In this document: piece by piece, positions 1 to 64,000 of the stretch | Layout of the letters: every line of letters starts with the position of its first letter | How positions within the stretch are numbered: position 1 is the stretch's first letter | NCBI GenBank assembly: GCA_963701665.1 | Contig: OY969622.1 | Location: forward strand, 480,001-544,000 | Reading direction: 5' to 3' | Source: Candidatus Babeliales bacterium | GTDB taxonomy: Bacteria; Babelota; Babeliae; Babelales; JANWKD01 | Length of the DNA stretch: 64,000 bases | Made by a program: the position numbers and the translations under genes | Notes under the pieces: generated by a model | Database searches by the model: none | Told to the model about the DNA's origin: nothing | What the model saw: the letters and a program-made list of their open reading frames with translations, nothing else

Positions 1-87
1 AATTTGTGCTAGCATTGCGGCGCTCTCGTGAACCTGTATCAAACCCAGACAGGTTACCAGGGTAACCAGGTATTGCTTGATTGACAT
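1..87 (-). CDS. N-terminus of a probable secreted protein running off the window (MSIKQYLVTLVTCLGLIQVHESAAMLAQI...)
   Basis: ATG at 87 with AGGTG upstream; frame open to position 1; signal-peptide-like composition. Confidence 0.6.
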   Translation of the reverse strand, partial: MSIKQYLVTLVTCLGLIQVHESAAMLAQI

Positions 88-251
88 TGCGTACACCTAC
101 CATTTTTAACCATATTAATAAAAAATAGTGTACCTTTAAAATTCAGTATTGTCAAATTGGCTATTTTTATAGGCAATAATCAGGATACATGACAAGTATC
201 CAAAAATTAATTATAGTGACCAAGTATTCAATCTCTTATGTGGCCCTCATC

Positions 252-1361
252 ATGATACTAGATCGTCGTTATCTTCGTTATTTTGATTGGATGAGCTTTA
301 TCTTAACCTGTATTTTAGCGCTTATAGGTCTGATGCTCATCTATTCGGCAACCTATAAGCCGGATCAGCCCTATTCAATTTTTTTTAAGAAACAGGCTTG
401 GGGTATAGGTTCTGGGCTCCTTATTTATGCCGTTTTTTGCAGTTTTCACTACCGTACACTCTGTCGTTGGGGGTATTTTCTCTATTGGATAGTCGTCGGG
501 CTTCTTTTCTTCACCCTCATTAAAGGAACGGTGGGTATGGGCGCGCAGCGATGGGTTAACCTCTTTTTCATCAGATTTCAGCCATCAGAACTCGCCAAGC
601 TGTTTTTCCCTGCCTATTTGACCTACTATTTTTATACGCTAAAAAAATTTCCAGAAGTGGTTTTTAAAGACTTTATACCGCTTTTCATGATGCTTGGGGT
701 AAGTTTTCTTTTTATATTGAAACAGCCAGATCTTGGGACGGCTCTGCTCATTCTATTTTCGGGTTTGTTATTAATGTGGTTTGTAGGTATGCCATCGCGG
801 TTTTTCACCATACTTTTTTGTCTTCTTTTGTGCACAGCCCCACTCACGTGGCATCTGCTCAAGCCGTATCAACAAAAAAGAATCGCAGTCTTTTTAGGCG
901 AAGGAGAAATGTATAAAGAGCGGTATCAAATTGAACAATCTAAAATTGCGATTGGATCAGGAGGATTATTTGGTAAAGGCTTTCTAAAAGGTACTCAAAA
1001 TAAATTTATGTTTTTGCCGGAAAGCCGAACGGATTTTATTTTTTCTGTCGCATGTGAAGAATTTGGTTTTATCGGCGCGCTGTTTATAATACTTCTTTTT
1101 GTTGCTCTCTTTTGGCGCTCGTGTGTTGTCATTATGAGTATACAAAATATTAGTGCTCAACTGCTGGCGATTGGACTTTTATTGCACGTTGTGCTTTCGA
1201 TGCTGATCAATAGTGCCATGGTGCTTGGCTTGTTGCCAATCGTGGGAATTCCGCTTCCCTTCATCAGTTATGGCATAACGAATTTATGGATTAATTTTGC
1301 AAGCCTTGGTTGGTTAAACGGAATCGCTATGCGCCGGTTTGATATGGGAACCGGGGTTTGA
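252..1361 (+). CDS. rodA: Rod shape-determining protein RodA (SEDS family)
   Basis: GAQRW, FQPSELAK, QPDLGT, FLPESRTDFIF, GIPLPFISYG motifs; ORF opens at 189, ATG 252 more likely. Confidence 0.92.
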   Translation: MILDRRYLRYFDWMSFILTCILALIGLMLIYSATYKPDQPYSIFFKKQAWGIGSGLLIYAVFCSFHYRTLCRWGYFLYWIVVGLLFFTLIKGTVGMGAQRWVNLFFIRFQPSELAKLFFPAYLTYYFYTLKKFPEVVFKDFIPLFMMLGVSFLFILKQPDLGTALLILFSGLLLMWFVGMPSRFFTILFCLLLCTAPLTWHLLKPYQQKRIAVFLGEGEMYKERYQIEQSKIAIGSGGLFGKGFLKGTQNKFMFLPESRTDFIFSVACEEFGFIGALFIILLFVALFWRSCVVIMSIQNISAQLLAIGLLLHVVLSMLINSAMVLGLLPIVGIPLPFISYGITNLWINFASLGWLNGIAMRRFDMGTGV

Positions 1362-1424
1362 ACAATAAAATTATTTCTCTCTTTAATTGTAATGTAGCAT
1401 TTATTTTGATTGGATGAGGGCTCG

Positions 1425-1988
1425 CTATTGTGTATACCGGTTAAGTAAAGCAACGCAAGTAGAAACACTTGCAGAAGCTATTGGAACAAAGAAAGGAGCT
1501 CTTGAAGTATAGTTATCAAATATTAGGTGTAAAGTATCATCAGCATCTTTAGCATTGCTAGTTCTATCATCAGGCGTCTGGAAAAATCGATTACGACGAA
1601 TTTTTTTTCCTAACGAAACGCCTAGCGTAGCAGCACTATGTTCAACTACGACGAATGCTTTTACTGCAACATCACTTGCTAGTAGTAAAATAAAGTCATT
1701 TTTACTGAGTTTAGGCCAAGACCCACATTGTGCGGCTGCGACAACTGGCAAGGCAAAAAGAGCACTAAATGCCATGCTTTTGTAGATGCTGCAACGTTTT
1801 TGCGGGTCGAAATATTTATTTATGGTATTGGTGGCAATGGCAAATGTTGCCCCTGATGCTGCGCTTGCTCCTATGATAAGAGCAGATGTAATTACTCTAT
1901 CTTGTACTGTTGGACTTATTAATTCCATGCAATGTGTTTTGTTGATAAACAGAGTGAGTAATATTACATAAAGTGTTTTTTGATTCAT
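1425..1988 (-). CDS. Hypothetical secreted/membrane protein
   Basis: 187-aa ORF with signal-like N-terminus and hydrophobic segments. Confidence 0.65.
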   Translation of the reverse strand: MNQKTLYVILLTLFINKTHCMELISPTVQDRVITSALIIGASAASGATFAIATNTINKYFDPQKRCSIYKSMAFSALFALPVVAAAQCGSWPKLSKNDFILLLASDVAVKAFVVVEHSAATLGVSLGKKIRRNRFFQTPDDRTSNAKDADDTLHLIFDNYTSRAPFFVPIASASVSTCVALLNRYTQ

Positions 1989-2151
1989 AATGCATCTTTT
2001 GTCAAAAAAATAGAAATAATTTTACCTAATTTTAATGTGTTTATGCACAAAAATCTATTTTTGTGCAGCCGTAGACTTTATCACCAAAAAAAATTAGAGT
2101 GATGATACCAAAAAAAATTCTCTGTAAAACCCTTGATGAGCCAATTCTCCT

Positions 2152-3177
2152 ATGGAAGAAATCACCGCAGTCAGTCTTTTAATGCAACAAGAAACTCCCG
2201 AAGAGCAACTGCATAATTTTGTGCCTAAAACATTTGATGACTATTTAGGGCAAGAAGAGCTTAAAAAAAAATTAGGCGTTTATACGCAAGCTGCTAAAAT
2301 GCGCGGTGAAGCGCTCGATCATTTGTTGCTTTTTGGCCCTCCAGGATTAGGAAAAACAACACTCGCTCAAATTATGGCGCACGTTATGGGCGTGGGCATA
2401 AAAATTTGCAGTGGCCCGATGCTCGAGCGCACGGGTGATTTGGTCGCGCTTTTGACAAGTCTTGAACCGCGCGACATTTTTTTTGTTGATGAAATTCATC
2501 GCATGCCAACTAACGTGGAAGAAGTGCTCTATAGCGCCATGGAACATTTCCGCGTTGATGTCATTATTGGCCAAGGCGCTGGCGCAAAATCAATTAATTT
2601 ACCCATTAATCCGTTTACCCTCGTTGGTGCAACAACCAAAAGTGGTATGCTTTCTGCCCCGTTGCGCAGCCGTTTTGGCATTATTGAGCGCTTAGATTTT
2701 TATACCGATGATGAATTACAAAAAATTGTGCTCCAAAACGCCGCGTTTTTAGAACTCTCGATTTCACCCGAAGCTGCGTTGCTTATTGCTAAGTCTTCGC
2801 GCGGCACGCCGAGAACGGCAAAAAAAATTGTGCGGCGCGTACGTGATTATGCCCAAGTCGCTCATCTAAAAAATGCGAGTGATGCGCTTGTGCTGCAGGC
2901 GTTAGAATTTCTTGGCATTAATGAAGAAGGGTTGAGTACCGTTGATATCATGATCCTGCGCAAGATCGTGGAAAATTTCAATGGTGGGCCCGTGGGTTTG
3001 GAAACCCTCGCTGCTTTGCTTGGCGAAGATAAAGAGACGCTCGAGGAAGTTTATGAGCCTTTTCTTATGCGCCAAGGCTATTTAGAAAAAACGGCTCGTG
3101 GTCGACAAATTCCCCATAAAATGTTACCTTTTTTAAAACAAAAGTTTTTTGGCCAAAAGACATTGTTAAACTTGTAG
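2152..3177 (+). CDS. ruvB: Holliday junction branch migration helicase RuvB
   Basis: Walker A GPPGLGKTT, DEIHR, GATT, PLRSRFG, SRGTPR, YEPFL. Confidence 0.97.
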   Translation: MEEITAVSLLMQQETPEEQLHNFVPKTFDDYLGQEELKKKLGVYTQAAKMRGEALDHLLLFGPPGLGKTTLAQIMAHVMGVGIKICSGPMLERTGDLVALLTSLEPRDIFFVDEIHRMPTNVEEVLYSAMEHFRVDVIIGQGAGAKSINLPINPFTLVGATTKSGMLSAPLRSRFGIIERLDFYTDDELQKIVLQNAAFLELSISPEAALLIAKSSRGTPRTAKKIVRRVRDYAQVAHLKNASDALVLQALEFLGINEEGLSTVDIMILRKIVENFNGGPVGLETLAALLGEDKETLEEVYEPFLMRQGYLEKTARGRQIPHKMLPFLKQKFFGQKTLLNL

Positions 3178-3186
3178 GAGACAAGA

Positions 3187-3900
3187 ATGTCAGGACATTC
3201 CAAATGGGCGACGATTAAGAGAAAAAAAGCCGTACTCGATTCAAAGCGGGGAAAAGAATTTACTAAATTAATCAAAGAAATTACCGTAGCCGCTCGACTA
3301 GGTGGCGGAGATCCCGCGGCAAACCCTCGTTTGCGTTTATTGCTTGAAAAAGCGAGGGAGATCAACATGCCGCTCGACAACACAGCGCGTGCCATCAAAC
3401 GTGGAACGGGTGAAATGCCTGGTATGCAGTATGAAGAGCAAAGCTATGAAGGGTATGGTCCTTTTGGTACTGCGGTTGTCGTTGATGCATTAACCGACAA
3501 TAAAAATCGCACTGTTGCCGAGTTGCGCAGAATATTTACAAGTTCAGGCGGTTCGCTCGCTGAAACAGGATCAGTAAACTGGATGTTTGCACGTATGGGC
3601 GTCATTCAAGTGAGTGGGACCACATCGGAAGATTCGTTACTTGAGATGCTGCTTGATTATGATATTAAAGATATTTCCTATGATGGTGAAATGTTCAGCA
3701 TTACCTGTGACCCTAAAATAGTTGATAAAATTAAAAACATTTTACAACAACATGGGCTTAAGGTAGTAAAAGCTGATGTTGAATGGGTTGCACAAAATAC
3801 CGTTGCACTTTCGCCAGAACAAGAAGAAAAAGCCTACGAATTTCTAAGTTCGCTTGAAGATCATGAGGACGTGCAAAATGTTTACACCAATTTAGCTTGA
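3187..3900 (+). CDS. yebC: YebC/PmpR family protein
   Basis: MSGHSKWATIK, NPRLR, YEGYGP, TDNKNRT, DVQNVYTN. Confidence 0.95.
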   Translation: MSGHSKWATIKRKKAVLDSKRGKEFTKLIKEITVAARLGGGDPAANPRLRLLLEKAREINMPLDNTARAIKRGTGEMPGMQYEEQSYEGYGPFGTAVVVDALTDNKNRTVAELRRIFTSSGGSLAETGSVNWMFARMGVIQVSGTTSEDSLLEMLLDYDIKDISYDGEMFSITCDPKIVDKIKNILQQHGLKVVKADVEWVAQNTVALSPEQEEKAYEFLSSLEDHEDVQNVYTNLA

Positions 3901-3910
3901 AGGATACTGC

Positions 3911-4804
3911 GTGATACGAAGCATGACGGGGTTTGCTCATAAAGTTATTGAATTACCATTGCATGACGGCAACAAAGCATATTTATCGTTAATGCTCAAA
4001 TCACTGAACTCTCGTTTTTTTGAGACTACCTGCAAAATTCCTTATGCATTACAGTCTATGGAAGTAGAATTCATTAGATTATTTAAAGAACTTCTCTTCC
4101 GCGGTAAAATCACTTTTACTATTGCGATGCAGAATCCTACCGTATTTAAAGGTCCCGTTGAACCAGCTACTCACATTGTTCAAAGTTATCTCACCGCAAT
4201 AGATCATATTCAAAAAACGTTCTCGATTCCTGGTGAAGTGACCCTCGAAAATCTTATTACCTTGCCTAACGTATTTTCTGAAGGTGAAGTTAATATTGAA
4301 GAAGCAACACAAGAACAAATGCTTGATGTTGTGCGTGCCTTGACGCTTGAGTTGATAACAGCACAAGAAGAAGAGGGGGCATCGTTACAACGTGATATTG
4401 AAGCTCGGTGTGCCATTTTAGCAGAACAAATATTCAGTATTGAACAAACGTCTTCATCATTATTTGAGCAACGTAAAACCATGATTGCTACAAAGCTAGG
4501 TGAGCTTGATCAGCAGCAAACCGATGTTGTTGAATTGCGACGCACGCAACTTTATTATGATCTTGAACGTATGGATATTCATGAAGAAATCGTTCGTTTT
4601 AAAAGTCATCTTCAAGCGCTCAAAGCAATTATACATTCGCAGGATATTGAAAAAGGAAGGCGCGTCGATTTTACTCTGCAAGAACTGATGCGCGAAGTGA
4701 ATACTATTGCCGCAAAATGTTCTGATGCAAGTATCAGCACACACGCTATTACGATAAAAATCGAATTAGAAAAAATTAGAGAGCAAGCACAAAATATTGT
4801 TTAA
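3911..4804 (+). CDS. yicC: YicC/YloC family endoribonuclease
   Basis: MIRSMTGF start, KSLNSR, GRRVDFTLQELMREVNT, EKIREQAQNI end. Confidence 0.93.
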   Translation: MIRSMTGFAHKVIELPLHDGNKAYLSLMLKSLNSRFFETTCKIPYALQSMEVEFIRLFKELLFRGKITFTIAMQNPTVFKGPVEPATHIVQSYLTAIDHIQKTFSIPGEVTLENLITLPNVFSEGEVNIEEATQEQMLDVVRALTLELITAQEEEGASLQRDIEARCAILAEQIFSIEQTSSSLFEQRKTMIATKLGELDQQQTDVVELRRTQLYYDLERMDIHEEIVRFKSHLQALKAIIHSQDIEKGRRVDFTLQELMREVNTIAAKCSDASISTHAITIKIELEKIREQAQNIV

Positions 4805-4890
4805 GAAGCTTTTGTTTGATTACACTTTAAAAGAAGTTGACTTAAGTTCGGTTATATTTGTGCCGCGCAGAGTAACATTGGAAACAAAAT

Positions 4891-4989
4891 TGTCATTGCG
4901 AGCGCAAGCGTGGCAATCCAATTATAAAATTAGTTCCTTTAAGGATTAATTAAAGTTTGGATCCCCACGGCTAAAGCCTCGGGATGACA
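4891..4989. repeat. Family A palindromic REP-dimer/MITE, copy 1
   Basis: TGTCATTGCGAG..GTGGCAATCCA - AT spacer - TGGATCCCCACGG..CCTCGGGATGACA; degenerate outer arms extend to about 4837-5025. Confidence 0.9.
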
Positions 4990-5044
4990 TTTTGTTAGTC
5001 GTGAGTTTATATCGAACGCATGTAAATTTTTTAAGGGGGATATC

Positions 5045-6547
5045 ATGCAAAAGAAACTAGCAATATCATTTTTTTTGTGCCTTTTTTCTATGCCACTCCG
5101 GGCAATTAAGGAATGTGATGAAGCTATAGATGAAATTGAGCAAAAGATAATTAACAATATCATCGAATATCAACGCTCGATTGCGCCTGAAGGAAGCGAG
5201 CAGCTCACAAGAAGTTGTCTTTTCCAAACACAGATTACTCAATTTAACATACCATTCGTGATTTCGACACCGGGGTATTATTGTGTTACACCCCAAACAA
5301 TTTTGAGTGCGTTGCAGACAGGGCAAAATGCAACATCCTCGAGCATCAATTCGCAAAGCCTTAACCAAACTAATCCAGTCAACGTAGTGGGACAGAATGT
5401 ATTCCTTCCTATAACCACAACCGGACAGAATACATTTCAAGTTGCTCAACCTTCTTTGCAAACGATTAACTATTCCACGGTGAATGGTCATCTGATAACG
5501 AATTATCAAAATTTGACCAATCAACAACAACAAGTATTAGCGCAACAGCAAATCAGTGGCCTTAATCTTACCGTGAATGATTTTCAAAAAGTAGCAATAA
5601 CGGTAAACAGCAATGATGTCATTATTGATTTAAATGGTAATGAAATTATTGGTATTGGTAGTGTCAACACATCAGGGATTAACGTGAATGGGTTTGTTAA
5701 TGTTTCTATTAGGAATGGTACGATTCGTAATATGATCAATAATGGTATCACGATCTTAAATAACAATACGACAGCCCAAAGTAATCGGAATATTATTATA
5801 AGAAATATAACGTTTTATAATAATACTCTTGGGCTATCGATGACGGGTGGCGTCGATGCTATTATATCTGCAAATGATGCTTATTTTAATAACGGTACCG
5901 GTTTTGTATTAAATAATAATACAAATGCCATTATTGATAACTGCACAAGCAGCAATAATCTCGGCGGAGGTTTTGTAACGACAAGTAATATTGGTATGCA
6001 ATTTATAAATTGTACGGCGAATAATAATGGTGCTGGAGGTTTTGCAAATACATTTCTTATAGAAAGTGAATTTCAGAATTGTACAAGCAATGAAAATAAT
6101 TTGAACGGGTTTAGTGTTATTCCTGGCACTTCGCAAAGTACCAATGTTAATTTTAGTAACAGCGTTGCGCATGATAATACTCTAAGCGGATTTTTGATTA
6201 ACGGCAATGCAATTACGCTTGAGGATTGTAAAGCGAATCTTAACACAAATGGTTTTCAAATTTTTAGTACTAATAATGTGCTGCTTAATTGTATTGCTCA
6301 AGGCAATATAAGCAATGGCATTTTATTAAGCGCCGCAGCAGCGGGCAATCCAGTAAGTTCAAATTCCCAAGTACGGAGTAATACGGTAACGAATAATGGT
6401 AATGGCATTAACAATCAAGGCACTACAAATCATATTTACAGTAATTTTGCTAGTAACAACACAAATGATTATGTAAACGTGCCCAACGTTGCTATATCGC
6501 CAGTTCCTGCAGCACCTATTAATTTTACTACCAATATTGCTGAATGA
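5045..6547 (+). CDS. Secreted right-handed parallel beta-helix repeat protein (Asn-rich)
   Basis: Signal peptide; IDLNG motif; repeated NC(T/A)xxNNxxGF turns. Confidence 0.8.
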   Translation: MQKKLAISFFLCLFSMPLRAIKECDEAIDEIEQKIINNIIEYQRSIAPEGSEQLTRSCLFQTQITQFNIPFVISTPGYYCVTPQTILSALQTGQNATSSSINSQSLNQTNPVNVVGQNVFLPITTTGQNTFQVAQPSLQTINYSTVNGHLITNYQNLTNQQQQVLAQQQISGLNLTVNDFQKVAITVNSNDVIIDLNGNEIIGIGSVNTSGINVNGFVNVSIRNGTIRNMINNGITILNNNTTAQSNRNIIIRNITFYNNTLGLSMTGGVDAIISANDAYFNNGTGFVLNNNTNAIIDNCTSSNNLGGGFVTTSNIGMQFINCTANNNGAGGFANTFLIESEFQNCTSNENNLNGFSVIPGTSQSTNVNFSNSVAHDNTLSGFLINGNAITLEDCKANLNTNGFQIFSTNNVLLNCIAQGNISNGILLSAAAAGNPVSSNSQVRSNTVTNNGNGINNQGTTNHIYSNFASNNTNDYVNVPNVAISPVPAAPINFTTNIAE

Positions 6548-6550
6548 GCC

Positions 6551-6690
6551 TTAATGAGAATTCGATACAAACCGCACAACCAGCAAGAATGTCTTCCCGA
6601 GGCTTTAGCCGTGGGGATCCAGAATTTTAGTAAATTCCTTAAAGGAACTAATCTTATAAACTGGGTTGCCACGCTTCGCTCGCAATGACA
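6551..6690. repeat. Family A REP-dimer/MITE, copy 2 (retains left outer TIR)
   Basis: TTAATGAGAATTCGATA then GTCTTCCCGAGGCTTTAGCCGTGGGGATCC...GTTGCCACGCTTCGCTCGCAATGACA. Confidence 0.9.
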
Positions 6691-6758
6691 ATTTTGTTTT
6701 TTTATGGTGAAATTTTGTATGCTGTATCTGTACAGAACGGGTACAATAGATTAGTGTT

Positions 6759-7604
6759 GTGAACGGCATGCAGGTGGTCAAAGCGGTATTTTTATGCATA
6801 CTTGGTTTTTCCTTTTTAACGCAAACATTGGTATGCCACGCTTACGTAAAAAAACAAAAAAAACATCCGTGCACGTATGAGCAAAAAAGAGGTACTCCTA
6901 TTTCAGATTTTGTTGGCGGCATCATTATAGATGCCGCATCTCTTTTGCGCAATCTTTTTTCAGTCAGCTCTGCAAAAGTGCTTACGGGTTTTACGCCGCT
7001 GTATGTATTGACTCGCATGCACGATGAAAGAGTTCAAAAGCATTTTTATGATGAATGCCATCACCATAATATTAATCAACTTCCCCAGCACTGTCATAAC
7101 ATTGCCCATTATGGCGTTGGCTTTCCTATGGTTGCACTTTCCAGTCTTGCAATTTTTGCCAATGATGAAGATTTACGCTTGACCGCGCGTATGTTTGCGA
7201 TCGGGTTACCGTTCGTACATTCGGGAAAAGACATTATTAAAAAATTACGGTTTAAAGCATGCTTGCGTCCATGGCACGAGAATTATAGTCGCCATGCGCG
7301 ATCTTCGGGAGGATTTCCCTCAGGTCATATGGCAAATGTAGTGTACATGGCGACATTATTTGGTATGCGTCATGGCCCTGCATGGGGAATTCCCTTAGGA
7401 TTATTTGCAAGTTTTGTGTTTGCTGATTTTTTAAATTGCAATCGCCATTATCTTTCACAATTAGTCGCAGGAGCGGGACTCGGTGTGATTTTTGCAGTTG
7501 CTGCAAGCAAGGTTGTTGATAAAAAATTAGCAGAACGATATTCTTTTTCATGCGGTGTAGATTCCCAAGGGGCACCATGTGCACAATTTTGTTATAGATT
7601 TTGA
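6759..7604 (+). CDS. PAP2-family phosphatase
   Basis: K..RP, GFPSGH and terminal RHYLSQ motifs. Confidence 0.8.
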   Translation: MNGMQVVKAVFLCILGFSFLTQTLVCHAYVKKQKKHPCTYEQKRGTPISDFVGGIIIDAASLLRNLFSVSSAKVLTGFTPLYVLTRMHDERVQKHFYDECHHHNINQLPQHCHNIAHYGVGFPMVALSSLAIFANDEDLRLTARMFAIGLPFVHSGKDIIKKLRFKACLRPWHENYSRHARSSGGFPSGHMANVVYMATLFGMRHGPAWGIPLGLFASFVFADFLNCNRHYLSQLVAGAGLGVIFAVAASKVVDKKLAERYSFSCGVDSQGAPCAQFCYRF

Positions 7605-7620
7605 AACTGCAAAGGATTAT

Positions 7621-7986
7621 ATGAAAGCTTTTTCTTTGGATGATCTTAAAAAATTAGTATTTATGATTGGCTTTGCCTTTATTATTCCTTTTTTAGTAAT
7701 AAAAGGATTTTCTACTTTTTATGATAACGCCACGCTTGCTGAATATCGTCGTGCATGTTTTTATGCGGTAGGCACCATTGGCTTATTGTTTACTATTATG
7801 GGGATTGCATTACAAGTTAATTTTATAGGAGCAGGATTTATCTTAGGCGGCTTAATAACCTTATTGACCGGTATGCTCTATTCTTGGGCAGATTTTTCAA
7901 GCCTGGTGCAATTTATACTATTAATTGGATTATTTTTATTGCTGCTCGGTGGTTCTTACTTTGTGACTATAAAATCCAAAAAATGA
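7621..7986 (+). CDS. Small 4-TM membrane protein, paralog A
   Basis: AAGGA RBS before ATG 7621; colinear with the next gene (NFIGAGFILGGLIT). Confidence 0.75.
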   Translation: MKAFSLDDLKKLVFMIGFAFIIPFLVIKGFSTFYDNATLAEYRRACFYAVGTIGLLFTIMGIALQVNFIGAGFILGGLITLLTGMLYSWADFSSLVQFILLIGLFLLLLGGSYFVTIKSKK

Positions 7987-8051
7987 TGTTAAGAAAAAAA
8001 TTATGAAGCGAGTATTGTTTTAGAGCAACCAAAAACGAGGAAGTAAGTAGT

Positions 8052-8417
8052 ATGAAGAATATGTCCCTTAATGATCTTAAAAAAGTTGTATTGATGCTTG
8101 GTTTTGCAGTCATTCTTCCTTTTTTAGTTTCAATAGGATTTGAAAGTATTAAAGGAGGTCCACAAAATACTGATTATCAAAAAGCATATTTTTATACAAC
8201 AACGGTATGCGGTATAATTTTTGCGTGTATTGGTATTTTTTTGCATATTAATTTTATTGGAGCAGGATTTATTTTAGGTGGCTTAATCACAATGATTTTC
8301 GGCATTATGCATACATGGAATGTGTTTTCAAGAACGATATCTTTTTTAATACTTCTAGGGGTGTTTTTGCTACTTCTTGCTGGCTCTTATTATGTTATTG
8401 TAAGATCAAGAAAGTAA
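8052..8417 (+). CDS. Small 4-TM membrane protein, paralog B
   Basis: Tandem paralog of 7621-7986. Confidence 0.75.
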   Translation: MKNMSLNDLKKVVLMLGFAVILPFLVSIGFESIKGGPQNTDYQKAYFYTTTVCGIIFACIGIFLHINFIGAGFILGGLITMIFGIMHTWNVFSRTISFLILLGVFLLLLAGSYYVIVRSRK

Positions 8418-8547
8418 TTTTTGTTCGATCGAAAAATATAACCTGCTCTCTTTGGTTGGCATTTCTATTTGATACTTTTAGAAAATTCTTTAATATAGAC
8501 ATTGTATAAAAAAATTAACAATAAGATGTCAATGTGAAAAGAATTAA

Positions 8548-9792
8548 ATGTACAATCTAATCAAAATCTCTTTTTTCGTGTGCTGTTTTATATCATCAAC
8601 GCACTGCATGAAGCAAGAGAGTGTTAAAAGAATATTTGATCATAAACAACAACAATTTGTAAAAGTCCCATCCCTCGTTGATAGAGCAGCCGATGTGTAT
8701 GTTGCATCGCAACTTGTGCCTGCCTGTAAACAGCTAAGTGGCGCGAATGTCGATACTTTAGGAAATGACATCATTCATCAAATTCCTTATGATCTAAGAC
8801 CATTAATGATTGGCAAACTATTAACTCAAGCGCCCGAGCATGGATGGAAAATTGGTTTTAAAGACAAAAAACCAAAAGAAGAAAAACAGCCTAGACTCAA
8901 AAAAGAGAATATAACGGATCACGATATTCAACAAAATATTTTAGTGAAATTGAGCGGAATCTATCATAATAAAAAAACTTTAACTTTTTATGCACATATT
9001 GAAGCAGTTAATAATAATGATGCTGAAACTCCTTATTGGACGGCCCTTCAAAAGATAGAAGATCTACGAGATTGTGTTTTTTCTCTTGATAAACGGATAT
9101 GTTTTACTTTGCAATCTGGCGGTAAAACAGTCAATGCCTATCAAAAAATGAATGGAACATATGAAGTTATCTCAATGATCCCCTTGGAAAGAGAAATGTT
9201 CCATTTATATTGCTTAGATCATGCTTTTTTAGTGGGAACGGGGCATGATGGTAAAGTTTTTGCTTGCGACATTAATACGGGCAAAACAATTGCATCATTT
9301 CAAGATTATCGAAATAAGTTCAATTATGCCTTTGATGTGCCTTATTCGTTAGTATTAGCATCAATTGCACGATCACATGATTATCAAAATCAAAGTCAAA
9401 AAAATCTTGAGAAGTTGCTTGCATCAAATTGCCTCAAGCTTGATGAAGATGAGCAGCTGAATGAATATAAAAAACAACTTATTGAAAAAACTAAAACTGC
9501 GATACGAAGAAGTGCAGTTGGTCTACGTTTCAGAAAATTTGTGCATGGGATTTCATGGAACTCTGGACTGGGTTTAGGTTTGCTTGGTTGGGGTACGAGT
9601 TCTCTTGTATTGTTTAAAATATTATCTCACGAGAATGCTGAAAAACCTTTTAATTATGCAGTTATGAGTGGCTTTTTGATGACTGGCGCTGTGGGATTTG
9701 CACTTACTCAAATTGCGGGTGTTGATAATTTTTCAGATCCAGATGAACGTTGGGTGCGAAAATCAAATTTCCCTGATAATTCTTGGCAGTAA
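8548..9792 (+). CDS. Hypothetical secreted protein with BC-box-like motif and C-terminal hydrophobic segments
   Basis: Signal peptide, VPSLVDRAADVYV...IPYDL, one WD40-like stretch. Confidence 0.7.
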   Translation: MYNLIKISFFVCCFISSTHCMKQESVKRIFDHKQQQFVKVPSLVDRAADVYVASQLVPACKQLSGANVDTLGNDIIHQIPYDLRPLMIGKLLTQAPEHGWKIGFKDKKPKEEKQPRLKKENITDHDIQQNILVKLSGIYHNKKTLTFYAHIEAVNNNDAETPYWTALQKIEDLRDCVFSLDKRICFTLQSGGKTVNAYQKMNGTYEVISMIPLEREMFHLYCLDHAFLVGTGHDGKVFACDINTGKTIASFQDYRNKFNYAFDVPYSLVLASIARSHDYQNQSQKNLEKLLASNCLKLDEDEQLNEYKKQLIEKTKTAIRRSAVGLRFRKFVHGISWNSGLGLGLLGWGTSSLVLFKILSHENAEKPFNYAVMSGFLMTGAVGFALTQIAGVDNFSDPDERWVRKSNFPDNSWQ

Positions 9793-10944
9793 TGGATTGA
9801 TACGCGTGACAAACTCATAGTTGATGGTATTGCAAGCGAGCGCCAACTCATCGGCTGTTATACCTTGGCGAGCGCCTAACAGCATTACTTCATTCCCGAC
9901 ACTCGCATCAATTTCAGAAATATCAACCATCATTAAATTCATAGCAATTCTACCAACAATGCGCGCGGGCTGATCTTTTATGAACACAATTCCTTTATTT
10001 GAAAGTTCGCGGTCATAGCCATCCCAATAGCCAACAGGGAGTGTTGCAATACGCGTTGTTTTTTGCGCAAAAAAGGTACGATCATAGCCAATAGAAGTTC
10101 CTGCATGAATTTCTTGTACATGCAGTATGGTTGTTTTCCATGTTAACACTGGTTTTAACGAAAATGCAGGAAAATTCTGTTCAGTCATTTCTTTATTTTC
10201 TACAGATGGCCACAGGCCATAAATGCCGATGCCTGTACGTGCCATCGTAAAATGGCTGTGAAGGGATGCAGTAATTGCCGCTGAGCACGATGCATGTTGC
10301 AAAGGAATGTGAATGCCTTGCTTCTTTAATGTTGCTTGTACTTCATTGAAACGCTCGATTTGAAGATTCGTGAATGTTTGATCAGCTTTTTCCGATTCTG
10401 CAAAATGCGTAAATATTCCCTCAACTTTCACGTGTGAGAGATGTTGTACGTTTTGTATAAATGCAACCGCGTGCGCTTTAGGTATGCCTAAACGCGTGAG
10501 GCCCGTATCAATTTTTATATGTACCTTAACTTTTTTGTTGTGCTTGCGCGCGCATTCTTGTAATGCGAGTGCTTGCTGCCAAGAAAAAATGACAACGTCG
10601 ATAGCATAGAGGCACGCGTTTTCAAGCGCATCGTCCAAAATACTTAATACTAAAAGTGGTTTTGTGATGCCATGTTCGCGCAATGCGACAGCTTCCGACA
10701 AACTAACCGTACACAAATAATCAACGTGAGCATTATTTTGTGCTAACTGTGCAATTTGAAGCATGCCATGGCCGTACGCATTACTTTTTACGACGACAGC
10801 AAGCAAGGCAGGGTGCACCATTTCTTTATACTGCTGCACGTTATGATCGAATGCACGCGCATCAAGTTCAAGCCACGTGAGCGTTTGTTTTTCTGAGTGG
10901 GGAATTGTTATATGGTGTTGAGTTTTTTCAGTAACGGTGATCAT
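9763..10944 (-). CDS. alr: Alanine racemase
   Basis: AVVKSNAYGHG PLP lysine, KIDTGLTRLG, GYWDG, GRIAMN, TINYE. Confidence 0.97.
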   Translation of the reverse strand: MITVTEKTQHHITIPHSEKQTLTWLELDARAFDHNVQQYKEMVHPALLAVVVKSNAYGHGMLQIAQLAQNNAHVDYLCTVSLSEAVALREHGITKPLLVLSILDDALENACLYAIDVVIFSWQQALALQECARKHNKKVKVHIKIDTGLTRLGIPKAHAVAFIQNVQHLSHVKVEGIFTHFAESEKADQTFTNLQIERFNEVQATLKKQGIHIPLQHASCSAAITASLHSHFTMARTGIGIYGLWPSVENKEMTEQNFPAFSLKPVLTWKTTILHVQEIHAGTSIGYDRTFFAQKTTRIATLPVGYWDGYDRELSNKGIVFIKDQPARIVGRIAMNLMMVDISEIDASVGNEVMLLGARQGITADELALACNTINYEFVTRINPLLPRIIREI

Positions 10945-11145
10945 GATGTCGATACATAGTTTAAAATAACAGTTTTATTTTACCGCCTTTCATGTAAGAA
11001 ACAAGTACATTAGGAAACAATAATAGTTTTTTTATAAACCCTTTCTTGATTTTCAATTTCAAAATGTACTAAAATTAAAAACAAAAATTTCCCCATAATT
11101 ATAAAATTAATTATTTTAGGGACCAAGGGCATTTTGAAAGCGGTT

Positions 11146-12537
11146 ATGAACAGAATAGATAGATGGTTGTTGAGTGTTATGTTTTTTTCAGTTGCTTTTA
11201 TGCATGCAATGGAAAAAAAGCAAAGCGTTTCCTTAGAAATCGATCCCGCATCAGCTACGCTCCCCGTTAAGAAAAAAAAAGTTCGTTCGTTGAAAAAAAT
11301 ATGTTGTGATGTTTTGATACAGAAAACGCCAGAAATTGCCAAGAGTGTTTTTGAGCAAAATGGTCTAGAAGGGCTGAAATATGCGCTCGCTTGCGAAGTT
11401 GCATGCGTTGGTTCTCATAACTTTATCTTATCAACTATGAATAGTGTGCCTGTTAATGCTATGCCTCATATGGTCTTGAATCTAGTAAGGGGAAAAAACA
11501 AGAATATGACCCAAGAAGAATCGCACGAGAGCCTGGAAGCATTGAACACTTGCTCAAAACAAGATTTTTATTCTCATCAGATCGTAGAAGAATTGAAAAG
11601 AATATATGATGCTTATAATAGTTCAGATACTCCTCCTAGTAAGTTAGATTTATTTTGTTTTTCACTAGGCTTTAATAGAAATTCTTGCGTTTTAAATAAA
11701 TTTTTGTTTAAAAAATCGTATTCAAAAAAATATTTTATTGAACAAACGATCAATATTCCTCATGATGAAAAATATTTTTTGCATTTGGTAAATAAATATA
11801 AAAATGAGGTACTATCCGAAAATTATTTCCATAAATTGGCCATATTTGCAAATGAGGCTGGGGCTACTATTGAAACGGAATCGGATAAACAAAAAGTTGC
11901 AGGTATATTGGCGGTGGGTTTGATGTATCGGCATTTATTAACACAGTTACATAAATTACTCTATCTAGGCTTTATGCCGTCGCCAGGATATAGCTTTACT
12001 TCACGTGTTTTTAATGGTATTGATGCTGCTAATGAAATATTCCATTATAAAGAGCATACCACGTGTATTGATTACGCCATCCATAATGTAAAAAAATGTT
12101 TTAATAAAAAATGTAGGAGTTTGAACTATGCACGATTTAAATTATCATGGGGTGGAAATGGATATCGTGCTGAAAATCTGGAGCATATGGAGCGTGTGAT
12201 GAGTTTTTATAGAAATTTCACAAAAGATACCGATTATTATGATTACCATGATAGGCATGAAAAAAATACTCCAAATTTTGCACTTGCTACTGTTTTGTTT
12301 AATTACGAAAAAAGTTTCTATATAAATATTTTGAAGCTTTTGCTTCCTTCGTGCAAAGAAGAATTCGCATCTAAAAAAACGCAATGCGCAAAAGCAATCG
12401 GCGTGCCTACAGAACGGCTTGAGGAATATATTTGCAAAAATAGTTTTTATGATGTTGCAATTCAAAAACAATGGACTGATCATGAAAACAGAAAAGGAGC
12501 GGCGGCTGATACTAGCAATAATTTCTTAATGAATTAA
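11146..12537 (+). CDS. Hypothetical secreted protein, paralog of the next gene
   Basis: Signal peptide ..HAMEKK; shared blocks LHKxxxLGFxP, YAxFKL, EKxFYxxILKLL. Confidence 0.7.
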   Translation: MNRIDRWLLSVMFFSVAFMHAMEKKQSVSLEIDPASATLPVKKKKVRSLKKICCDVLIQKTPEIAKSVFEQNGLEGLKYALACEVACVGSHNFILSTMNSVPVNAMPHMVLNLVRGKNKNMTQEESHESLEALNTCSKQDFYSHQIVEELKRIYDAYNSSDTPPSKLDLFCFSLGFNRNSCVLNKFLFKKSYSKKYFIEQTINIPHDEKYFLHLVNKYKNEVLSENYFHKLAIFANEAGATIETESDKQKVAGILAVGLMYRHLLTQLHKLLYLGFMPSPGYSFTSRVFNGIDAANEIFHYKEHTTCIDYAIHNVKKCFNKKCRSLNYARFKLSWGGNGYRAENLEHMERVMSFYRNFTKDTDYYDYHDRHEKNTPNFALATVLFNYEKSFYINILKLLLPSCKEEFASKKTQCAKAIGVPTERLEEYICKNSFYDVAIQKQWTDHENRKGAAADTSNNFLMN

Positions 12538-12562
12538 TATTTCATGCTGTGTTACATCGACT

Positions 12563-13867
12563 ATGATAGAGGATCTTCTAATGATATGGTGTTGGCTTCT
12601 TTTTTCATGGTGTGCATCTGGACTTTTGGCCATGGAGAATAAAAAACCAGTCAAGAAGCTGACTACGTTAAAAAAAACTTGTATACGAAGTCTAGTTAAA
12701 GAGAATTCTTTTTTGGCAAAAGAAATATTAAGTTCAGGAAAACTTCCTGCTGAAGTTCGATTGCTTTTAGGATGTAAGATGCTCAAGAAAGGCTCTTTTG
12801 AAAATGCAACGGAAGTTATGTCATTATTTGATTCTTGCTTTTTTCCACATTTATTCCTGAACGTATTGACAATAGGCAACACTGCTCGTCGCCAAGAGAA
12901 AACTTTATGGTATGGGATAGAAATGAGAAATATAGCGCAAGAGCGCGGTGATCGTCATCTTAAACTATATTTGGATGATATGTTCAATTTTGCTCGTCGT
13001 ACAGAACATTTCATAAAAGCTGATCGTTCTATACCATCGATTATTATTCAGAGACAGTTATTATCGCGCGCGATTGTTGATATGGTCTCAATAGTTCCGG
13101 TTAGAATTTTATGTCAATATGAGACTCCTGATTTTTGGCTTGATGGTTATCTTGAACGGCCTATGAAATATGGCTATTTCAGCTCTTTCTTATCCACGTA
13201 TAACGATAAGCTACGAGAAGAGGAGGTTTGCTCATATGCAAAGCGCTATAACCTTCCATATACTTCAGAAAAAGACAAAAAACAGGTGAAGAAGCTGGTA
13301 GCGCTATCAAAAAGAAATAAAGAAATTTTAGTAGGACTACATAAATTTATAGTCCTTGGTTTTGAGCCCTTATATAATAAGTATCCTACGATTTGTAGTG
13401 TTATTCGTTATTCTCTCAATAGAATGAGAGAAACGCTTGGTCGAAATAATTGGAGTTTTGATTGCGGCTATGCGCAATTTAAATTAGAACTCGATAGAAA
13501 AGAATATGAAGTTGAAAATAGAAAATACAAAAATGAAATGTGGGCATTTTATGCGTTGCATCCGCAGAGAAATAATATATCTTACATACAACAATTCATA
13601 AGTAATGAGAGATACTGTTACCATGTTCCCTTATTTAATCAGATGTTGAATGAAAAAGAAGGCTTTTATCGCAGTATTTTGAAATTGCTATGTATGTACA
13701 GAAAAGATGAATTTAATAGTTGGAAAAGAAATATTGCTGAGACATTGCAGATGCAAGAAGATGAAGTTGAACAAACCTTATTAAATGATACCTATTATAA
13801 TAAAAGTACAGTCTTACATACTTTGTGGACAAAACGCGTGAACACTTTACGTATGCCTGGTGATTAG
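12563..13867 (+). CDS. Hypothetical secreted protein, paralog of the previous gene
   Basis: ..LAMENKK; TLKKTC...LPAEV; shared blocks with 11146-12537. Confidence 0.7.
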   Translation: MIEDLLMIWCWLLFSWCASGLLAMENKKPVKKLTTLKKTCIRSLVKENSFLAKEILSSGKLPAEVRLLLGCKMLKKGSFENATEVMSLFDSCFFPHLFLNVLTIGNTARRQEKTLWYGIEMRNIAQERGDRHLKLYLDDMFNFARRTEHFIKADRSIPSIIIQRQLLSRAIVDMVSIVPVRILCQYETPDFWLDGYLERPMKYGYFSSFLSTYNDKLREEEVCSYAKRYNLPYTSEKDKKQVKKLVALSKRNKEILVGLHKFIVLGFEPLYNKYPTICSVIRYSLNRMRETLGRNNWSFDCGYAQFKLELDRKEYEVENRKYKNEMWAFYALHPQRNNISYIQQFISNERYCYHVPLFNQMLNEKEGFYRSILKLLCMYRKDEFNSWKRNIAETLQMQEDEVEQTLLNDTYYNKSTVLHTLWTKRVNTLRMPGD

Positions 13868-13907
13868 CATACCATGGTAGAAAATTAAATTGTTAAGGAG
13901 ATTAGGT

Positions 13908-14213
13908 ATGAAATATATTTGTTATACGATTATTTTTCTTATAAGTTCTTCATGTTTTGCGTTAGATCTTATCGATGCTGCACGTGATGCTGTTGAGGGT
14001 GCTGTGCAAACAACAGAGGATGCGTTATACGCGCCCAGTAATCCAGTAGAAGGTGCAGCTAATGTAACGAATGATGCATTAGAAACGACGGGCAATGTTG
14101 TGGAAGATCTTGTGGTGCCAAGAAACCGCAGAGGGGTTATTTCATATGAAGAAATGAATGAGCAAGAACTACCCTACATGCCTGAATATGATGAAGCGTA
14201 TATGCCAGAGTAA
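13908..14213 (+). CDS. Small acidic secreted protein
   Basis: AGGAG/AGGT upstream, signal peptide, internal VEGAxxxTxDAL repeat. Confidence 0.7.
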   Translation: MKYICYTIIFLISSSCFALDLIDAARDAVEGAVQTTEDALYAPSNPVEGAANVTNDALETTGNVVEDLVVPRNRRGVISYEEMNEQELPYMPEYDEAYMPE

Positions 14214-14216
14214 ACA

Positions 14217-14373
14217 CGTCATCCCGAGGAACGAAGTGACGTGGGGATCCAGAATTTTAGTAAATTCCTTTAAAGGATTGATTTTACTATCTGGGTTCTA
14301 CTTCGTTAAAACTTCGTAGAACAGGTTGCCAACTCCTTCGAAGCTCGTAGAGCGAAGTAGGTTTGTAATGACA
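14217..14373. repeat. Family A REP-dimer, copy 3, with two nested mini-hairpins
   Basis: CGTCATCCCGAG..GTGGGGATCC left arm; right arm interrupted by CTACTTCG..CTTCGTAG and CTTCGAAG..CGAAGTAG. Confidence 0.88.
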
Positions 14374-14384
14374 ATTTTGTTTTG

Positions 14385-14786
14385 TTAACCCATAAATGCT
14401 GAACATGCCTGTGCACATTTATTGCATGCTTCAATGCAGGCTAAACAATTATCAACACACTGTGAATCGCCCGCTCTGCATTTTTCGACACAACGTTTGC
14501 ACGCATCAATACAATCCTGACATTTTTTGATACACCAATCAGCCTGTTTTTTGCACTGTTCTTCATGACATGTTGCTAAATGTTTGCGTGTGTGTTTAAT
14601 GGCTTCTTGACATGCTTGTATGCACGCGCTGCATTCTTTTATACAGATGCCAATGTGTTCTGCGCACGCGACTTGATCCATTGCGCTGCACATATCAATA
14701 ACTTGTTGGCATGCGTCAATGCATTTTTCGCAACACTCAATACATGAATTACTTGCTGCTTTATGTTCAGAAGAAATATGTTCCAT
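14385..14786 (-). CDS. Cys-rich four-helix-bundle copper storage-like protein (Csp3/DUF326-like)
   Basis: 25 Cys in 133 aa in CxxC/CxxxC helical spacing, no signal peptide. Confidence 0.75.
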   Translation of the reverse strand: MEHISSEHKAASNSCIECCEKCIDACQQVIDMCSAMDQVACAEHIGICIKECSACIQACQEAIKHTRKHLATCHEEQCKKQADWCIKKCQDCIDACKRCVEKCRAGDSQCVDNCLACIEACNKCAQACSAFMG

Positions 14787-14854
14787 TTAAACCCCTTTTT
14801 ATAAACTTAGTTTTTGATAGCGTATCATACTCCATTTTATTACTTCAAGTATGC

Positions 14855-15529
14855 TTATAATGCGCATACTTCGCACTGTTTCTTGAGTAATTCAAGTGCT
14901 TGATTAACGTCATCCACTACGGCGATTAAACTAAAATCTTCTTTTGTTACAATATCATTTTTCAAAAGCGTGTTTTTAACCCAATCAAGAAATGGTTGCC
15001 AGTACATGCTGCCGAATAAAATTATTGGTACGCCCCTCAGGATGTTTATTTGTGCTAATGTTAGCACTTCACCCAGCTCATCGATTGTGCCAAATCCACC
15101 AGGAAAAACAACAAATGCGTTAGAATAATTTACCATGAGCCATTTGCGCACGAAAAAAGTATCAACGATTAATTTTTCTTGTGCACATGAATTGAGCGGT
15201 TGTACTTGTTCAAGCATTTTTACACTAATGCCAATAGATTGAGCTTGTGAATGACTTGTTTTTATCGCATGGGAAGCACCGCAATTTGCGGCTTCCATGA
15301 TGCCAGGGCCGCCACCGGTAATGACTGATATGTTGTGTTCAATTAATAATGCAGCTAAATCATGCGCTTGCGTTTGATAGGGGCTTCTGTGCCAGCGTGA
15401 ACCACCAAAAATCGTTACCACCGGACCTTTTAACATTCTTTTAATACGCCAGATGCCATGCATAAGTTGGTACGCAGCAACTATTACTGCTTTAAAATTT
15501 TCATAATAAAATTTGAATATCTTATTCAT
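14855..15529 (-). CDS. LOG-family nucleotide phosphoribohydrolase (Rossmann fold)
   Basis: TGGGPGIMEAAN, RK, PGGFGTIDE. Confidence 0.9.
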   Translation of the reverse strand: MNKIFKFYYENFKAVIVAAYQLMHGIWRIKRMLKGPVVTIFGGSRWHRSPYQTQAHDLAALLIEHNISVITGGGPGIMEAANCGASHAIKTSHSQAQSIGISVKMLEQVQPLNSCAQEKLIVDTFFVRKWLMVNYSNAFVVFPGGFGTIDELGEVLTLAQINILRGVPIILFGSMYWQPFLDWVKNTLLKNDIVTKEDFSLIAVVDDVNQALELLKKQCEVCAL

Positions 15530-15631
15530 GCATTTTCTCCTTGTTCATCACTGGTAGTTTATTCTGTGGAGATTACAAAAATAAAGAAAATTGTTTTAAG
15601 ACATATTTTTTATTTTTTGTAACTTTACGCT

Positions 15632-16636
15632 ATGCTTAATAAAAAAAGTTTTGCATTTGGAAAATCTATGAGTTATTGGCAAGAAAACATACAAATCGGA
15701 AATCAATCATACCCGCGTTTTATTGGTGGGCCATTAGATGGCATCACCGATTCACCATTTCGAAAGCTCGTGCGCCACTTTTCGCAAAAAGAACTATTGT
15801 TTACGGAAATGCGCCATGTCGCGTGCGTTGCGCATGATAAATCAGGATTGCGCGCGCTTCATTTTTTTCAAAACGAGCGTCCCTTAAATTTTCAAATCGC
15901 AGCCTCAACTGAAAAAGATATTGAAAACGCGTGCGCAAAAATTATGGAAAAAGGTGTTGATCTTGTTGATCTGAATGTCGGGTGTCCTGCAAAAAATGTT
16001 ATTAAATCCGGTTCTGGTTCAGCACTTATGGCGGATCTCCCTCGTTTAAAACAAGTGCTCACGCGCATGAAAGAAACGTTGCGCGTGCCATTTACCGTAA
16101 AAATCCGCGCGGGTTTCAAACAAAAAAACGCGTGCGATGTTGCCAAACTCATCGAAGATTGCGGTGCTGCAGCATTAACGATTCATCCCCGATTGCGTGA
16201 TGAAATGTTTGCCGGTCGTCCTGATTATGCACTCGCTGCCGCAGTCAAAAAATCAATTTCTATTCCAGTAATTTTATCAGGAAATGTGATTAACTGGGCA
16301 ACCGCAAAAATGGCCTATGAACAAACGGGCGTTGATGGCTTTTTAATTGGCCGTGGTTTGTGGAGCAAACCATGGAAATTGCATGAACTTTCGCTCCATT
16401 CTCAAGGATTACCATTTCAGGTCGATTCTAGTACAATATTTTCGTATGCGCGACAACATCTTGAACTGCTTGAAACATATTATGGATCTCATGGTTTATA
16501 TTGTTTTCGAAAACATTTACCTTTCTACTTGCGCGGTGTGCCAGATGCTACTACAATTCGCAATAATTTAGTAATGTCTGATTCATCGGCATATGTTAAG
16601 GAACAGTTGGAGGCTCTCGGTGCTCAACGTTTTTAA
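15632..16636 (+). CDS. dus: tRNA-dihydrouridine synthase (DusB-like)
   Basis: DLNVGCP, GSGSALM, TVKIRAG, IHPR, GRG; start may be 15668. Confidence 0.9.
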   Translation: MLNKKSFAFGKSMSYWQENIQIGNQSYPRFIGGPLDGITDSPFRKLVRHFSQKELLFTEMRHVACVAHDKSGLRALHFFQNERPLNFQIAASTEKDIENACAKIMEKGVDLVDLNVGCPAKNVIKSGSGSALMADLPRLKQVLTRMKETLRVPFTVKIRAGFKQKNACDVAKLIEDCGAAALTIHPRLRDEMFAGRPDYALAAAVKKSISIPVILSGNVINWATAKMAYEQTGVDGFLIGRGLWSKPWKLHELSLHSQGLPFQVDSSTIFSYARQHLELLETYYGSHGLYCFRKHLPFYLRGVPDATTIRNNLVMSDSSAYVKEQLEALGAQRF

Positions 16637-17444
16637 AGGTAGCTTAACCTCTGGTGTACGCATTCTCATAGTGTGTGCGCTCTTTTTCTTCATGGCACAT
16701 CGACTTTTCTTTTTTAAACCAGGCATTTTAGAAACAGTTTCATCGCTCGTTGTATATCCATTTGTGCGGCTTCAACAACGTATTACCGATCCCATTGCGC
16801 GTTTCATTGAAAATCGGCAAACACGTGCAACGCTAGAAAAAACTATTAAGACGCTGCAGCAAGAAAAAAAGAAACTTCTAGCCGATGTTGTTGCACTGCA
16901 CTCGGCATTGTGGTACGAAAAGAAAACGCGCGCTGTACATACTTTTCTCGAGCGTTATAAGCTTGAACATTGCCCGTGCGTTCAGATTATTATGAAGCAA
17001 AGTAGCCCTTATGAACACTCGTTTTTAATTGATTACGGCTCCATGCATGGCGCAGAAGTTGATATGGTCGCTGTGTACAACAACTGCATTATCGGCAGAG
17101 TTGCTCATGTTTATCCTTATTACAGCAAAGTGATCAGCTGCGCAGATCCCTTATGCAAAATTCCGGTGCAATGCAATAAATCTCGTGCAAAAGGAATTTA
17201 TGAAGGCACCGCATACGAATATGCAGGTGCGTTGCGCTTTGTGAGTCATTTAGAAAACTTAGTTAACGATGAACTAGTCATCTCAAGTGGCGAGGGCGTT
17301 ATTTTCCCAGAAGGACTTGCCGTGGGAAATATAGCATGGTTCGAGCGTGAAGGATTGCAGTATAACGTGGGCGTTAAGCCGCTCGTTTCACTCAACGAGC
17401 TTGAATATTGTTATCTGGTAAAAAAAGGCGTTCAACGCAACTAG
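16593..17444 (+). CDS. mreC: Rod shape-determining protein MreC
   Basis: N-terminal TM, coiled coil, IDYG, IIGRV, SSGEGVIFPEGLAVG; start uncertain. Confidence 0.85.
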   Translation: MLRNSWRLSVLNVFKGSLTSGVRILIVCALFFFMAHRLFFFKPGILETVSSLVVYPFVRLQQRITDPIARFIENRQTRATLEKTIKTLQQEKKKLLADVVALHSALWYEKKTRAVHTFLERYKLEHCPCVQIIMKQSSPYEHSFLIDYGSMHGAEVDMVAVYNNCIIGRVAHVYPYYSKVISCADPLCKIPVQCNKSRAKGIYEGTAYEYAGALRFVSHLENLVNDELVISSGEGVIFPEGLAVGNIAWFEREGLQYNVGVKPLVSLNELEYCYLVKKGVQRN

Positions 17445-18361
17445 CTAAAGATCCCTTTTTGTGCGGCACGTGCTTCAAGTATGGTAACCACTTTGTTCAC
17501 GATCACATCAAGCCACGTTGCTTCATCAACATCGGAAAGATAATCGGGCGGTGTTAAAAAGCTTAAAAACCCTCGCTTTTTTTCTGGTTGCACCCATTCA
17601 ATCTCACCCTCGATCATAGCAAGCTCTTTTATTTTATTAACCACATCAGTTGGTGAGCCGATACGATCAATCAATCCGAGGGTTAATGCTTGGCGACCCG
17701 TGTAAACTTTTCCATTGCCCCATTTTTTTACCTGAGCTAAGTCGAGTGCAGGACGGCATTTTACCACATGTTCATTAAAATTTTGGCAAGAATCATCAAC
17801 GATCGTTTGTAAATACGCATTTTGTTCGGGTGTTGTGTTAACAAATGGATCAGTGACAACTTTATAATCACCCGCTTTAATCATGTTATAATGAATATTA
17901 TGTGATTCTAAAAAGTCTTTGAGCTTGAATTGATTAGGCAAATAGGTACCAATACCGCCGATGATGGTTGAAGGTGCGGCGAAAATAAAGGTCGGCGCAG
18001 CAATATAATAGGCGGCAGATGCGCAAATATCGCACGTGCGTGTGACAATTGGTTTTGGATTTTCAAGATGCAAGAGTTCGATTTCACGTGCAATCATTTC
18101 AGCAGCACCCGCTGAACCGCCGGGTGAATCAATCACGAGCAAGATTGCTTTTATTGAACTATCTTCAAAATGTTTTTTTAATGCAGAACAATAATAGGAA
18201 GCATCGGTGATGGTTCCTTTAATGGCGAGCGTACCAACTTTTGTTTTTGGCTCCAAATAATCACTGTACTGTTTTTTAATACTTTTGATCATGAATGGGG
18301 CAAATTGGAGTAATAAAAGTATGAAAAATATATTGCGAAGATAATCAGAAAAAGCTGCCAT
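17441..18361 (-). CDS. sppA: Signal peptide peptidase SppA (S49)
   Basis: IDSPGG, ASAAYYIA, KAGDYK, GKVYTGRQALTLGLID. Confidence 0.9.
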   Translation of the reverse strand: MAAFSDYLRNIFFILLLLQFAPFMIKSIKKQYSDYLEPKTKVGTLAIKGTITDASYYCSALKKHFEDSSIKAILLVIDSPGGSAGAAEMIAREIELLHLENPKPIVTRTCDICASAAYYIAAPTFIFAAPSTIIGGIGTYLPNQFKLKDFLESHNIHYNMIKAGDYKVVTDPFVNTTPEQNAYLQTIVDDSCQNFNEHVVKCRPALDLAQVKKWGNGKVYTGRQALTLGLIDRIGSPTDVVNKIKELAMIEGEIEWVQPEKKRGFLSFLTPPDYLSDVDEATWLDVIVNKVVTILEARAAQKGIFS

Positions 18362-18460
18362 GCAGGTCCTTTGCGAAGATAAATGCTTTTATAATTTTGA
18401 TGATCCTTCTAACCATAGCGCAATTGGCGCATTTTTATAACTATTTTTTTTAAAGTGATT

Positions 18461-18489
18461 TTGACTTTTACGAGCTTTTTCTTTAAAAT
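18461..18489 (+). promoter_or_regulatory. Sigma70-type promoter of the tRNA cluster
   Basis: TTGACT-17 bp-TAAAAT, 20 nt upstream of tRNA-Val. Confidence 0.65.
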
Positions 18490-18509
18490 CTCTTGTGTCC
18501 CAGTTTAAA

Positions 18510-18585
18510 GGGCGGTTAGCTCAGTTGGTAGAGCATCAGTCTTACAAACTGGGGGTCACTGGTTCGAGCCCAGTACCGCCCACCA
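18510..18585 (+). tRNA. tRNA-Val(TAC)
   Basis: Cloverleaf, loop CTTACAA, GGTTCGAG, encoded CCA. Confidence 0.97.
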
Positions 18586-18637
18586 GTCTTCGTTTATCCG
18601 GGCCTTCAGGCTCGGCAAACTACGCCTGGCTGCGCCA
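18586..18637 (+). repeat. Family C1 tRNA-trailer repeat
   Basis: GTCTTCGTTTATCCGGGCCTTCAGGCTCGGCAAACTACGCCTGGC..CGCCA directly after CCA. Confidence 0.9.
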
Positions 18638-18735
18638 TTTTCTTTAAATGAAAGTATGTATTAGAATTAGTACAACAAGGCCATGGGCAAGATCATATAA
18701 CTGGGTCATCAGTTATAAAGTAATTTGAAATTGAT

Positions 18736-18811
18736 TCCTCGGTAGCTCAGTTGGTAGAGCACACGACTGTTAATCGTTAGGTCGCTGGTTCGAGTCCAGC
18801 CCGAGGAGCCA
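18736..18811 (+). tRNA. tRNA-Asn(GTT)
   Basis: Cloverleaf, loop CTGTTAA, encoded CCA. Confidence 0.97.
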
Positions 18812-18895
18812 GTCTTCGTTTATCCGGGTCTTCAGGACTCGGCAAACTACGTCCTGACCGGCGTAGCTGAAAGCGAAGAGGGTCTGGCTTCGCCA
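18812..18895 (+). repeat. Family C1 tRNA-trailer repeat with nested insert (18857-18883)
   Basis: Same unit as 18586, with a compensatory stem change and an extra CGTAG..CGAAG hairpin. Confidence 0.88.
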
Positions 18896-18951
18896 TCTTC
18901 TTTAAGGATCAACTTATAAGAATTTGGTTTTTTCTTTTCTCCACTCTTGTT

Positions 18952-19028
18952 GGAGCTGTAGCTCAGCTGGTTAGAGCGTCCGCCTGTCACGCGGAAGGTC
19001 GTGGGTTCGAGTCCCATCAGCTCCGCCA
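18952..19028 (+). tRNA. tRNA-Asp(GTC)
   Basis: Cloverleaf, loop CTGTCAC, encoded CCA. Confidence 0.97.
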
Positions 19029-19300
19029 GTCTTCGTTTATCCGGGCCTTCAGGCTCGGCAAACTACGCCTGGCTTCGCCATTTAGGTGAACAAAATTTGA
19101 TACAAAAAACGAAGACTGCCCGGCAGAGCTTATACCAACGAAGAAGTTATTTTTTTCAAAGCAAATAGCGACGACGGGCTGGCACGGCCAGTTAAATGAC
19201 TTTAAATGTAAGTTAATTTTGATTGGCCAATGCGAAGACTGTCCGGCATAGCTTCACGAACGAAGCGAATGGTAATATTCAAGCAACAGCGGCGACGGAC
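19029..19300 (+). repeat. Family C1 unit (19029-19080) plus two C2 units (19107-19179, 19233-19300)
   Basis: C2 = CGAAGACTG(T/C)CCGGCA.AGCTT...AGCG.CGACGG(A/G)C; its start is the reverse complement of the C1 start. Confidence 0.88.
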
Positions 19301-19329
19301 TAACTCTATTCTAAAAGTAATCAAATTCT

Positions 19330-19571
19330 ATGTATTATGTTTATATTCTCAAATCTATAAATTTTCCAACAAAATATATGTTGGCTATACCCTTAATATT
19401 GAATCAAGGTTAGAAACACACAATAATGGTGGTTCTGTTTATACAAAAGAGCATAAACCTTGGGAGTTAATGTTTTATTGTGGTTTTCAAGATAAATTAA
19501 AAGCGATGAATTTTGAAAAATATTTAAAATCACATTCTGGTAGAATTTTTTTACAAAAAAGATTATTATAA
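19330..19571 (+). pseudogene. Small standalone GIY-YIG nuclease, frameshifted near codon 13-14
   Basis: MYYVYILKSINF in one frame, NKIYVGYT..RLETHNNG..YTKEHKPW..FEKYLKSHSGR in another; one base missing near 19366-19370 (could be a sequencing error). Confidence 0.85.
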
Positions 19572-19582
19572 TAATTAATGGA

Positions 19583-19704
19583 CATACTTCGCGTAAAGCT
19601 TCATATGGCAAGCCAGTCTTTTTAATGGATTGATTAAAAAAAGAAAATTAACAGTTTTAATCTGAAATGCGAAGTTTGCTCTTAATAGCCTTGGCGGAGT
19701 AGGA
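19583..19704 (+). repeat. Divergent C1/C2-like pair downstream of the GIY-YIG gene
   Basis: CATACTTCGC..GCTTCATATGGCAAGCCA and GCGAAGT..TAGCCTTGGCGGAG. Confidence 0.6.
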
Positions 19705-19747
19705 TAGTTCTTAACCTTAAAATTATATATTTGGAAGAATAAAGTTT

Positions 19748-20203
19748 ATGAAAAAATATTTTCTTGTAGTGTTTTTTGCAATAATCCAACTGAATGCGAT
19801 GGAAGTCACTGAGGATCAGAATGTTGATTCCTTTTTGCCACAAAATGAGCAGGATTTCGAAGAAAAAGAAAGAGCGCTTGCAGCGAGACAAAAAGCACTC
19901 AAAGAATTCTATTTAAGCGAAAAAGAAAAAATTGACCTAGAGCGACAAGTTACTAAAACAGTATTTGAAACAAGACGACGACAAGAAGATGATCGGTATC
20001 TTCGGGACAAGCAAAAGATTGATGAGCAAATTAAAGCCGTTAAAAAAGAAGCAGACGAAGCATTCAATGAAGTTATTGTAATGACTATGCATATGCATCA
20101 TAACATCTTAAGGGCGAGACAAGTACCATTTCACCTCAGAAAAAAATTAGTGGTTGAACGTATCTTAGATAATATTGTCGAGTATCATTGCAAAGATTTG
20201 TAA
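19748..20203 (+). CDS. Hypothetical secreted coiled-coil protein
   Basis: Signal peptide ..LNAME; charged helical body. Confidence 0.7.
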   Translation: MKKYFLVVFFAIIQLNAMEVTEDQNVDSFLPQNEQDFEEKERALAARQKALKEFYLSEKEKIDLERQVTKTVFETRRRQEDDRYLRDKQKIDEQIKAVKKEADEAFNEVIVMTMHMHHNILRARQVPFHLRKKLVVERILDNIVEYHCKDL

Positions 20204-20280
20204 ATAGTATTTTGCAAATTAAAAATAAATAATTTTAGAACACAAATTCTATATAGTCATTTTTTTTAAGATTTATACTT

Positions 20281-20856
20281 ATGAAAAACATTCTTCTTCC
20301 AATATTTTTAATTTTTACTTCTTCTAATGCTTTTTTTATAGAAGCTAGTTTCTTGCAATCCATAGAAAATTATAAAAACGCATATAATGAACTCGAAAAA
20401 CATATGGATCAAATAAGTCCTGGCTTTATTTGGCATATATGTAAAACCAAAGCATCATATGATAGCTTAACGGTATATAAAGAGGCCCAAGGGGATTTTC
20501 GCAATGCTATTCTTATAAATGCTTTAGGAGATGGTTTTATTTTGGGTGGTTTAGCAGCATGTTGTAATAGAATATTAAATGGCAAAATACTGAATAAAAA
20601 AATAATTTTATCCACCATTGTATGTATCATCGGCATGGCTTATTATAAAAACTATAAAATTGGTGAAATTCCATATTTTGATAACGATTTAAAAAGACAT
20701 GCGAATGAAGAAATTTTCTCGATTAATCTTGCACTACCGTTGTTTTCTTCTTTTGTAGGATATCTCGGAATGGAATATACTTTAATAAAAATTGCAGATA
20801 TTTTGAAAAGTTCAAGCTTGTCCAAAAAACAAGATGAAAATGCCGTTTTATCTTGA
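20281..20856 (+). CDS. Hypothetical secreted/membrane protein
   Basis: Signal peptide, hydrophobic segments. Confidence 0.65.
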   Translation: MKNILLPIFLIFTSSNAFFIEASFLQSIENYKNAYNELEKHMDQISPGFIWHICKTKASYDSLTVYKEAQGDFRNAILINALGDGFILGGLAACCNRILNGKILNKKIILSTIVCIIGMAYYKNYKIGEIPYFDNDLKRHANEEIFSINLALPLFSSFVGYLGMEYTLIKIADILKSSSLSKKQDENAVLS

Positions 20857-20915
20857 AAAATTTTTATGTTCTATGTTTATTTACTCAAATTACTGATTAA
20901 ATAGGATTCACTCAT

Positions 20916-21443
20916 ATGATTAGGCAAAAAACATTTGCAATATTTCTAGGTATTTTATTTTTTAATACAAGTATCTTGGGCAATTTTTTTTCAGATTTTT
21001 ATAATTTTATGTTTTATGAAGGTATAGCTCTTAAACAAGATACTGAACCTAAGGAATGGAGTACTTTTAGAAGAGAAAAAAATTATAAACATCTGTGGGC
21101 GGCTTTTGACAATTTGATTTCTGCGAGAAAAGAGGAATTTAATAGGAAATATTTGAAAAATGAAAAGATTAAACGTATTGGTAAAAAGGTTAGGTTAATT
21201 AAAGCACCAACTAAGATATATCAAACGTTTAAAATATTGGAATATCGCTTGCCTCTCTATAAAAAGAGACAAAACATAAATGCAGAATTTATGCCTGACA
21301 AAGAGCATGGCGAAAATGAAAAATATAGTTTAGTATTCAAAGATTATACAACATCACATCATCTAATGGTAGGCGATGCTCTAATAATAGGCGCCGTAGC
21401 AGCAGCAGGATATTTTGCGTATAACGAGTTATTCAAACAATAA
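20916..21443 (+). CDS. Hypothetical protein with signal peptide and C-terminal TM
   Basis: AGGA RBS; 175-aa ORF. Confidence 0.65.
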   Translation: MIRQKTFAIFLGILFFNTSILGNFFSDFYNFMFYEGIALKQDTEPKEWSTFRREKNYKHLWAAFDNLISARKEEFNRKYLKNEKIKRIGKKVRLIKAPTKIYQTFKILEYRLPLYKKRQNINAEFMPDKEHGENEKYSLVFKDYTTSHHLMVGDALIIGAVAAAGYFAYNELFKQ

Positions 21444-21485
21444 ATATTAGTAATGCTTTCTAGCCAAATAAGGAGAGGCTCAAGA

Positions 21486-22133
21486 ATGAAATTCAATAAT
21501 CGTGATACTGCTGTTGTTATAATCGATCCACAAAATGATTTTCTAAGCGAGAAGGGCACGAGTTGGGGCTTGGTTGGTGCCAGCGTCATCCAGAACGGTA
21601 TTATCGGGAACTTAGAGCGGCTTTTCAAGTCTGCGAAAGCGAATGACTATGAGGTGCTCATCTCACCCCATTATTTCTATCGCACCGATAATGGCTGGAA
21701 GATCAATGGCCCGCTCGAAGCTGTAGAGTTGTCAACGCATACCTTCGCGCGGATCGGTCCACTGGATTTGACGGGGTTTACGAATTCAGGCGCTGACTGG
21801 CTAGACCGTTTTAAGCCGTACATCCAAGATGGCAAGACGATTGTTGTTAGCCCACATAAAGTGTTTGGCCCACAGACCAATGATCTAGTTCTGCAGCTAC
21901 GCAAGAGAGGGATTGGGAAGATCATTCTAGGCGGGATGTTGGCGAATATGTGCGTCGAGTCTCATCTGCGTGAGTTCCTTGAGCAAGGTTTTGAAATTGC
22001 CGTTGTAAAGGATGCGATCGCTGGGCCTATCCATCCGGAATGGGGCGATGGCTACAAGGCGGCGCTGATCAACTATCGATACCTGGCGCACGCGGTACTA
22101 TCGACCGAAGAGGCAGTCGCGCGCATGGCATAA
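21486..22133 (+). CDS. Isochorismatase-family cysteine hydrolase
   Basis: IIDPQNDF (Asp), HK (Lys), GMLANMCVESH (Cys); AGGAGAGG RBS. Confidence 0.9.
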   Translation: MKFNNRDTAVVIIDPQNDFLSEKGTSWGLVGASVIQNGIIGNLERLFKSAKANDYEVLISPHYFYRTDNGWKINGPLEAVELSTHTFARIGPLDLTGFTNSGADWLDRFKPYIQDGKTIVVSPHKVFGPQTNDLVLQLRKRGIGKIILGGMLANMCVESHLREFLEQGFEIAVVKDAIAGPIHPEWGDGYKAALINYRYLAHAVLSTEEAVARMA

Positions 22134-22333
22134 TCTCCCTGTTGGCCACAATCTTACTATCATAGATCGTTCTCTTTTTTTATAGTATTCTATTAAAGAT
22201 TACAATTTTCACTCATAAAACGCAGGTGCGTTATGAAAAGTTTCTGTTCTTTCTATCTAAATTATCAGGGTAATGCTGTTTAGCATTATCTTTGATGCCT
22301 TTTAACTCAATTATATAACCTTAGGGCAACATA

Positions 22334-23215
22334 GTGCCCAAAATTCCTAAAGGAATGCGCATGTTGCAGAACAAACGCATCATAGTATCTTTATATCTCT
22401 GCACCACTTTATTATTAAACGAGTGTGCAGAAAACAATGAAACTCATAGTGAAAGAACACTAACAATGAATGAAAATCAGAACGAAAACTCATCTCCATG
22501 GCTAACTGAATGTAGAAATTTAGTACCCTCAAAGGGAACTTTCTTAGTGCAGGATGATAATGGAAACGCCATCGAATTAGAATGGGAAAAAATTGATGGC
22601 AAATCATCCCGGCTTAATGAAAAAATAAAATCTTTGTGCTCTATTCTTGCAGAAATTTATACTGACGGAGAAATTAGATTTGCACGTACATTCCCAGATT
22701 TAGTACCACAAGAATATTTCTTGAAGACTTTAACACCATTTTTTGAAAATGGCGCTGAAAAAGTCGATTGGCAACATGCGGAAAAACAACTTAATGCATT
22801 TTTTGAGCGGTTTTTTACGACTACAGATTTCACACAATTTTCTGGCAACAATGATATGTATATCTTTGTGGTTGCAAAAGACAAAAATACTCAAAAAAAT
22901 CTCGGGCTTATTCAATATATGATTACATCAGATTATGCTGAAGGTGAAATTAGAGTTGCTTATTTTGGTGTTTTACACGAAGCACAAAATCGTGCTATCG
23001 AGAAATTATTGATGTGTACAATTTTTAAACTTATTCCAAAGGTAAAGCGTATTTTTATGCATACTCGCTGTACCAATGAAGCTGCAATTAACTTATATCG
23101 TTCATGGGGATTTACTAAATTTCCCGGCGAACTGGTGCATTGGACTGATTTGGAGTATTTTTTTAATAGGTCGGATACCTTACAAAGAGCTTCTGAGCAT
23201 ATAAGAAGCAACTAA
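22334..23215 (+). CDS. GNAT-family N-acetyltransferase
   Basis: C-terminal V..EAQNRAI..L and NEAAINLYRSWGF motifs; start uncertain. Confidence 0.75.
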   Translation: MPKIPKGMRMLQNKRIIVSLYLCTTLLLNECAENNETHSERTLTMNENQNENSSPWLTECRNLVPSKGTFLVQDDNGNAIELEWEKIDGKSSRLNEKIKSLCSILAEIYTDGEIRFARTFPDLVPQEYFLKTLTPFFENGAEKVDWQHAEKQLNAFFERFFTTTDFTQFSGNNDMYIFVVAKDKNTQKNLGLIQYMITSDYAEGEIRVAYFGVLHEAQNRAIEKLLMCTIFKLIPKVKRIFMHTRCTNEAAINLYRSWGFTKFPGELVHWTDLEYFFNRSDTLQRASEHIRSN

Positions 23216-23224
23216 CGATAAAAG

Positions 23225-23260
23225 AAAGAGAAGAACTGCATGTATGCAGTTCTTCTCTTT
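23225..23260. terminator. Intrinsic terminator hairpin
   Basis: AAAGAGAAGAACTGCA-tgta-TGCAGTTCTTCTCTTT perfect inverted repeat. Confidence 0.75.
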
Positions 23261-23262
23261 AA

Positions 23263-24129
23263 ATGTTTTTTATAAGAAAGGTTATTATGTTTTTTATATT
23301 AATTTTGTTAATTTTGAATATTATAGCACCATTATGCGCTGATAATAATTTTTCTGTGCTGTCTGAACACAATCCATTTTCATATGATTTGGGTATTAAG
23401 ATTATTCCAAGTGAAAATATGGCTCATAATCAGGTAACCATTTGTTGCCATGGGTATGGGCATAATAATAAAATTGTTGATAATGTTCATTCATATAAGA
23501 GTATCTCCGGAACTTTAATTGGGTTCAATTTTCCTGATTATAATATTACCCTCGACAGTGATCATCATAAGGCGGCATACGGTAGTATTGATGAGATTCT
23601 GCCACTTTTATACATCTTAAAATGCTGCATTATTGATTTGAATGTTCCGACAATAAATTTGTATGGATTTTCCGCAGGAGGTGGAGCTATTATTAACGCT
23701 CTCGCAACGCTCAATCAAACATATCATGATGAATCATTAGAGAAAATCAGTATTTTTAAAGAAACCAAAAAACAACTGCTCGATGTATTGGAAAAAGGGT
23801 TAATTATTCTTGATTGTCCGCTGAAGTCAATTGAAGAGATAATTGCGCTGCGTGGTAAAATCAGGGAGCTTGAAATCTTATCTGATCACTACACAAAAAA
23901 TAACATGAACCCTATTGATGTATTGAATTTATTGGTTGGATTGAACCTCAACATATTGCTTCATTTTCAAAATTCAGATGAAATTCTGGGAAATCGGGAT
24001 GATATGTTATTTGTTGAGCGTCTTAAACAAGCTAATAAAGGAACAACTACCGTGCTATTGGGCTTTGATGGCGGTCATAACACCTATCATGCATCCTTAT
24101 GGAATGCATACAAAGAAATTTTGCCATAG
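23263..24129 (+). CDS. Alpha/beta hydrolase-fold protein, secreted
   Basis: HGYG oxyanion motif, GFSAG nucleophile elbow, D and GGH near C-terminus. Confidence 0.75.
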   Translation: MFFIRKVIMFFILILLILNIIAPLCADNNFSVLSEHNPFSYDLGIKIIPSENMAHNQVTICCHGYGHNNKIVDNVHSYKSISGTLIGFNFPDYNITLDSDHHKAAYGSIDEILPLLYILKCCIIDLNVPTINLYGFSAGGGAIINALATLNQTYHDESLEKISIFKETKKQLLDVLEKGLIILDCPLKSIEEIIALRGKIRELEILSDHYTKNNMNPIDVLNLLVGLNLNILLHFQNSDEILGNRDDMLFVERLKQANKGTTTVLLGFDGGHNTYHASLWNAYKEILP

Positions 24130-24318
24130 CATCCAATATGGAGGTTGAAACTTCAGATGCTTGCATGGCAGGCTGATTCTGGCTGTTATGAATCCCATAA
24201 AGGTCTTATTTATTTTCTAATAGTCATGTTTTGACATTTTACCTAATCTATAATACGATTTATTCCATGTATTATTTATTCATTCTTGTTCAATGTATAT
24301 TTTTAAAATAGAGTTCAA

Positions 24319-25218
24319 ATGACTTCTTTAACGTGTAGTTCTAAACAAATAGAGCGAATAAGAGCAGTATGGCTCATTTCTTTTTTTGCTACCATAGTGT
24401 GGGGTTTATTTTATTCTTGTCTCAAAGTACATTCGCATTCTAATATAATGCTAGATGGGAAGCCCGCTCCACTTATAATTGATGTTATAGCTGTAATATT
24501 GGTACATCTATTATTTTATATACCATTCTATTATTTTGCTTATAAGAAACGAGGCACTCGTTTTCTAGGGGTGGTGATAATAATCACATTGCTTACCATA
24601 GCGTGTGACATTGGCAGTTTTTTTAAAGTTCCAATACCACATCTTCCAGAGATAAATAATTGGACCTTATTGGATATACTGTTTTTATTATATTTTTTTA
24701 TCACTTCGTATCAGTTGTATCGAGCCAATAAAGAATATCATTTGAAAGCTTTGATTTGCGGAATGTTTCCTAGCATGAATGATTGCAATAGTAATACTGA
24801 AAATCCAATGGATACTTTAACGCAGGAACAATCAGAGCGAATAAGAAAAAGATGGCTTATTTCTTTTATAGTTCTTTGTGTGGTCAGTATTCTTGAGTTT
24901 TCTATTACGTTAATAACATTGGGCTGGCATTGGGTTGTTTTAGGATTACCATTAATTAAAATAGGTTCACCTTTATTTCTTTTATTTTTTGGTGCGCCTC
25001 TCTATTATTTTGCATATAAAAAACGAGGAGTATATTTTATAGGATTTGCAATAATAAAGATATTATTTGATATTATAAGAAAAATCTGGCATTTAAGCCC
25101 TTTTGAAACATATTCGCATTTGTACTTATTATTGAACATAGGGATACCAATATACTTTTTAATTACCTGTTATCAACTTTATTTATCAAATAAAGAATAC
25201 AAAAATATTGAAATTTAA
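24319..25218 (+). CDS. Membrane protein made of two tandem homologous halves
   Basis: ERIRxxWLISF, YYFAYKKRG and ITxYQLYxxNKEY each occur twice. Confidence 0.75.
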   Translation: MTSLTCSSKQIERIRAVWLISFFATIVWGLFYSCLKVHSHSNIMLDGKPAPLIIDVIAVILVHLLFYIPFYYFAYKKRGTRFLGVVIIITLLTIACDIGSFFKVPIPHLPEINNWTLLDILFLLYFFITSYQLYRANKEYHLKALICGMFPSMNDCNSNTENPMDTLTQEQSERIRKRWLISFIVLCVVSILEFSITLITLGWHWVVLGLPLIKIGSPLFLLFFGAPLYYFAYKKRGVYFIGFAIIKILFDIIRKIWHLSPFETYSHLYLLLNIGIPIYFLITCYQLYLSNKEYKNIEI

Positions 25219-25359
25219 TACGAAGATAAATTTTTTCGTTATCCTAATGAGCAATTATGCACATTCATGGTGTCACTGTTCGCGTGGCAATAGTTTCTTA
25301 ATCTTAAAAATTTAAAGATTATCCAAGTACAGCAATTCTTTATCAAATAATGAATAATA

Positions 25360-25392
25360 AATAGTCCCCTGGAGAAATCCGGGGGGACTATT
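25360..25392. terminator. GC-rich hairpin, probable terminator
   Basis: AATAGTCCCCTGGA..TCCGGGGGGACTATT. Confidence 0.55.
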
Positions 25393-25559
25393 CGTTTTAA
25401 TAGTATTTATAATAGAACTGCCCTTTTCAAAGCAAAATAGACTCTAAATGATGAAAAATATTTAAAATCACATTGTGGCGGGAATATTCTTGCAAAAGAG
25501 AAACAACAAATACATTACTAGTCATAAGATGAATTTATAAATATGAGAGTAGATGAAGT

Positions 25560-26915
25560 ATGAAGATAACTTTTTTGGGCGCTGTAGAAGAAGTAACGGG
25601 GTCAAAATATCTTGTCGAAGCTAATGATGTAAAAATCTTAGTTGATTGCGGGCTTTTTCAAGGGGAGAAGCAGATTACGCAGCATAATTGGGATCCATTT
25701 CCCATAGCGGCTGAGAGCATTGATGCACTTGTATTAACGCACGCTCATATTGATCACACTGGTTATATACCTTTATTAATTAAAAATGGTTTTAAGGGCA
25801 ACATATATTGTTCAAAAGCTACCCGTGAGTTGAGTGCTATCTTATTGCTTGATTGTGGATCTTTAATGGAAGAGGAAGTAAAACATAGAAATAAGAGACG
25901 AAAGCCACAGGATCCTGCCGCGGTGCCTTTATATACGAAACTTGATGCTGAGAATTCATTAAAATTTTTTCATGATGTTGATTATGATACTATGTTGAGT
26001 ATCAAATCTTTAAAAGTTACGCTGATTCGATCGGGCCATATTCTTGGCTCTTCATTTGTTATCGTATCAGATGGCGCGCAAACATTATCCTTTTCAGGTG
26101 ATCTTGGCCGTCCTGAACAATATATCCAGAAATCTCCACCACATTTGAAAAAAACCGATTTTTTAGTTCTTGAATCTACCTATGGCGATAGGCTGCATGA
26201 AAAAGGTGATCCTATAAAAGCTTTGGGGCAAATAGTAAATGAAGCAGTGAAAAAAGGAGGAGTTCTTTTGATACCTTCTTTTGTTGTAGAGCGGACACAA
26301 ACAATGCTTTATTGTCTTTATCAATTAAAACAAAAACAAGCTATTCCCGATATTCCAATTTTTTTAGATAGCCCGATGGGTATAGGTGTTACTGATTTGT
26401 ATTGTAAGTTTAGTGAAGAACTTAAATTGTCAGCATCGTTGTGTAAGCAAATATTTTCTATCGCTACCTACATACGCACGGTGGAAGAATCGAAGCGGCT
26501 TGATCAGCTATCATCTCCTGCCATAATTATCGCAGGCAGTGGTATGGCAGAAGGGGGACGCGTGATGTATCATTTACAACAATTGATTTCTGATCCTAAA
26601 AATACGGTAGCTTTTGTGGGCTATCAAGCACAAGGGACCCATGGACGACTTTTAGTCGATGGTGCAAAAGAAATAAGAATATATGGCATGTCATGTACCG
26701 TTCGTGCAGCAATAAAAATGATAGATGGACTTTCTGCCCATGCTGATTATAAAGAAATTATTGAGTGGCTCAGCTATTTTGAAAAGCCTCCTAAAAAAGT
26801 ATTCCTTACTCATGGGCAACTAGAATCTGCTCAGTCGTTAAAAAATAAAATAGAGGAACGTTTTGGTTGGGTTGTAGTAATCCCAAAGTATTTAGAATCG
26901 TTTAATTTAGATTAA
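25560..26915 (+). CDS. Metallo-beta-lactamase/beta-CASP RNA-metabolising nuclease
   Basis: THAHIDHTG, GHILGS, FSGDLG, ESTYGDR, GYQAQGT, SAHAD, THG. Confidence 0.92.
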   Translation: MKITFLGAVEEVTGSKYLVEANDVKILVDCGLFQGEKQITQHNWDPFPIAAESIDALVLTHAHIDHTGYIPLLIKNGFKGNIYCSKATRELSAILLLDCGSLMEEEVKHRNKRRKPQDPAAVPLYTKLDAENSLKFFHDVDYDTMLSIKSLKVTLIRSGHILGSSFVIVSDGAQTLSFSGDLGRPEQYIQKSPPHLKKTDFLVLESTYGDRLHEKGDPIKALGQIVNEAVKKGGVLLIPSFVVERTQTMLYCLYQLKQKQAIPDIPIFLDSPMGIGVTDLYCKFSEELKLSASLCKQIFSIATYIRTVEESKRLDQLSSPAIIIAGSGMAEGGRVMYHLQQLISDPKNTVAFVGYQAQGTHGRLLVDGAKEIRIYGMSCTVRAAIKMIDGLSAHADYKEIIEWLSYFEKPPKKVFLTHGQLESAQSLKNKIEERFGWVVVIPKYLESFNLD

Positions 26916-27312
26916 ATTTTTTTTAATACAAATCTTAAAACGTTCGGATGCTTAAAATATGCTTCTCTATACGTAAAGATGCTCATTTTTTGTATTAATA
27001 ACCGCTTATAAAAAATAAAAAATATTTTCATTTCTTATAATTTTTTTTAAATCGAAAAAATCCTTTAGAATACGCACTAGTTGGTTATTTTCGAGCAATT
27101 GGGCGATGGTTTCTTGTTGTTTTTTCTAATGCTAATGCTATAATACATTCAACATTAAAGGATTCTGTTAGTAATGAGCGGAAAAGCAGTGTTGTTCAAC
27201 TAAAGTTCATACTACAAAAAGCCAAGGAGTCCTTTCATGAACATCCAATAATTTTACCTACATCATTTCGTATCTACATTTCTTATAATAGTATTTATTC
27301 AGAGGATGTATT

Positions 27313-27783
27313 ATGAATAAGGTATTATTATATTCATCGTTTCTGTTTTTTTTAGCAAAAGCAACGGAGATTACTAAAAAAGAAAGTCTCTCTGCTTCTC
27401 AAAAACTTGATAATGAATATTTCAAAATTCATGATTATGATGTGAATCATGTTTTACATGCAATAAGCCATGATACTACCATTAAAAACTTTGAAACTTA
27501 TGAAGGAATAAAAACACCTCAAATATCTCATGACGACTGCACGTTATCAGCTGAAGCTCACGCCAATAAAAACACCATGAAAAAAACAGCAGTTAGTTTC
27601 TGGCTCAGTAAACTTGCGGTTCATGTTATTGCACAAATTGTATATGCATTAGTCGCAGGAGCTACCTCACTTGTATATCCTCCAGCAGCACCTGTCGTCT
27701 ATTGTTCGTTACAGTTAACCTTTGCTGCCCTCGTAGAATTTGCAAGTAATATGATCGCCTACGGCACACTGGTTGCATTTTAA
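27313..27783 (+). CDS. Hypothetical secreted/membrane protein
   Basis: GAGGA RBS, signal peptide, hydrophobic C-terminal half. Confidence 0.6.
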   Translation: MNKVLLYSSFLFFLAKATEITKKESLSASQKLDNEYFKIHDYDVNHVLHAISHDTTIKNFETYEGIKTPQISHDDCTLSAEAHANKNTMKKTAVSFWLSKLAVHVIAQIVYALVAGATSLVYPPAAPVVYCSLQLTFAALVEFASNMIAYGTLVAF

Positions 27784-27810
27784 TACAATAGCGTTGTATT
27801 ACTAGCTGAG

Positions 27811-27856
27811 AAGCTACTCTCTTTATAAAAGATTTTTATAAAGAGAGTAGCTTTTT
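27811..27856 (+). terminator. Intrinsic terminator
   Basis: AAGCTACTCTCTTTATAAAA / TTTTATAAAGAGAGTAGCTT plus T run. Confidence 0.75.
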
Positions 27857-27912
27857 AATTGCATTATTGTTGCTATCATAAAATTTTGAACAATAACTTC
27901 ACAGGGAGCAAA

Positions 27913-28593
27913 ATGGTGAGACGTACAATTTTTATATTGATAGTTCTTTTTTCTTTCGCAAATACGAGCACGCACTCATTTGATGCAATTATTAATTTAG
28001 GTGGCGACTGTCAGGTTGCTTACCAACTTTATATAACGGGATTGCGCAAATACGCACTTCCTTTTGATACCTTGATTACGCCGTACGCTTCTTTAAAAGC
28101 AATGCTCGAACGAGGTTTTGAAAATTTCATGCATCCTGATAATTTTGAACTGAGGGTTAACGAAAAGGGCGAGCAGTATATTTTGGATAAAACGTACGGC
28201 GCTCGTTTGCTGCATGATTTTAAATTAGAAGAAGATTTTTTAAAAAATTATGAAGAAATAGCGGCAAAATATTTGAGGCGAATTGCGCGATTGATGCATC
28301 TACTTCACACAAGTGAACATCCACTTTTTATTCGCAAGGGACTTTCAAAAGAACAAGCTGCAGAACTGAGTGTTATGTTGTTTACTATGCGCGAGGGAAA
28401 GCCATTTTTGCTCGTTGCATTAGATGACACGCAAGAGATTGCGCTCGATTGGCAGGTAAAACGAGTGCGTAATTATTTTTTAAGACAACCGGAACCTTAT
28501 ACGTGGAAAGGTGATGCGCAGGCGTGGAAAGAAATTTTTCAAAAATTAGATTTGGAAATGACCAATGCGGGTGATAGTTCAGACGAGCGTTAA
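27913..28593 (+). CDS. Putative papain-like cysteine peptidase (DUF1796-like)
   Basis: Signal peptide, NLGGDC, LRKYALPFD, HDF, KYLRRIAR. Confidence 0.75.
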   Translation: MVRRTIFILIVLFSFANTSTHSFDAIINLGGDCQVAYQLYITGLRKYALPFDTLITPYASLKAMLERGFENFMHPDNFELRVNEKGEQYILDKTYGARLLHDFKLEEDFLKNYEEIAAKYLRRIARLMHLLHTSEHPLFIRKGLSKEQAAELSVMLFTMREGKPFLLVALDDTQEIALDWQVKRVRNYFLRQPEPYTWKGDAQAWKEIFQKLDLEMTNAGDSSDER

Positions 28594-28599
28594 TCGTTA

Positions 28600-28640
28600 A
28601 AAAGATAACGAGCACCATACGTAGCGCTCGTTATCTTTTT
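28600..28640. terminator. Bidirectional terminator between convergent genes
   Basis: AAAAGATAACGAGC..GCTCGTTATCTTTT. Confidence 0.75.
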
Positions 28641-28656
28641 ACAAAGTCAAAAAATA

Positions 28657-29244
28657 TTATGAATCTTGTGTTATTCGCTTCCAAAGAAAATAGCCAGGTA
28701 TGGTAACCCCTGCAGTATATGCAGCCCATCCTGCAGCTTTTCTTGCGTAAAGAATACTGTTCATCCTTTTTTGAACAGGAGTATATGCCCGTTGATTATC
28801 TTCATCATCAGCCATGTAATGTTGACCTTGAGATTTTGGATCTATTGATCGTGGTGGTTTTATTGTGTAACCGTATGCACTGCCCATTATCGTTGCAAGA
28901 AGAACACTAGCAGTAGCTATACCAAAAGGTTTAATAAGTTCTGAGGAATCTAATTTTTGCCATGGGCCACTGCGCATGGCAAAGCCGGCTGCTGCTCCTG
29001 CACTCAAGAATTCTTTCCAGCGATTTCCAAAAAAAATTTTATGCATAAATGGAAATCTTTGGCCATTAGGTGGAGTAGGTAGTGCAGCATGTAAAAGGCG
29101 GCTATGAGCATAAGATCCCACGCCAACTGCTACTGTTGTACCTGCTATGATTATGCCAGTTTCTTTTATATCCATTGCATTGATTTGTTGAGCACTAAGA
29201 GTAAGCATCAATAAAGCATACAAGTATGATGTTCTTTTTATCAT
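28657..29244 (-). CDS. Hypothetical secreted/membrane protein
   Basis: AAGGA RBS, signal peptide ..INAMD. Confidence 0.65.
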   Translation of the reverse strand: MIKRTSYLYALLMLTLSAQQINAMDIKETGIIIAGTTVAVGVGSYAHSRLLHAALPTPPNGQRFPFMHKIFFGNRWKEFLSAGAAAGFAMRSGPWQKLDSSELIKPFGIATASVLLATIMGSAYGYTIKPPRSIDPKSQGQHYMADDEDNQRAYTPVQKRMNSILYARKAAGWAAYTAGVTIPGYFLWKRITQDS

Positions 29245-29413
29245 GAGACATCCTTAGATGAATGAGTTTGTTATGTGAATACTATTATTATAAGGATAAA
29301 TTTTTTATTTCATATTGTAAATGGTTATTTATGTACTATCGTTCTTAGATCTTGCTTTTGCTATCAGCATATTTTTATTGTTATAAAAGATAGTTTTTTG
29401 TGGAGAGTAAGTA

Positions 29414-31312
29414 ATGATACAAAGAATTTTCATAATTTTTTATTTGATTTCATTTTCTTTAAGTTTTTCAATGAATGAACCGCGTGAGATTAAATATGTG
29501 CCGCGCGGGATGATAATTTTATTGGATGAATCTGAGCAAGGTGCAGGCGCATTAACATCAGCTCTTTTTGTAGCACTTGCAGAAAAAGCTGGTCCTCTAT
29601 TAGTATCAGCAACATTGCTTTCAAATGTTTTCTCAATATACGATCAAGCTCGCAACAATCAATATTCATTTAGTGAGCTTGTAAAGTTAGCTGACACCGA
29701 TCAGAATATCCGTAGAATTGCCTATTTTATAGCCACGAAATTTGATAAAAATGAATGGATTTTTAAAAAAGTAAGTGAATACTTATATCTATTGCTACCA
29801 AAATCCTTATGGTCAACGCATGGTGGAATTCCTCATGAGCAGCTTGTGCGCTATGACCCGCGCAACATTTCGCGCGCTGAATTAAGATTGGGTCTTAAAG
29901 TTAATCATTTCAAAACAATACCATTTGAAGATATTCTTAAGCTTTCGGTCGCGCGCCAAAATGATACTAATTATTTTATTGATGCACTCGTTCCGAAAGC
30001 CAAGCAAGAATTCTCTTTGTTTTGCACCCGTTTAGATTATAGAAATCGTGGTGCCACCGAGATCCCGCTATGGTCTTTTTTTATTAATGGACATGGACAA
30101 ATTCCTATTAGTGGTAAAGGAAATATTCTGTCCATAAGTTATGAAATTTTTAAAAAGGTACTTGATTTTTTTGATATCAATATTTCGACACAGCTTGTGG
30201 CATATTTGTCCTGTTTTGCGGCAGAAGAGGTTACAGAAAAGATTTTCTATGATATGACAAGTTTGCTACAAAGAACTTACTCATATGCCATTATGAGCGG
30301 AGCTCTTGTAGAATCACCAACAAAATCAAATACAAGATTGGAAGCAGTAGATGATATATCATTGAATTTAAGTTCTACTATTAATTTCAGTGCTTTCTTG
30401 GCGTTGATTCAGTCAACACAAGGTATTAATTATGCTCAGGTTGCACAAGCACTTTTTTCAAAGAATGTTACTGAGGGTATTTATTGGACAAATACGCCTC
30501 TTATAAAACTACCCGGACTAGAATGGTTTACGTTAGTTGAGAATATTAGAGATGTTAGTAAAGAGCTTCCTCCTAAAGAAGCTGCTAAGCAAGCCGCTGC
30601 TCTAGAGGCTACGAAAGAAATCGTCTCCATTGGTTCTATTTTGGCGCAAACGCGTGGTAATAGACCGCTTGATGTCGTACATTTTTTTAGGACAGACCCC
30701 AAAGCTATTTTGCTCTATGCTCCCTCGTTACCATTTGAACTTGTTCTTAATTCTCAAAATCTTCAAGCAATAATTTCTATGATTCCCGGTGATGCGTTGC
30801 ATAGCATAAAGAAAATTAGCTCTAAGACAAAAAGTGCTGATGAGCTTTTAGATGCTTTTATGAAAATTGAGGAACTTGCACCCAAAAAAATATTTTTTAT
30901 AGAACAATTAAATGACCTTAAGAACATCATTATTTATAATGAAAATGTTCCTATTAGATTGGAATTGGCGCCAGGTATCGTTGCAGAAATTGCACCTGGG
31001 ACACAACATTGCTACGCCTTATATGAAATCAAAAATGTTTTATATAAGAAAATGTTGAAGCAACCCGCGGCTCGAGAATCTGATAGCGTGACTATAAAAC
31101 TTTATCGTGCATTATTGAAAGATGCGCAGGCTGCTATAAATCTCAAAACAGGATCACCTTTGAGCAAACAGGATTTTGAACATATGGAAACATTGATTAG
31201 AAGAGCATTTGAAAAGAAGAAAACACAGCGAGCAGATTTAGAAGGGCCTTTAGCTCATTTGGCGCAAACATTGCAAAACTTATCTAAAGCATTGCAAAAA
31301 ATAGAATATTAA
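29414..31312 (+). CDS. Large secreted protein with possible clan-CD-like His/Cys dyad
   Basis: Signal peptide; FINGHG and YLSCF; C-terminal leucine heptad. Confidence 0.7.
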   Translation: MIQRIFIIFYLISFSLSFSMNEPREIKYVPRGMIILLDESEQGAGALTSALFVALAEKAGPLLVSATLLSNVFSIYDQARNNQYSFSELVKLADTDQNIRRIAYFIATKFDKNEWIFKKVSEYLYLLLPKSLWSTHGGIPHEQLVRYDPRNISRAELRLGLKVNHFKTIPFEDILKLSVARQNDTNYFIDALVPKAKQEFSLFCTRLDYRNRGATEIPLWSFFINGHGQIPISGKGNILSISYEIFKKVLDFFDINISTQLVAYLSCFAAEEVTEKIFYDMTSLLQRTYSYAIMSGALVESPTKSNTRLEAVDDISLNLSSTINFSAFLALIQSTQGINYAQVAQALFSKNVTEGIYWTNTPLIKLPGLEWFTLVENIRDVSKELPPKEAAKQAAALEATKEIVSIGSILAQTRGNRPLDVVHFFRTDPKAILLYAPSLPFELVLNSQNLQAIISMIPGDALHSIKKISSKTKSADELLDAFMKIEELAPKKIFFIEQLNDLKNIIIYNENVPIRLELAPGIVAEIAPGTQHCYALYEIKNVLYKKMLKQPAARESDSVTIKLYRALLKDAQAAINLKTGSPLSKQDFEHMETLIRRAFEKKKTQRADLEGPLAHLAQTLQNLSKALQKIEY

Positions 31313-31324
31313 AATCTGGGAGAT

Positions 31325-32506
31325 CTATTTTTTTGCCAAAAGCATAATCATTGAGATGACACTAAGAAGTATTGCAAAAACAAAGCCACTGAGCGGCGAA
31401 ATAAAGCTCCATAATCCGCCTACAATGCTGCTTGAAAGCAGATCTCCAATGCCGTCGATTGTTTGAAGGATACCAAAACCAGTACCGCGTACTTGTTCCG
31501 GCAAAAGAATAGCTGCGTGCGCTTTTTCTAAAGTTTTTACCGTACCTGCACTGACTCCTGCGAATACAAAAAGTATACCCCACCATATAATGGAACTTGT
31601 ATGCATCATACAACCTAAGCAGGTGACGGCAAATAGCCCTAAACCAAACAATGCTAAAAGGTTTTTGCGATTATAATAATCGCTTAATGCTCCAATACCA
31701 AACTCACTAATGCCGCGGCTAATATTGAAGATACTGTAAAAAATAAGTACCCAACTTGTTGTTATAAATGAAGATGCGTGCGCGCCTATTATTTCTTGCG
31801 CGCGATATAATAAAAGGGCTTGATTAAAATTTCCTATACCAAAAATAAACATAACAAAAAGAAAATATTTAAATTGACGAGGGAGTTGCATCACACTTTG
31901 TACAAACGAGTGCGTAGGTTTTAAACGCGTGCGTTCTTTTTGTTCGCGCGTTAGAAAGATTATAGGAACGATCGAAAGAATACCCGGAATGAAGGCGAAC
32001 AAAAAAATTGAGCGTACCGGCACAGCAAGATGTAAAAGGATAAACGCGCACAAGGGCCCACATAATGCGCCCAGCGTATCGCATGCGCGTTGGAATCCGA
32101 ACGCGTGGCCAAGATATTGTCGCGGAATTATTTTTGCAATCCAAGTATCACGCAATGGCTCTCGCAATCCGCGTCCCATCCATGCAATAGTTTTATAGAG
32201 AAGAATGATCCACACAGATGTTGTAGTGCCAATAAAGGCTACAAAAACGGTCAATCCATAACCAATAATCAAAAATGGTTTGTAATAAGATACGCGATCT
32301 GCAAGATACCCAGAAACAAGTTTCATGATTGTTGATGCTGCATCGGATATGCCTTGAATAAGTCCTAATGCCGTTGGCGCATATATGCTTGCAACAAGTT
32401 CATTGATAAATCGTGGCAATAATGCTGTTACCATTTCATGACAAAAATCATTAAAAAAGCTTGCTAGACTAAAACCAACGATATTTTTGGTAAGCCATTT
32501 TTTCAT
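31325..32506 (-). CDS. MFS transporter
   Basis: ASFFNDFCHEM, GYLADR, GRGLREPLRD, GxLSD; about 12 TMs; AAGGAG RBS before ATG 32506. Confidence 0.9.
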   Translation of the reverse strand: MKKWLTKNIVGFSLASFFNDFCHEMVTALLPRFINELVASIYAPTALGLIQGISDAASTIMKLVSGYLADRVSYYKPFLIIGYGLTVFVAFIGTTTSVWIILLYKTIAWMGRGLREPLRDTWIAKIIPRQYLGHAFGFQRACDTLGALCGPLCAFILLHLAVPVRSIFLFAFIPGILSIVPIIFLTREQKERTRLKPTHSFVQSVMQLPRQFKYFLFVMFIFGIGNFNQALLLYRAQEIIGAHASSFITTSWVLIFYSIFNISRGISEFGIGALSDYYNRKNLLALFGLGLFAVTCLGCMMHTSSIIWWGILFVFAGVSAGTVKTLEKAHAAILLPEQVRGTGFGILQTIDGIGDLLSSSIVGGLWSFISPLSGFVFAILLSVISMIMLLAKK

Positions 32507-32562
32507 GCAGAGTTCTCCTTTAAAGCATGATAAAAAAATGCAAAGAACATTAAAGGCCAAGT

Positions 32563-32667
32563 TGTCATCCCGAGGCTTTAGCCGTGGGGATCCAAAATTT
32601 AATTAATTCATTAAAGGATTTATTAAAATTTGGATTGCCACGCCAACTAAGTTGGCTCGCAATGACG
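32563..32667. repeat. Family A REP-dimer, copy 4
   Basis: TGTCATCCCGAGGCTTTAGCCGTGGGGATCCA...TGGATTGCCACGCCAACTAAGTTGGCTCGCAATGAC. Confidence 0.9.
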
Positions 32668-32700
32668 ATCTTGTTCATATCATTAGCCCTGCAATTACCG

Positions 32701-33726
32701 TTACTCCGATTTCTTTGTGAGCAGTTGATTGATTTTTTTAACAAGATCATCAAGGACGCTTAATAAGCTTTTTGCTTGCGCAAATATAATTATTGATGCT
32801 TTATCATTGGTTAATGATAGTTTCTTGAAATGAAACTCAGTAATCATATGCGGGTAGGCTGTCTGTAATCCTTCAATAATTTCTTTGCTTGCAGTAAGGA
32901 TACGTGTACGTTCCCTGACAGAAATCGATTTTATCGCTTCATGCTCAAGTTGATATTGCATTTTTTTAAGTACATCGACGATTGCAGCAGCTTTTGAAAC
33001 CTCATCATGATGCATAGTTTTTAAACATTTTGAATTAAAGACGTTAGTAATGGTAATGAAATATAAAAGCTCTTGCGTTGAAAGACGTTCTTTTTTGGCA
33101 CTATTTTTTGCTTCATAATAACTGTTAAAGAACTCTTTATAACAAGGGAAAAGATCTTTAATGGACGGTGGGTTTTTGGTATACCATTCATCCGGTGTTG
33201 GCAGGCCTATATCGATTTTTTGTAATGCAACGCCGATAATGCTTTTCATTTTTTGTTCATGCGATGTAATTTCACGTTTAAGTTGATGAATATATTGATA
33301 ATCAGAGGATGATAGGCCATTTTTAAATGCCGGCATAAGTGAACGCTTTTTTTCAAAGACTGATGCAAATTTTTTGTGTAAAGTACGCAAACTATTTTTT
33401 ATAAAATCGTTTGTTTTGTCCATGTCTGTGCAGTATTGTTTATAGGATTCAAAAGTATGTTGATGATCAGCAAGATGAGTAATATAAAGATGATCGCATG
33501 CAAACATTGCATCCCAGGCGCGTATCTTTTCCGGATTAAGATTATTTTTGATAAGATCTTCGGTATCGAACGCGCTAATTTTTGCCGTGTCAATCATACC
33601 AAAGAGGCTGAATGGCGTTGCTTGTTCAATTTTGTTTTGCGTTTCACTATCACAGTCTCCACAAAACAAAGAGAGGTGTGCAAACGCAACAAGAAAGGTT
33701 ATGACACTTTTATATGAATTATTCAT
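32701..33726 (-). CDS. Hypothetical secreted protein
   Basis: Signal-like N-terminus, helical body. Confidence 0.65.
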   Translation of the reverse strand: MNNSYKSVITFLVAFAHLSLFCGDCDSETQNKIEQATPFSLFGMIDTAKISAFDTEDLIKNNLNPEKIRAWDAMFACDHLYITHLADHQHTFESYKQYCTDMDKTNDFIKNSLRTLHKKFASVFEKKRSLMPAFKNGLSSSDYQYIHQLKREITSHEQKMKSIIGVALQKIDIGLPTPDEWYTKNPPSIKDLFPCYKEFFNSYYEAKNSAKKERLSTQELLYFITITNVFNSKCLKTMHHDEVSKAAAIVDVLKKMQYQLEHEAIKSISVRERTRILTASKEIIEGLQTAYPHMITEFHFKKLSLTNDKASIIIFAQAKSLLSVLDDLVKKINQLLTKKSE

Positions 33727-33875
33727 AAAAAAATCCTTCCCTGAAAACATTTATCTAATTTTTTTCTATTTTATAATAGCAAATTAAGTTTTATGAAAGC
33801 AATGATTGGGAATGTGCGTAGTAAATAAAAAAGGCCAGAATGAACTGGCCTAATAAAAAAATTATTAAAGTAGTA

Positions 33876-34349
33876 TTACTGAACTGAAAGCTTTTTGCCA
33901 TCAAAGGTGACAGTATATTTTTTTTGAGTAGGATTTGTTATTTTTACAGGTTGAACGTTAGGAACATTCAATTCAATAACAAGAGTGTCAGTAGCAATAG
34001 TGTTATTGCTGTAGTAGGTCGTCCACTCTAATGGTGTTATTCCTCCAACAAGTACATCGTCACCTGGATTGAATATATTTGAGGATTTAGATGGTTTTAA
34101 TGTGTACTGCAGGCCTAATTTAGGCATACAACCATGATAATCACAATCGCCTCCTTGGAGTTCGCATGGTTGATTAAGCGGAAGTTTTGTTAGCTTGCAA
34201 TTGGGTACACTGTAATAAAGTGAAACCTTAATAGGATATTTCGTATTATTGACGATGGTACTTTTTGTCCAAGATGCAGGCTCAAAATAGGCAGCATTAG
34301 CGATATTTATTGAGTACAAGGCTACTATTAAAACATATTTTAACTTCAT
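33876..34349 (-). CDS. Small secreted beta-rich protein, triplet member 3
   Basis: MKLKYVL, WTKSTIVNNTKYPIKVSLYYS, KKYTVTFDGKKLSV. Confidence 0.75.
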   Translation of the reverse strand: MKLKYVLIVALYSINIANAAYFEPASWTKSTIVNNTKYPIKVSLYYSVPNCKLTKLPLNQPCELQGGDCDYHGCMPKLGLQYTLKPSKSSNIFNPGDDVLVGGITPLEWTTYYSNNTIATDTLVIELNVPNVQPVKITNPTQKKYTVTFDGKKLSVQ

Positions 34350-34357
34350 TATTTCTC

Positions 34358-34840
34358 CTATTTTAAAGGTGATTGGGTGACGGTAAGTTTTTTACCATCA
34401 AAATTGACGGTATATTTTTTTATTCCAGGATTATCAATTTGTACCGGTGCAACTGTTGAATTACCAGATAATTCAATAATGATTGCATCAGTGCCTCTTG
34501 CCCGACCTGCTATATCTATTTTACCCTCGATGACAGCATCGGAAGGACTCAAAACTGGATTGGCCATACTCGATGCTTTTAAAGTATATTGTTGAGATGA
34601 ATTTGGGACACAAGGCGGAAATTGATTATAATCACATGTTCCCCCGCGTACTGAGCAAGGTTTTCCTGTTGTTACATCTACCAATGTGCAACCAGGTATA
34701 CTATAATATAATGATACTTTTACAGGATATTTTGTGTTATTTACGATAGTACTTCTTGTCCAAGGTGCATAATAATCTTTAGCGTTAACCTTAATACTTA
34801 TTAAGCATAAGGCTGCCGCTAAAACATATTTTAACTTCAT
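34358..34840 (-). CDS. Small secreted beta-rich protein, triplet member 2
   Basis: Close paralog of 33876-34349. Confidence 0.75.
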   Translation of the reverse strand: MKLKYVLAAALCLISIKVNAKDYYAPWTRSTIVNNTKYPVKVSLYYSIPGCTLVDVTTGKPCSVRGGTCDYNQFPPCVPNSSQQYTLKASSMANPVLSPSDAVIEGKIDIAGRARGTDAIIIELSGNSTVAPVQIDNPGIKKYTVNFDGKKLTVTQSPLK

Positions 34841-34858
34841 TATTTCTCCTTGTTTTAT

Positions 34859-35272
34859 TTATTGAACGGTCAGCTTTCCTTTTTTATCCATTGAAACTTG
34901 ATAATGCTTTTTTTGTGGGTCAGTAATTTTTACTTGTTGTGTAGATGGCGGTGCTAGCATCTCAATAATTAAATTATTTCCTGACATAGAGACGGCAGAA
35001 TTATTTCCAGGGATTGGGAATTTTGATATTGCATTATTAAATTCTTCTTGCTCTTTCGGTGTTGAGTCTGCAGTAAGAAGCAATATCGGTATAGTTTTGT
35101 TTGAATCTAAATAGTATTTTCGTCCTTCTCCATTATAAGTAACAGTTATAGCAAGTGTAAAAAAGGTATTGTTCGTGAGGCTACTTTTATAAAAAGATGT
35201 ATCTTTTGATGCACCATTAATATGTATTATTAACAGTAAAGATAAAGCTGGATATATATATTTAACCCTCAT
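34859..35272 (-). CDS. Small secreted beta-rich protein, triplet member 1 (diverged)
   Basis: SSLTNNT, IIE, VKITDPQKKHYQV..KLTVQ. Confidence 0.7.
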   Translation of the reverse strand: MRVKYIYPALSLLLIIHINGASKDTSFYKSSLTNNTFFTLAITVTYNGEGRKYYLDSNKTIPILLLTADSTPKEQEEFNNAISKFPIPGNNSAVSMSGNNLIIEMLAPPSTQQVKITDPQKKHYQVSMDKKGKLTVQ

Positions 35273-35372
35273 AGGACTCCTTAAGGTTGATTTCAGGTAA
35301 AAACACCATTAAAGCCACTCTATAAAGGTACCATTAATTAAGGCATAAAATCGACAGATTTTTAAATAAAAG

Positions 35373-35400
35373 TTGACAAATTGAAAAAAATATCTATAAT
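35373..35400 (+). promoter_or_regulatory. Sigma70-type promoter upstream of rpmE-prfA
   Basis: TTGACA-16 bp-TATAAT. Confidence 0.55.
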
Positions 35401-35507
35401 TAACCTATAAAAGCCTTGAAAAATGCTTTTTGAACTATACCCAACTCTATGCTATACTGAACGCTATATTTTTAGGGTAAAGAAACTATAAAATGAGGAT
35501 TAATACT

Positions 35508-35714
35508 ATGAAACGTTCAATTCATCCAGAAAATCATGAAATTACCGCTCGCTGCGCTTGTGGTAATTCATTTGATACCATGTCGACATTATCAGAAATC
35601 AGGGCAACAACCTGTTCTTCATGCCATCCATTTTTTACCGGTGAGCAAAAATTCTTAGATACAGCCGGTAGAATTGAGAAATTTGAAAAGCGTTATAAAA
35701 AAGGCAAAAAATAA
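35508..35714 (+). CDS. rpmE: 50S ribosomal protein L31 (zinc-binding type)
   Basis: [27 protein letters not shown]. Confidence 0.97.
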
Positions 35715-35732
35715 CAAGCGGGTGGTGGTCTT

Positions 35733-36803
35733 ATGCAGATTAACTGGCCTGAACTAAAAGAACGCTCTGAGAACATAACGCAAAAATTACTTAATCCTTC
35801 CCTTGATGTACAACAACGTCAGGAACTTCAGCGTGAACACGCGCATGTAAGTACCTTATTAAAAATGAACGAGCGTATTGAAGAATTACAGCACGCGCTT
35901 ACTGCTGCGCAACAAGAATTAGCCAAAAATCAGGAAACTGAAATGGCTGAGTTGTATCAAGAGGAAATTACTACGCTTACGCAAGAACTCGAAGAAAAGA
36001 ATCAGGAATTGGAAGATACGTTGTTTCCACCCGATCCTCTTGACGATCGTTCTGTCTATCTAGAAATTCGAGCTGGTGCAGGTGGCCAAGAAGCGGCCTT
36101 ATTTGCTGCTGACTTGGTCAAAATGTATACAAACTACGCACTTTCAAAAAAATGGCATGTAGAAGTTGCCGATTGCAGTACCACCGATCTTGGCGGTATT
36201 CGCGAAGCAATTTTGCACATTGAAGGAAAAGGTGTGTACGGCCATCTGCGCTATGAATCTGGCGTACATCGTGTGCAACGCGTGCCAAAAACTGAAACTG
36301 CAGGGCGAGTGCACACATCTACGGCCACCGTTGCTGTACTTCCAGAAGCAAAAGAAGTGGATGTTGTTATAAATCCTGCTGATTTGCGTATTGATACGTA
36401 TCGCGCAAGTGGCGCAGGAGGTCAACACGTCAACAAAACCGATTCTGCAATCCGTATTACCCATATTCCCACCGGCATTGTTGTTGCATGCCAAGAAGAT
36501 CGCTCGCAACATAAAAATAGAGCTAAAGCGCTCAAAATGTTACAAGCTCGTATTCTGGCGGTGCAACGAGAAAAACAAGAGCTTGAGCAGTCTCAAAAAC
36601 GTAAAGAAATGGTTGGCGGCGCAATGCGTGCTGAAAAGGTACGTACCTATAACTTTCCTCAAAATAGAATTTCTGATCACCAAGTTGATTTGACATTAAA
36701 AAATCTTGATGTTGTGATTGAAGGTGCTTTGGATGATATTATTGAAGCGCTCATGAAAAAGGGTCGAGAAGATCGCAAAAAGATGTTATCGCCAACAGCG
36801 TAA
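35733..36803 (+). CDS. prfA: Peptide chain release factor 1
   Basis: EIRAGAGG, VQRVPKTE (PxT), GAGGQHVN, RTYNFPQ. Confidence 0.96.
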   Translation: MQINWPELKERSENITQKLLNPSLDVQQRQELQREHAHVSTLLKMNERIEELQHALTAAQQELAKNQETEMAELYQEEITTLTQELEEKNQELEDTLFPPDPLDDRSVYLEIRAGAGGQEAALFAADLVKMYTNYALSKKWHVEVADCSTTDLGGIREAILHIEGKGVYGHLRYESGVHRVQRVPKTETAGRVHTSTATVAVLPEAKEVDVVINPADLRIDTYRASGAGGQHVNKTDSAIRITHIPTGIVVACQEDRSQHKNRAKALKMLQARILAVQREKQELEQSQKRKEMVGGAMRAEKVRTYNFPQNRISDHQVDLTLKNLDVVIEGALDDIIEALMKKGREDRKKMLSPTA

Positions 36804-36810
36804 TACCATT

Positions 36811-37491
36811 TCAACGATCTGTTTCTGATGCGTTAGCATACTTACAAAGAATTTCACCCTCTTTTGTTACCTTAAATATACCCTTATCCTGTTCAATTAA
36901 TAATGTATTATCGGGTAAAAGCTCTTGAAGGCTACCGAATAATGTTTTTCGCCGCAATGTGCTTCGTTCTAAAATGGTTATTTCCGGGTATCCTATAAGT
37001 CTATTTGGATGTTGAAGTGCTAAGAAATCTTTGGTGCCTTCGCAATGAAGAACGGGGAATAAGGTTCGTATTTGTTGGGCATGCAATCTATTACTCCACA
37101 AATTGTGCCATATATAATTGATGCCTGCTGCATCAGCAGTAAAAAAAATTTTTTCATCACTATATAATGCGGTTATTGCTACTAAATGTGGCGATCGTAA
37201 ATGAGTGCTTAATTTTTTATTTTGAATATTCTGAAGAATCACATTTCCATTATTCAAGCCAACAAGAACGTAAGGCAATGTTTCGAGTGCGTTTAAAGCG
37301 GTAATTTCATCATCGAAGGTTATCTGCTTTACCTTGTTGTTCCCATGTATAGTGAGCGTCGCCTTGTCAGCATACATAGCGTATCGTTTTGAGCTTTTTT
37401 TTGGCTGATCATCGTCTTGATGGCTCATGGCAAAAAATGATACCGGTAAACAACAAAAGAATATAAAACAGGATAGTGTAAAAATTTTCAT
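36811..37491 (-). CDS. Secreted protein with WD40-like beta strands
   Basis: Signal peptide; ITAL..VGLNNGNV, HLVAITAL..TADAAGINYIW. Confidence 0.6.
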   Translation of the reverse strand: MKIFTLSCFIFFCCLPVSFFAMSHQDDDQPKKSSKRYAMYADKATLTIHGNNKVKQITFDDEITALNALETLPYVLVGLNNGNVILQNIQNKKLSTHLRSPHLVAITALYSDEKIFFTADAAGINYIWHNLWSNRLHAQQIRTLFPVLHCEGTKDFLALQHPNRLIGYPEITILERSTLRRKTLFGSLQELLPDNTLLIEQDKGIFKVTKEGEILCKYANASETDR

Positions 37492-37591
37492 CGTATTTCA
37501 ATCAAAAATAAAAAAATTTTCCAATATGATGAAATATAATACAAAAGAGTAAAGAAATAAAGACTAGGAAAATTAACTGTTTAAACAGAGG

Positions 37592-37794
37592 TGTCATCAT
37601 GACCCTACTTCGCTCTGCGAGCTTCGAAGGGCTTCGGGGACCTGTTCTACGAAGCCTTGGCGAAGTAGAATCCAGTCTTTAAAATGAAAACCTTATCAGA
37701 CTGGATTCCTACGACAACTTCGTTGTCTCAGAATGACATCATTTTTCTAGGAATATTTTCACCTGCGTTTGAATGTTTATCGAATTTGCGTTAA
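37592..37794. repeat. Family A REP-dimer/MITE, copy 5, nested hairpins, retains right outer TIR
   Basis: TGTCATCATGA..AATCCAG..CTGGATTCC..CTCAGAATGACA; ends TATCGAATTTGCGTTAA. Confidence 0.85.
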
Positions 37795-39002
37795 CTATTT
37801 AATAAGATATGTTCTAACTGCCATAATGCCGAATATAATATGTCCAACGCAAAAATGAGCGTTTGATCATCTTGATATAGTTGTGGTTCCGGTCTGATGA
37901 TAGGTTCTGCAGGAAACGTTGGCCTAAGTGGTTGTTGGCCCTTTTTAATATAATAGTTAACATCATGAGGCGTATATTCAGTTTGCGTAGCGCCACGCAG
38001 CTCATCACGCACGTGCATTAAAATTTGGCCAAGATGGTTTGTGCCTTGGTAATCTGCTCCTGCGCCAAAGAAGCTATCATTTCCGCCAGCATCTTCAACA
38101 AGCACAGCATCACCAGTTCCCAAAAGTAGATTTTTTAATGTAGTATCTTGAGTAAATTTTGCTCGAACTGCTTTGAGCATGTATTGTAAATTTACTTTTT
38201 GCCAATCTGGGCGCACCGAGTTTTTATTTTGTCGCGCAAAATTAAAGACTTCTCGTGCTGAACCCATTTTTCTAATTTGCTCTTGCAGGGTAGGGTTATT
38301 AAATTTCATTGCCTGATAATAATGCTCAGTTGTTGGCCATTTTTTGCCATCGATTTGTACAGGGTTTTGATAGAAATTAGTAAATTCATAGTAAGGGGCG
38401 TTACTATTATAAAATTTAATCGCACCAGGGATATTCCATGAATTTTCCGTAACAACTGGCGCTACTGGGTGCTGAATGGTTGGTTGTTCTTGTTGCATTA
38501 TCTCTTGTATTTTATTGTACGATGTTTGCAGAATGCTGCGAGTTCTTGGATCGATAGTTATTATTCGATTACGCGATATTGGTATTTGTGTATTTTTTAT
38601 AAGCTCGTCAAGCGGGATCCAAACAAAATCTTTGCTATAAGCAGTGCGGGCTTCTTTATAGAGCGTTGATCCAGGAATAAATTTTGGAAGAACATAAAAA
38701 TGAATCCAGTGAGTTCCTTGTTGATCATCGAATTTAAGGTAATTGAAATTTTGTGAGGTAATGTTGATTGGACGGCCAATTTGATTGGGTAAGAAATGAA
38801 CAGCGAATTGATTTGCTTTTGAATAGCCAGAATTGGTGCCATCTCTATGAAAATCTGTCCAAGTTCCGGCAGCATCTTGCCGCAAAAGGATTTTTATAAT
38901 TCCTTGATCTTGCGCAATAATAATTACATGGGACCACCATGCTGCATTAAGATGGTAGGAAAAACAACAGAAAAATATCATTACTATTAGATTGATTTTC
39001 AT
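37791..39002 (-). CDS. Secreted NADAR (YbiA-like) domain protein
   Basis: FTNFY, WPTTEHYYQAMKF, RPDW, KFTQ, LLGTGDAVLVE, NHLGQILMHVRDEL; signal peptide. Confidence 0.88.
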   Translation of the reverse strand: MKINLIVMIFFCCFSYHLNAAWWSHVIIIAQDQGIIKILLRQDAAGTWTDFHRDGTNSGYSKANQFAVHFLPNQIGRPINITSQNFNYLKFDDQQGTHWIHFYVLPKFIPGSTLYKEARTAYSKDFVWIPLDELIKNTQIPISRNRIITIDPRTRSILQTSYNKIQEIMQQEQPTIQHPVAPVVTENSWNIPGAIKFYNSNAPYYEFTNFYQNPVQIDGKKWPTTEHYYQAMKFNNPTLQEQIRKMGSAREVFNFARQNKNSVRPDWQKVNLQYMLKAVRAKFTQDTTLKNLLLGTGDAVLVEDAGGNDSFFGAGADYQGTNHLGQILMHVRDELRGATQTEYTPHDVNYYIKKGQQPLRPTFPAEPIIRPEPQLYQDDQTLIFALDILYSALWQLEHILLNS

Positions 39003-40060
39003 GTATTTTCTTTTTTTACTAGCAGCCCAATAGCAGCATTATGAATTACCGGTAACCCTACAGCATAATATTCAAGTACTTTTGTTGGGCGTGAAATCCA
39101 ATTAAGGATATGATCTTCACGAAAAATAATACCTGCATCACAAGCAGCAAGATAACGAAAAATGTTCGTATAATCGACTGAAATGATCTTATAGTGGTGT
39201 TGAGGCAATGATTGTTGTAATAATTTTTCGAAATTATGCACATCAGGTGTTAAAATTAATAAAAAACTATCGGGATTCTTTTTTAAAGTGTTTTGAAAAA
39301 ATGCAATGATTTTTTCAGGGCACTGCCATGATTTGAGTGAGCCGTTATAACAATATACAAATTGTCGATCATCAAATCCTAACGTTGTTCGTGTCGCACC
39401 GCGCCATCTTTGTACTTGCTGTGATGAGAATGTAGATGGTATATCGTGCTGCGCGACGGCGAGATGTTCATGATCGATGCCAAATGTGTTGTGCGCATAT
39501 TCTTTGAGCGCGTCACTTACAACTTGATACTGTATTGATGTATTTTTTACATAGGCATTGAATACTAATTTTTCTAGATTTTCATATAACCGCGCCCTAC
39601 AAGCATGCACGCGTTTTTTGATCCATTGTTTTTCATGCCGATGCTCATAGCGATATTCTTCGGCCAACAACCCTCGAATTTGAATGATGAACGAGTGCAC
39701 GTATTTTTTAGGCGCGTGCAAGCAAAGATAGCCGGCGAGCGGACCGCGTGCGACAATATCGTATTGCGCGTGCGTTGCTAAAAATTTCCTAAATTGGCGC
39801 ACGGCAGGGTATAAGCTCCAGAGGCCTAAAAAGGGATATTTTTTTAATAGTACAACATCGATCTGTTCGAGTGGGATTCTTTTTTTTATTACATCCTGCG
39901 ATAGCTGGTTTTTTTCAAAGCTAACAAGCACGAGGTGTTTCGTTGGCTCTCGTTTTTTTAGCTCTAGCAGAGGCGTCAGAACTTGCGACTCAAAAACAGA
40001 GTTCTCAATGCCATCGTATAACACGAAAATATGAGTTTTAGATTTGTTTTTTTCAATCAT
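38999..40060 (-). CDS. GT-B glycosyltransferase (GT4-like)
   Basis: YNGSLKSWQ, YLAACDAG, PTKVLEYYAVGLPVI. Confidence 0.82.
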   Translation of the reverse strand: MIEKNKSKTHIFVLYDGIENSVFESQVLTPLLELKKREPTKHLVLVSFEKNQLSQDVIKKRIPLEQIDVVLLKKYPFLGLWSLYPAVRQFRKFLATHAQYDIVARGPLAGYLCLHAPKKYVHSFIIQIRGLLAEEYRYEHRHEKQWIKKRVHACRARLYENLEKLVFNAYVKNTSIQYQVVSDALKEYAHNTFGIDHEHLAVAQHDIPSTFSSQQVQRWRGATRTTLGFDDRQFVYCYNGSLKSWQCPEKIIAFFQNTLKKNPDSFLLILTPDVHNFEKLLQQSLPQHHYKIISVDYTNIFRYLAACDAGIIFREDHILNWISRPTKVLEYYAVGLPVIHNAAIGLLVKKENT

Positions 40061-40562
40061 CTTCTACAGTAATGGTTCTTGCTAATTGTAAAGTATAGGT
40101 AAGTTGGCTCTGAACTTCTTCTAATGGTAATAAATCTTCTATGTTATTATCATACAATTTTACTTTGCGTAAATTAGGAAATTGTTCTTGGAGCTTGAGC
40201 AAAGTCTCACTCGTGATGTTTTGTAGATTATTTTTCTGTAAATATAAATAATGTAACTTTTTACTTTTAATTTGTAATAGCGGCTCAATATCATCAAGAT
40301 GATTTTCGCTCAAATCTAATTTCTTACATTTTCTAATTGGAAGTTTTTTTATTCCTTTAATATCTCCCAAGGAACTATGGGCGAGAGTAATAGTATTTTT
40401 GTCAACAACTTTTGTGGTCGCTTTAAGAACTTGCTTTAGAGGAACTCCCTGAGATGGATATTGATCTTTGCCACAAAATAGATGGTTAGGCACTATAAAA
40501 ATTAAGCAGAGCACGTTAACGCGATATAAGCCTAATCTTCTTCTTCTTCCGATGATTCCCAT
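40053..40562 (-). CDS. Leucine-rich repeat protein
   Basis: LDLSENHL, LYLQKNNL, VKLYDNNI; start uncertain. Confidence 0.75.
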   Translation of the reverse strand: MGIIGRRRRLGLYRVNVLCLIFIVPNHLFCGKDQYPSQGVPLKQVLKATTKVVDKNTITLAHSSLGDIKGIKKLPIRKCKKLDLSENHLDDIEPLLQIKSKKLHYLYLQKNNLQNITSETLLKLQEQFPNLRKVKLYDNNIEDLLPLEEVQSQLTYTLQLARTITVEDD

Positions 40563-41848
40563 TCTTCTTCCTCTTCAGGCTCAGTTATTGATAGTGACTT
40601 TCTGTATTCTTCTACTTTCTGTTGTAGATTTTTGAATCCTTCTGCCGACATCGTTTTTCGCCGTTCTTCTTGCTCTCTTTCTATTTCTTTTGTTCTCTCT
40701 GTAGTTTCTTTTAAAGTTTGTGAAGAAATTTGGACTGATCTAGGACGTTCTTTTCCTGTCCTTTTAATAGGTAAAGGAGCATTGGAAATGAGTGAATCAT
40801 AATACTGTTCAATCAAGCTTTTTGGTCGTAATTTTAATAGTTCACTATTCAGTGCTCTTTCAAAATTATGTAGGTTATCGACGAGTGCTTGTAATGGTAT
40901 ACGAACGTTCGCATCATATTCTTGCGCTTTAAGTTGTTTGTCTTTTAATGTATTGAAGGTTGCAATGTTGAACTTATTTTTATGAATTATAGGATTTAAC
41001 TTAGAAACTTGCGTCGTTCCAAACTTGTCCATAAAGTCATTAACTTTTTCATTAAAATTTTCAACCAATTTAACGTATTTATGCAAGGTAGGCCTTAGGT
41101 ATTGTTCATAAAAATTTTTGTTACTAACTTTATACATGTCCGTTTCATGCTGAAATATTGGATCAACAAAATGAATCAATGCTTTCATATATTCTTCATC
41201 ATCTTGCATGGAAGTACCAAAAATAGAACCTTTTTGTTTTGCGCCCGGTTCTAATTGTCGTTCTCGTTGATAGTTGTTTTGAAAAATTTCTTGCAATTGT
41301 GCATAGCGTTTTTCCAGAACGTCAACATGTTTCCTGATATTATTTTCGAGATTTTGTTCGTAAGCATAGTTGCGACCATCGAGAATAACATATTCTTGTT
41401 GGATCTTCTCATTTGGATGCGGTGGATATTTCGTAATTTCCTTAGTTTGGTCGTCGATTGAGTTTAAAATTTTTATAAACGTCTGTGCGTCAGGAGTTTT
41501 TTGTAATTGTGGTCCAACCATAGCGAGACTATAAAGAGGATTTTTTGGATCAGTGCTAATATTTTTTAATCCAAAAGCAATATCGAGTTTACGACCATCT
41601 GGCGTTAGATAGGAATAATGTCGTGTGTTTGTGAGCTTAGATGCCTGCGTGGCAAGGGGTGGCGCTGGTGGCGGCGGTGGTAGTATCTGTTGTGGAATAG
41701 GCGGAAGAGGCCGCTCAGATTGTAATTTTTGATTAAGACTTTGTAAGAGTGTTGTTAAAGATTGTAGCTCATGTTGTAAACATACTGTCTGCGAAACAAA
41801 ATTTACGGTACAAAAAACGGCTATAATTAAAAGATTTTTTTGCTTCAT
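40532..41848 (-). CDS. Secreted proline-rich protein with WASP-like central/acidic C-terminus
   Basis: Signal peptide, RPLPPIP..LPPPPPAPPL, LKET, ...YRKSLSITEPEEEEEWESSEEEED. Confidence 0.75.
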   Translation of the reverse strand: MKQKNLLIIAVFCTVNFVSQTVCLQHELQSLTTLLQSLNQKLQSERPLPPIPQQILPPPPPAPPLATQASKLTNTRHYSYLTPDGRKLDIAFGLKNISTDPKNPLYSLAMVGPQLQKTPDAQTFIKILNSIDDQTKEITKYPPHPNEKIQQEYVILDGRNYAYEQNLENNIRKHVDVLEKRYAQLQEIFQNNYQRERQLEPGAKQKGSIFGTSMQDDEEYMKALIHFVDPIFQHETDMYKVSNKNFYEQYLRPTLHKYVKLVENFNEKVNDFMDKFGTTQVSKLNPIIHKNKFNIATFNTLKDKQLKAQEYDANVRIPLQALVDNLHNFERALNSELLKLRPKSLIEQYYDSLISNAPLPIKRTGKERPRSVQISSQTLKETTERTKEIEREQEERRKTMSAEGFKNLQQKVEEYRKSLSITEPEEEEEWESSEEEED

Positions 41849-41928
41849 GCAACACCACTCCTCAATCCAATTTTTTTTCAGTATTGCACCGAGTGTAAAT
41901 AATTTTATGATGTATCAGCAAGATTTTT

Positions 41929-41956
41929 AAAAAAGGGGAGGCCTTAAGCCTCCCCC
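41929..41956 (-). terminator. Intrinsic terminator after the small lipoprotein gene
   Basis: GGGGAGGC/GCCTCCCC stem followed by T run on the minus strand. Confidence 0.75.
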
Positions 41957-41963
41957 TATAAGT

Positions 41964-42119
41964 TTAGCGATATGCTTCTTTTTCGTTTTGAACGCCCGCG
42001 TGTTCAGCTCCTGAAATTCGTTCTGAACGTTCTTCTTCTTGTTGTTTTCTACCACCGCATCCTGATAAGACACAAAGTGCTGCAAAAATAATCACAAAAA
42101 AACTTCTTTTTGTAGTCAT
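41964..42119 (-). CDS. Small lipoprotein (51 aa), not in the ORF track
   Basis: MTTKRSFFVIIFAALCVLSG-CGGRK lipobox; followed by a terminator. Confidence 0.7.
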   Translation of the reverse strand: MTTKRSFFVIIFAALCVLSGCGGRKQQEEERSERISGAEHAGVQNEKEAYR

Positions 42120-42163
42120 AGGAGTAACTTTCGTTTAAGTGTAAAAATTTCTTTTATGAAGTA

Positions 42164-42292
42164 TGTCATCATGAGAAACGAAACGAAGTGTAGTGACGTA
42201 GTGATCCAGTCTATAAAAATTATTTCATTTAAAAAGGAAATTTATTAGCTCTGGATTCCTACGTGCTCACTTTGTTCGCACTCAGAATGACG
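42164..42292. repeat. Family A REP-dimer, copy 6 (variant)
   Basis: TGTCATCATGAG..GTGATCCAG..CTGGATTCCTACG..CTCAGAATGACG. Confidence 0.8.
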
Positions 42293-42353
42293 ACCCCCGG
42301 CCATAGAAGTATACTTACTTTGTTCATTTTTTAAAGTGTTCACACTGGGCCTT

Positions 42354-43523
42354 TTAAAAAAACATCTGAAAATAATGAACAATAGAAAAAATAAAGGCAA
42401 GCGCAACAGGAATTTTTACCGGCGTAAACCCAAAAGTTTTATAAGCGATATTCAAAAAAGTAAGCGTGATCAAAACTGGGTATCCGATTTGTATGAATGG
42501 GCCCGAGTGATGTAAAATTGTTGATAACCCAAAATTTGAAATAATACCGGTTACTAATAAGGTCAAAATCAAAGCTTTTTGATAGGAGATTTTCCCCTTT
42601 AGGATTTTATGCTGCAAAAATTCTGCGACAACAACTGCTAAAGCAATGATCGTTGAATAACATGCCATTAAAACGGCAATGGCAATAATGATTGCGCCAT
42701 AATCACCAAGAATTCTGAAGGAAATTGCACTGAAAAGTTCACCTTCATTAAGATGTTCTAATCCTTTTCCATGGAACACGCCTAAATAACTCATGCCGAC
42801 ATAAACAACAGCAAGTAATGAAACGCCTATGGTGCCAGCTTTAAGACCAAGCGCCGCAAGTTTATGTAATGAGTTCTGGCTTTGATTTGGCAACGATCGT
42901 TTAAGCAAGGTGATAACGATCGAAGAAAAGAAAATGGCACCTAGTAAATCGAGTGTATAATAGCCTCTAATTAAGCTTGAAATAAAAAGTTGTGGGCCAG
43001 TTTCATGTGCCACCGTCATAGCTTCACGCGATAAAAGCCCTTTGACAATAATAATGAGCAAGGAAATAACGAGTGCAGGGCTTATATAATTTCCCAATAA
43101 ATTAATAATTTTACTTTCTTTATAAGTGCCTAAATAGGTGCAACCAAGAAAAAGAATGGTAAAAACAACGAGTGGAATATTAGCCAAAAATGGTGCAACC
43201 ATGATGTGTGATAAGGTGACAATTCGAGGCATTGCAACAAACGGCCCTATGATAAGCATGCAGAATAATAAGAGAAAGAACCCGGGTTCTTTACCAATTC
43301 TATTAAAGAATGCATTATAGTCGCCATTAAAAAGAATGATGGCTATAAGTCCTAAAAGTGGCAAAATGACGCCCGTTACAATGAATCCACTGACTCCCCA
43401 AAGATTTAAATTTCCTGATTGAAGGCCAACATAAAGAGGAAAAATTAAATTTCCTGCGCCGAAGAACATCGAGAAAATAGCAAGTCCAACAGTGATACTT
43501 TTTGATTGGAATAAACGTTTCAT
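42354..43523 (-). CDS. brnQ: Branched-chain amino acid transporter BrnQ
   Basis: FSMFFGAGNLIFP, IGPFVAMPR, GYYTLDLLGA, MACYST. Confidence 0.92.
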   Translation of the reverse strand: MKRLFQSKSITVGLAIFSMFFGAGNLIFPLYVGLQSGNLNLWGVSGFIVTGVILPLLGLIAIILFNGDYNAFFNRIGKEPGFFLLLFCMLIIGPFVAMPRIVTLSHIMVAPFLANIPLVVFTILFLGCTYLGTYKESKIINLLGNYISPALVISLLIIIVKGLLSREAMTVAHETGPQLFISSLIRGYYTLDLLGAIFFSSIVITLLKRSLPNQSQNSLHKLAALGLKAGTIGVSLLAVVYVGMSYLGVFHGKGLEHLNEGELFSAISFRILGDYGAIIIAIAVLMACYSTIIALAVVVAEFLQHKILKGKISYQKALILTLLVTGIISNFGLSTILHHSGPFIQIGYPVLITLTFLNIAYKTFGFTPVKIPVALAFIFSIVHYFQMFF

Positions 43524-43647
43524 AAAAAAGACCCTAACTATAAAAAGTACATGATAAAACGGTAATGCAAATGTACTTAAAACCTTATGACGTAGTCGAA
43601 ACTACGTGAACATTAACAAAAAAAATTACGTTATATAAATGCAGCCC

Positions 43648-43797
43648 TTAGGCTGTAATAGAAGATACAGGGTGGCAGACCCCTACGCACATGGAGGTGA
43701 CGCAAAGTAGTAGGCACGGCATGAGAAGTGAGGATGCTTTGGCAGCATAATGAGAGTGGTTATTGTGCGGGAAATAGGTTTTTTCGTGCCTATTCAT
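43648..43797 (-). CDS. Candidate leader peptide (49 aa) upstream of brnQ
   Basis: AAGGAG 5 nt before ATG; MNRHEKTYFPHNNHSHYAAKASSLLMPCLLLCVTSMCVGVCHPVSSITA. Confidence 0.5.
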   Translation of the reverse strand: MNRHEKTYFPHNNHSHYAAKASSLLMPCLLLCVTSMCVGVCHPVSSITA

Positions 43798-43917
43798 TGA
43801 GACTCCTTGTGCTATAATGCTTTACGATAAAAAAAAATAAGAACAGCATTATTGATTCTTGGTCTTTCAGTATAAAAAATTCTTGTTGTCTTTGCAACAG
43901 GGCGAGGTAGATGGCTT

Positions 43918-44493
43918 ATGGTAATTGGATCTGATGGTAAAAAACGATGTTTTGGCGGTCAAGTCGGTAAAGAGTTGCTTGGAAGGTATCATGATGCGTT
44001 CTGGGGAATTCCAAACCATAATGATAGAAAGTTATTTGAAATGCTTATCTTAGAAGGTGCTCAGGCGGGTCTTAGTTGGGAAACGGTTCTCAAAAAGCAA
44101 AAAGGATATCAAAAAGCATTTCATAATTTTGATCCTTCTAAAGTTGCAGCAATGCGCGATGCTGGGCTGCGGGCTTTATTGAACAATGAAGAAATAATCC
44201 GTAATAAATTGAAAATTTTTAGTGTTCGTCAAAATGCGAGAGTGTTTTTAAACATCCAAAAAGAATTTGGTTCATTTGATAAATATGTATGGAACTTTGT
44301 TAATGAAAAGCCAATCGTTGGCCATTGGAAAAAGATGACAGATATTCCCGCGACAACAAAGATAAGTGATGCTCTTGCAAAAGATCTCAAAAAACGAGGC
44401 ATGACCTTTGTTGGTTCCACCATTATATATGCTTTTATGCAAGCAGTTGGTATGGTAAATGATCATGTTACTGGGTGTTGGAAATATATCTAG
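43918..44493 (+). CDS. tag: DNA-3-methyladenine glycosylase I
   Basis: YHD..WG, LEGAQAGLSW, IIRNKLK, FVGSTIIYAFMQAVGMVNDH..C. Confidence 0.95.
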   Translation: MVIGSDGKKRCFGGQVGKELLGRYHDAFWGIPNHNDRKLFEMLILEGAQAGLSWETVLKKQKGYQKAFHNFDPSKVAAMRDAGLRALLNNEEIIRNKLKIFSVRQNARVFLNIQKEFGSFDKYVWNFVNEKPIVGHWKKMTDIPATTKISDALAKDLKKRGMTFVGSTIIYAFMQAVGMVNDHVTGCWKYI

Positions 44494-44501
44494 GAATCAC
44501 T

Positions 44502-44786
44502 ATGCCAAAGAAAAAAACAAACTATTGGGTTCATCGCGTGCAAGAAACCTCGAATGCGATGGATCTTCCCGAGGGAATATTTACTTGGTCGCCTCCAGCT
44601 ATTGCACGAGGGTTAAAGAAAGCAGTGCTTGAAAGCACGCGCACAAAAGGGACTAAATTCCAATCGGCAATGTCGATGCTCAATTTTTACATCAATCGAG
44701 CGGGAACGAAGCTGCCTGCAAAAGATAAAGAGCGGCTTGAACAAGCGAAGATTGAACTGAGAAAAGTTTTTGGAAAAATTGATTAA
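44502..44786 (+). CDS. DUF3175-like small protein
   Basis: SNAMDL, SAMSMLNFYINRAG, LEQAKIELRKVF. Confidence 0.8.
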   Translation: MPKKKTNYWVHRVQETSNAMDLPEGIFTWSPPAIARGLKKAVLESTRTKGTKFQSAMSMLNFYINRAGTKLPAKDKERLEQAKIELRKVFGKID

Positions 44787-44977
44787 CGCGAATTCGATAT
44801 AAATTATGTAATCAGCAAGAATGTCATCCCGAGGCATTAGCCGTGGGGATCCAAACTTTAATTAAATCCTTAAAGGAACTAATTTTATAATTGGATTGCC
44901 ACGCTTCGCTCGCAATGACAATTTTGTTTTCAATGTTACCTTAGGCAGCAAAATTCAATGTATCGAATTTGCGTTAA
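44783..44977. mobile_element. Complete family A MITE (copy 7) with 17-bp terminal inverted repeats beginning TTAA
   Basis: TTAACGCGAATTCGATA ... TATCGAATTTGCGTTAA (16/17) enclosing the REP dimer. Confidence 0.85.
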
Positions 44978-45062
44978 CGTATTTTAAGGCATGTAATATC
45001 CCTTGACGTTATATGGTTATTTTTCTTAGGTTAGAGGCAATTAAATAGGAGAGAAATAATCT

Positions 45063-45623
45063 ATGAGAAAACAGGTAGTTATAGTAACGTTGCTTTGTTG
45101 CAGTGCTGGGTATTGGATTTATCAGCATTTTGTTCCCTGCACCGCGAGTATCGTTATGGAGATGCCCATGAAAATTACAAGTTCAGCATTTAATGATCAA
45201 GAAAAATTGCCGGTGGAATATACGTGTCATGGCAAAAACGTTCACCCGCCACTTTCGTTTCACAATGTTCCGGAAAATGCAAAAAGTTTAGTGCTCGTGA
45301 TGTCAGATCCTGATGCTATGCAACCAAATCCATGGATTCATTGGGTCATTTTTAATATGCCGCCAACAACTCAAGCGCTCGATCGAGATTTGAGCGCGGT
45401 TCTCGCGCAAGCAAAACGGGGGGAAAATACCGCACAAACGCTCGACTATTATGGCGCATGTCCGCCGCGTGGCCATGGCGTGCATCATTATCATTTTATG
45501 TTGTATGCACTCGACATGATGTTGGATTTACCCGAAGGATCATCATATGATGCTATCAAGAATGCGATGTTAAACCATATTATTGTGCAAGCAGATTTAG
45601 TTGGTCTCTATGAACATCCGTAA
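45063..45623 (+). CDS. YbhB/YbcL (PEBP-like) protein
   Basis: DPDA, WIHWV, YYGACPP, HHYHF. Confidence 0.9.
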   Translation: MRKQVVIVTLLCCSAGYWIYQHFVPCTASIVMEMPMKITSSAFNDQEKLPVEYTCHGKNVHPPLSFHNVPENAKSLVLVMSDPDAMQPNPWIHWVIFNMPPTTQALDRDLSAVLAQAKRGENTAQTLDYYGACPPRGHGVHHYHFMLYALDMMLDLPEGSSYDAIKNAMLNHIIVQADLVGLYEHP

Positions 45624-45627
45624 ACCC

Positions 45628-48009
45628 ATGAACTACATAAAAAATATACGTGATATTACGCTGAATGATGTTGCCTTAGTTGGTGGCAAAACTGCTTCAC
45701 TCGGCGAAATGATGCATGCTCTTTCATCAAAAAAATTCAAAGTGCCGCAAGGATTTGCCATAACAGCACAAGGATATTGGCATTTTGTGCAGGCCAATAA
45801 GCTTGAAAAAAAGATTGAAGCGATCATGCACATATTACCGCGCACGGCTCCCGAGCGCGCGGTAAAGATTGTGGGCAAAAAAATTCGTAGCTTATTTTTG
45901 CGCGCGCGACTTCCAGAAGATTTAGAAGATGAAATTATGCAAGCGTACGCTCAACTTTCAAAAGTGTATGGTAAGCACGTGCTTTCAGTTGCGGTGCGCT
46001 CGTCTGCAACAGCAGAAGATTTACCAGGGGCATCATTTGCCGGCCAACAAGAAAGTTATTTACATATTCAAGGAGCGCCAGCATTGTTGCAGGCATGTAA
46101 AGCCTGTTTTGCTTCGTTATTTACTGATCGCGCGATTGTCTATCGCTTAGAAAAAGGTTTTGATTATCGCAAAATTGCTTTAACGATCGCCGTGCAAAAA
46201 ATGGTTAGATCTGATAAAGCATGTTCGGGCGTAGCTTTTTCGTTAGATACCGAAACTGGTTTTAATAATGTTGTTATTATTAATGCATCATATGGGCTTG
46301 GCGAATCGATTGTGCAAGGTATTGTAACGCCTGATGAATATACCTTATTCAAGCCTGCACTTAAAAACGGATTTGATGCGCTTATTTCAAAAAAAGTTGG
46401 CAGCAAAAAAGAAAAATTAGTGTACGGCACGCAACGCACAAAATCTACGGTATGGAAAAAAGTTCCCCAAAAACAACAAATCATATTTTGCTTATCAGAT
46501 ACGGAAATTATTGAATTAGGGAAATTAGTGCTGGAGATTGAGCATCATTATTCGACACGCAACAAAAAATGGACGCCCATGGACGTTGAGTGGGCAAAAG
46601 ATGGTGATGACGGCACGTTGTATATTGTGCAAGCGCGCCCGGAAACTGTGCACGCTCAAGAGAATAACCGTGGGTTATTAACTGAATATATTCTTGCCGA
46701 TAAAAATCCAAAAATTAGGTTAGAAGGTCAAAGTATTGGCCAAAAAATTGTATCAGGTCCTGTAAAGATTATTTCTTCGATCAAACACGCGTCATTATTT
46801 AAACGAGGGGATATTTTAGTGACCGAGCAAACAGATCCTGATTGGCTTCCCCTCCTTAAAATTGCGAGCGGTGTTATAACCGATAGCGGTGGACGTACGT
46901 GTCACGCAGCAATTGTGAGCCGCGAATTGGGCATTCCTGCTATCGTTGGGACAGGCAATGGTACAAAAACATTAAAAAATAATGAGCAGGTGACGCTGGA
47001 TTGTAGCAAGGGAAGCAAGGGCTATGTATATGAGGGCAAACAAAATTTTACCATCAAAAAAATTAATAAAACCAAACTTGCGCAACCGCCAGTAGAACTT
47101 ATGGTCAATATTGGTGATCCAGAACAAGCATTTGCGGTGGCACAATTGCCATCACTTTCGGGCGTTGGCTTGGCACGCTTAGAATTTATTATTGCCTCAA
47201 CTATTAAAGTACACCCTTTAGCATGCCTAGAGCAGAAAATTCCTGATAAGCGAGTGCAAAAGCAACTCGACGCATTAGCTGCCGCATTTACATCAAAAAA
47301 AGATTTTTTTGTTGAACAATTAAGTTATGGCATTGCTACCATTGCTGCGGCTTTTTATCCTAAGCCGGTGATTGTACGTTTTTCAGATTTTAAAAGTAAT
47401 GAATATCGCAACTTGCTGGGCGGTTCATTTTTTGAGCCCCACGAAGAAAATCCTATGTTGGGATTGCGCGGCGCTTCACGCTATTATAGCGATCTTTATA
47501 AAAATGCCTTTGCACTCGAGTGCGAAGCAATGAAAAAAGTCTATTTTGATAAAGGATTAAACAACATCATTATGATGATCCCTTTTGTCAGGACCGTGCA
47601 AGAAGCAGAGCGTGTGCTGAAACTTTTAGCTGATAATGGGTTGAAGAGACGTCATGGATTAAAAGTGTACATGATGGTTGAAGTTCCTTCAAACGTTATT
47701 CTTTTTGACGAGTTTTGTACATTATTTGATGGCTTTTCAATTGGATCCAATGATTTGACGCAATTTGTATTAGCCGTTGATAGGGATTCTGCACTCGTTG
47801 CACCACTTTTTGACGAGCGCAATGAGGCGGTAAAAAAAATGATGGCCTGGGCGATTGAAGGCGCACGCGCATGCAAGAAGCATATAGGCATTTGTGGCCA
47901 AGCACCCTCGGATTATCCTGAATTGGCCAAGTTCTTGATTAAAGAGGGCATTACCTCATTATCCTTAAATGCTGATGCCATAATTCCTTTCTTACTTTCT
48001 TGTGCATAA
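45628..48009 (+). CDS. ppsA: Phosphoenolpyruvate synthase
   Basis: VGGK, AVRSSATAEDL, QARPET, GGRTCHAAI, ENPMLGLRG, SIGSNDLTQ, GICGQ. Confidence 0.96.
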   Translation: MNYIKNIRDITLNDVALVGGKTASLGEMMHALSSKKFKVPQGFAITAQGYWHFVQANKLEKKIEAIMHILPRTAPERAVKIVGKKIRSLFLRARLPEDLEDEIMQAYAQLSKVYGKHVLSVAVRSSATAEDLPGASFAGQQESYLHIQGAPALLQACKACFASLFTDRAIVYRLEKGFDYRKIALTIAVQKMVRSDKACSGVAFSLDTETGFNNVVIINASYGLGESIVQGIVTPDEYTLFKPALKNGFDALISKKVGSKKEKLVYGTQRTKSTVWKKVPQKQQIIFCLSDTEIIELGKLVLEIEHHYSTRNKKWTPMDVEWAKDGDDGTLYIVQARPETVHAQENNRGLLTEYILADKNPKIRLEGQSIGQKIVSGPVKIISSIKHASLFKRGDILVTEQTDPDWLPLLKIASGVITDSGGRTCHAAIVSRELGIPAIVGTGNGTKTLKNNEQVTLDCSKGSKGYVYEGKQNFTIKKINKTKLAQPPVELMVNIGDPEQAFAVAQLPSLSGVGLARLEFIIASTIKVHPLACLEQKIPDKRVQKQLDALAAAFTSKKDFFVEQLSYGIATIAAAFYPKPVIVRFSDFKSNEYRNLLGGSFFEPHEENPMLGLRGASRYYSDLYKNAFALECEAMKKVYFDKGLNNIIMMIPFVRTVQEAERVLKLLADNGLKRRHGLKVYMMVEVPSNVILFDEFCTLFDGFSIGSNDLTQFVLAVDRDSALVAPLFDERNEAVKKMMAWAIEGARACKKHIGICGQAPSDYPELAKFLIKEGITSLSLNADAIIPFLLSCA

Positions 48010-48086
48010 GCGAAATATTTGTGTATTTTATGTAATCTTTTATGCTTAATAAAAGAATTATGTTTTTTAACAGCGAAAGTATTGCA

Positions 48087-48602
48087 ATGAAAACATCTCT
48101 TAAGAGTTTATGTCTTTTAATGATACTAAGTGCTGGGCTTCCTACACAGGCTAAGGCACATGATAATGCAGCGCCCATTGTTATTGGTGCAGCAGTTATA
48201 GGGGGTACCGCTGCGCTCTATGTTACGGGTCGTTGTAGCAGCGCATTGCTTTATGCAGTAGCAAAACGACGTTTTGAAGCTGAAATGGAACTTTTGCAAC
48301 GAATGGCGTTTAAAGAGAGTGTGCTTGAGGAAGAATTAGTTCCTTACATTCTTGATTGCCATGAAAAAACAAATCAATCATTCTTCTTTACTAATGGTTC
48401 CTATAAAAATTATCCACTATTGCGCTATAAAAAAGATCTTGATTTTTATATTAATTATCTTTGGTGCTTACAGCTTTTTCGCTTTGGCACCGAAACGAAG
48501 CGAGAAATTAGCACTTTCCTTGATAAATTAAAGATGATTCGTCGCTATATAATTACCGATTATCGGTTTATAAGAGAACAGCGACAGTTTGACGAGCGAT
48601 AA
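48087..48602 (+). CDS. Hypothetical secreted protein
   Basis: Signal peptide ..QAKA; YPL motif. Confidence 0.65.
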   Translation: MKTSLKSLCLLMILSAGLPTQAKAHDNAAPIVIGAAVIGGTAALYVTGRCSSALLYAVAKRRFEAEMELLQRMAFKESVLEEELVPYILDCHEKTNQSFFFTNGSYKNYPLLRYKKDLDFYINYLWCLQLFRFGTETKREISTFLDKLKMIRRYIITDYRFIREQRQFDER

Positions 48603-48606
48603 CAAT

Positions 48607-48642
48607 AAAAGAGGCATCGAGTTATCTCGATGCCTCTTTTTT
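48607..48642. terminator. Intrinsic terminator
   Basis: AAAAGAGGCATCGAG/CTCGATGCCTCTTTT. Confidence 0.8.
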
Positions 48643-48683
48643 GATGAACTATATATTCAACTTGATAAACTTGATGGCACAGT

Positions 48684-48784
48684 TGTCATTGCGAGCCCTT
48701 GTAAAGGGCGTGGCAACCCAGATAATAAAATTAATTCATTAAAGGAATTATTAAAGTTCTGGATCCCCACGTCGCTTCGCTCCT
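48684..48784. repeat. Family A REP-dimer, copy 8, split by IS110 (remainder at 49982-49993)
   Basis: ..GGATCCCCACGTCGCTTCGCTC-CT | IS | CT-CGGGATGACA reconstitutes an intact arm. Confidence 0.9.
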
Positions 48785-48864
48785 TGTATGTTAAAACAAA
48801 AAGCATTTAAGAGTAAATTGTGATAATTTAAGAATGAAATATTGTTTAATATCGGTTGTTTGAG

Positions 48865-49005
48865 AAAAGCTGATAGATCTCGTCACGCTCCTGGTTTAGA
48901 AGAACCGTTCCTGAGTTTGAGACTATCAGCTTACACAAAATTACCTCGAACAATCACTAGAGACGTATTAGGTATACGATCTCGTATGTTTACAAGGCTG
49001 AGGTA
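48865..49005 (+). ncRNA. Predicted bridge RNA core of IS110 #1 (target- and donor-binding loops)
   Basis: Stem AAGCTGATAG/CTATCAGCTT; LTG CACGCTCCT 48884-92; RTG TCCTGAG 48909-15; LDG ACAATCACT 48950-58; RDG TACAAG 48991-96; true 5' end unknown. Confidence 0.85.
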
Positions 49006-49008
49006 TTT

Positions 49009-49950
49009 ATGAAAAACATAGCAGAAGTATATGTAGGTGTCGATATTTCAAAAAATAATCTCGATATTTATGTGTATCCTATAGGAAAATTCTTTAAAGT
49101 AGCTAACTCAGAAGTTGGCATACAGAACATAATCAAGGAATTAGCTCACTATCAAGTTACACAAATTGCCTGTGAAGCAACAGGTGGCTATGAACAATTA
49201 CTTGCCCAATTACTCAAAAAGAACCGATATTCACTTTGGATCGTTGATCCACGAAGGATAAAAGCTTTTATTATAGCTACTGGCTGTAAAAGTAAAACCG
49301 ATAAAATTGATGCTAAAAAAATTGCTGAATTCGCTTCTAAAAATTCTCCTAGTTACGAGATTGTTAACAAAAGTGAGAATCAGCATAAACTACAAGCTCT
49401 AGTTAACCGTAAAAATGATTTAGTAAAATTTTTAGCTGCTGAGAAAACACGACTTAAACATCCTTCTCACGTATTATATGTTCCTGATATAAAAAGATTT
49501 ATTGCACTCTTAGAAAGTGAAATTAAATCAATTGAGTCTCGAATACAGGATTTAGTCAAAGATGATGAAGAGTTACATACAAAATCAAACATTTTGGAAT
49601 CAATCCCAGGAATCGGTAAAGCTACAGCTGCAACATTACTTTCTTTTGTCCCTGAGCTTGGGCAGTTAAGCGACAAAAAAATATCCGCTCTAATTGGTGT
49701 CTGTCCTTATGACAATGAAAGCGGCAATTACAAAGGCAAAAAATTTATTAAGCATGGCAGGCATATTCCTCGTAAAGCACTTTATATGTGTGCATTGACC
49801 ACGGTAAAGCACCATCTTCCTTTAAGGGAATTTTACCAGCGATTAATGGATGCTAAAAAACCTTTTAAAGTAGCTATCGTTGCTATTATGCATAAGCTCA
49901 TTATAATTGCCAATGCTCTATTAAAAAGGGGCGAGTTATGTAGAGCTTGA
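49009..49950 (+). CDS. IS110-family DEDD recombinase/transposase
   Basis: GVD, CEATG, KTDKID, IPGIG, ESG (catalytic Ser), ALYM. Confidence 0.95.
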   Translation: MKNIAEVYVGVDISKNNLDIYVYPIGKFFKVANSEVGIQNIIKELAHYQVTQIACEATGGYEQLLAQLLKKNRYSLWIVDPRRIKAFIIATGCKSKTDKIDAKKIAEFASKNSPSYEIVNKSENQHKLQALVNRKNDLVKFLAAEKTRLKHPSHVLYVPDIKRFIALLESEIKSIESRIQDLVKDDEELHTKSNILESIPGIGKATAATLLSFVPELGQLSDKKISALIGVCPYDNESGNYKGKKFIKHGRHIPRKALYMCALTTVKHHLPLREFYQRLMDAKKPFKVAIVAIMHKLIIIANALLKRGELCRA

Positions 49951-50030
49951 CTATAAAAATATTTGACTTTTAACACAATCACTCGGGATGACATTCTTTT
50001 TTTCGATGCCTTTTTTTAGATAGCAACTAT

Positions 50031-50414
50031 TTATTTGCGCAAAACTTGAACTAATTGAAATCTATTACCATCAGTGTCGGTAAAAGAAGCTAATTTAACT
50101 TCATTAGGGATTTCTTGAATGCCACCGAATTTTACGCCTTGAGCTTCTAACTCTTTTTTCTTTGCAAGAAGATCGTCAACTACCATGGTGACTACGGCAC
50201 TGCTGCCAGCTTTTCCTGTTCCTGTTTCTGGTCCTTTTTGTTCTTGGCAAATACCTAAAATCATACCGCCATCATGCCCAATAACTTCAAGCCAATTATA
50301 TTCTTTTGTATATTGCTTAACTTTTAAGCCGAGCACTTCGGTATAAAATTTTTTAGCTTTTTCCAAATCTGAAACGGTGATCCAGGAAAGTTCCATTTTT
50401 TTGATGCCGGACAT
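50031..50414 (-). CDS. VOC/glyoxalase family protein
   Basis: VSDLEKAKKFYTEVLG, VDDL, FTDTDGN. Confidence 0.9.
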   Translation of the reverse strand: MSGIKKMELSWITVSDLEKAKKFYTEVLGLKVKQYTKEYNWLEVIGHDGGMILGICQEQKGPETGTGKAGSSAVVTMVVDDLLAKKKELEAQGVKFGGIQEIPNEVKLASFTDTDGNRFQLVQVLRK

Positions 50415-50488
50415 AAAAATCCTTTTTGTTATAAAAAAAATATTTTAAAATACAAAGTATTTTTATTTTAAAGATTTGAGGGTAAATG

Positions 50489-50695
50489 TCAAAGCTGGAT
50501 AGGCTTACTTTGTGTCATCGTGGTCGTTAAGTCAACATGGGCATCATGTTTAGGGTAAGGTTGATAGAATTCATCACTAAAAAAGGTGGGAGAAGTTTTA
50601 GTAACTTTACCGACGCAGGTGGGGCATGCAGAGAGGTTCAAACACGTACTAAGAAATAACAAGAAACATATGCTGCTTTTACCGAGGATAGTCAT
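50489..50695 (-). CDS. Small secreted protein with CPTC motif
   Basis: AAGGA RBS; signal peptide ending LSA then CPTC. Confidence 0.6.
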   Translation of the reverse strand: MTILGKSSICFLLFLSTCLNLSACPTCVGKVTKTSPTFFSDEFYQPYPKHDAHVDLTTTMTQSKPIQL

Positions 50696-50826
50696 AATCA
50701 GTCCTTACATTTTTTCTGTTAAGATTTCAGCGTGCAAAGTTCTGATTATATAATATCATTATATGTTTTCTAATTGCAATATATATAAGGTATTTTAGCG
50801 TATTATTACGTGTATAAAAGAAGTTT

Positions 50827-51744
50827 TTAAAAACCTCGTTCAACAATTTTTGTTGGGTTATACATAAAGAGATCCATGAGCTCTTTATCCGCTAGGAATT
50901 TGCTTATATGTGGAGCATAGTAAGGATCCTGGAGTGCACAACCGATGGTTGCTTTTATCCAGCCGATAGGATTACCGATATCATAGCGGAGACCTTGTAC
51001 TTTAAATGCAAACACTTTTTCATTATTGTGCATCATTTGTCCAATCGCATCAGTAAGCTGTAGTTCGCCTTTTGCATCAGTTTCGATCGAATCTAATGCG
51101 GAAAAGATTTTATGGGAAAGGATATAACGCCCAATAATGGCTAGATTTGAAGGGGCATCTTTTTGATCAGGTTTTTCGATGACATGGGATACTTGGAAAA
51201 GATTTGGGGTTATCTGTTTTTTTATGCCAATAATGCCATACGATGAAGTGTTATCAAGGGGAACTTCTTGAACGGCGATAACACTCGCTTTTTCTTGGCG
51301 CGCGATCTTTATAAGTTGTGCCATTGCTGATTGCTTGCTGATAATAATTTCATCAGGAAGTTGAACGCCAAAGTATTCTTTTGTTATGCAATGGCGGGCT
51401 AGCCAAACAGCATGGCCAAGACCAAGTGGTTCAGGTTGACGGATATAACTGAAATGTGCTTCTCGATTTATTTTCTTGAGTGTATTCAAAGAATCACCAA
51501 GGCCACGTTCTTTGAGTAATAGTTCAAGTTCCATGTCAAAATCGAAATGATTTACAAGAGATTCTTTATGCTTATTAAGGATAAAGAAGCAGTTAGTAAT
51601 ATTTGCTTCAAGAGCTTCTTCAACAATGTATTGCACTGCAGGTTTGTTGAGTAAAGGGATCATTTCTTTGGGTAATGCTTTAGTGAAGGGAAGAAAACGT
51701 GTCCCCAATCCTGCTGCAGGAATAATTGTTTTGATAATATCCAC
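50827..51744 (-). CDS. galU: UTP-glucose-1-phosphate uridylyltransferase
   Basis: PAAGLGTRFLP, PKEM, QPEPLGLGHA, EKP, GELQLTDA. Confidence 0.95.
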   Translation of the reverse strand: MDIIKTIIPAAGLGTRFLPFTKALPKEMIPLLNKPAVQYIVEEALEANITNCFFILNKHKESLVNHFDFDMELELLLKERGLGDSLNTLKKINREAHFSYIRQPEPLGLGHAVWLARHCITKEYFGVQLPDEIIISKQSAMAQLIKIARQEKASVIAVQEVPLDNTSSYGIIGIKKQITPNLFQVSHVIEKPDQKDAPSNLAIIGRYILSHKIFSALDSIETDAKGELQLTDAIGQMMHNNEKVFAFKVQGLRYDIGNPIGWIKATIGCALQDPYYAPHISKFLADKELMDLFMYNPTKIVERGF

Positions 51745-51773
51745 CTAAAACTCCTTTTTCAAAAAATAAGTAG

Positions 51774-52808
51774 CTAAAATTGTTTCAAAAATTCTAATTT
51801 TGCTGATGTGAATAACCGAATATCGGTTATGCGGTAATAAAGCATTGTTAATCGATCGAGGCCGAACCCAAATGCGCAACCTGAATACTTTTCGGTGTCA
51901 ATATTACAGCATCTTAAAACATCAGGATGTACAAGTCCAGCGCCGCCGATTTCAATCCATTTGGTCTTTTTGCATACAGAACAACCTTCTGTGCAGAAAG
52001 GGCATGAAATATCGACTTCAATTCCTGGCTCAACAAAAGGAAAATAACTTGAACGAACGCGAATTTCTAAATTTTCTTTTTCAAAAAATTTTCTAAAAAA
52101 AACTTTAATAGTACCAAGCAATTGTGCCATAGAAATGTTTTGATCAATAATAAGGAGCTCTAGCTGATTAAACATAAAATCATGGGTGGCATCAGTTGCT
52201 TCATGACGATATGCTCTTCCTGGCGCAATAACTGCTAAGGGCAATTCTCTTTCTTTCATTGCGTGAATTTGCACAGGAGAGGTATGCGTGCGCAAAAGTA
52301 ATCCGGGAATATCAAGCCATAGTGTATCCCATTCATCGCGAGCAGGGTGATCGGCAGGAATATTGAGTGCTTCAAAATTATAATATTCTGTTTCTGCTTC
52401 TGGGCCGTAAGCGATAGAGTAGCCCATGGAAATAAAGATATCTTGAACTTTTTTATAGATATGTGAAAGCGGATGCAAAGTTCCTCGTTGTGCATGCGGT
52501 TGATAGGCGGTAACATCGAAGAATTTTTCTTTTTGGAGCTGTTGTGTAAGAACGCCTTTTTGTAGTTCAGTAAGACGTTGGTCAAATGCCTGTTGTACAT
52601 CTTGTTTTAACTCATTTATGGCAGGGCCGACAGCTTTTTTTTCTTCCAAGGAAAGTTCTTTTAAGCGCGGCATTAACTGTGCAATAGTGCCCTGACGACC
52701 AAGGGTAGTAATGCGAAACTGCTCTAACTCCTCAAGGGTGTTAATGGTCTTGAGCATTGAAAGGCTATTATTTTTGAGCTGTTGTATTTCCTCTAAAAGC
52801 GATGGCAT
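51774..52808 (-). CDS. pheS: Phenylalanine-tRNA ligase alpha subunit
   Basis: HPARD, LRTHTS, DATH, FPFVEP, GFGLDR. Confidence 0.97.
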   Translation of the reverse strand: MPSLLEEIQQLKNNSLSMLKTINTLEELEQFRITTLGRQGTIAQLMPRLKELSLEEKKAVGPAINELKQDVQQAFDQRLTELQKGVLTQQLQKEKFFDVTAYQPHAQRGTLHPLSHIYKKVQDIFISMGYSIAYGPEAETEYYNFEALNIPADHPARDEWDTLWLDIPGLLLRTHTSPVQIHAMKERELPLAVIAPGRAYRHEATDATHDFMFNQLELLIIDQNISMAQLLGTIKVFFRKFFEKENLEIRVRSSYFPFVEPGIEVDISCPFCTEGCSVCKKTKWIEIGGAGLVHPDVLRCCNIDTEKYSGCAFGFGLDRLTMLYYRITDIRLFTSAKLEFLKQF

Positions 52809-52966
52809 AAAAAGGCACCTAACATGTTAAAAAAGATTATAGAAAGCAGCCTAACAAACCTGGATATGTTTGGCAATCTGCAAAGCGATGAAGAGTTGAC
52901 AAAAAATGCGAGATCGTTAGGCTACTAACAATACATTTCAATAAGGTTGGCCCTTACTTTTCTCAA

Positions 52967-53041
52967 GCCGAGGTAGCTCAGTGGTAGAGCATGTGCCTGA
53001 AGAGCACAGTGTCGGTGGTTCGATTCCGCTCCTCGGCACCA
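52967..53041 (+). tRNA. tRNA-Phe(GAA)
   Basis: Cloverleaf, stem TGTGC/GCACA, loop CTGAAGA, encoded CCA. Confidence 0.95.
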
Positions 53042-53247
53042 ATCTACGCCTTCATGGGGAAAAACTTCGATGTGTTATTTGGCTACGATTGGTTACGCCA
53101 GTCTTCGTTTATCCGCGCCTTCCGGCTCGGCAAACTACGCCTGGCTTCGCCCTGCATGAAGATTAACAATAATAAAAAACGAAGACTGTCCGGCATAGCT
53201 TCTTTAACGTAGAAATTGATATTCTCAAAACAAAAGCGACGACGGAC
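53042..53247 (+). repeat. Family C trailer array after tRNA-Phe (variant C1, canonical C1, C2)
   Basis: ATCTACGCC..GGCTACGATTGGTTACGCCA, then GTCTTCGTTTATCCG..CTACGCCTGGCTTCGCC, then CGAAGACTGTCCGGCATAGC..GCGACGACGGAC. Confidence 0.88.
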
Positions 53248-53416
53248 CATCTTTCGTTCATTTCCTCAATAGATCTTTCTACAATAAACCAGTATTTTTT
53301 TTTACTATACAAGTAAAAACATTTTGTTGAATTTGTATATTTTTTTTTAATACAATAATTGTTGCAGTATGATACGAAGAAATGGTGTTAAAATAAAAAA
53401 TTATTTAAGGAGCAAG

Positions 53417-53818
53417 ATGGATAAAAGGTTATTTTTTTTTATCATCATTGTACCTATGATAAGTTTAGGTGGTGTAGGGCAACTTAGAAGAGCTGATAGT
53501 GCGCCCACTACTGTTTCAGAGTATAGAAAGTATAAAAAGGAATCTAGCCCACCATTGCAAGCCAGAAAAGAGCTTTCAAAAAGCATGACACCTCAGCCAG
53601 AAATGATAAGGATTCCTAAAGAAACAAAGCAGATAGCAAAATGGTTATTGGTTCGCAAAAAAAACTATCATAGAGATGGTGAATTAACTGATGCAGCAAA
53701 TGTGCTTTATACAATGTCGAAAGAAGTAAATAAACATGATTTGCTTATACATACGGATGAAATATTATTTATAAGTCTAATGGCAAAAGCCCACATCACA
53801 AAGGAAGTGAAAGAATAA
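53417..53818 (+). CDS. Hypothetical protein
   Basis: AAGGAG RBS, signal-like N-terminus. Confidence 0.6.
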   Translation: MDKRLFFFIIIVPMISLGGVGQLRRADSAPTTVSEYRKYKKESSPPLQARKELSKSMTPQPEMIRIPKETKQIAKWLLVRKKNYHRDGELTDAANVLYTMSKEVNKHDLLIHTDEILFISLMAKAHITKEVKE

Positions 53819-53907
53819 AAATGATAAGAGCTTGTCGGCATAAGAATGTAATGTTACCTTACTAAAAAAAGAGCAGTGAAGCCCAAAAATAAAAAAAGGA
53901 TTTTGAA

Positions 53908-54561
53908 ATGAGGCAGCTTCCAGCAGATAAGTATAATGTAGCGTGGTTTAAGTTAGCAGAATTTGTCGTGCGCGGTGAAAAAGAACGAGCGTTAGGACTT
54001 TATAGACTCCTCGTTCATTCTTTTGACGATGCTGCTTTAGCCTATCAGCTCGAGGGCGATCTTTTATTATCATTTCATGATGGTGCTGCTGCAAAAGAGA
54101 AATATGAGTATGCAGCTCAAAAATATGCCCAAGCACATCGTTTTATTGAATCAGCAGCAGTCTATGAACATCTTATTTCTTTAGCATCTGATTGTCAGGA
54201 TTATCACGAACAACTTCTTTTGTTATATAAAAAATTAAACTACGATGCGCGCCTCCTTGTTGTACTTAAACAAGTAGGTGAACTTTTAGTCAAAAAAGGG
54301 CGCACTGAGGATCTTATAACGACGCTTGAACAGTATGAATCATGTCTAAATCCTCAACAACGAGCGGACATCTACGGATTTTTCACGTTGTTACTCGTAG
54401 AACATAAAAACCAACAAGCTACCATTGAACTCTATTTAGAAAAGACTGCAGAACTGCTGCTTGCTAGTGATGATACACAACAAATACCAGCATTTTTAAT
54501 GAAATTAGATGCGCTTAATACGAAGTATTATCAAAAAGTTGTTCATTATTTAAAAGACTGA
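53908..54561 (+). CDS. TPR-like helical hypothetical protein
   Basis: AAGGA RBS; helical repeat pattern (A..LY, AA.VYE). Confidence 0.65.
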   Translation: MRQLPADKYNVAWFKLAEFVVRGEKERALGLYRLLVHSFDDAALAYQLEGDLLLSFHDGAAAKEKYEYAAQKYAQAHRFIESAAVYEHLISLASDCQDYHEQLLLLYKKLNYDARLLVVLKQVGELLVKKGRTEDLITTLEQYESCLNPQQRADIYGFFTLLLVEHKNQQATIELYLEKTAELLLASDDTQQIPAFLMKLDALNTKYYQKVVHYLKD

Positions 54562-54619
54562 CAAATACACATCTCCTTACTAAAATCTATTTTTTACCTT
54601 ACGCAGTTATGCGGCCCTA

Positions 54620-54757
54620 TGCGGGCAGCACCAATGTATTGCGTGCCCAATACATTGGATACAAGGGCACCAACATTCTGTTGGATCGAACTTCCCGCGC
54701 GAAATGCGCACTCAAAAACATTGATGCTGCGCATCATGATTTTGAGCTTGTCGCGCT
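54620..54757. repeat. Palindromic GC-richer element that is the target of IS110 #2
   Basis: CCAATGTATTG/CAATACATTGG and GCGCGA..CTCAAAA..TGATGC/GCATCA..TTTTGAG..TCGCGC hairpins, ending GCGCTAC once the IS is removed. Confidence 0.65.
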
Positions 54758-54831
54758 TGTATGTTAAAAAAAGAAATAGTTTCCATACCAGATCTGTATT
54801 TACTAAGTTTTTTAATGGAAGTGTTTGCTAA

Positions 54832-54970
54832 AAAAGCTGATAGATCTCGTTGTCGCGCTTGGCCCTGAGAGACCGCCCGGTAGTTTGAGACTATCAGCTT
54901 TCAAATAGATTATCTCGAACAATCACTAGAGACATAGTGATATGATCTCGAATGTTTACAAGCAAGAGGA
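54832..54970 (+). ncRNA. Predicted bridge RNA core of IS110 #2
   Basis: Same scaffold as #1; LTG TGTCGCGCT 54851-59 equals left flank 54749-57; RTG CCGGTAG 54877-83; LDG ACAATCACT 54919-27; RDG TACAAG 54957-62. Confidence 0.87.
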
Positions 54971-54974
54971 ATGT

Positions 54975-55922
54975 ATGAAAAACATAGCAAAAGTATATAT
55001 CGGTGTCGATATTTCAAAAGATGAACTTGATATTTCTGTGTATCCAACAGGAAAATCTTTTAAAATTCCAAATGATAAACCTGGGATAAAAAAAATTATC
55101 AGATTTCTTACTAAGCATGATGTTGCACAAATTGCCTGCGAAGCAACTGGCGGCTATGAAAAATTGCTTGCACAATTGCTACAAAAAAGCTCTTATCCTT
55201 TATGGATAGTGGATCCAAGAAGGATCAAAGGCTTTATCATTGCTAGTGGCTGTAGGAGTAAAACTGATAAAAATGATGCAAAGAAAATTGCTGAATTCGC
55301 TGCTAAGAATTCACCCGACTTTGAAGTAATCAACAAAAGTGAATATCACGATTCACTCGTAGCTTTGATTAATCGCAAAAATGATTTGATAAAATTTCGT
55401 GCATCCGAGAAAACCAGATTAAAACATCCTATACACATGTTGCATCATGCAAATATAGAAAAATTCATCAAAACATTAGAAAAGGAAATTAAATCAATTA
55501 CGTTACAAATACAAAGTCTTGTGCAACAGGATGAAGCTTTACATGCAAAGTCAAAAATTCTAGAAACTATCCCAGGTATTGGCGAATCTTCTGCCATACT
55601 CTTATTGTCGTTTGTTCCTGAACTCGGGCACATAAGTAATAGCAAAATATCAGCACTCATTGGCGTTTGTCCTTATGAAAATGAAAGTGGAAAATATAAG
55701 GGTAAAAAGTTTATTAGAGGCGGTAGAACGATTCCAAGGAAAGCTCTTTACATGTGTGCTTTGGCAACAATTAAATATTACCCACCTTTAAAAGCATTTT
55801 ACAATCGACTAATCACAGCTAAAAAACCTTTCAAAGTCGCTCTTGTTGCCGTAATGCATAAACTTATTATTATTGCTAATTCACTCTTAAGAAAAGGTGA
55901 AGTATGTGTAACTTTTAATTGA
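54975..55922 (+). CDS. IS110-family DEDD recombinase/transposase
   Basis: GVD, CEATG, KTDKND, IPGIG, ESG, ALYM; start set by alignment to #1 and GAGGA RBS. Confidence 0.95.
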   Translation: MKNIAKVYIGVDISKDELDISVYPTGKSFKIPNDKPGIKKIIRFLTKHDVAQIACEATGGYEKLLAQLLQKSSYPLWIVDPRRIKGFIIASGCRSKTDKNDAKKIAEFAAKNSPDFEVINKSEYHDSLVALINRKNDLIKFRASEKTRLKHPIHMLHHANIEKFIKTLEKEIKSITLQIQSLVQQDEALHAKSKILETIPGIGESSAILLLSFVPELGHISNSKISALIGVCPYENESGKYKGKKFIRGGRTIPRKALYMCALATIKYYPPLKAFYNRLITAKKPFKVALVAVMHKLIIIANSLLRKGEVCVTFN

Positions 55923-56006
55923 CTTTTAACACAATCACTACAGGACTTTAATAAATTCCTTAATGAGTAATTTTATATAGGAATTTTCGCATCAAAGAGT
56001 CTTTTA

Positions 56007-56828
56007 TTATTTTTTAAAAAATAAATCCTTATTTTTTTGGATAATTACTACCGATGTTAAAAGCAAAATTAGCCATAAAATAAACCATGTCAATGGTGTA
56101 ATGTGAAAAAAGTTAAGACAAACATCATAAATACTATGAAAGATTATAGTAATTAAAATACTGCGATTGTTTTTTGCATATAACCAATTTGTTACGATTG
56201 TTATTAAGAATAGACCAGTAAAGTAAATAAAGACCTGAGGTATTCCCTTATCCCATATTTCTTTTTGTAAGCCGCCATTCTTAATGAAGAATAAAGGGAC
56301 ATGCCATAAGCCCCAAATTGCACTAAAAATTAAAGATGTTTTTATTAAATTAAATTTTTCTCTTAAGCTATCAATGCTGTAGCCATGCCAACCTATTTCT
56401 TCGAAAGGACCAATAAGAAATAAAACTAATAGTATGATTAAAAAAGCTTTTCCTTGTAACAATAGATCCGAGGATTGTGAAATCAAGGAAAATTGACTTA
56501 TGGGCTCACCAAAAAATAAAGACAAAGTTATAGCAAGCAAAATAGAACATGGAAATAAGAATAAAACAATGGGAATAAACTCTCTTTTGATGCTAGTGAG
56601 ACGTAATCGTTGAAAAAAATCATGCCATAATTCTTTATTCCTTGATTTAATCAACATTATTATTGTACCAATCGCCGGTCCGCTTAAACCAAAAAGAACT
56701 AAAGGCAATAAAAGGTGTTGGAGCGAAGGTTGTCTACTTGCATAAATTGCGATAAACCAAGGTATCCAGCTAATAAAAAAAGTTATTAAAAAAAAGTTTA
56801 ACGGTTCATATTTATATGTTCTTAACAT
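56007..56828 (-). CDS. CPBP/CAAX (Abi-family) intramembrane metalloprotease
   Basis: EEIGWHGY, WGLWH, FH motifs, multiple TMs. Confidence 0.88.
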   Translation of the reverse strand: MLRTYKYEPLNFFLITFFISWIPWFIAIYASRQPSLQHLLLPLVLFGLSGPAIGTIIMLIKSRNKELWHDFFQRLRLTSIKREFIPIVLFLFPCSILLAITLSLFFGEPISQFSLISQSSDLLLQGKAFLIILLVLFLIGPFEEIGWHGYSIDSLREKFNLIKTSLIFSAIWGLWHVPLFFIKNGGLQKEIWDKGIPQVFIYFTGLFLITIVTNWLYAKNNRSILITIIFHSIYDVCLNFFHITPLTWFILWLILLLTSVVIIQKNKDLFFKK

Positions 56829-57454
56829 TAATGTTCCTTTAATTTGTTTAAAAACTGAAAAGAGCCTGCAGGCGCTTTTAATTGCCGTTCTATTAAGCTA
56901 GGAAATGCATGTATCCTCCGCTCTAAATCTTGTCGTGACCATGGGTAAATTCCTCGATCAGTTAAGAATTGAGCGCCTGAAAGAATAAATTCTGCACTTT
57001 CCAAGGGAGTTTGTGTATGAAAAATTCCTTCATCGCAGCCCTGTTTAATAAGTTCTCCATACAACGGTGCTAGCTTTATTAATGTTAAAGCTAAAAGGCG
57101 GGTATGCATTACTTCATTACTTGGTTGGTGAAGGCTTTCCAAAATGTTTGTATAATTAACAGCGATGTTGCTTGCTCCAATGAGAACTTGCATTTTTTTT
57201 AAAGCATTACCCTTTGTTTTATGAATACGATCCTGCATTAGTTCAATATGGGTATCGACGATATTTTCAACTACTGCCTCGAGTAATGCTTCTTTGGAAG
57301 GGAAATAATGATAGATGGTCCCTTTGGCAATATCTAGATAGTTTATTATATCTTGCATAGTAGTTTTCTCATATTCCTTGGTTTGGAATAAGTGTTTAGC
57401 CGCTTCTATAATATCGAGCTTGCGCTCTGTAGGTTTTTTTATACTTTTTAACAC
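56828..57454 (-). CDS. TetR/AcrR family regulator
   Basis: HTH IAKGTIYHYFPSKEAL. Confidence 0.92.
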   Translation of the reverse strand: MLKSIKKPTERKLDIIEAAKHLFQTKEYEKTTMQDIINYLDIAKGTIYHYFPSKEALLEAVVENIVDTHIELMQDRIHKTKGNALKKMQVLIGASNIAVNYTNILESLHQPSNEVMHTRLLALTLIKLAPLYGELIKQGCDEGIFHTQTPLESAEFILSGAQFLTDRGIYPWSRQDLERRIHAFPSLIERQLKAPAGSFQFLNKLKEH

Positions 57455-57487
57455 GATATTAACCCCTTAACTTAAGTTTCTTATCTA

Positions 57488-57516
57488 ATTATAGCAACCG
57501 ACCGACCGTCGGTCAA
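57488..57516 (-). promoter_or_regulatory. Promoter with overlapping TetR-type operator
   Basis: TTGACC-17 bp-TATAAT; perfect IR GACCGAC-C-GTCGGTC at 57500-57514. Confidence 0.8.
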
Positions 57517-57556
57517 GGGGGGGGGCTAATTAATACTTTAGAGACTTATAACTCTG

Positions 57557-60500
57557 TTACAATGATATTTTTACGCCAACCGAACGTTCTTTCAGTGCGG
57601 TAAGTGCTTGCGCAGTAAGTAACACATTTTTCTCGGTTGCAATTTGCAACGTTTTATCATTATCAAAAAAGCGCATTAATAAACGAGTGTTTCCTTTTGC
57701 TAGATTCTGTCGCACCGTATTTAATAGTGCAGTATCGACTGTTTTGGGTAATGAAAGTATTACTGACTCAGCTTGGTGAAGGTGCTCAAAAATGAGTTCA
57801 ACTGGCACAAAAAATGATGCTTTAATTTTGCATTTTTGTCCTGAGGTTAGATCAAGATTTCCTTTAACAATAAAAACATTGTACGTAGTTAACCATTCTT
57901 CTACTACAGCGAATAATTTTGGAAAAACAACTATCTCAGCTGATGAATCATTATCTTCAAGCGTAACAAATGCCATTTTGTCACCTTTTTTGGTAATAAT
58001 CGTTTTGCTGTTTTTCAAAAGCCCACAGCACATGACAATTGGTTCTTGTGTTTGTCCTGCAAAGGTGGTTTTAATGAGTGCTTGTGCAAATGTTTGCAAC
58101 TCAAGTAACGATAAGGTTGCTTTGTACGTATCAAGAGGATGAGCGCTGATGAAAAAACCAACTACTTCTTGTTCTTTCTCTAACTTGGTTTTATTATCCC
58201 ATTCTGAACGTGGCGAGAAGCTGTAAAGCTCTGGGGCATCTTTTACTTCTTGAGCCATGCCAAAAAGATCCATTTGCCCGGTTAGCAATGCTTTTTTCTT
58301 AGCCGTTGCATAGTCTAAAATTTTTGGTAACTCTTCAAATTTTTGCGCGCGCAATCCGGGTAACGTGTCAAATGCGCCCGCGCAAATTAAATTTTCAATC
58401 ACGCGTTTATTAGACGTACGCAAATCGATGCGCGTGCAAAAATCAAGAAGATCGGCAAATGGTTTTTTGCTGCGCTCGCTGATGATATTTTCAAGCGAAA
58501 TCATGCCAATATTTTTTATACCCTTTAGCCCAAAGCGCAACGAGTGATTATCAACGACCATAAAATCAATGGCTGAATACATAATATCAGGAGGTAATAT
58601 AGTTAAATTCATATCTTTTGCTTCTTGCAGGTAAAAAGACATGCTTTCAGCGTTCGCTGCTTCAAGAGATATTAAACATGCCATGAATTCGGCAGGGAAA
58701 TTTGCTTTTAAATATGCCGTGTGATAAGCGATGAGGGCATAAGCAGCCGAGTGGGATTTATTAAAACCGTAGCCGGCAAAATATGCCATCAAATCAAATA
58801 ACTCGCCCGCTTTTTTTGCATCAAAATTGCGCGCAATTGATTTTTCTAAGAATATGGCACGTTGCTCGGCCATAACTTCAGCTTTTTTCTTGCCCATGGC
58901 ACGGCGCAAGATATCTGCTTCGCCCAAACTATACCCGCCAATGACCGAAGCAATTTTTATTACCTGTTCTTGATAGACAATAACGCCGTATGTTTCTTGT
59001 AAAATCGGTGCTAATTCGGGAAACAAATAGACAATTTGCTGTCGGCCGTGTTTGCGTTCAATAAAGTCTTCAACCATGCCTGAACCAAGAGGCCCAGGAC
59101 GATATAATGCATTTACGGCAATAATATCTTCGAATTTTTCTGGATGCAGCTTGCGCAAAACTTCTTTTAATCCTTCAGATTCTAACTGGAACACACCCGA
59201 TGTTTGTCCTTTACACAGTAAAGCGAACGTTTTTGGATCATCGAGTGATAATTTATCTAAATTAATAGCGATGCCATGGTTGTCCTGAATAAGTTTGAGT
59301 GCGCGATCAATGAGCGTAAGGTTTTTAAGCCCAAGCAAATCGATTTTTAAGAATCCGAGCGCTTCAAGTTCTGTCATAGCATATTGCGTGACAAGTTCCG
59401 TGCTTTTTGGCGGAACGTAGACAGGTAATACTTCATCAATAGGTTCAGGAGAAATTACAATACCTGCAGCATGTTTTGAAGCATGGCGGGTTAATCCTTC
59501 CAAGCGAAATGCTATATCAAACAGTTTTGCAACTTTTGGATTATTTTCAGCAAGCTCTTTTAATTTTGGTTCTTGGTTGAGTGCTTCATGCAACGTTATT
59601 TTTAATTGATCTGGAACGAGTGCTGATAATGCATTAGAATCTTCAAAGGGCATACCTAGAACGCGCGCAACATCTTTGAGCACACCTTTTGCCATCATGG
59701 TACCAAAGGTAATGATTTGCCCCACTTTTTCATGCCCATATTTTTCACGAACATAATTAATAACTGCTTCGCGTCCTTCAATACAAAAATCGATATCGAT
59801 ATCAGGCATACTGACACGTTCAGGATTTAAAAAACGCTCAAAAAGGAGATTGTATTTGAGGGGATCAATGTTGGTGATCTGTAATGCCCACGCGACTAAA
59901 GAACCTGCAGCAGAACCACGTCCTGGCCCAACAGGAATGCCATTTTTTTTAGCCCATTGAATGAAATCACTAACGACTAAAAAGTAGCCGACAAAACCCA
60001 TTTTAATAATAAGATCGATTTCTAACGTCAGCCGTTCCCAATACGTAGATGCCTGTGCTGGATCAATGATCTCATCTTTAATGAGGCTCTCAAGACCTTG
60101 TTTGCACAATGCGGTAAAAAATGTTTCAGCTGTATGCTCAGCAGGAATTTCAAATTTTGGGAAAAAAAGGTTGCCTGAAGGGAAATCGAAATTGCACATA
60201 TCAGCAATTTTACCGCTATTCCAAATTGCTTCAGGATGTTCTGGAAACAACGTAAGCATTTGTTCTGCAGTTCTTACGTGCACACGACAATCACCAAACG
60301 TAAAGCGATCCGGATCAGTTATTTTATGCTGTGTTTGAATAGAAAGCATAACTTCATGCGCTTCTCGATCTTCTGCTAATAAATAATGGCAATCGCCAGC
60401 GGCGACTAAATTAACTTTTTTGCGTTCAGCCCACGTATATAATTTATTATTTAATATGCTTTGTTCTCGTTGATCTTCAGGTTGTATTTCAAAGTAAAAA

Positions 60501-61003
60501 CGATCTTGACCAAACTGGTTTAAAAACCAATCAATACGTTTATCGGCTTCTTCATAATTATCTTGCATAAGCAACGTAGGAATATGACCGCCTAAACATG
60601 CGGAGGTGACAATCAGCCCTTCGCTGTGCTGCGCAAGAGTGGCATAATCAATACGTGGTTTGAAATAGAACCCTTTTTGATAGGCAAATGAGATGAGTTT
60701 GCATAAATTTTTGTAGCCAACCTCATTTTGTACCAGCAGAATAAGATGATAATATTTTTTGTCGGCAGCTTTAATAGCAGCATCTTCTGTGAAATATGCT
60801 TCCATACCTAATACTGGTTTAATGCCTGACTTTTTGCATTTCTGAAAGAATTTTACTGCACCAAAGATATTGCCATGATCAGTCATAGCGAGTGCTTTGA
60901 ACTTTTGTTCTTTAGCAAAGTTGACTAATTTATCGATTTGGATGGCGCCATCGAGCAATGAAAACTCAGTATGCAGATGTAAATGCGTAAAGTGCTGTGA
61001 CAT
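57557..61003 (-). CDS. dnaE: DNA polymerase III alpha subunit
   Basis: PHP HLHLHTEFSLLDG, GRGSAAGS, MPDIDIDF, GFNKSH, OB fold. Confidence 0.98.
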   Translation of the reverse strand: MSQHFTHLHLHTEFSLLDGAIQIDKLVNFAKEQKFKALAMTDHGNIFGAVKFFQKCKKSGIKPVLGMEAYFTEDAAIKAADKKYYHLILLVQNEVGYKNLCKLISFAYQKGFYFKPRIDYATLAQHSEGLIVTSACLGGHIPTLLMQDNYEEADKRIDWFLNQFGQDRFYFEIQPEDQREQSILNNKLYTWAERKKVNLVAAGDCHYLLAEDREAHEVMLSIQTQHKITDPDRFTFGDCRVHVRTAEQMLTLFPEHPEAIWNSGKIADMCNFDFPSGNLFFPKFEIPAEHTAETFFTALCKQGLESLIKDEIIDPAQASTYWERLTLEIDLIIKMGFVGYFLVVSDFIQWAKKNGIPVGPGRGSAAGSLVAWALQITNIDPLKYNLLFERFLNPERVSMPDIDIDFCIEGREAVINYVREKYGHEKVGQIITFGTMMAKGVLKDVARVLGMPFEDSNALSALVPDQLKITLHEALNQEPKLKELAENNPKVAKLFDIAFRLEGLTRHASKHAAGIVISPEPIDEVLPVYVPPKSTELVTQYAMTELEALGFLKIDLLGLKNLTLIDRALKLIQDNHGIAINLDKLSLDDPKTFALLCKGQTSGVFQLESEGLKEVLRKLHPEKFEDIIAVNALYRPGPLGSGMVEDFIERKHGRQQIVYLFPELAPILQETYGVIVYQEQVIKIASVIGGYSLGEADILRRAMGKKKAEVMAEQRAIFLEKSIARNFDAKKAGELFDLMAYFAGYGFNKSHSAAYALIAYHTAYLKANFPAEFMACLISLEAANAESMSFYLQEAKDMNLTILPPDIMYSAIDFMVVDNHSLRFGLKGIKNIGMISLENIISERSKKPFADLLDFCTRIDLRTSNKRVIENLICAGAFDTLPGLRAQKFEELPKILDYATAKKKALLTGQMDLFGMAQEVKDAPELYSFSPRSEWDNKTKLEKEQEVVGFFISAHPLDTYKATLSLLELQTFAQALIKTTFAGQTQEPIVMCCGLLKNSKTIITKKGDKMAFVTLEDNDSSAEIVVFPKLFAVVEEWLTTYNVFIVKGNLDLTSGQKCKIKASFFVPVELIFEHLHQAESVILSLPKTVDTALLNTVRQNLAKGNTRLLMRFFDNDKTLQIATEKNVLLTAQALTALKERSVGVKISL

Positions 61004-61070
61004 ACAATAAAAAATACCGGTATTGATGTGGAAAATTAGAGATTCTTACGTAAGTGTACAAGAAAATAAG

Positions 61071-61105
61071 AAAAGCTGAACTAGAAAGATCTAATTCAGC
61101 TTTTT
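61071..61105. terminator. Probable terminator hairpin
   Basis: AAAAGCTGAA..TTCAGCTTTT. Confidence 0.6.
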
Positions 61106-61123
61106 GTAGCGATGTCGAGGAAC

Positions 61124-61807
61124 TTAATAAACTCTTTTTATACTTGATGGAGGTTCAGCTGGGATATATTTTTGTTTAAGTATTTCTAGTTCCCTTATGC
61201 ATACATCCCTGAAAGATATCAATGCTCCAGCCGTTTGATTTTTTTTAGATATAGTCAAAATATGGCGATCCAGGATAGAGTGGGCCTGTTTAAAATTATT
61301 TTTATCATAAAAATAGCTCGCTAACCGATATATATTGGTATCTATCAAATGTTTTAAAATTTTTTTGTATATAGGGTCTTTAATATGTGCTTTGGTCTTT
61401 AAATAGGTAGCATTAGTCTGAATTACCAATTTAGTTATTTTTTTTTGAGATATACGTGGGTTTGGATGATCAAATATATCATTGAGCGTTTTTTGAAGTT
61501 CTAATGTTGCATATTGTTGTTTTTTTATTTCTTCTCGATAGAAATCAACTGCTTTCAATAACCCTTCTTGCTCATAGATATTTTTTGCTTGGGGATGAGA
61601 AAGGATCGAGTAGGCTAATGTGGGTAGAGTATAGTTATCACGCTCACTAGGAACTTGATTCTTCTTGAGGCATTTATAAGCCTTTTTGATTTCTTGCTCA
61701 GAAGCTTCGTTATTGATACCAAGTATTGCATGGCATGATAGCTCGTGTTCCATGGCAGATAGTTGAAAGAAATAGAACGTGGCGATTAAGATTATTACTT
61801 TTTTCAT
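61124..61807 (-). CDS. Secreted protein with degenerate J-domain
   Basis: ILGI..ASEQEIKKAY..AYSILS; HPD motif absent. Confidence 0.7.
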   Translation of the reverse strand: MKKVIILIATFYFFQLSAMEHELSCHAILGINNEASEQEIKKAYKCLKKNQVPSERDNYTLPTLAYSILSHPQAKNIYEQEGLLKAVDFYREEIKKQQYATLELQKTLNDIFDHPNPRISQKKITKLVIQTNATYLKTKAHIKDPIYKKILKHLIDTNIYRLASYFYDKNNFKQAHSILDRHILTISKKNQTAGALISFRDVCIRELEILKQKYIPAEPPSSIKRVY

Positions 61808-62038
61808 TGTTACAAATTGATATTTAATTTTTAAAACAGTGCTAACTATAAATATTTTTTAATTAATGTTTTATAGTATAATCGATACACTAAAATAGTG
61901 GAGAATTTTATGGATTGTTTTGTGAATTAAGTAGAAATATTGTTTTCGAAGCTGAATTTGCAAAACAAATTGCCAAATTACTCATCCTAAGAGAAAATCA
62001 TTAAGTATATAAAATAGCATATACTGAAAGGAACATCA

Positions 62039-63445
62039 TTGATTGCAGATACTGTTTTTAAGCAATATGATCTTCGTGGCATCATTGGCACCGATTTTCC
62101 TCTTGAAGATGTGTATGATCTTGGCAAAGCGATCGCGGTTTATTTTATAACGCGTGCGCAAGGTGTTAAAACGATCGCGATCGGCGCTGATGGCAGAATC
62201 CACTCGCCCATGATTAAAGAAAAATTATGTGCCGCGCTGCAAGATGCTGGGTTAAATGTAGTATTCATTGGCGTTTGTCCAACGCCCGTTCTTTATTTTT
62301 CTCTTTTTATGCAACCGGTGCAAGCAGGGTTAATGATCACCGCGTCTCATAATGGTAAAGAATATAACGGCATAAAAATCTGTTTGCATAAAGAGTCAGT
62401 TTGGGGCGAAGCAATACAAGATATCAAAAAGCTCTATGTTGATCGCATTGCTATAACGGCGCCAAAACGCGGCGACTATAAAGAACACCTGCTTATTCCT
62501 GAATACATTCAATGGCTTAGTGATCATTTTACTCATTTGAAAGGCATGAATATTTCCGCAGTGATTGATTGTGGCAATGGTGCAGCTGGCACCGTGCTTC
62601 CAGAATTAATTAAAGTTATGCAGTGGCCGCGGGTGCAATTATTATATGCTGAAGTTGATGGCACCTATCCACATCATGAAGCTGATCCTACCGTTCCTGA
62701 AAATATGCAGGATGTTAAACATATTCTTGCGACAACGGAGGTGCAACTTGGCATTGGGCTTGATGGCGATTGCGATAGAATGGCGCCCATGACAAAAGCA
62801 GGGAAGTTAATACAAGGCGATGTGCTCTTGGCGTTATTTGCGCGTGAAATGCTCAAAAAGCATCCTCATGCGCCAATAGTATTTGATATAAAATGTTCCT
62901 CAGGTTTGCAGGAGCTTCTTGAACAATGGGATGCGCAACCAATTATGTCGCCCTCGGGGCATTCTATTATTAAAAATCAAATGAAGGAACATCATGCACT
63001 TCTTGCCGGGGAATTAAGTTGTCATTTCTTTTTTAAAGATCGTTATTTTGGCTATGATGATGGCATCTATGCGCTGTTACGTCTTTTTGAGCTTTTGCTT
63101 GCGTCTGGTAAAAGCCTCGATGAGCTTGTAAAGTTATTCCCTCAACGCTATAGTACGCCAGAAATCCGTCTGGCATGTTCCCAAAACACAAAAGAGCTCA
63201 TGATGCCGGCTTTAGAAAAAAGTTTTTCAAAAATACCCGGTGCAGATGTAATGACGATCGATGGTGTTCGTGTTACAATGAAGCATGGATGGGGTATGGT
63301 GCGCGCCTCCAACACGCAACCAGTTATGTGTTTTCGTTTTGAGGCAGACTCGCCAGAAGCACTCTCTTCCATAAAAAAAATGTTTATTGATCAAGTATCA
63401 CCTTATTTTGACGAGCAAGCGTTAAAAGTGCTTTCTACTGCATGA
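62039..63445 (+). CDS. Phosphomannomutase/phosphoglucomutase
   Basis: YDLRG, ITASHN, DGDCDR, GELSCH, RASNTQP. Confidence 0.94.
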   Translation: MIADTVFKQYDLRGIIGTDFPLEDVYDLGKAIAVYFITRAQGVKTIAIGADGRIHSPMIKEKLCAALQDAGLNVVFIGVCPTPVLYFSLFMQPVQAGLMITASHNGKEYNGIKICLHKESVWGEAIQDIKKLYVDRIAITAPKRGDYKEHLLIPEYIQWLSDHFTHLKGMNISAVIDCGNGAAGTVLPELIKVMQWPRVQLLYAEVDGTYPHHEADPTVPENMQDVKHILATTEVQLGIGLDGDCDRMAPMTKAGKLIQGDVLLALFAREMLKKHPHAPIVFDIKCSSGLQELLEQWDAQPIMSPSGHSIIKNQMKEHHALLAGELSCHFFFKDRYFGYDDGIYALLRLFELLLASGKSLDELVKLFPQRYSTPEIRLACSQNTKELMMPALEKSFSKIPGADVMTIDGVRVTMKHGWGMVRASNTQPVMCFRFEADSPEALSSIKKMFIDQVSPYFDEQALKVLSTA

Positions 63446-64000
63446 AAAAAATTGGATTACATTTACGCCAACTGACTACCGTTGTTGATATTATTCATCA
63501 AGCCTTTCGGCTTAAAATACCTTTTTTTCAATGTTTTTTATCGCAACCAAAGCTGAAAAGTAATAGTGTTTTTGAATCCTTAAAAAAAGAGCAACTCAAG
63601 CAATGCAACCTTTTAATGCATGAGTACGGATTAAAAGGGTATGTGCATGCATCGTATGCGATTAATCTTGCAAGTGGCGTAAGCGATGCCAGTGAGTTTT
63701 ATTTAAAAAAGGAACTTTATCTTGCGCGTCAAGCAGGTTTTTCAGAAATAATTTTGCATCCTGGGTCTGCAACGGGATGCCAAGAGCGTGTGCAAGGTAT
63801 TGATAACGTGGTTAGGCGATTAAATATGCTGCTCAAAAAAGAGCATACTATAAAAGTCGTATTAGAAAATGCTGCTTTTGGTGCTCACACAATTGGCGGT
63901 GATCTATTAGATTTTCAGATGATTCGCCAAAAGCTGGATCATCCTGAAAAAGTAGGCTTTTGCATCGATACTGCGCATGCGTTTGTCTACGGTTACAACA
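63442..64000 (+). CDS. nfo: Endonuclease IV (partial, runs off the window)
   Basis: MKKIGLH, HASYAINLA, HPGS, LEN, CIDTAH; ATGA overlap with the upstream stop. Confidence 0.9.
   Translation, partial: MKKIGLHLRQLTTVVDIIHQAFRLKIPFFQCFLSQPKLKSNSVFESLKKEQLKQCNLLMHEYGLKGYVHASYAINLASGVSDASEFYLKKELYLARQAGFSEIILHPGSATGCQERVQGIDNVVRRLNMLLKKEHTIKVVLENAAFGAHTIGGDLLDFQMIRQKLDHPEKVGFCIDTAHAFVYGYN

Follow-up and report, generated by a model that had tools for sequence, protein, structure and literature searches.

tRNA 3′ ends are common integration sites, and the locus described here raises the question of what has settled on them: a set of structured DNA units that a small GIY-YIG nuclease recognizes or spreads, or RNA trailers that serve tRNA 3′ processing. 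The window is a stretch of 64,000 nucleotides comprising positions 480001 to 544000 of the 1.34-Mb single-contig genome of a member of the Babeliales, whose proteins have Candidatus Dependentiae/Babeliales as their named relatives. A first-pass annotation had described two kinds of unit in it, C1 and C2, and that description was borne out in all points open to checking (Table 1). A C1 unit abuts all four tRNA genes of the window (Val, Asn, Asp, and Phe) with zero gap, and its outer stem uses the CCA of the tRNA (CCAG/CTGG in type A; CCAAT/ATTGG in type B, found after tRNA-Phe). The end of four of the five C1 units regenerates CGCCA, the second unit after tRNA-Phe ending in CGCCC, and C2 units start with the reverse complement of the C1 start (CGAAGACTG at 19110, 19233, and 53180). 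Both of the reported compensatory changes were found, the one at tRNA-Asn being accompanied by a 1-nt insertion, and searches for Y1/HUH transposases gave no match in the window, with seven matches elsewhere in the genome. C1/C2 pairs had also been said to bracket the GIY-YIG gene. Such pairs exist on both sides, but the downstream pair is degenerate and of another subtype (TA). By a standard DNA energy model, single units are unexceptional (z −0.5 to −1.5) and C1 taken together with the C2 leader is exceptional (z −2.7). The window also holds two paralogous genes, about 75% identical and 5966 nt apart (48969–49950 and 54935–55922).

Table 1. Coordinates of tRNA genes, repeat units, and the nuclease gene in the window (position 1 is the first nucleotide of the window)
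Feature	Position	Strand	Remark
tRNA-Val(TAC)	18510..18585	+	encoded CCA is the 5′ arm of C1
C1, type A	18586..18637	+	alone, without C2 ahead of the next tRNA
tRNA-Asn(GTT)	18736..18811	+	
C1, type A	18812..18895	+	compensatory change and nested purine-strand core hairpin (18858–18882)
tRNA-Asp(GTC)	18952..19028	+	anchor of the gene-bearing module
C1, type A	19029..19080	+	after tRNA-Asp
C2	19110..19190	+	leader complementary to C1 start, 82 nt after CCA; TGG..CCA mini-hairpin at end
C2	19233..19300	+	second C2 of the tRNA-Asp module
GIY-YIG gene	19330..19571	+	Slx1-like, single-domain; frameshifted ~10–15 codons past the ATG; likely pseudogene
C1, other subtype (TA)	19583..19615	+	degenerate, downstream of the GIY-YIG gene
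C2	19670..19704	+	degenerate, downstream of the GIY-YIG gene
tRNA-Phe(GAA)	52967..53041	+	
C1, type B	53042..53100	+	after tRNA-Phe; regenerated CCA at end
C1, type A	53101..53151	+	on the CCA regenerated by the type B unit
C2	53180..53247	+	of the tRNA-Phe module
GTCAT..AATCC repeats	4858–4994, 6551–6700, 14227–14383, 32564–32666, 37583–37737, 44783–44953, 48685–48784		

Across the whole genome, C1 starts at the base after CCA in 20 of the 37 tRNA/tmRNA genes, a full C2 is added in 16 of these, and the GIY-YIG gene is added in 2; none of the 37 carries C2 without C1. The motif RTCTWCG accompanies 41 of 32,882 CCA sites genome-wide vs 20 of the 37 tRNA ends (binomial ~1e-48), and placement of C1 at tRNA ends by chance is excluded. 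The layout of C1 is CCA-NN-CTNCG-hairpin-CTNCG-N′N′-TGG-short loop-CCA. Read as its reverse complement, C1 is a unit of the kind that forms the core of C2 (one profile matches both, on opposite strands), and this purine strand carries two CGNAG tags in a facing arrangement. The leader of C2, which repeats the C1 start in reverse complement, lies 79–87 nt past the CCA in 15 of 17 cases. Units are also stacked and nested: after tRNA-Phe and tRNA-Thr, a type B C1 regenerates a CCA onto which a type A C1 is stacked, and core hairpins lie within C1 at tRNA-Asn and tRNA-Thr. Trailers of other kinds were observed as well. One at genome positions 476411–476445 follows a tRNA CCA and shares the TGG..CCA end without having CTNCG tags, this variant precedes a nuclease gene at two loci from other genomes (L094 and L116), and a common, unrelated trailer follows both tRNA-Glu and tRNA-Arg at genome positions 228777 and 358382.

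The nuclease gene of the window matches PF01541 (1e-14) and is interrupted. An ATG at 19330 opens a frame of 27 codons, and the catalytic remainder lies in a different frame that ends at 19571. Because a short-read contig over the break (19328–19478; depth of about 2, from one study, possibly of the source sample) matches the assembly with no difference or gap, the sequence is probably that of a real pseudogene. Long-read error was rejected as the cause of the frameshift on the strength of the same agreement at this depth, and programmed −1 slippage was set aside since homologues read through in one frame, which makes decay the simpler account. Among the sequencing runs screened, none contained half of the sampled words, and the single RNA run contained 5%. 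Intact paralogues of the gene are present elsewhere in the genome (among them 350392–350634 on the minus strand and 645313–645579 on the plus strand). In the window itself, a 51-nt stretch at 25447–25497 resembles the 3′ terminus of the gene (19509–19559; 76% identity) and is possibly the remnant of another copy.

There are eight small GIY-YIG genes in the genome, which fall into two clades, plus one long protein. Four of the small genes, including that of the window, adjoin C1/C2, and the other four are Ssn-like. Proteins of the C1/C2-linked clade have 80 amino acids and match PF01541 only, making them single-domain small GIY-YIG proteins, and in a 42-row alignment of the clade, the columns of the catalytic Tyr, Gly, Arg, His, and Glu show little or no variation. 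The structure model of the nuclease is confident (pLDDT 95.5), its 80 residues forming the catalytic domain alone. The closest folds are those of Slx1 (E 7e-4, TM 0.73) and At-HIGLE, with weak E-values and with no Ssn structure among the matches. The best fold and sequence matches overall (7cq2, 7wme, and 1zg2, representing Slx1, At-HIGLE, and UPF0213 proteins) likewise have weak E-values, and the modeled likeness suggests structure-selective nicking. Unlike these proteins, the nuclease studied here has no RING or Slx4-type partner domain and is tied to a mobile repeat. In the NCBIfam search, no family scored above its cut-off for the nucleases.

The proposal that nuclease, repeats, and tRNA ends are linked was examined across genomes with a profile of the C1/C2-linked clade made from the 42-row alignment. 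The loci comprised the best 80 of 579 confirmed matches from 8 of 64 parts of GTDB and 30 from 121 Babeliales genomes; after removal of five duplicates and one locus of the genome studied here, 104 loci from about ten phyla were left, which are not independent samples. Twenty-seven Ssn-like loci (30 minus one duplicate and two from this genome) served as the control, and repeats were scored by regular expressions, nhmmer profiles, and pair counts. A same-strand tRNA or tmRNA gene lies within 600 nt upstream of the nuclease gene in 81 of the 104 loci; 13 kinds are represented, and 80 of the 81 encode CCA. Strict C1/C2 units were found upstream in 78 loci (1.1 after shuffling) and downstream in 4, and a lenient pattern detected repeats upstream of 95 of the 104 genes and downstream of 15. 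None of the 27 Ssn-like controls has a tRNA/tmRNA upstream, and none has a strict C1/C2 upstream. The association is strong and specific to one clade, as the co-occurrence figures below also indicate. The genomic result that the first-pass annotation had named as refuting, repeats unlinked to GIY-YIG genes across genomes, was not observed. The RAYT-like bracketing that had been envisaged did not prove to be the general layout: the usual arrangement is the one-sided order tRNA-C1-C2-gene, and repeats flank both sides of the gene only in some copies, that of the window included. At four loci (L048, L089, L047, and L109), the module or parts of it are tandemly duplicated directly past the nuclease stop codon, with a second gene in L048.

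The stems covary. Among 60 canonical units (21 of 81 were non-canonical and left out), 52 show complementarity between the dinucleotide that follows CCA and the one that precedes TGG, with 10 pair types represented, compared with a shuffled mean of 11.7 and maximum of 22. In 40 of 49 cases (8.7 after shuffling), the C2 leader likewise complements the dinucleotide that follows CCA. Co-occurrence was scored in 120 Babeliales genomes, this genome excluded, which are mostly incomplete assemblies and include kin that are not independent. The tRNA-anchored repeat was present in 63 of 73 genomes with the gene vs 13 of 47 without it (OR 16.5; 0 of 20,000 within-family permutations), as scored by a pattern that misses long or variant units and finds 7 of the 20 in this genome. 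Ten genomes have the gene without the repeat, and in 13 the repeat occurs without a detected gene, in up to 10 copies. Neither Ssn-like genes (15 of 20 vs 61 of 100 genomes, OR 1.9, p 0.31) nor Y1 genes (24 of 36 vs 52 of 84, OR 1.2, p 0.68) are linked to the tRNA-anchored repeat in these 120 genomes. Five viral contigs carry C1, none of them with a nuclease gene in the sequence examined.

A pairing of small GIY-YIG nucleases with hairpin repeats has its closest known precedent, unmentioned in the first-pass annotation, in the Ssn nucleases (cd10448) and their NTS/SRM repeats (Chenal et al. 2025; PMC11893778). SLX1-like proteins are reported there as the sister clade of Ssn (supplementary file 5). 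Small bacterial GIY-YIG proteins of the SLX1-like kind are very common, and the authors describe them as sparsely characterized. As described in that paper, the Ssn system resembles the present one in tying a single-domain GIY-YIG protein of ~80–100 amino acids to oriented hairpin repeats, of which there are also gene-less copies. It differs in that the protein clade and the repeat are both different, the gene here follows the repeat pair rather than lying between its members, and the module is anchored at a tRNA CCA, whereas the word tRNA is absent from the main text of PMC11893778. Profile alignment of the C1/C2-linked and the Ssn-like clades gave 33% identity (probability 96%, E 5.5e-9), and neither clade's profile search returned the other clade's copies in this genome. 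The published SRM pattern occurs in 0 of the 104 C1/C2-clade loci vs 4 of the 27 Ssn-like loci, and a loose version occurs in 5 of 104 (4.4 after shuffling) vs 13 of 27. By analogy, the nuclease may work in an Ssn-like mode; its flanks fail to show the SRM pattern, so we do not assign it to Ssn/SRM.

The four Ssn-like genes of this genome lie between inverted repeats of the GTCAT..AATCC type, in place of the spacer. These repeats form a second, larger family of SRM/CGTC-like dimers with an AT-rich spacer and 159 starts genome-wide. The published SRM pattern has one site in the genome and none beside the four genes, and because of this absence, we use the terms Ssn-like and SRM-like rather than assigning membership. 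Core hairpins of the C1/C2 type lie inside SRM-like repeats (in the window at 14271–14383 and 37583–37695), almost all of 33 core matches genome-wide being found there, and because of this nesting the two repeat systems interlock. The core hairpin is thus promiscuous, with 27 of the 36 perfectly paired cores of this genome located away from tRNAs and from these genes, mostly in SRM-like repeats; only the CCA-anchored C1/C2 pair is tRNA-specific.

Exchange of the module could be followed at one tRNA-Ala gene of Bradyrhizobium, for which the best-matching 30 of 60 orthologous loci were examined. Fifteen carry a CG-type C1 with one type of nuclease and 11 carry a GC-type C1 with another; the remainder are two repeats without a gene, one decayed remnant, and one unrelated insert. 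Repeat type and nuclease type agree in 26 of 26 loci, with no mixed locus; the nucleases are 56% identical between types vs 83–86% within them. The type is distributed at random on the tree of the upstream flank (nine changes in 29 rows; 8.9 after shuffling; AU p 2e-67) and on that of the downstream flank (eight changes in 25 rows; 8.5 after shuffling). Near-sister genomes part at the base directly past CCA and come together again a short way beyond the stop codon; the right end is not conserved. At this locus, repeat and gene are exchanged as a unit, in agreement with both flank trees. Over a wider range, the CG type forms one branch of the nuclease tree (16 rows, support 90), which takes in genes behind Ala, Leu, and Val tRNAs from two phyla. 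In this tree of 73 rows and few columns, the GT type is clustered, the AC type is not, and the GC type is scattered (13 changes for 29 rows). The two Bradyrhizobium types have dN/dS values of 0.046 and 0.088 (from 10 intact genes per type, with usable values for 31 and 41 of the 45 pairs), and the genes are under purifying selection. The alleles are old, as judged from the large synonymous distances (dS 1.4–1.8 within each type). Five of the 15 CG-type copies are broken.

The reading that we favor, with moderate confidence, is that an inverted hairpin pair and an 80-residue Slx1-like GIY-YIG gene make up an exchangeable module, whose product would nick the matching hairpin in single-stranded DNA and spread the module along with gene-less copies. 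Target-primed copying would explain an exact left end, a ragged right end, and the series C1 (20) > C1+C2 (16) > C1+C2+gene (2), although this length series also fits loss from the right. The module is not a classical transposon because it has no conserved right end. No pair of near-identical strains that differ by a fresh insertion occurs among the loci compared.

The strongest competitor, which we rate as unlikely yet serious, is an allelic locus kept by the host. It shares the step of hairpin recognition with the favored reading: the nuclease would cut the matching hairpin and thereby filter incoming single-stranded DNA or guard tRNA attachment sites, and the patchwork on the flank trees would reflect ordinary recombination of old alleles, which could occur between the conserved flanks. 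The strong purifying selection and the age of the alleles speak for such a locus, as do the retention of the gene at the same site in 26 of the 30 Bradyrhizobium loci and the restriction of transformation by SsnA in Neisseria (PMC11893778). It leaves unexplained, however, why identical C1 units stand on 20 different tRNA genes of one genome, why one nuclease/repeat type occurs on several tRNAs and in two phyla, and why broken copies are frequent (5 of the 15 CG genes, and that of the window).

The proposal that C1 and C2 are RNA trailers for tRNA 3′ processing or termination, with the nuclease gene merely using the tRNA promoter, is in our view improbable. The exact start of C1 at CCA and its capacity to pair with that CCA, the stable stem of C1 start and C2 leader, and the narrow CCA-to-C2 spacing would all suit an RNA element. 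The polarity of the loops does not. In C1, the inner loop has the sequence C(GNA)G on the non-tRNA strand in 23 of 54 units and never on the tRNA strand, where the tags face each other as pyrimidine mismatches. In C2, it is the sense strand that shows C(GNA)G, in 11 of 41 inner loops, with no case of the reverse. Terminal loops in this genome are likewise GNA on the antisense strand in 22 of 29 cases, with all four nucleotides seen at N. A general rule that the GNA loop of the terminal TGG..CCA hairpin is always antisense was rejected, as it is true in this genome only and many alphaproteobacterial copies have the loop on the sense strand. Where GNA tags face each other, they form stacks of sheared G-A pairs, and CTTG and TTTA loops are stable in DNA. 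Mini-hairpins of the GCGNAGC type are described as having exceptional stability in DNA form and being far less stable as RNA (PMC13037366). C1 is, moreover, absent from 17 of the 37 tRNA genes, Rfam gave no match for C1/C2 in 18400–19800 (where only three tRNAs pass), and type matching with the nuclease would be left unexplained. A tRNA 3′ processing role, one of the two options initially raised, is thus disfavored, although a secondary RNA effect on the pre-tRNA may accompany a role as DNA. The loop data favor single-stranded DNA as the substrate, and the inverted pair would supply one on either strand.

We also give little credence to the view that a Y1/RAYT transposase spreads the units as GTAG-type REPs, with the GIY-YIG gene as a passenger. 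GTAG REPs consist of a 20–40 bp palindrome with an unpaired GTAG tag at one end and often form dimers (Di Nocera et al. 2013; PMC3733652). The purine strand of C1/C2 carries GTAG/GAAG tags like theirs, and both C1/C2 and the REPs, REPINs, and RAYT of that paper show inverted dimers with a spacer, nesting, modularity, and an excess of gene-less copies that far outnumber the enzyme gene. C1/C2 units, however, have GNAG tags on both arms, mostly GAAG (a likeness assessed at the level of tags and dimers), occupy a fixed and usually one-sided position at tRNA ends, and are partnered by a GIY-YIG rather than an HUH/Y1 enzyme; the term GIY has no occurrence in the accessible text of PMC3733652. One Babeliales Y1 gene, encoding 127 amino acids, is indeed bracketed by inverted repeats with the same CCA-GC-CTTCG core hairpin in a RAYT-like layout (L207:1350–2130, G117:C34), and this genome has Y1 genes of its own: five equal-scoring, IS200-like genes, three of them in tandem, plus one broken copy (genome positions 79824, 216174, 1253004, 1253570, 1254136, and 53104). 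Bracketing was nevertheless found at only 1 of 42 Y1 loci, C1/C2 units are absent from the flanks of the two Y1 loci of this genome that were inspected, and Y1 genes do not co-occur with the tRNA-anchored repeat (OR 1.2, p 0.68). The Y1 gene at genome position 79824 directly adjoins an SRM-like repeat.

Least probable of all is that the Ssn-like nucleases, and not the C1/C2-linked clade, act on C1/C2, for which core hairpins nested in SRM-like repeats at ~33 places and a lenient match downstream in 3 of the 27 Ssn-like loci (0.3 after shuffling) could be cited, against 0 of 27 loci lying near a tRNA or having C1/C2 upstream and the lack of co-occurrence (p 0.31). Even when taken jointly, the RNA, RAYT, and Ssn explanations are unlikely.

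Under the favored reading of an exchangeable module, events might proceed as follows. The module starts at the base after the CCA of a tRNA or tmRNA with C1, followed by C2 and then the GIY-YIG gene. By analogy with SsnA, the substrate would be the purine strand, which bears the facing CGNAG tags and the GNA loops. The nuclease would bind and nick either the hairpin of the purine strand or the tRNA end next to it. With the nick placed at CCA or close by, a 3′ end would be freed, the CCA-3′ end could pair with the TGG of a donor hairpin, and a host repair polymerase would extend it, so that C1, C2, and sometimes the gene are copied. The gene of the window would be a dead copy, and its intact paralogues would act in trans. 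We infer this mode of cleavage and spreading; it is best read as that of a sister system of the Ssn/SRM single-stranded DNA nucleases that uses tRNA 3′ ends. More tentatively, and with real doubt on our part, the module may be a minimal mobile element of ~400 bp that has no transposase, integrase, or reverse transcriptase, relying on a nick at the tRNA CCA and target-primed host synthesis, and whose rival alleles displace each other across many phyla.

Seg-type homing endonucleases carry a separate DNA-binding domain beyond the catalytic domain. Phage T4 SegB, a free-standing homing endonuclease encoded by a GIY-YIG gene in tRNA loci that is inherited as a block, recognizes a T-arm motif common to tRNA genes and makes double-strand cuts, and its abstract mentions no hairpin repeats (PMC2330249). 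The present system resembles it in that the gene is exchanged as a block at a fixed locus, here as two alleles scattered on both flank trees. It differs in that the protein is the catalytic domain alone and is chromosomal, being unseen in the five viral contigs with C1.

A literature search yielded no description of tRNA-anchored hairpins with this nuclease, most subscription papers being outside its reach and supplementary files 13–14 of PMC11893778 outside its scope. The system is apparently a widespread, unpublished variant of the theme of hairpin plus small GIY-YIG nuclease, distinguished by its anchoring at tRNA ends and by allele swapping. It bears on the possible mobile-element nature of GIY-YIG/hairpin pairs such as Ssn, a hypothesis raised in PMC11893778, and on what spreads palindromic repeats that lack a transposase, a question left open for CGTC repeats in PMC3733652. 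SLX1-like GIY-YIG proteins gain a candidate substrate, legible in the flanks of their own genes, and the one Bradyrhizobium tRNA at which two types of nuclease each go with their own hairpin constitutes a natural experiment in culturable hosts. If the favored reading is true, small hairpin-specific nucleases would gain a second family, and tRNA 3′ ends a new type of occupant.

Follow-up and report, generated by a model that had tools for sequence, protein, structure and literature searches.

The window analysed here, 64,000 nucleotides of a Candidatus Babeliales genome, contains two insertion sequences, E1 (48783..49983, plus strand, 1201 bp with both CT cores counted) and E2 (54756..55939, plus strand, 1184 bp). 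E1 and E2 are very probably long-diverged, intact elements that share one donor, use the bridge mechanism described for IS621 and have each been directed by RNA to a separate module of the host repeats. Judged from their sequences, both are intact members of the IS110 group and clear further examples of a known mechanism. Because the mechanism is already known, their value lies in the data set that they open: a compact clade whose bridge recombinases are remote from IS621 and combine a single donor with numerous natural targets. When elements of this clade are retargeted, the donor-loop handshake base appears to shift along with the target guides, and a right guide of 7 nt can apparently make up for one on the left that is loose. 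Cross-mobilisation and donor-only excision could be tested directly on the two siblings, since both are in one chromosome.

Element ends, recombinases and the circle junction

E1 is present in the genome as three copies that are 100% identical, and E2 as a single copy. The outer edges are alike in both, CT-TGTAT on the left and ACAATCA-CT on the right; the 14-bp donor is identical and the terminal 20-24 bp are nearly so. The common ends and the donor junction ACAATCA-CT-TGTAT, as described in the original prediction, were thus borne out, with every motif that it listed in its place. The duplication at all four insertions (three of E1, one of E2) is CT alone, and there are no long terminal repeats. 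The left ends measure 226 nt in E1 and 219 nt in E2, and the right ends add 33 and 17 nt after the stop codon. A left end that exceeds the right end and contains the RNA marks the IS110 group (IS621-like) according to PMC11208160. The traits of the IS1111 group (sub-terminal inverted repeats of 7-17 bp and an RNA in a long right end) are absent, as the right ends are short and no such repeat is found among the inverted repeats listed. The host DNA between the elements (49984..54755, no strand) carries a glyoxalase-like gene, a galU-like gene, pheS, tRNA-Phe and two unknown ORFs. This tRNA-Phe was the sole real match in an Rfam scan, which gave none on either left end. The separation of E1 from E2 is 6 kb.

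The recombinases of E1 (49009..49950, plus strand, 313 aa) and E2 (54975..55922, plus strand, 315 aa) match Pfam PF01548 and PF02371 as well as NCBIfam NF033542 (202 and 190 bits; cut-off 140). By alignment to IS621 and ISCro4, the DEDD residues D12/E56/D98/D101 are present in both, and the C-terminal PF02371 domain has the conserved serine S238, at the same catalytic positions in the two enzymes. Both frames are intact and, judged from the coding sequences (dN 0.21, dS 1.27 and near-saturated, dN/dS ~0.16), are under purifying selection. The claim that these are two new orthologues is supported by Pfam, NF033542 and the IS621 alignment. The best match among solved structures is ISCro4 (PDB 9t56; E 3.3e-37), which is 88% identical to IS621 (10.1101/2025.05.14.653916).

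IS621 of E. coli (PMC11208160, PMC11208158; PDB 8wt6) is distant in sequence from the E1 and E2 enzymes (E 1.5e-35), and its donor positions 6-7 are A/T rather than C/A. The features in common are the DEDD RuvC and Tnp serine, the CT core, a long left end with a target loop followed by a donor loop, a sigma-70 promoter at the junction, the position-7 handshake rule and insertion in REP repeats. ISCro4/IS622 (10.1101/2025.05.14.653916; PDB 9t56) shares the 14-nt target and donor geometry and the handshake guides, whereas the E1 and E2 enzymes form a separate, shorter clade (313-315 aa) from low-GC Babeliales that is known from sequence alone.

A promoter would be completed only when the element ends join. 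In E1 the -35 box TTGACT (49963..49968, plus strand) lies in the right end and the -10 box TATGTT (48787..48792, plus strand) is 17 nt from it in the circular form only. In E2 the -10 box is at 54760..54765 (plus strand) and the -35 box (55919-55924) is overlapped by the stop codon of the recombinase. The joined ends of both elements read TTGACT-17-TATGTT, and the integrated state has no -35. By analogy with IS621, the ends would join into a circle, and the junction promoter would then yield a single transcript with both the bridge RNA and the recombinase. Two recombinase dimers would hold the target and donor loops, the top strands would be cut beside CT and exchanged with the help of the handshake, and the element would land in a repeat, where it may do little harm. 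Four of six DNA sequencing runs, all with small shares, showed no circle junction, at a coverage too patchy to be informative.

Predicted bridge RNA folds and guides

The left end is predicted to fold into two stem-loops with internal loops, a variable target loop and a conserved donor loop. A two-loop non-coding scaffold upstream of the recombinase had been proposed, and compensatory pairs agree with it: both sides change in 13 of 32 pairs, which none of 500 shuffles reached, and pairing in the fold is 96% as against 30-41% in slid controls. On unconstrained folding, the donor loop is not the preferred form in E2, nor in E1 when the leader is included. For the 5' stem-loop that precedes the target loop in IS621-like elements, the leader, which is poorly conserved, offers just AU-rich hairpins of low stability. 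Our covariance model, R1, also detects left ends of distant IS110 elements, among them one from a Klebsiella plasmid (E 1e-4). Its four matches in this genome (21 candidates scored per genome) are all beside a recombinase, with no orphan bridge RNA among them.

The predicted loops are all on the plus strand. In E1 the target-binding loop (48868..48931) has its left guide at 48884-48892, right guide at 48909-48915 and handshake at 48916-48917, and is followed by the donor-binding loop (48943..49004), which ends in a closing arm, GAGG, at 49000-49003. The corresponding loops of E2 are at 54835..54899 (left guide 54851-54859, right guide 54877-54883, handshake 54884-54885) and 54912..54970 (GAGG 54966-54969). 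The donor left guide is ACAATCACT at 48950-48958 in E1 and 54919-54927 in E2, and the donor right guide is TTACAAG at 48990-48996 and 54956-54962. The donor guides had been described as the same, which holds; the donor loops as a whole are not identical, since the inner stem and the handshake (GC at 48997-48998, CA at 54963-54964) differ.

The target guides follow the insertion sites, as originally claimed. The left guide of E2 matches its flank at 9/9 positions and the right guide at 6/7, and the values for E1 in the window are 7/9 and 6/7, all four in agreement with the prediction. Collection of the flanks of other E1 copies had also been suggested, and the right guide matches at 7/7 in the two that exist besides the one in the window. 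With the core excluded, the own site of E2 scores 11/12, and none of the remaining CT sites genome-wide (~134,400) reaches 11. The three E1 sites score 10, 10 and 9; among the other sites 12 score at least 10 and 48 score 9. When the guides are swapped between the elements, only 1-3 of 12 positions match. Eight of the nine next-best E2 sites are empty copies of host repeat 2, and the best empty E1 sites are copies of host repeat 1 in 8/12 cases and lie outside repeats in 4/12. It is scarcely credible that such matches are chance, or relics of dead elements, given the first rank of the E2 site, the three identical copies of E1, the intact frames under purifying selection and the compensated RNA stems.

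Covariation across relatives extends this result. Scaffold anchors served to parse the guides of 16 distinct left ends with 26 sites, which come from genomes and metagenomes of Babeliales; the core was again excluded. The guide-target match was 0.66 (left), 0.82 (right) and 0.94 (handshake), compared with 0.38, 0.39 and 0.59 after permutation, and 0 of 5000 permutations reached any observed value, counts that overstate significance because the members are related. The test covered elements of at least 58% identity; the counts exclude L184, L185 and L014, in which the left end was not found by pattern, and L082 and L194, which have no right flank, and include as a miss the right guide of L183, which scored 0/5 through a parsing slip (2/5 by eye). 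The left guide is loose: positions 1-5 match at 0.30-0.68, and at four sites only 1-2 of 7 positions match. The clade combines a 7-nt right-guide match with a loose outer left guide, the reverse of wild-type IS621 and its 9+4 pattern. In all eight pairs compared, five sister pairs on the tree and three chosen by hand, the own-target total exceeded the cross total, with a narrow margin for L001/L083, whose right guides are identical.

In IS621, each handshake base has its partner at position 7 of the opposite DNA (PMC11208158). The donor-loop handshake base and target position 7 form a Watson-Crick match in 15/16 close and 23/26 wider left ends, and the target-loop handshake pairs with donor position 7 in 15/16 left ends. 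The donor-loop base follows each element's target, being G:C in E1 and C:G in E2. Domains, residues, fold and guide covariation together support the proposed IS621-type bridge architecture with a CT core.

Cross-compatibility of E1 and E2 through the shared donor is plausible from their sequences. A stronger proposal is that they form one system, in which either complex would excise its sibling element or, as a circle with the host DNA 49984..54755 as cargo, all 7157 bp from the left end of E1 to the right end of E2. This is doubtful, although it deserves serious consideration. The identical donor and near-identical termini would permit it, donor-only excision in vitro is reported for IS621 in 10.64898/2026.08.31.748434, and large cargo-carrying IS110 forms are described in 10.64898/2026.08.14.744561. 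Against it, none of the four insertions places an element in the target type of its sibling, the span has no second copy, and the handshake bases are tuned to their own targets. True excision of the span would be lethal because it holds pheS and tRNA-Phe. The proposal can be compatible with two diverged elements that share a donor.

Host repeats at the insertion sites

Both targets are palindromic repeats of the host, a point absent from the original prediction. E1 interrupts repeat 1 (left part 48683..48782, remainder 49984-49992, no strand), a head-to-head REP-like dimer tagged CGTC/TGTC, and all three E1 copies are at one position of this repeat. Elsewhere it is represented by 53 empty right arms in a motif scan and by 120 BLAST pieces. 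E2 interrupts repeat 2 (54595..54755, no strand), a long hairpin mosaic ending in CTAC, of which the genome has eight empty copies elsewhere. E1 is in a CGTC-like arm, E2 in a second hairpin and a sibling from the same genus in a third module of a REP-like mosaic.

Repeat 1 resembles the CGTC-tagged REPs (PMC3733652) in its TGTC ends, AT-starting stems, CCA tails and head-to-head dimers. Its loops exceed the 4-5 nt of CGTC-1 to -4 and carry an extra small hairpin, for which reason it is considered CGTC-like and outside the numbered families. GTAG-tagged REPs have an unpaired GTAG tag beside a short palindrome and an associated RAYT. Repeat 2 ends in CTAC, which reads GTAG on the opposite strand, in the interrupted copy and in 4/8 empty ones; it is a long mosaic, and in 8/8 empty copies a repeat-1-type arm comes after it. 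Insertion of E2 at the CT of the terminal CTAC is like that of IS621, whose target is given in its paper as ATCAGGCCTAC. Y1 transposases are present in the genome, and pieces of repeat 2 are near one of the four of their loci examined. The term IS110 is absent from the main text of PMC3733652. In five other genomes the flank is repeated up to the insertion point in two, only further out in two and unique in one; repeat targeting is therefore not universal.

An alternative is that the DNA hairpin of the repeat, or half-matching, mainly selects the site and the guides just fine-tune it. E1 copies are in repeats in 3/3 cases although 4/12 of the best-scoring empty sites are outside, and the outer left-guide positions match poorly. 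A target stem-loop requirement is described for ISPpu10 (10.64898/2026.03.19.712850) and half-match insertion for IS621 (10.64898/2026.08.31.748434). This is nevertheless improbable, since left guide, right guide and handshake all covary with the targets, and each element keeps to one module even though the other is likewise a hairpin of the same mosaic. The hairpin test on target flanks was mixed (z +1.0 to -4.8), several folding no better than shuffles, and speaks neither for nor against a structural gate, and three insertions are too few to indicate a preference beyond sequence. Guidance by RNA remains the favoured explanation.

Age of the pair and a candidate leader switch

The original prediction regarded E1 and E2 as a natural retargeting pair in one genome. 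The difference in target guides stands, and the transformation of one element into the other does not: the proteins are 69% identical, the coding DNA 72% and the 5' leader 53%, at the dS given above. A recent event, in which duplication of one element and rewriting of the target loop in the copy left a natural before-and-after pair, is largely refuted and very unlikely. The same ends and donor guides at a distance of 6 kb would fit it, as would the supported branch (95/87) that unites E1, E2 and the same-genus element, and this is the only genome with two distinct members among the 18 positive genomes of 261 searched. Against it, besides the divergence, E1 is nearer to the same-genus element of another genome (76% aa; branch weakly supported, 90/60) than to E2, and most clade members have this donor junction too. 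The sequences indicate that the pair is old and that the shared donor is a clade trait. To judge from the clade, the donor side would remain constant as the target guides, and with them the donor-loop handshake base, drift towards new modules of the repeats; siblings could thereby coexist on different sites.

Natural reprogramming among related elements has already been published (PMC11187229): the seekRNA relatives ISEc11/ISXne4 and ISEc21/ISMch6 likewise have changed guides with matching changed targets. In contrast to those, the siblings described here occupy different modules of a single repeat mosaic in the same chromosome, and the same-genus sibling uses a third. Homologues number 307 proteins at E 1e-60 or better; the two matches on viral contigs are both distant, and the best plasmid matches are below 40% identity. 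A literature search yielded nothing on IS110 in Dependentiae, nor on insertion sequences with repeats in Babeliae.

A leader segment of E1 (48854..48864, plus strand) is complementary to the 5' strand of the donor loop (48945-48955) over 11 pairs, two of them G:U, and is a candidate switch element. The closing arm GAGG of E1, which is the partner of this 5' strand in the donor loop and lies 5 nt before the start codon, is likely to be the Shine-Dalgarno sequence of the recombinase. Pairing of the 11-nt segment with the donor-loop 5' strand would open the donor loop and free the Shine-Dalgarno, so that one transcript may serve as either mRNA or bridge RNA, and binding of the recombinase would flip the RNA to the guide state and stop its own translation. 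A clade with such a built-in switch between guide and message, and with target loops that hop between modules under a fixed donor, would consist of self-limiting, niche-partitioned bridge recombinases, a tentative and rather unlikely reading. If true, it would bear on how one transcript acts as bridge RNA and recombinase message, which was left open in PMC11187229. The literature available in the search held no description of a translational switch in bridge RNAs, nor, for IS621, of a leader segment complementary to the donor loop. The segment is missing from most of the distant relatives, just one of 18 parsed being equalled by 3 or fewer of 300 shuffles. Covariation between leader and donor loop is weak, with one pair changing on both sides in two sequences, as reached by 24 of 500 shuffles. 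Within the clade, the segment is found in 14 of 16 members, including E1 but not E2.

Two old members of the IS110 bridge family

The insertion sequences E1 (48783-49983) and E2 (54756-55939) lie in a single-contig genome of 1.34 Mb, and both start with CT-TGTAT and end with ACAATCA-CT. E1 is present in three copies (100% identical) and E2 in one; a Pfam search of the genome found no IS110 gene beyond these copies. Both recombinases contain PF01548 and PF02371 and pass NCBIfam NF033542. Their only two solved-structure matches are IS621 and ISCro4, and in alignment to these D12/E56/D98/D101 and S238 are intact. The tested sequence features, except for the 5' stem-loop, give good support to E1 and E2 as real elements of the known, IS621-like IS110 bridge family. 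The mechanism and natural reprogramming have already been published, and E1 and E2 may already sit in the large element tables behind PMC11208160 or two 2026 mining preprints. What goes beyond an ordinary orthologue is a handshake-coupled retargeting series, a partition of repeat modules and a possible switch.

Every guide match of the original prediction is present in E1 and E2. The flanks of the other E1 copies, which it had proposed to collect, match the right guide 7/7 at both further sites. When the 12 guide positions outside the CT core were scored at each CT of the genome, the E2 site reached 11/12 and outscored all ~134,400 other CT sites, and the E1 sites reached 10, 10 and 9 of 12, ranking within the best ~60. 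Swapping guides between E1 and E2 lowered the match to 1-3 of 12.

The two elements had also been regarded as a natural retargeting pair in one genome. This description fits poorly with recombinases that are 69% identical (dS 1.27, dN 0.21), values indicating an old divergence with both genes under purifying selection, and with a donor junction that is identical in most clade members (a one-base difference in three), so that sharing this donor is a feature of the whole clade. From these comparisons, E1 and E2 are best read as old siblings occupying different sites; that relatives are naturally reprogrammed is already stated in PMC11187229. The tree groups E1, E2 and the element of a same-genus genome, G001, in one branch (95/87), with E1 closer to the G001 element at weak support (90/60). 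Among the 18 positive genomes, this one alone carries two distinct clade members.

The donor 14-mer is identical in E1 and E2, and donor-only excision in vitro is reported for IS621 (10.64898/2026.08.31.748434); the complex of one element might therefore be able to remove its sibling, or the whole 7157 bp from one outer end to the other, with pheS and tRNA-Phe inside. No genomic trace of cross-mobilisation was seen, as 0/4 insertions lie in the other element's site type. The joined ends of both elements create TTGACT-17-TATGTT, the integrated form lacking a -35 there, and IS621 has the same junction-promoter arrangement (PMC11208160). Of three ORFs without a Pfam match (48042-48602, 53369-53818, 53908-54561), the second and third likewise lack one in NCBIfam.

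Host repeats as insertion targets

The insertion targets of E1 and E2 are both host repeats, a point the original prediction missed. E1 interrupts a head-to-head palindromic dimer (repeat 1) in its right arm; the dimer has TGTC ends and CCA tails, and a motif scan found 53 empty arms; the description of CGTC REPs (PMC3733652) fits this repeat apart from loop length. All three E1 copies occupy the same base in the same orientation. E2 occupies the CTAC terminus of a longer hairpin (repeat 2) with 8 empty copies, all of which are followed by a repeat-1-type arm, implying that the repeats are modules of one mosaic and not independent families. The AT-rich stretch right of E2 (55941-55974) copies the repeat-1 spacer (48728-48761) in inverted orientation at 79%, a further sign of a single mosaic. 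G001 also holds repeats 1 and 2, together with a third sibling element in five copies; four of the five lie in a third module, which has 10 empty copies in the present genome. Of five more distant genomes, just 2 have a flank that is repeated as far as the insertion point; repeat targeting is thus common, not the rule.

A GC-rich hairpin repeat (53040-53160) immediately follows tRNA-Phe (52967-53041). At G000:C1:1253004-1254495, three Y1 (IS200-like) transposase genes with identical scores stand in tandem, ~566 bp apart; G000 has two more copies and one broken, with repeat-2 pieces near the copy at 79824-80183.

Guides, handshake and fold across the clade

Genome and metagenome contigs, together with 261 genomes from the phylum, of which 18 were positive, yielded a clade set of 16 distinct left ends (at least 58% protein identity) and 26 insertion sites. 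With guides taken from fixed scaffold anchors rather than from the best match, own-target matching came to 0.66 for the left guide, 0.82 for the right guide and 0.94 for the handshake; the permuted values were 0.38, 0.39 and 0.59. None of 5000 permutations reached any of the own-target values, counts that are inflated by kinship of the members; pairwise own-versus-cross comparisons agree. Clade-wide guide-target covariation has been described (PMC11208160). The two-loop fold also covaries, 13/32 pairs varying on both sides (0/500 shuffles). Left-guide matching is loose over positions 1-5 (0.30-0.68) and becomes tight at 6-7; at four sites just 1-2 of 7 positions match. At L171 (G001:C6:254017-254955) and L200 (G164), only the right guide matches the insertion site (left 1 of 7); on sequence, these loci are natural candidates for half-match insertion.

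In the scheme of PMC11208158, each right guide is followed by bases that pair with the opposite DNA at its position 7. This handshake rule is obeyed in 15/16 close and 23/26 wider left ends, the donor-loop base and target position 7 being G/C in E1 and C/G in E2. The donor loops are thus non-identical, and natural retargeting includes this base. L180 and L087 have U as the donor-loop handshake base, which would pair at position 7 with the target as well as with the element's own donor (the L087 donor was not recovered), an arrangement reported to be inhibitory in IS621.

At L002/L183 (G087), a stretch from the left of the element recurs in the DNA on its right, which does not fit the right guide; local rearrangement is possible. 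The first ~19 bases of the L179 left end (G114) are tandemly duplicated, possibly a trace of donor-into-donor recombination.

A leader segment complementary to the donor loop

A segment of E1 just 5' of the target loop (48854-48864) can pair with the donor-loop 5' strand (48945-48955), which takes in most of the left donor guide. This complementarity passes in 14/16 clade members, with no more than 1 of 300 shuffles reaching it and with E2 and L183 failing; it passes in 0/16 for two other partner strands, and in 1/18 distant relatives. Within a leader that otherwise diverges, the segment is the best-conserved stretch. The arm that closes the donor loop is GAGG, likely the recombinase Shine-Dalgarno, 5-6 nt ahead of the start codon in 15/16. 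In protein-free folding, shuffling the segment raised the donor-loop closing probability in 9/16 members (in E1 from 0.01 up to 0.98); the same treatment of an adjacent window did so in 0/16. An RNA switch would account for this pattern; however, E2 lacks the segment, covariation is slight (one pair in two sequences; 24/500 shuffles reach it), and folding without protein says little about an RNP. The complementarity could instead reflect one inverted copy in an ancestor, a DNA site or an internal promoter. No account of such a leader switch was found in the available portion of the bridge-RNA literature, and the PMC11208160 element tables and two 2026 mining preprints may already include the leader feature. 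The putative switch is still a lead.

At the start of both recombinase genes, a minus-strand promoter-like TCGACA-17-TATGTT with TG (49043-49015 and 55009-54981) points back across the ribosome site and bridge RNA. With region counts near shuffle levels, it may represent antisense control or a mere by-product of conserved codons.

Follow-up and report, generated by a model that had tools for sequence, protein, structure and literature searches.

The genome of a Candidatus Babeliales bacterium (G000) carries three identical copies of an IS110-group element, IS110 #1, each at the same CT of a hairpin repeat arm (family A), and pairing between a predicted bridge RNA and the repeat very probably directs these insertions. 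One copy lies in the window, by which we mean the whole 64,000-nt stretch of contig OY969622.1 that was analysed. Judged from its sequence, IS110 #1 is an intact IS621-type IS110 element with a predicted bridge RNA, and it is a new example of the RNA-guided mechanism described in 2024; the mechanism itself was known. An earlier note on this DNA had proposed that the element is guided into the repeat family. This proposal is borne out by the position of all three copies, by the good guide match of their arms, which all rank 20th or better among 192, and by guides that covary with the flanks in related elements.

Structure of the element and its insertion site

The window copy of IS110 #1 occupies positions 48783..49983 (+), that is, 1201 nt with both CT cores or 1199 nt with one. 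The further identical copies are found at G000 198284-199484 (-) and G000 438959-440159 (+), referred to below as the 199 kb and 439 kb copies, and the genome additionally encodes one paralogue. A short CT core is present at both ends of all three copies. In the window, the left core is at 48783..48784 (+; junction ...TTCGCTC-CT-TGTATG) and the right core at 49982..49983 (+; junction ...ACAATCA-CT-CGGGATGAC).

The element interrupts one half of a head-to-head family A dimer. The left arm, of the GCAA type, is intact (48684..48718, +), and the right arm is split into a 5' part with the loop TTCGCTC (48761..48782, +) and a 3' part, CGGGATGACA (49984..49993, +). As the earlier note had described, a family A arm reappears when the IS and one CT are taken out, as can be read from both junctions; the empty site is scarless. 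The range 48684..49993 that the note gave for the IS proved to cover the complete dimer together with the IS, which itself is confined to 48783-49983. The restored arm is indeed similar to the empty family A arm at 14217..14249 (-; GTTC loop, three mismatches and one wobble to the guide), from which it differs by two substitutions in the loop region and by its tag (TGTC, versus CGTC at 14217).

The recombinase gene (49009..49950, +) encodes a protein of 313 aa, within the expected 300-460 aa, with the domains PF01548 (E 8.9e-22) and PF02371 (E 1.1e-17). The protein scored 202.5 bits against NCBIfam NF033542 (cut-off 140), and a PDB search retrieved IS621 (E 1.5e-35) and ISCro4 (E 3.3e-37). Based on motif position and alignment with ISCro4, residues D12, E56, D98, D101 and S238 stand where the DEDD residues and the catalytic serine are expected; the corresponding numbering reported for IS621 is D11/E60/D102/D105/S241 (PMC11208158).

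The left end (LE) of IS110 #1 comprises 224 nt and carries the guides, and the right end (RE) has 31 nt. The sequence also contains an 8-bp sub-terminal inverted repeat (48789..48796, partner 49968-49975, +). Unlike the 2-3 bp reported for the IS110 group, this length falls in the range of the IS1111 group (7-17 bp). The long right end with the guide RNA that marks the IS1111 group is absent, however: RE measures 31 nt, and it is the left end that carries the guides.

On either side of the insertion site lie genes that converge on it (48042-48602, +, and 50031-50414, -). A terminator-like hairpin flanked by A and T runs (48607-48643) is recognisable by eye in the gap that separates the upstream gene from the dimer. 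A search of the 64-kb window with Rfam at the gathering threshold returned four tRNAs and nothing else. At 18510-19131 and 52967-53252 of the window, tRNA genes are followed by a common GC-rich hairpin repeat. Four public sequencing runs yielded short fragments, none of which crosses either junction of IS110 #1, and neither an empty site nor a joint of the circular form turned up among them.

A predicted bridge RNA in the left end

The target and donor loops together span 48869-48997 in the left end. The predicted target-binding loop with its flanking stems (48869..48930, +) includes the left target guide (LTG) CACGCTCCT (48884..48892, +) and the right target guide (RTG) TTCCTGAG (48908..48915, +), the latter reading CT-CAGGA-A. 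Their combined read-out is CACGCTC-CT-CAGGA, just as the earlier note had derived it. Further downstream, the left donor guide ACAATCACT (48950..48958, +) corresponds to the right end of the element (49975-49983), and the right donor guide TACAAG (48991-96), the complement of the left end, forms one segment with the handshake base G48997 (48991..48997, +). The donor guides thus spell the joined ends of IS110 #1 itself with an exact match. Consistent with the handshake concept from the IS621 work (PMC11208158), G48997 is complementary to target position -1 (C).

Folding of the left end (z -2.53) recovered the stem of the target loop, yet the guides were also paired with each other. The left guide of IS110 #1 is one base off register relative to most relatives. 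In the segment 48883-48894, one base that lies between core and inner stem in most relatives is missing, and a bulged C would give the left guide a perfect match to TACGCTC-CT arms.

By analogy with IS621, IS110 #1 would circularise, and its joined ends would create a promoter, TTGACT-17 nt-TATGTT. The recombinase would then bind the bridge RNA produced in this way and recombine the circle into a repeat arm at CT. In the computed circle junction, the predicted -35 box TTGACT (49963..49968, +) precedes the predicted -10 box TATGTT (48787..48792, +) by 17 nt, a spacing that exists only in the circular form. The same layout across the circle junction has been described for IS621 (PMC11208160). 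The element would gain about 20 landing sites that are probably harmless because nearly all family A repeats are outside genes: ORFs of at least 100 aa contain 8 of the 192 arms, against a genome coverage of 86%.

Occupancy of family A arms in relation to the guide

Family A arms were collected with a loop-blind pattern, which yielded 211 candidates. After 16 had been removed by an AT-spacer filter and three as false hits, 192 were kept. This census replaced an earlier one with an energy filter, which had lost weak hairpins (89/183). Twelve of the 16 candidates taken out by the AT-spacer filter resemble nested family members, and none is occupied.

All three copies of IS110 #1 are inserted in the same CT register of family A arms. 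The occupied targets are TTCGCTC-CT-CGGGA for the window copy and TATGCTC-CT-CAGGA for the 199 kb and 439 kb copies. The guide matches the last two sites at 12 of 14 positions and the window site at 11 plus one wobble, with two left-guide mismatches at every occupied site. Within family A, the variant spelled by the target loop is GCTC-CT-C(A/G)GGA. Insertions are limited to the tenth of the arms that match best. With wobble weights of 0 and 0.5, the occupied arms all rank within the top 20 of 192 (P 0.00098), and with a weight of 1 within the top 25 (P 0.002), the sample being three insertions only, two of them within one dimer subfamily. Of the 192 arms, 115 are not of the GCAA type (right-type arms), 35 of these have a GCTC loop end, and all three insertions are found there (P 0.027). 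No copy in this genome was found at a site unrelated to family A arms or to the guide, which the earlier note had named as the finding that would speak against it.

Among the 133,838 CT sites of the genome, a perfect guide target is absent, and 29 sites match the guide at least as well as the worst occupied site. The check that the earlier note had proposed, whether occupancy follows guide complementarity genome-wide, turned out positive in so far as all insertions are in the top 20 of the 192 arms; within this class occupancy does not follow it, the three best-matching arms (one mismatch) being empty. Likewise, the arm at G000 974968 has the 14-nt target of the window site, yet it is empty. 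With no perfect target in the genome and the one-mismatch arms unoccupied, the guide would serve as a threshold rather than a ranking, with about two mismatches tolerated at the core-distal end. Guide-match ranking inside the good class was accordingly ruled out as a predictor of occupancy. For IS621, the natural target is one base off its guide, and screens revealed low mismatch tolerance (PMC11208160). An extended right guide (+6 = A) was also rejected, since it predicts AGAC-tailed arms and all three occupied arms are TGAC-tailed. TGAC-tailed arms account for 10 of the top 20, and the bias of the occupied arms is not significant.

The earlier note had further named elements whose CTAAAGC-loop arms should be poor targets. 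Such arms do exist in these elements: the one at 4960..4989 (+; core CT at 4978) is empty and has four mismatches and two wobbles, and similar arms have their core CT at 6600 (-) and 32573 (-). In the whole genome, 0 of 18 arms with the strict loop, which gives four mismatches plus wobbles, and 0 of 29 CTAAAGC-like arms are occupied. This agrees with the prediction without separately demonstrating it: avoidance is predicted by the guide, and three insertions cannot show it, given that a random choice of three arms would leave out every one of the 29 CTAAAGC-like arms with a probability of 0.61.

A paralogue with the same donor and another target

The paralogue, IS110 #2 (54756..55939, +), shares 69% amino acid identity with IS110 #1 and is inserted in a different repeat, family C, about 6 kb away. 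It has the same donor guides and donor loop and different target guides, so that the donor is common to the two neighbours and the repeats they aim at differ. The site of IS110 #2 is the best match in the genome to its own guide, and nine of the ten closest sites belong to family C. This repeat family is separate from family A, has a length of about 170 nt and occurs in about ten copies (window 54600-55960; G000 29880, 30221, 47618, 157033, 415641, 429417, 1261837 and 1310124), with IS110 #2 at its end. From the sequences, we infer that cross-mobilisation between the two elements may take place.

Guides covary with flanks in related elements

In a phylum sample of 261 genomes, 18 contained a match at E <= 1e-60, and a search with a scaffold pattern added 13 metagenome loci. 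The comparison set consisted of 22 elements with a shared scaffold, one locus each. L129 and L130 (duplicates of L016 and L017) and L123 (a near-duplicate of L124) were excluded, as were L004, L005, L018, L131-L137, L140, L141, L144 and L145, which have another scaffold.

The 22 elements have 22 different target loops. Left guides matched their own flanks at 129 of 180 positions (shuffle mean 91.5; 20 of 22 elements, core counted, best of three registers) and right guides at 87 of 100 (shuffle mean 44.4; 20 of 22 elements). The handshake base was complementary to target position -1 in 20 of 21 cases (shuffle mean 10.3). In 20,000 shuffles, no value as high as any of these three occurred, although the tests overstate significance because the relatives are kin. 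Poor pairs were the left guides of L016 and L121 (4/9 each), the right guide of L017 (2/5) and the handshake of L113. Most relatives, as judged by eye, are also inserted in GC-rich hairpin modules.

The transposase tree is a quick version in which IS110 #1, IS110 #2 and an element from the sister genome G001 form one group (SH-aLRT 90). As 9 of its 19 inner branches are open, guide switches were left uncounted. Two junctions showed peculiarities: the left junction of L125 has a short duplication of the left end of the IS, and in the right flank of L017 a stretch that lies upstream of the left end recurs, which suggests an IS-bounded tandem duplication.

The G001 element is the closest one in that genome (76% amino acid identity) and has a different guide and a different target module. 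Four of its five copies are located in one other hairpin module. The fifth, L012 (G001:C6:252517-256455), is in a coding sequence, where the right guide half alone is matched; by eye, we take this coding sequence to resemble an IS481-type integrase core. The exact guide-matched copies of the module found in G001 (L002, L010, L013 and L015) are all occupied. No empty exact copy was detected in this genome, and two copies with one mismatch are empty. Since all exact module copies are occupied, this suggests target saturation in G001. Family A-type arm ends number 92 in G001, of which just 2 are of the GCTC variant, versus 21 empty GCTC arms in G000. Insertion at a partial match, of which L012 may be a case, has been described for IS621 (10.64898/2026.08.31.748434).

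Alternative explanations

One alternative is that the repeat might be recognised directly by a protein, either the recombinase itself or one of the host, the match to the RNA loop being incidental; the imperfect guide match and the vacancy of the arms that match best speak in its favour. We find this hardly credible, because the guides and the remote handshake base change with the flanks across 22 elements, and the two paralogues, whose loops differ, have entered separate repeat families that fit their respective loops. A second reading retains guide pairing as a requirement and adds a structural gate formed by the arm hairpin, an idea put forward for ISPpu10 (10.64898/2026.03.19.712850). The location of all three sites in hairpin arms and the prevalence of GC-rich hairpin modules among the relatives' sites speak for such dual recognition, which we regard as possible but rather doubtful. 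Of the 29 equally good sites, 21 already belong to family A (20 listed arms and one nested variant); the chance of three out of three insertions in the family from sequence match alone is therefore considerable (P 0.36), there is no excess at n=3, and no structural gate is needed.

Another question concerns the number of targeting events. The 199 kb and 439 kb copies could derive from one insertion that was copied with its dimer through gene conversion or dimer spread, which would reduce the three insertions to two targeting events. The genome contains two TATGCTC-CT-CAGGA arms, both of them occupied, and their dimers are nearly identical. However, there are 3 differences in 90 nt between the dimers and none between the 1201-nt elements, which favours separate insertions, and the wider flanks of the two copies differ as well. 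A common origin thus appears improbable to us, and we favour three separate insertions directed by the bridge RNA.

Extending RNA-guided insertion to the whole clade, we tentatively consider that these IS110 elements might be specialist parasites of nuclease-linked hairpin repeats, which re-aim the left guide, the right guide and the handshake together at the common variant of their host. IS110 #1 and IS110 #2 might then be a natural pair with 'one donor, two guides', each bridge RNA being able to send the circle of either element into either family. We hold this to be rather less likely than its opposite; if true, guide evolution and cross-mobilisation would be directly testable within one natural genome.

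Relation to known IS110 systems

IS621 inserts into host REPs (PMC11208160). Similar to IS621 and ISCro4 (PDB 9t56), IS110 #1 combines PF01548 and PF02371 with a CT core and a long left end containing target and donor loops. It also shares with IS621 the predicted promoter layout at the circle junction, the handshake base, sites in host palindromic repeats and an imperfect guide match (as far as described in the available text of PMC11208160 and PMC11208158). In contrast to IS621, the protein is distant (phmmer E 1.5e-35), the donor and target sequences are others, and the target is a CGTC-tagged repeat in a Babeliales genome. Further IS110 elements at fixed REP positions are ISPpu9, ISPpu10, ISPa11 and ISRm19 (PMC1525189). 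Akin to ISPpu9 and ISPpu10, all copies of IS110 #1 occupy one repeat position, and the genome holds two REP-using IS110 elements. Unlike these two, which are reported to use the same REP position (PMC1525189), IS110 #1 and IS110 #2 share a donor and target two unrelated repeat families.

As the mechanism is already known, the value of the present case lies in the natural data set, which comprises 192 graded target variants, the three insertions and, in IS110 #2, a co-resident element whose donor is identical and whose guide differs. The 22 relatives add 22 natural guide-target pairs with handshake covariation. Such material allows mismatch rules, hairpin gating and cross-mobilisation to be tested on a compact recombinase of 313 aa that is distant from IS621. 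A narrow literature search returned no paper on natural guide reprogramming.

Family A repeats and small GIY-YIG genes

By sequence, family A resembles dimers of CGTC-tagged REPs that are connected with small GIY-YIG genes. Its arms consist of a terminal CGTC/TGTC tag, a hairpin and a CCA-like tail, and 138 of the 192 arms are contained in 69 inverted doublets with their tags pointing outward. The tag is part of the census pattern; the family was originally found by BLAST without it. A class of CGTC-tagged REPs including the families CGTC-1 to 4 has been described (PMC3733652), as has a repeat-ssnA-repeat layout for Ssn-related motifs (SRM/NTS; PMC11893778). In common with these, as presented in the available text of both sources, family A has the TGTC/CGTC tag, an AT first stem pair and a CCA-like tail, occurs mostly in head-to-head dimers and flanks small single-domain GIY-YIG genes (4/8). 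In contrast, its loops are longer and more varied, often exceeding 4-5 nt (versus CGTC-1 to 4, with an 8-9 bp stem), and the published degenerate SRM pattern matched none of the 192 arms. Genome-wide, this pattern had 1 match, versus 1, 1 and 3 in random genomes.

Four of eight small PF01541 (GIY-YIG) ORFs have a family A arm on each side. These Ssn-like genes are located at G000 166516-166863, 974631-974927, 955302-955595 and 261468-261761. Alignment of the window dimer with the two ends of one such cassette covered 100 of 111 nt, with a permissive gap. Given that arms flank GIY-YIG genes and that the dimer aligns to the cassette ends, family A dimers are likely gene-less derivatives of GIY-YIG cassettes. 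The other four small GIY-YIG genes (G000 350392-350634, 645313-645579, 499230-499571 and 224032-224274) are without family A arms and lie beside other GC-rich hairpin modules. One small GIY-YIG protein, searched against PDB and NCBIfam, had no match. The case ties bridge-RNA targeting to CGTC-tagged, GIY-YIG-associated repeats, a link that was not found in the literature searched; ISRm19 may be a precedent.

The earlier label 'REP/MITE' is apt for its first half, the dimers being REP-like and CGTC-tagged, and not for its second. Inspection of 68 doublets, the ends of which are approximate, revealed no flanking direct repeat of at least 2 nt in 59 cases, one of 2 nt in 5 and one of 3 nt in 4. 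A classical MITE was rejected on this lack of flanking target duplication, the dimer ends aligning to the GIY-YIG cassette instead. With the SRM pattern at 0 of 192 and no target duplication, family A was filed as neither SRM nor classical MITE. A Y1 (IS200-type) transposase was also considered as partner of the family. There were seven hits; arms were near two of the four loci examined, none of which was flanked on both sides, and the candidate was dropped in favour of the GIY-YIG link. Three identical Y1 (IS200-type) transposase genes are arranged in tandem, 566 nt apart, at G000 1253004-1254495, and two more identical copies are located at G000 79824 and 216174.
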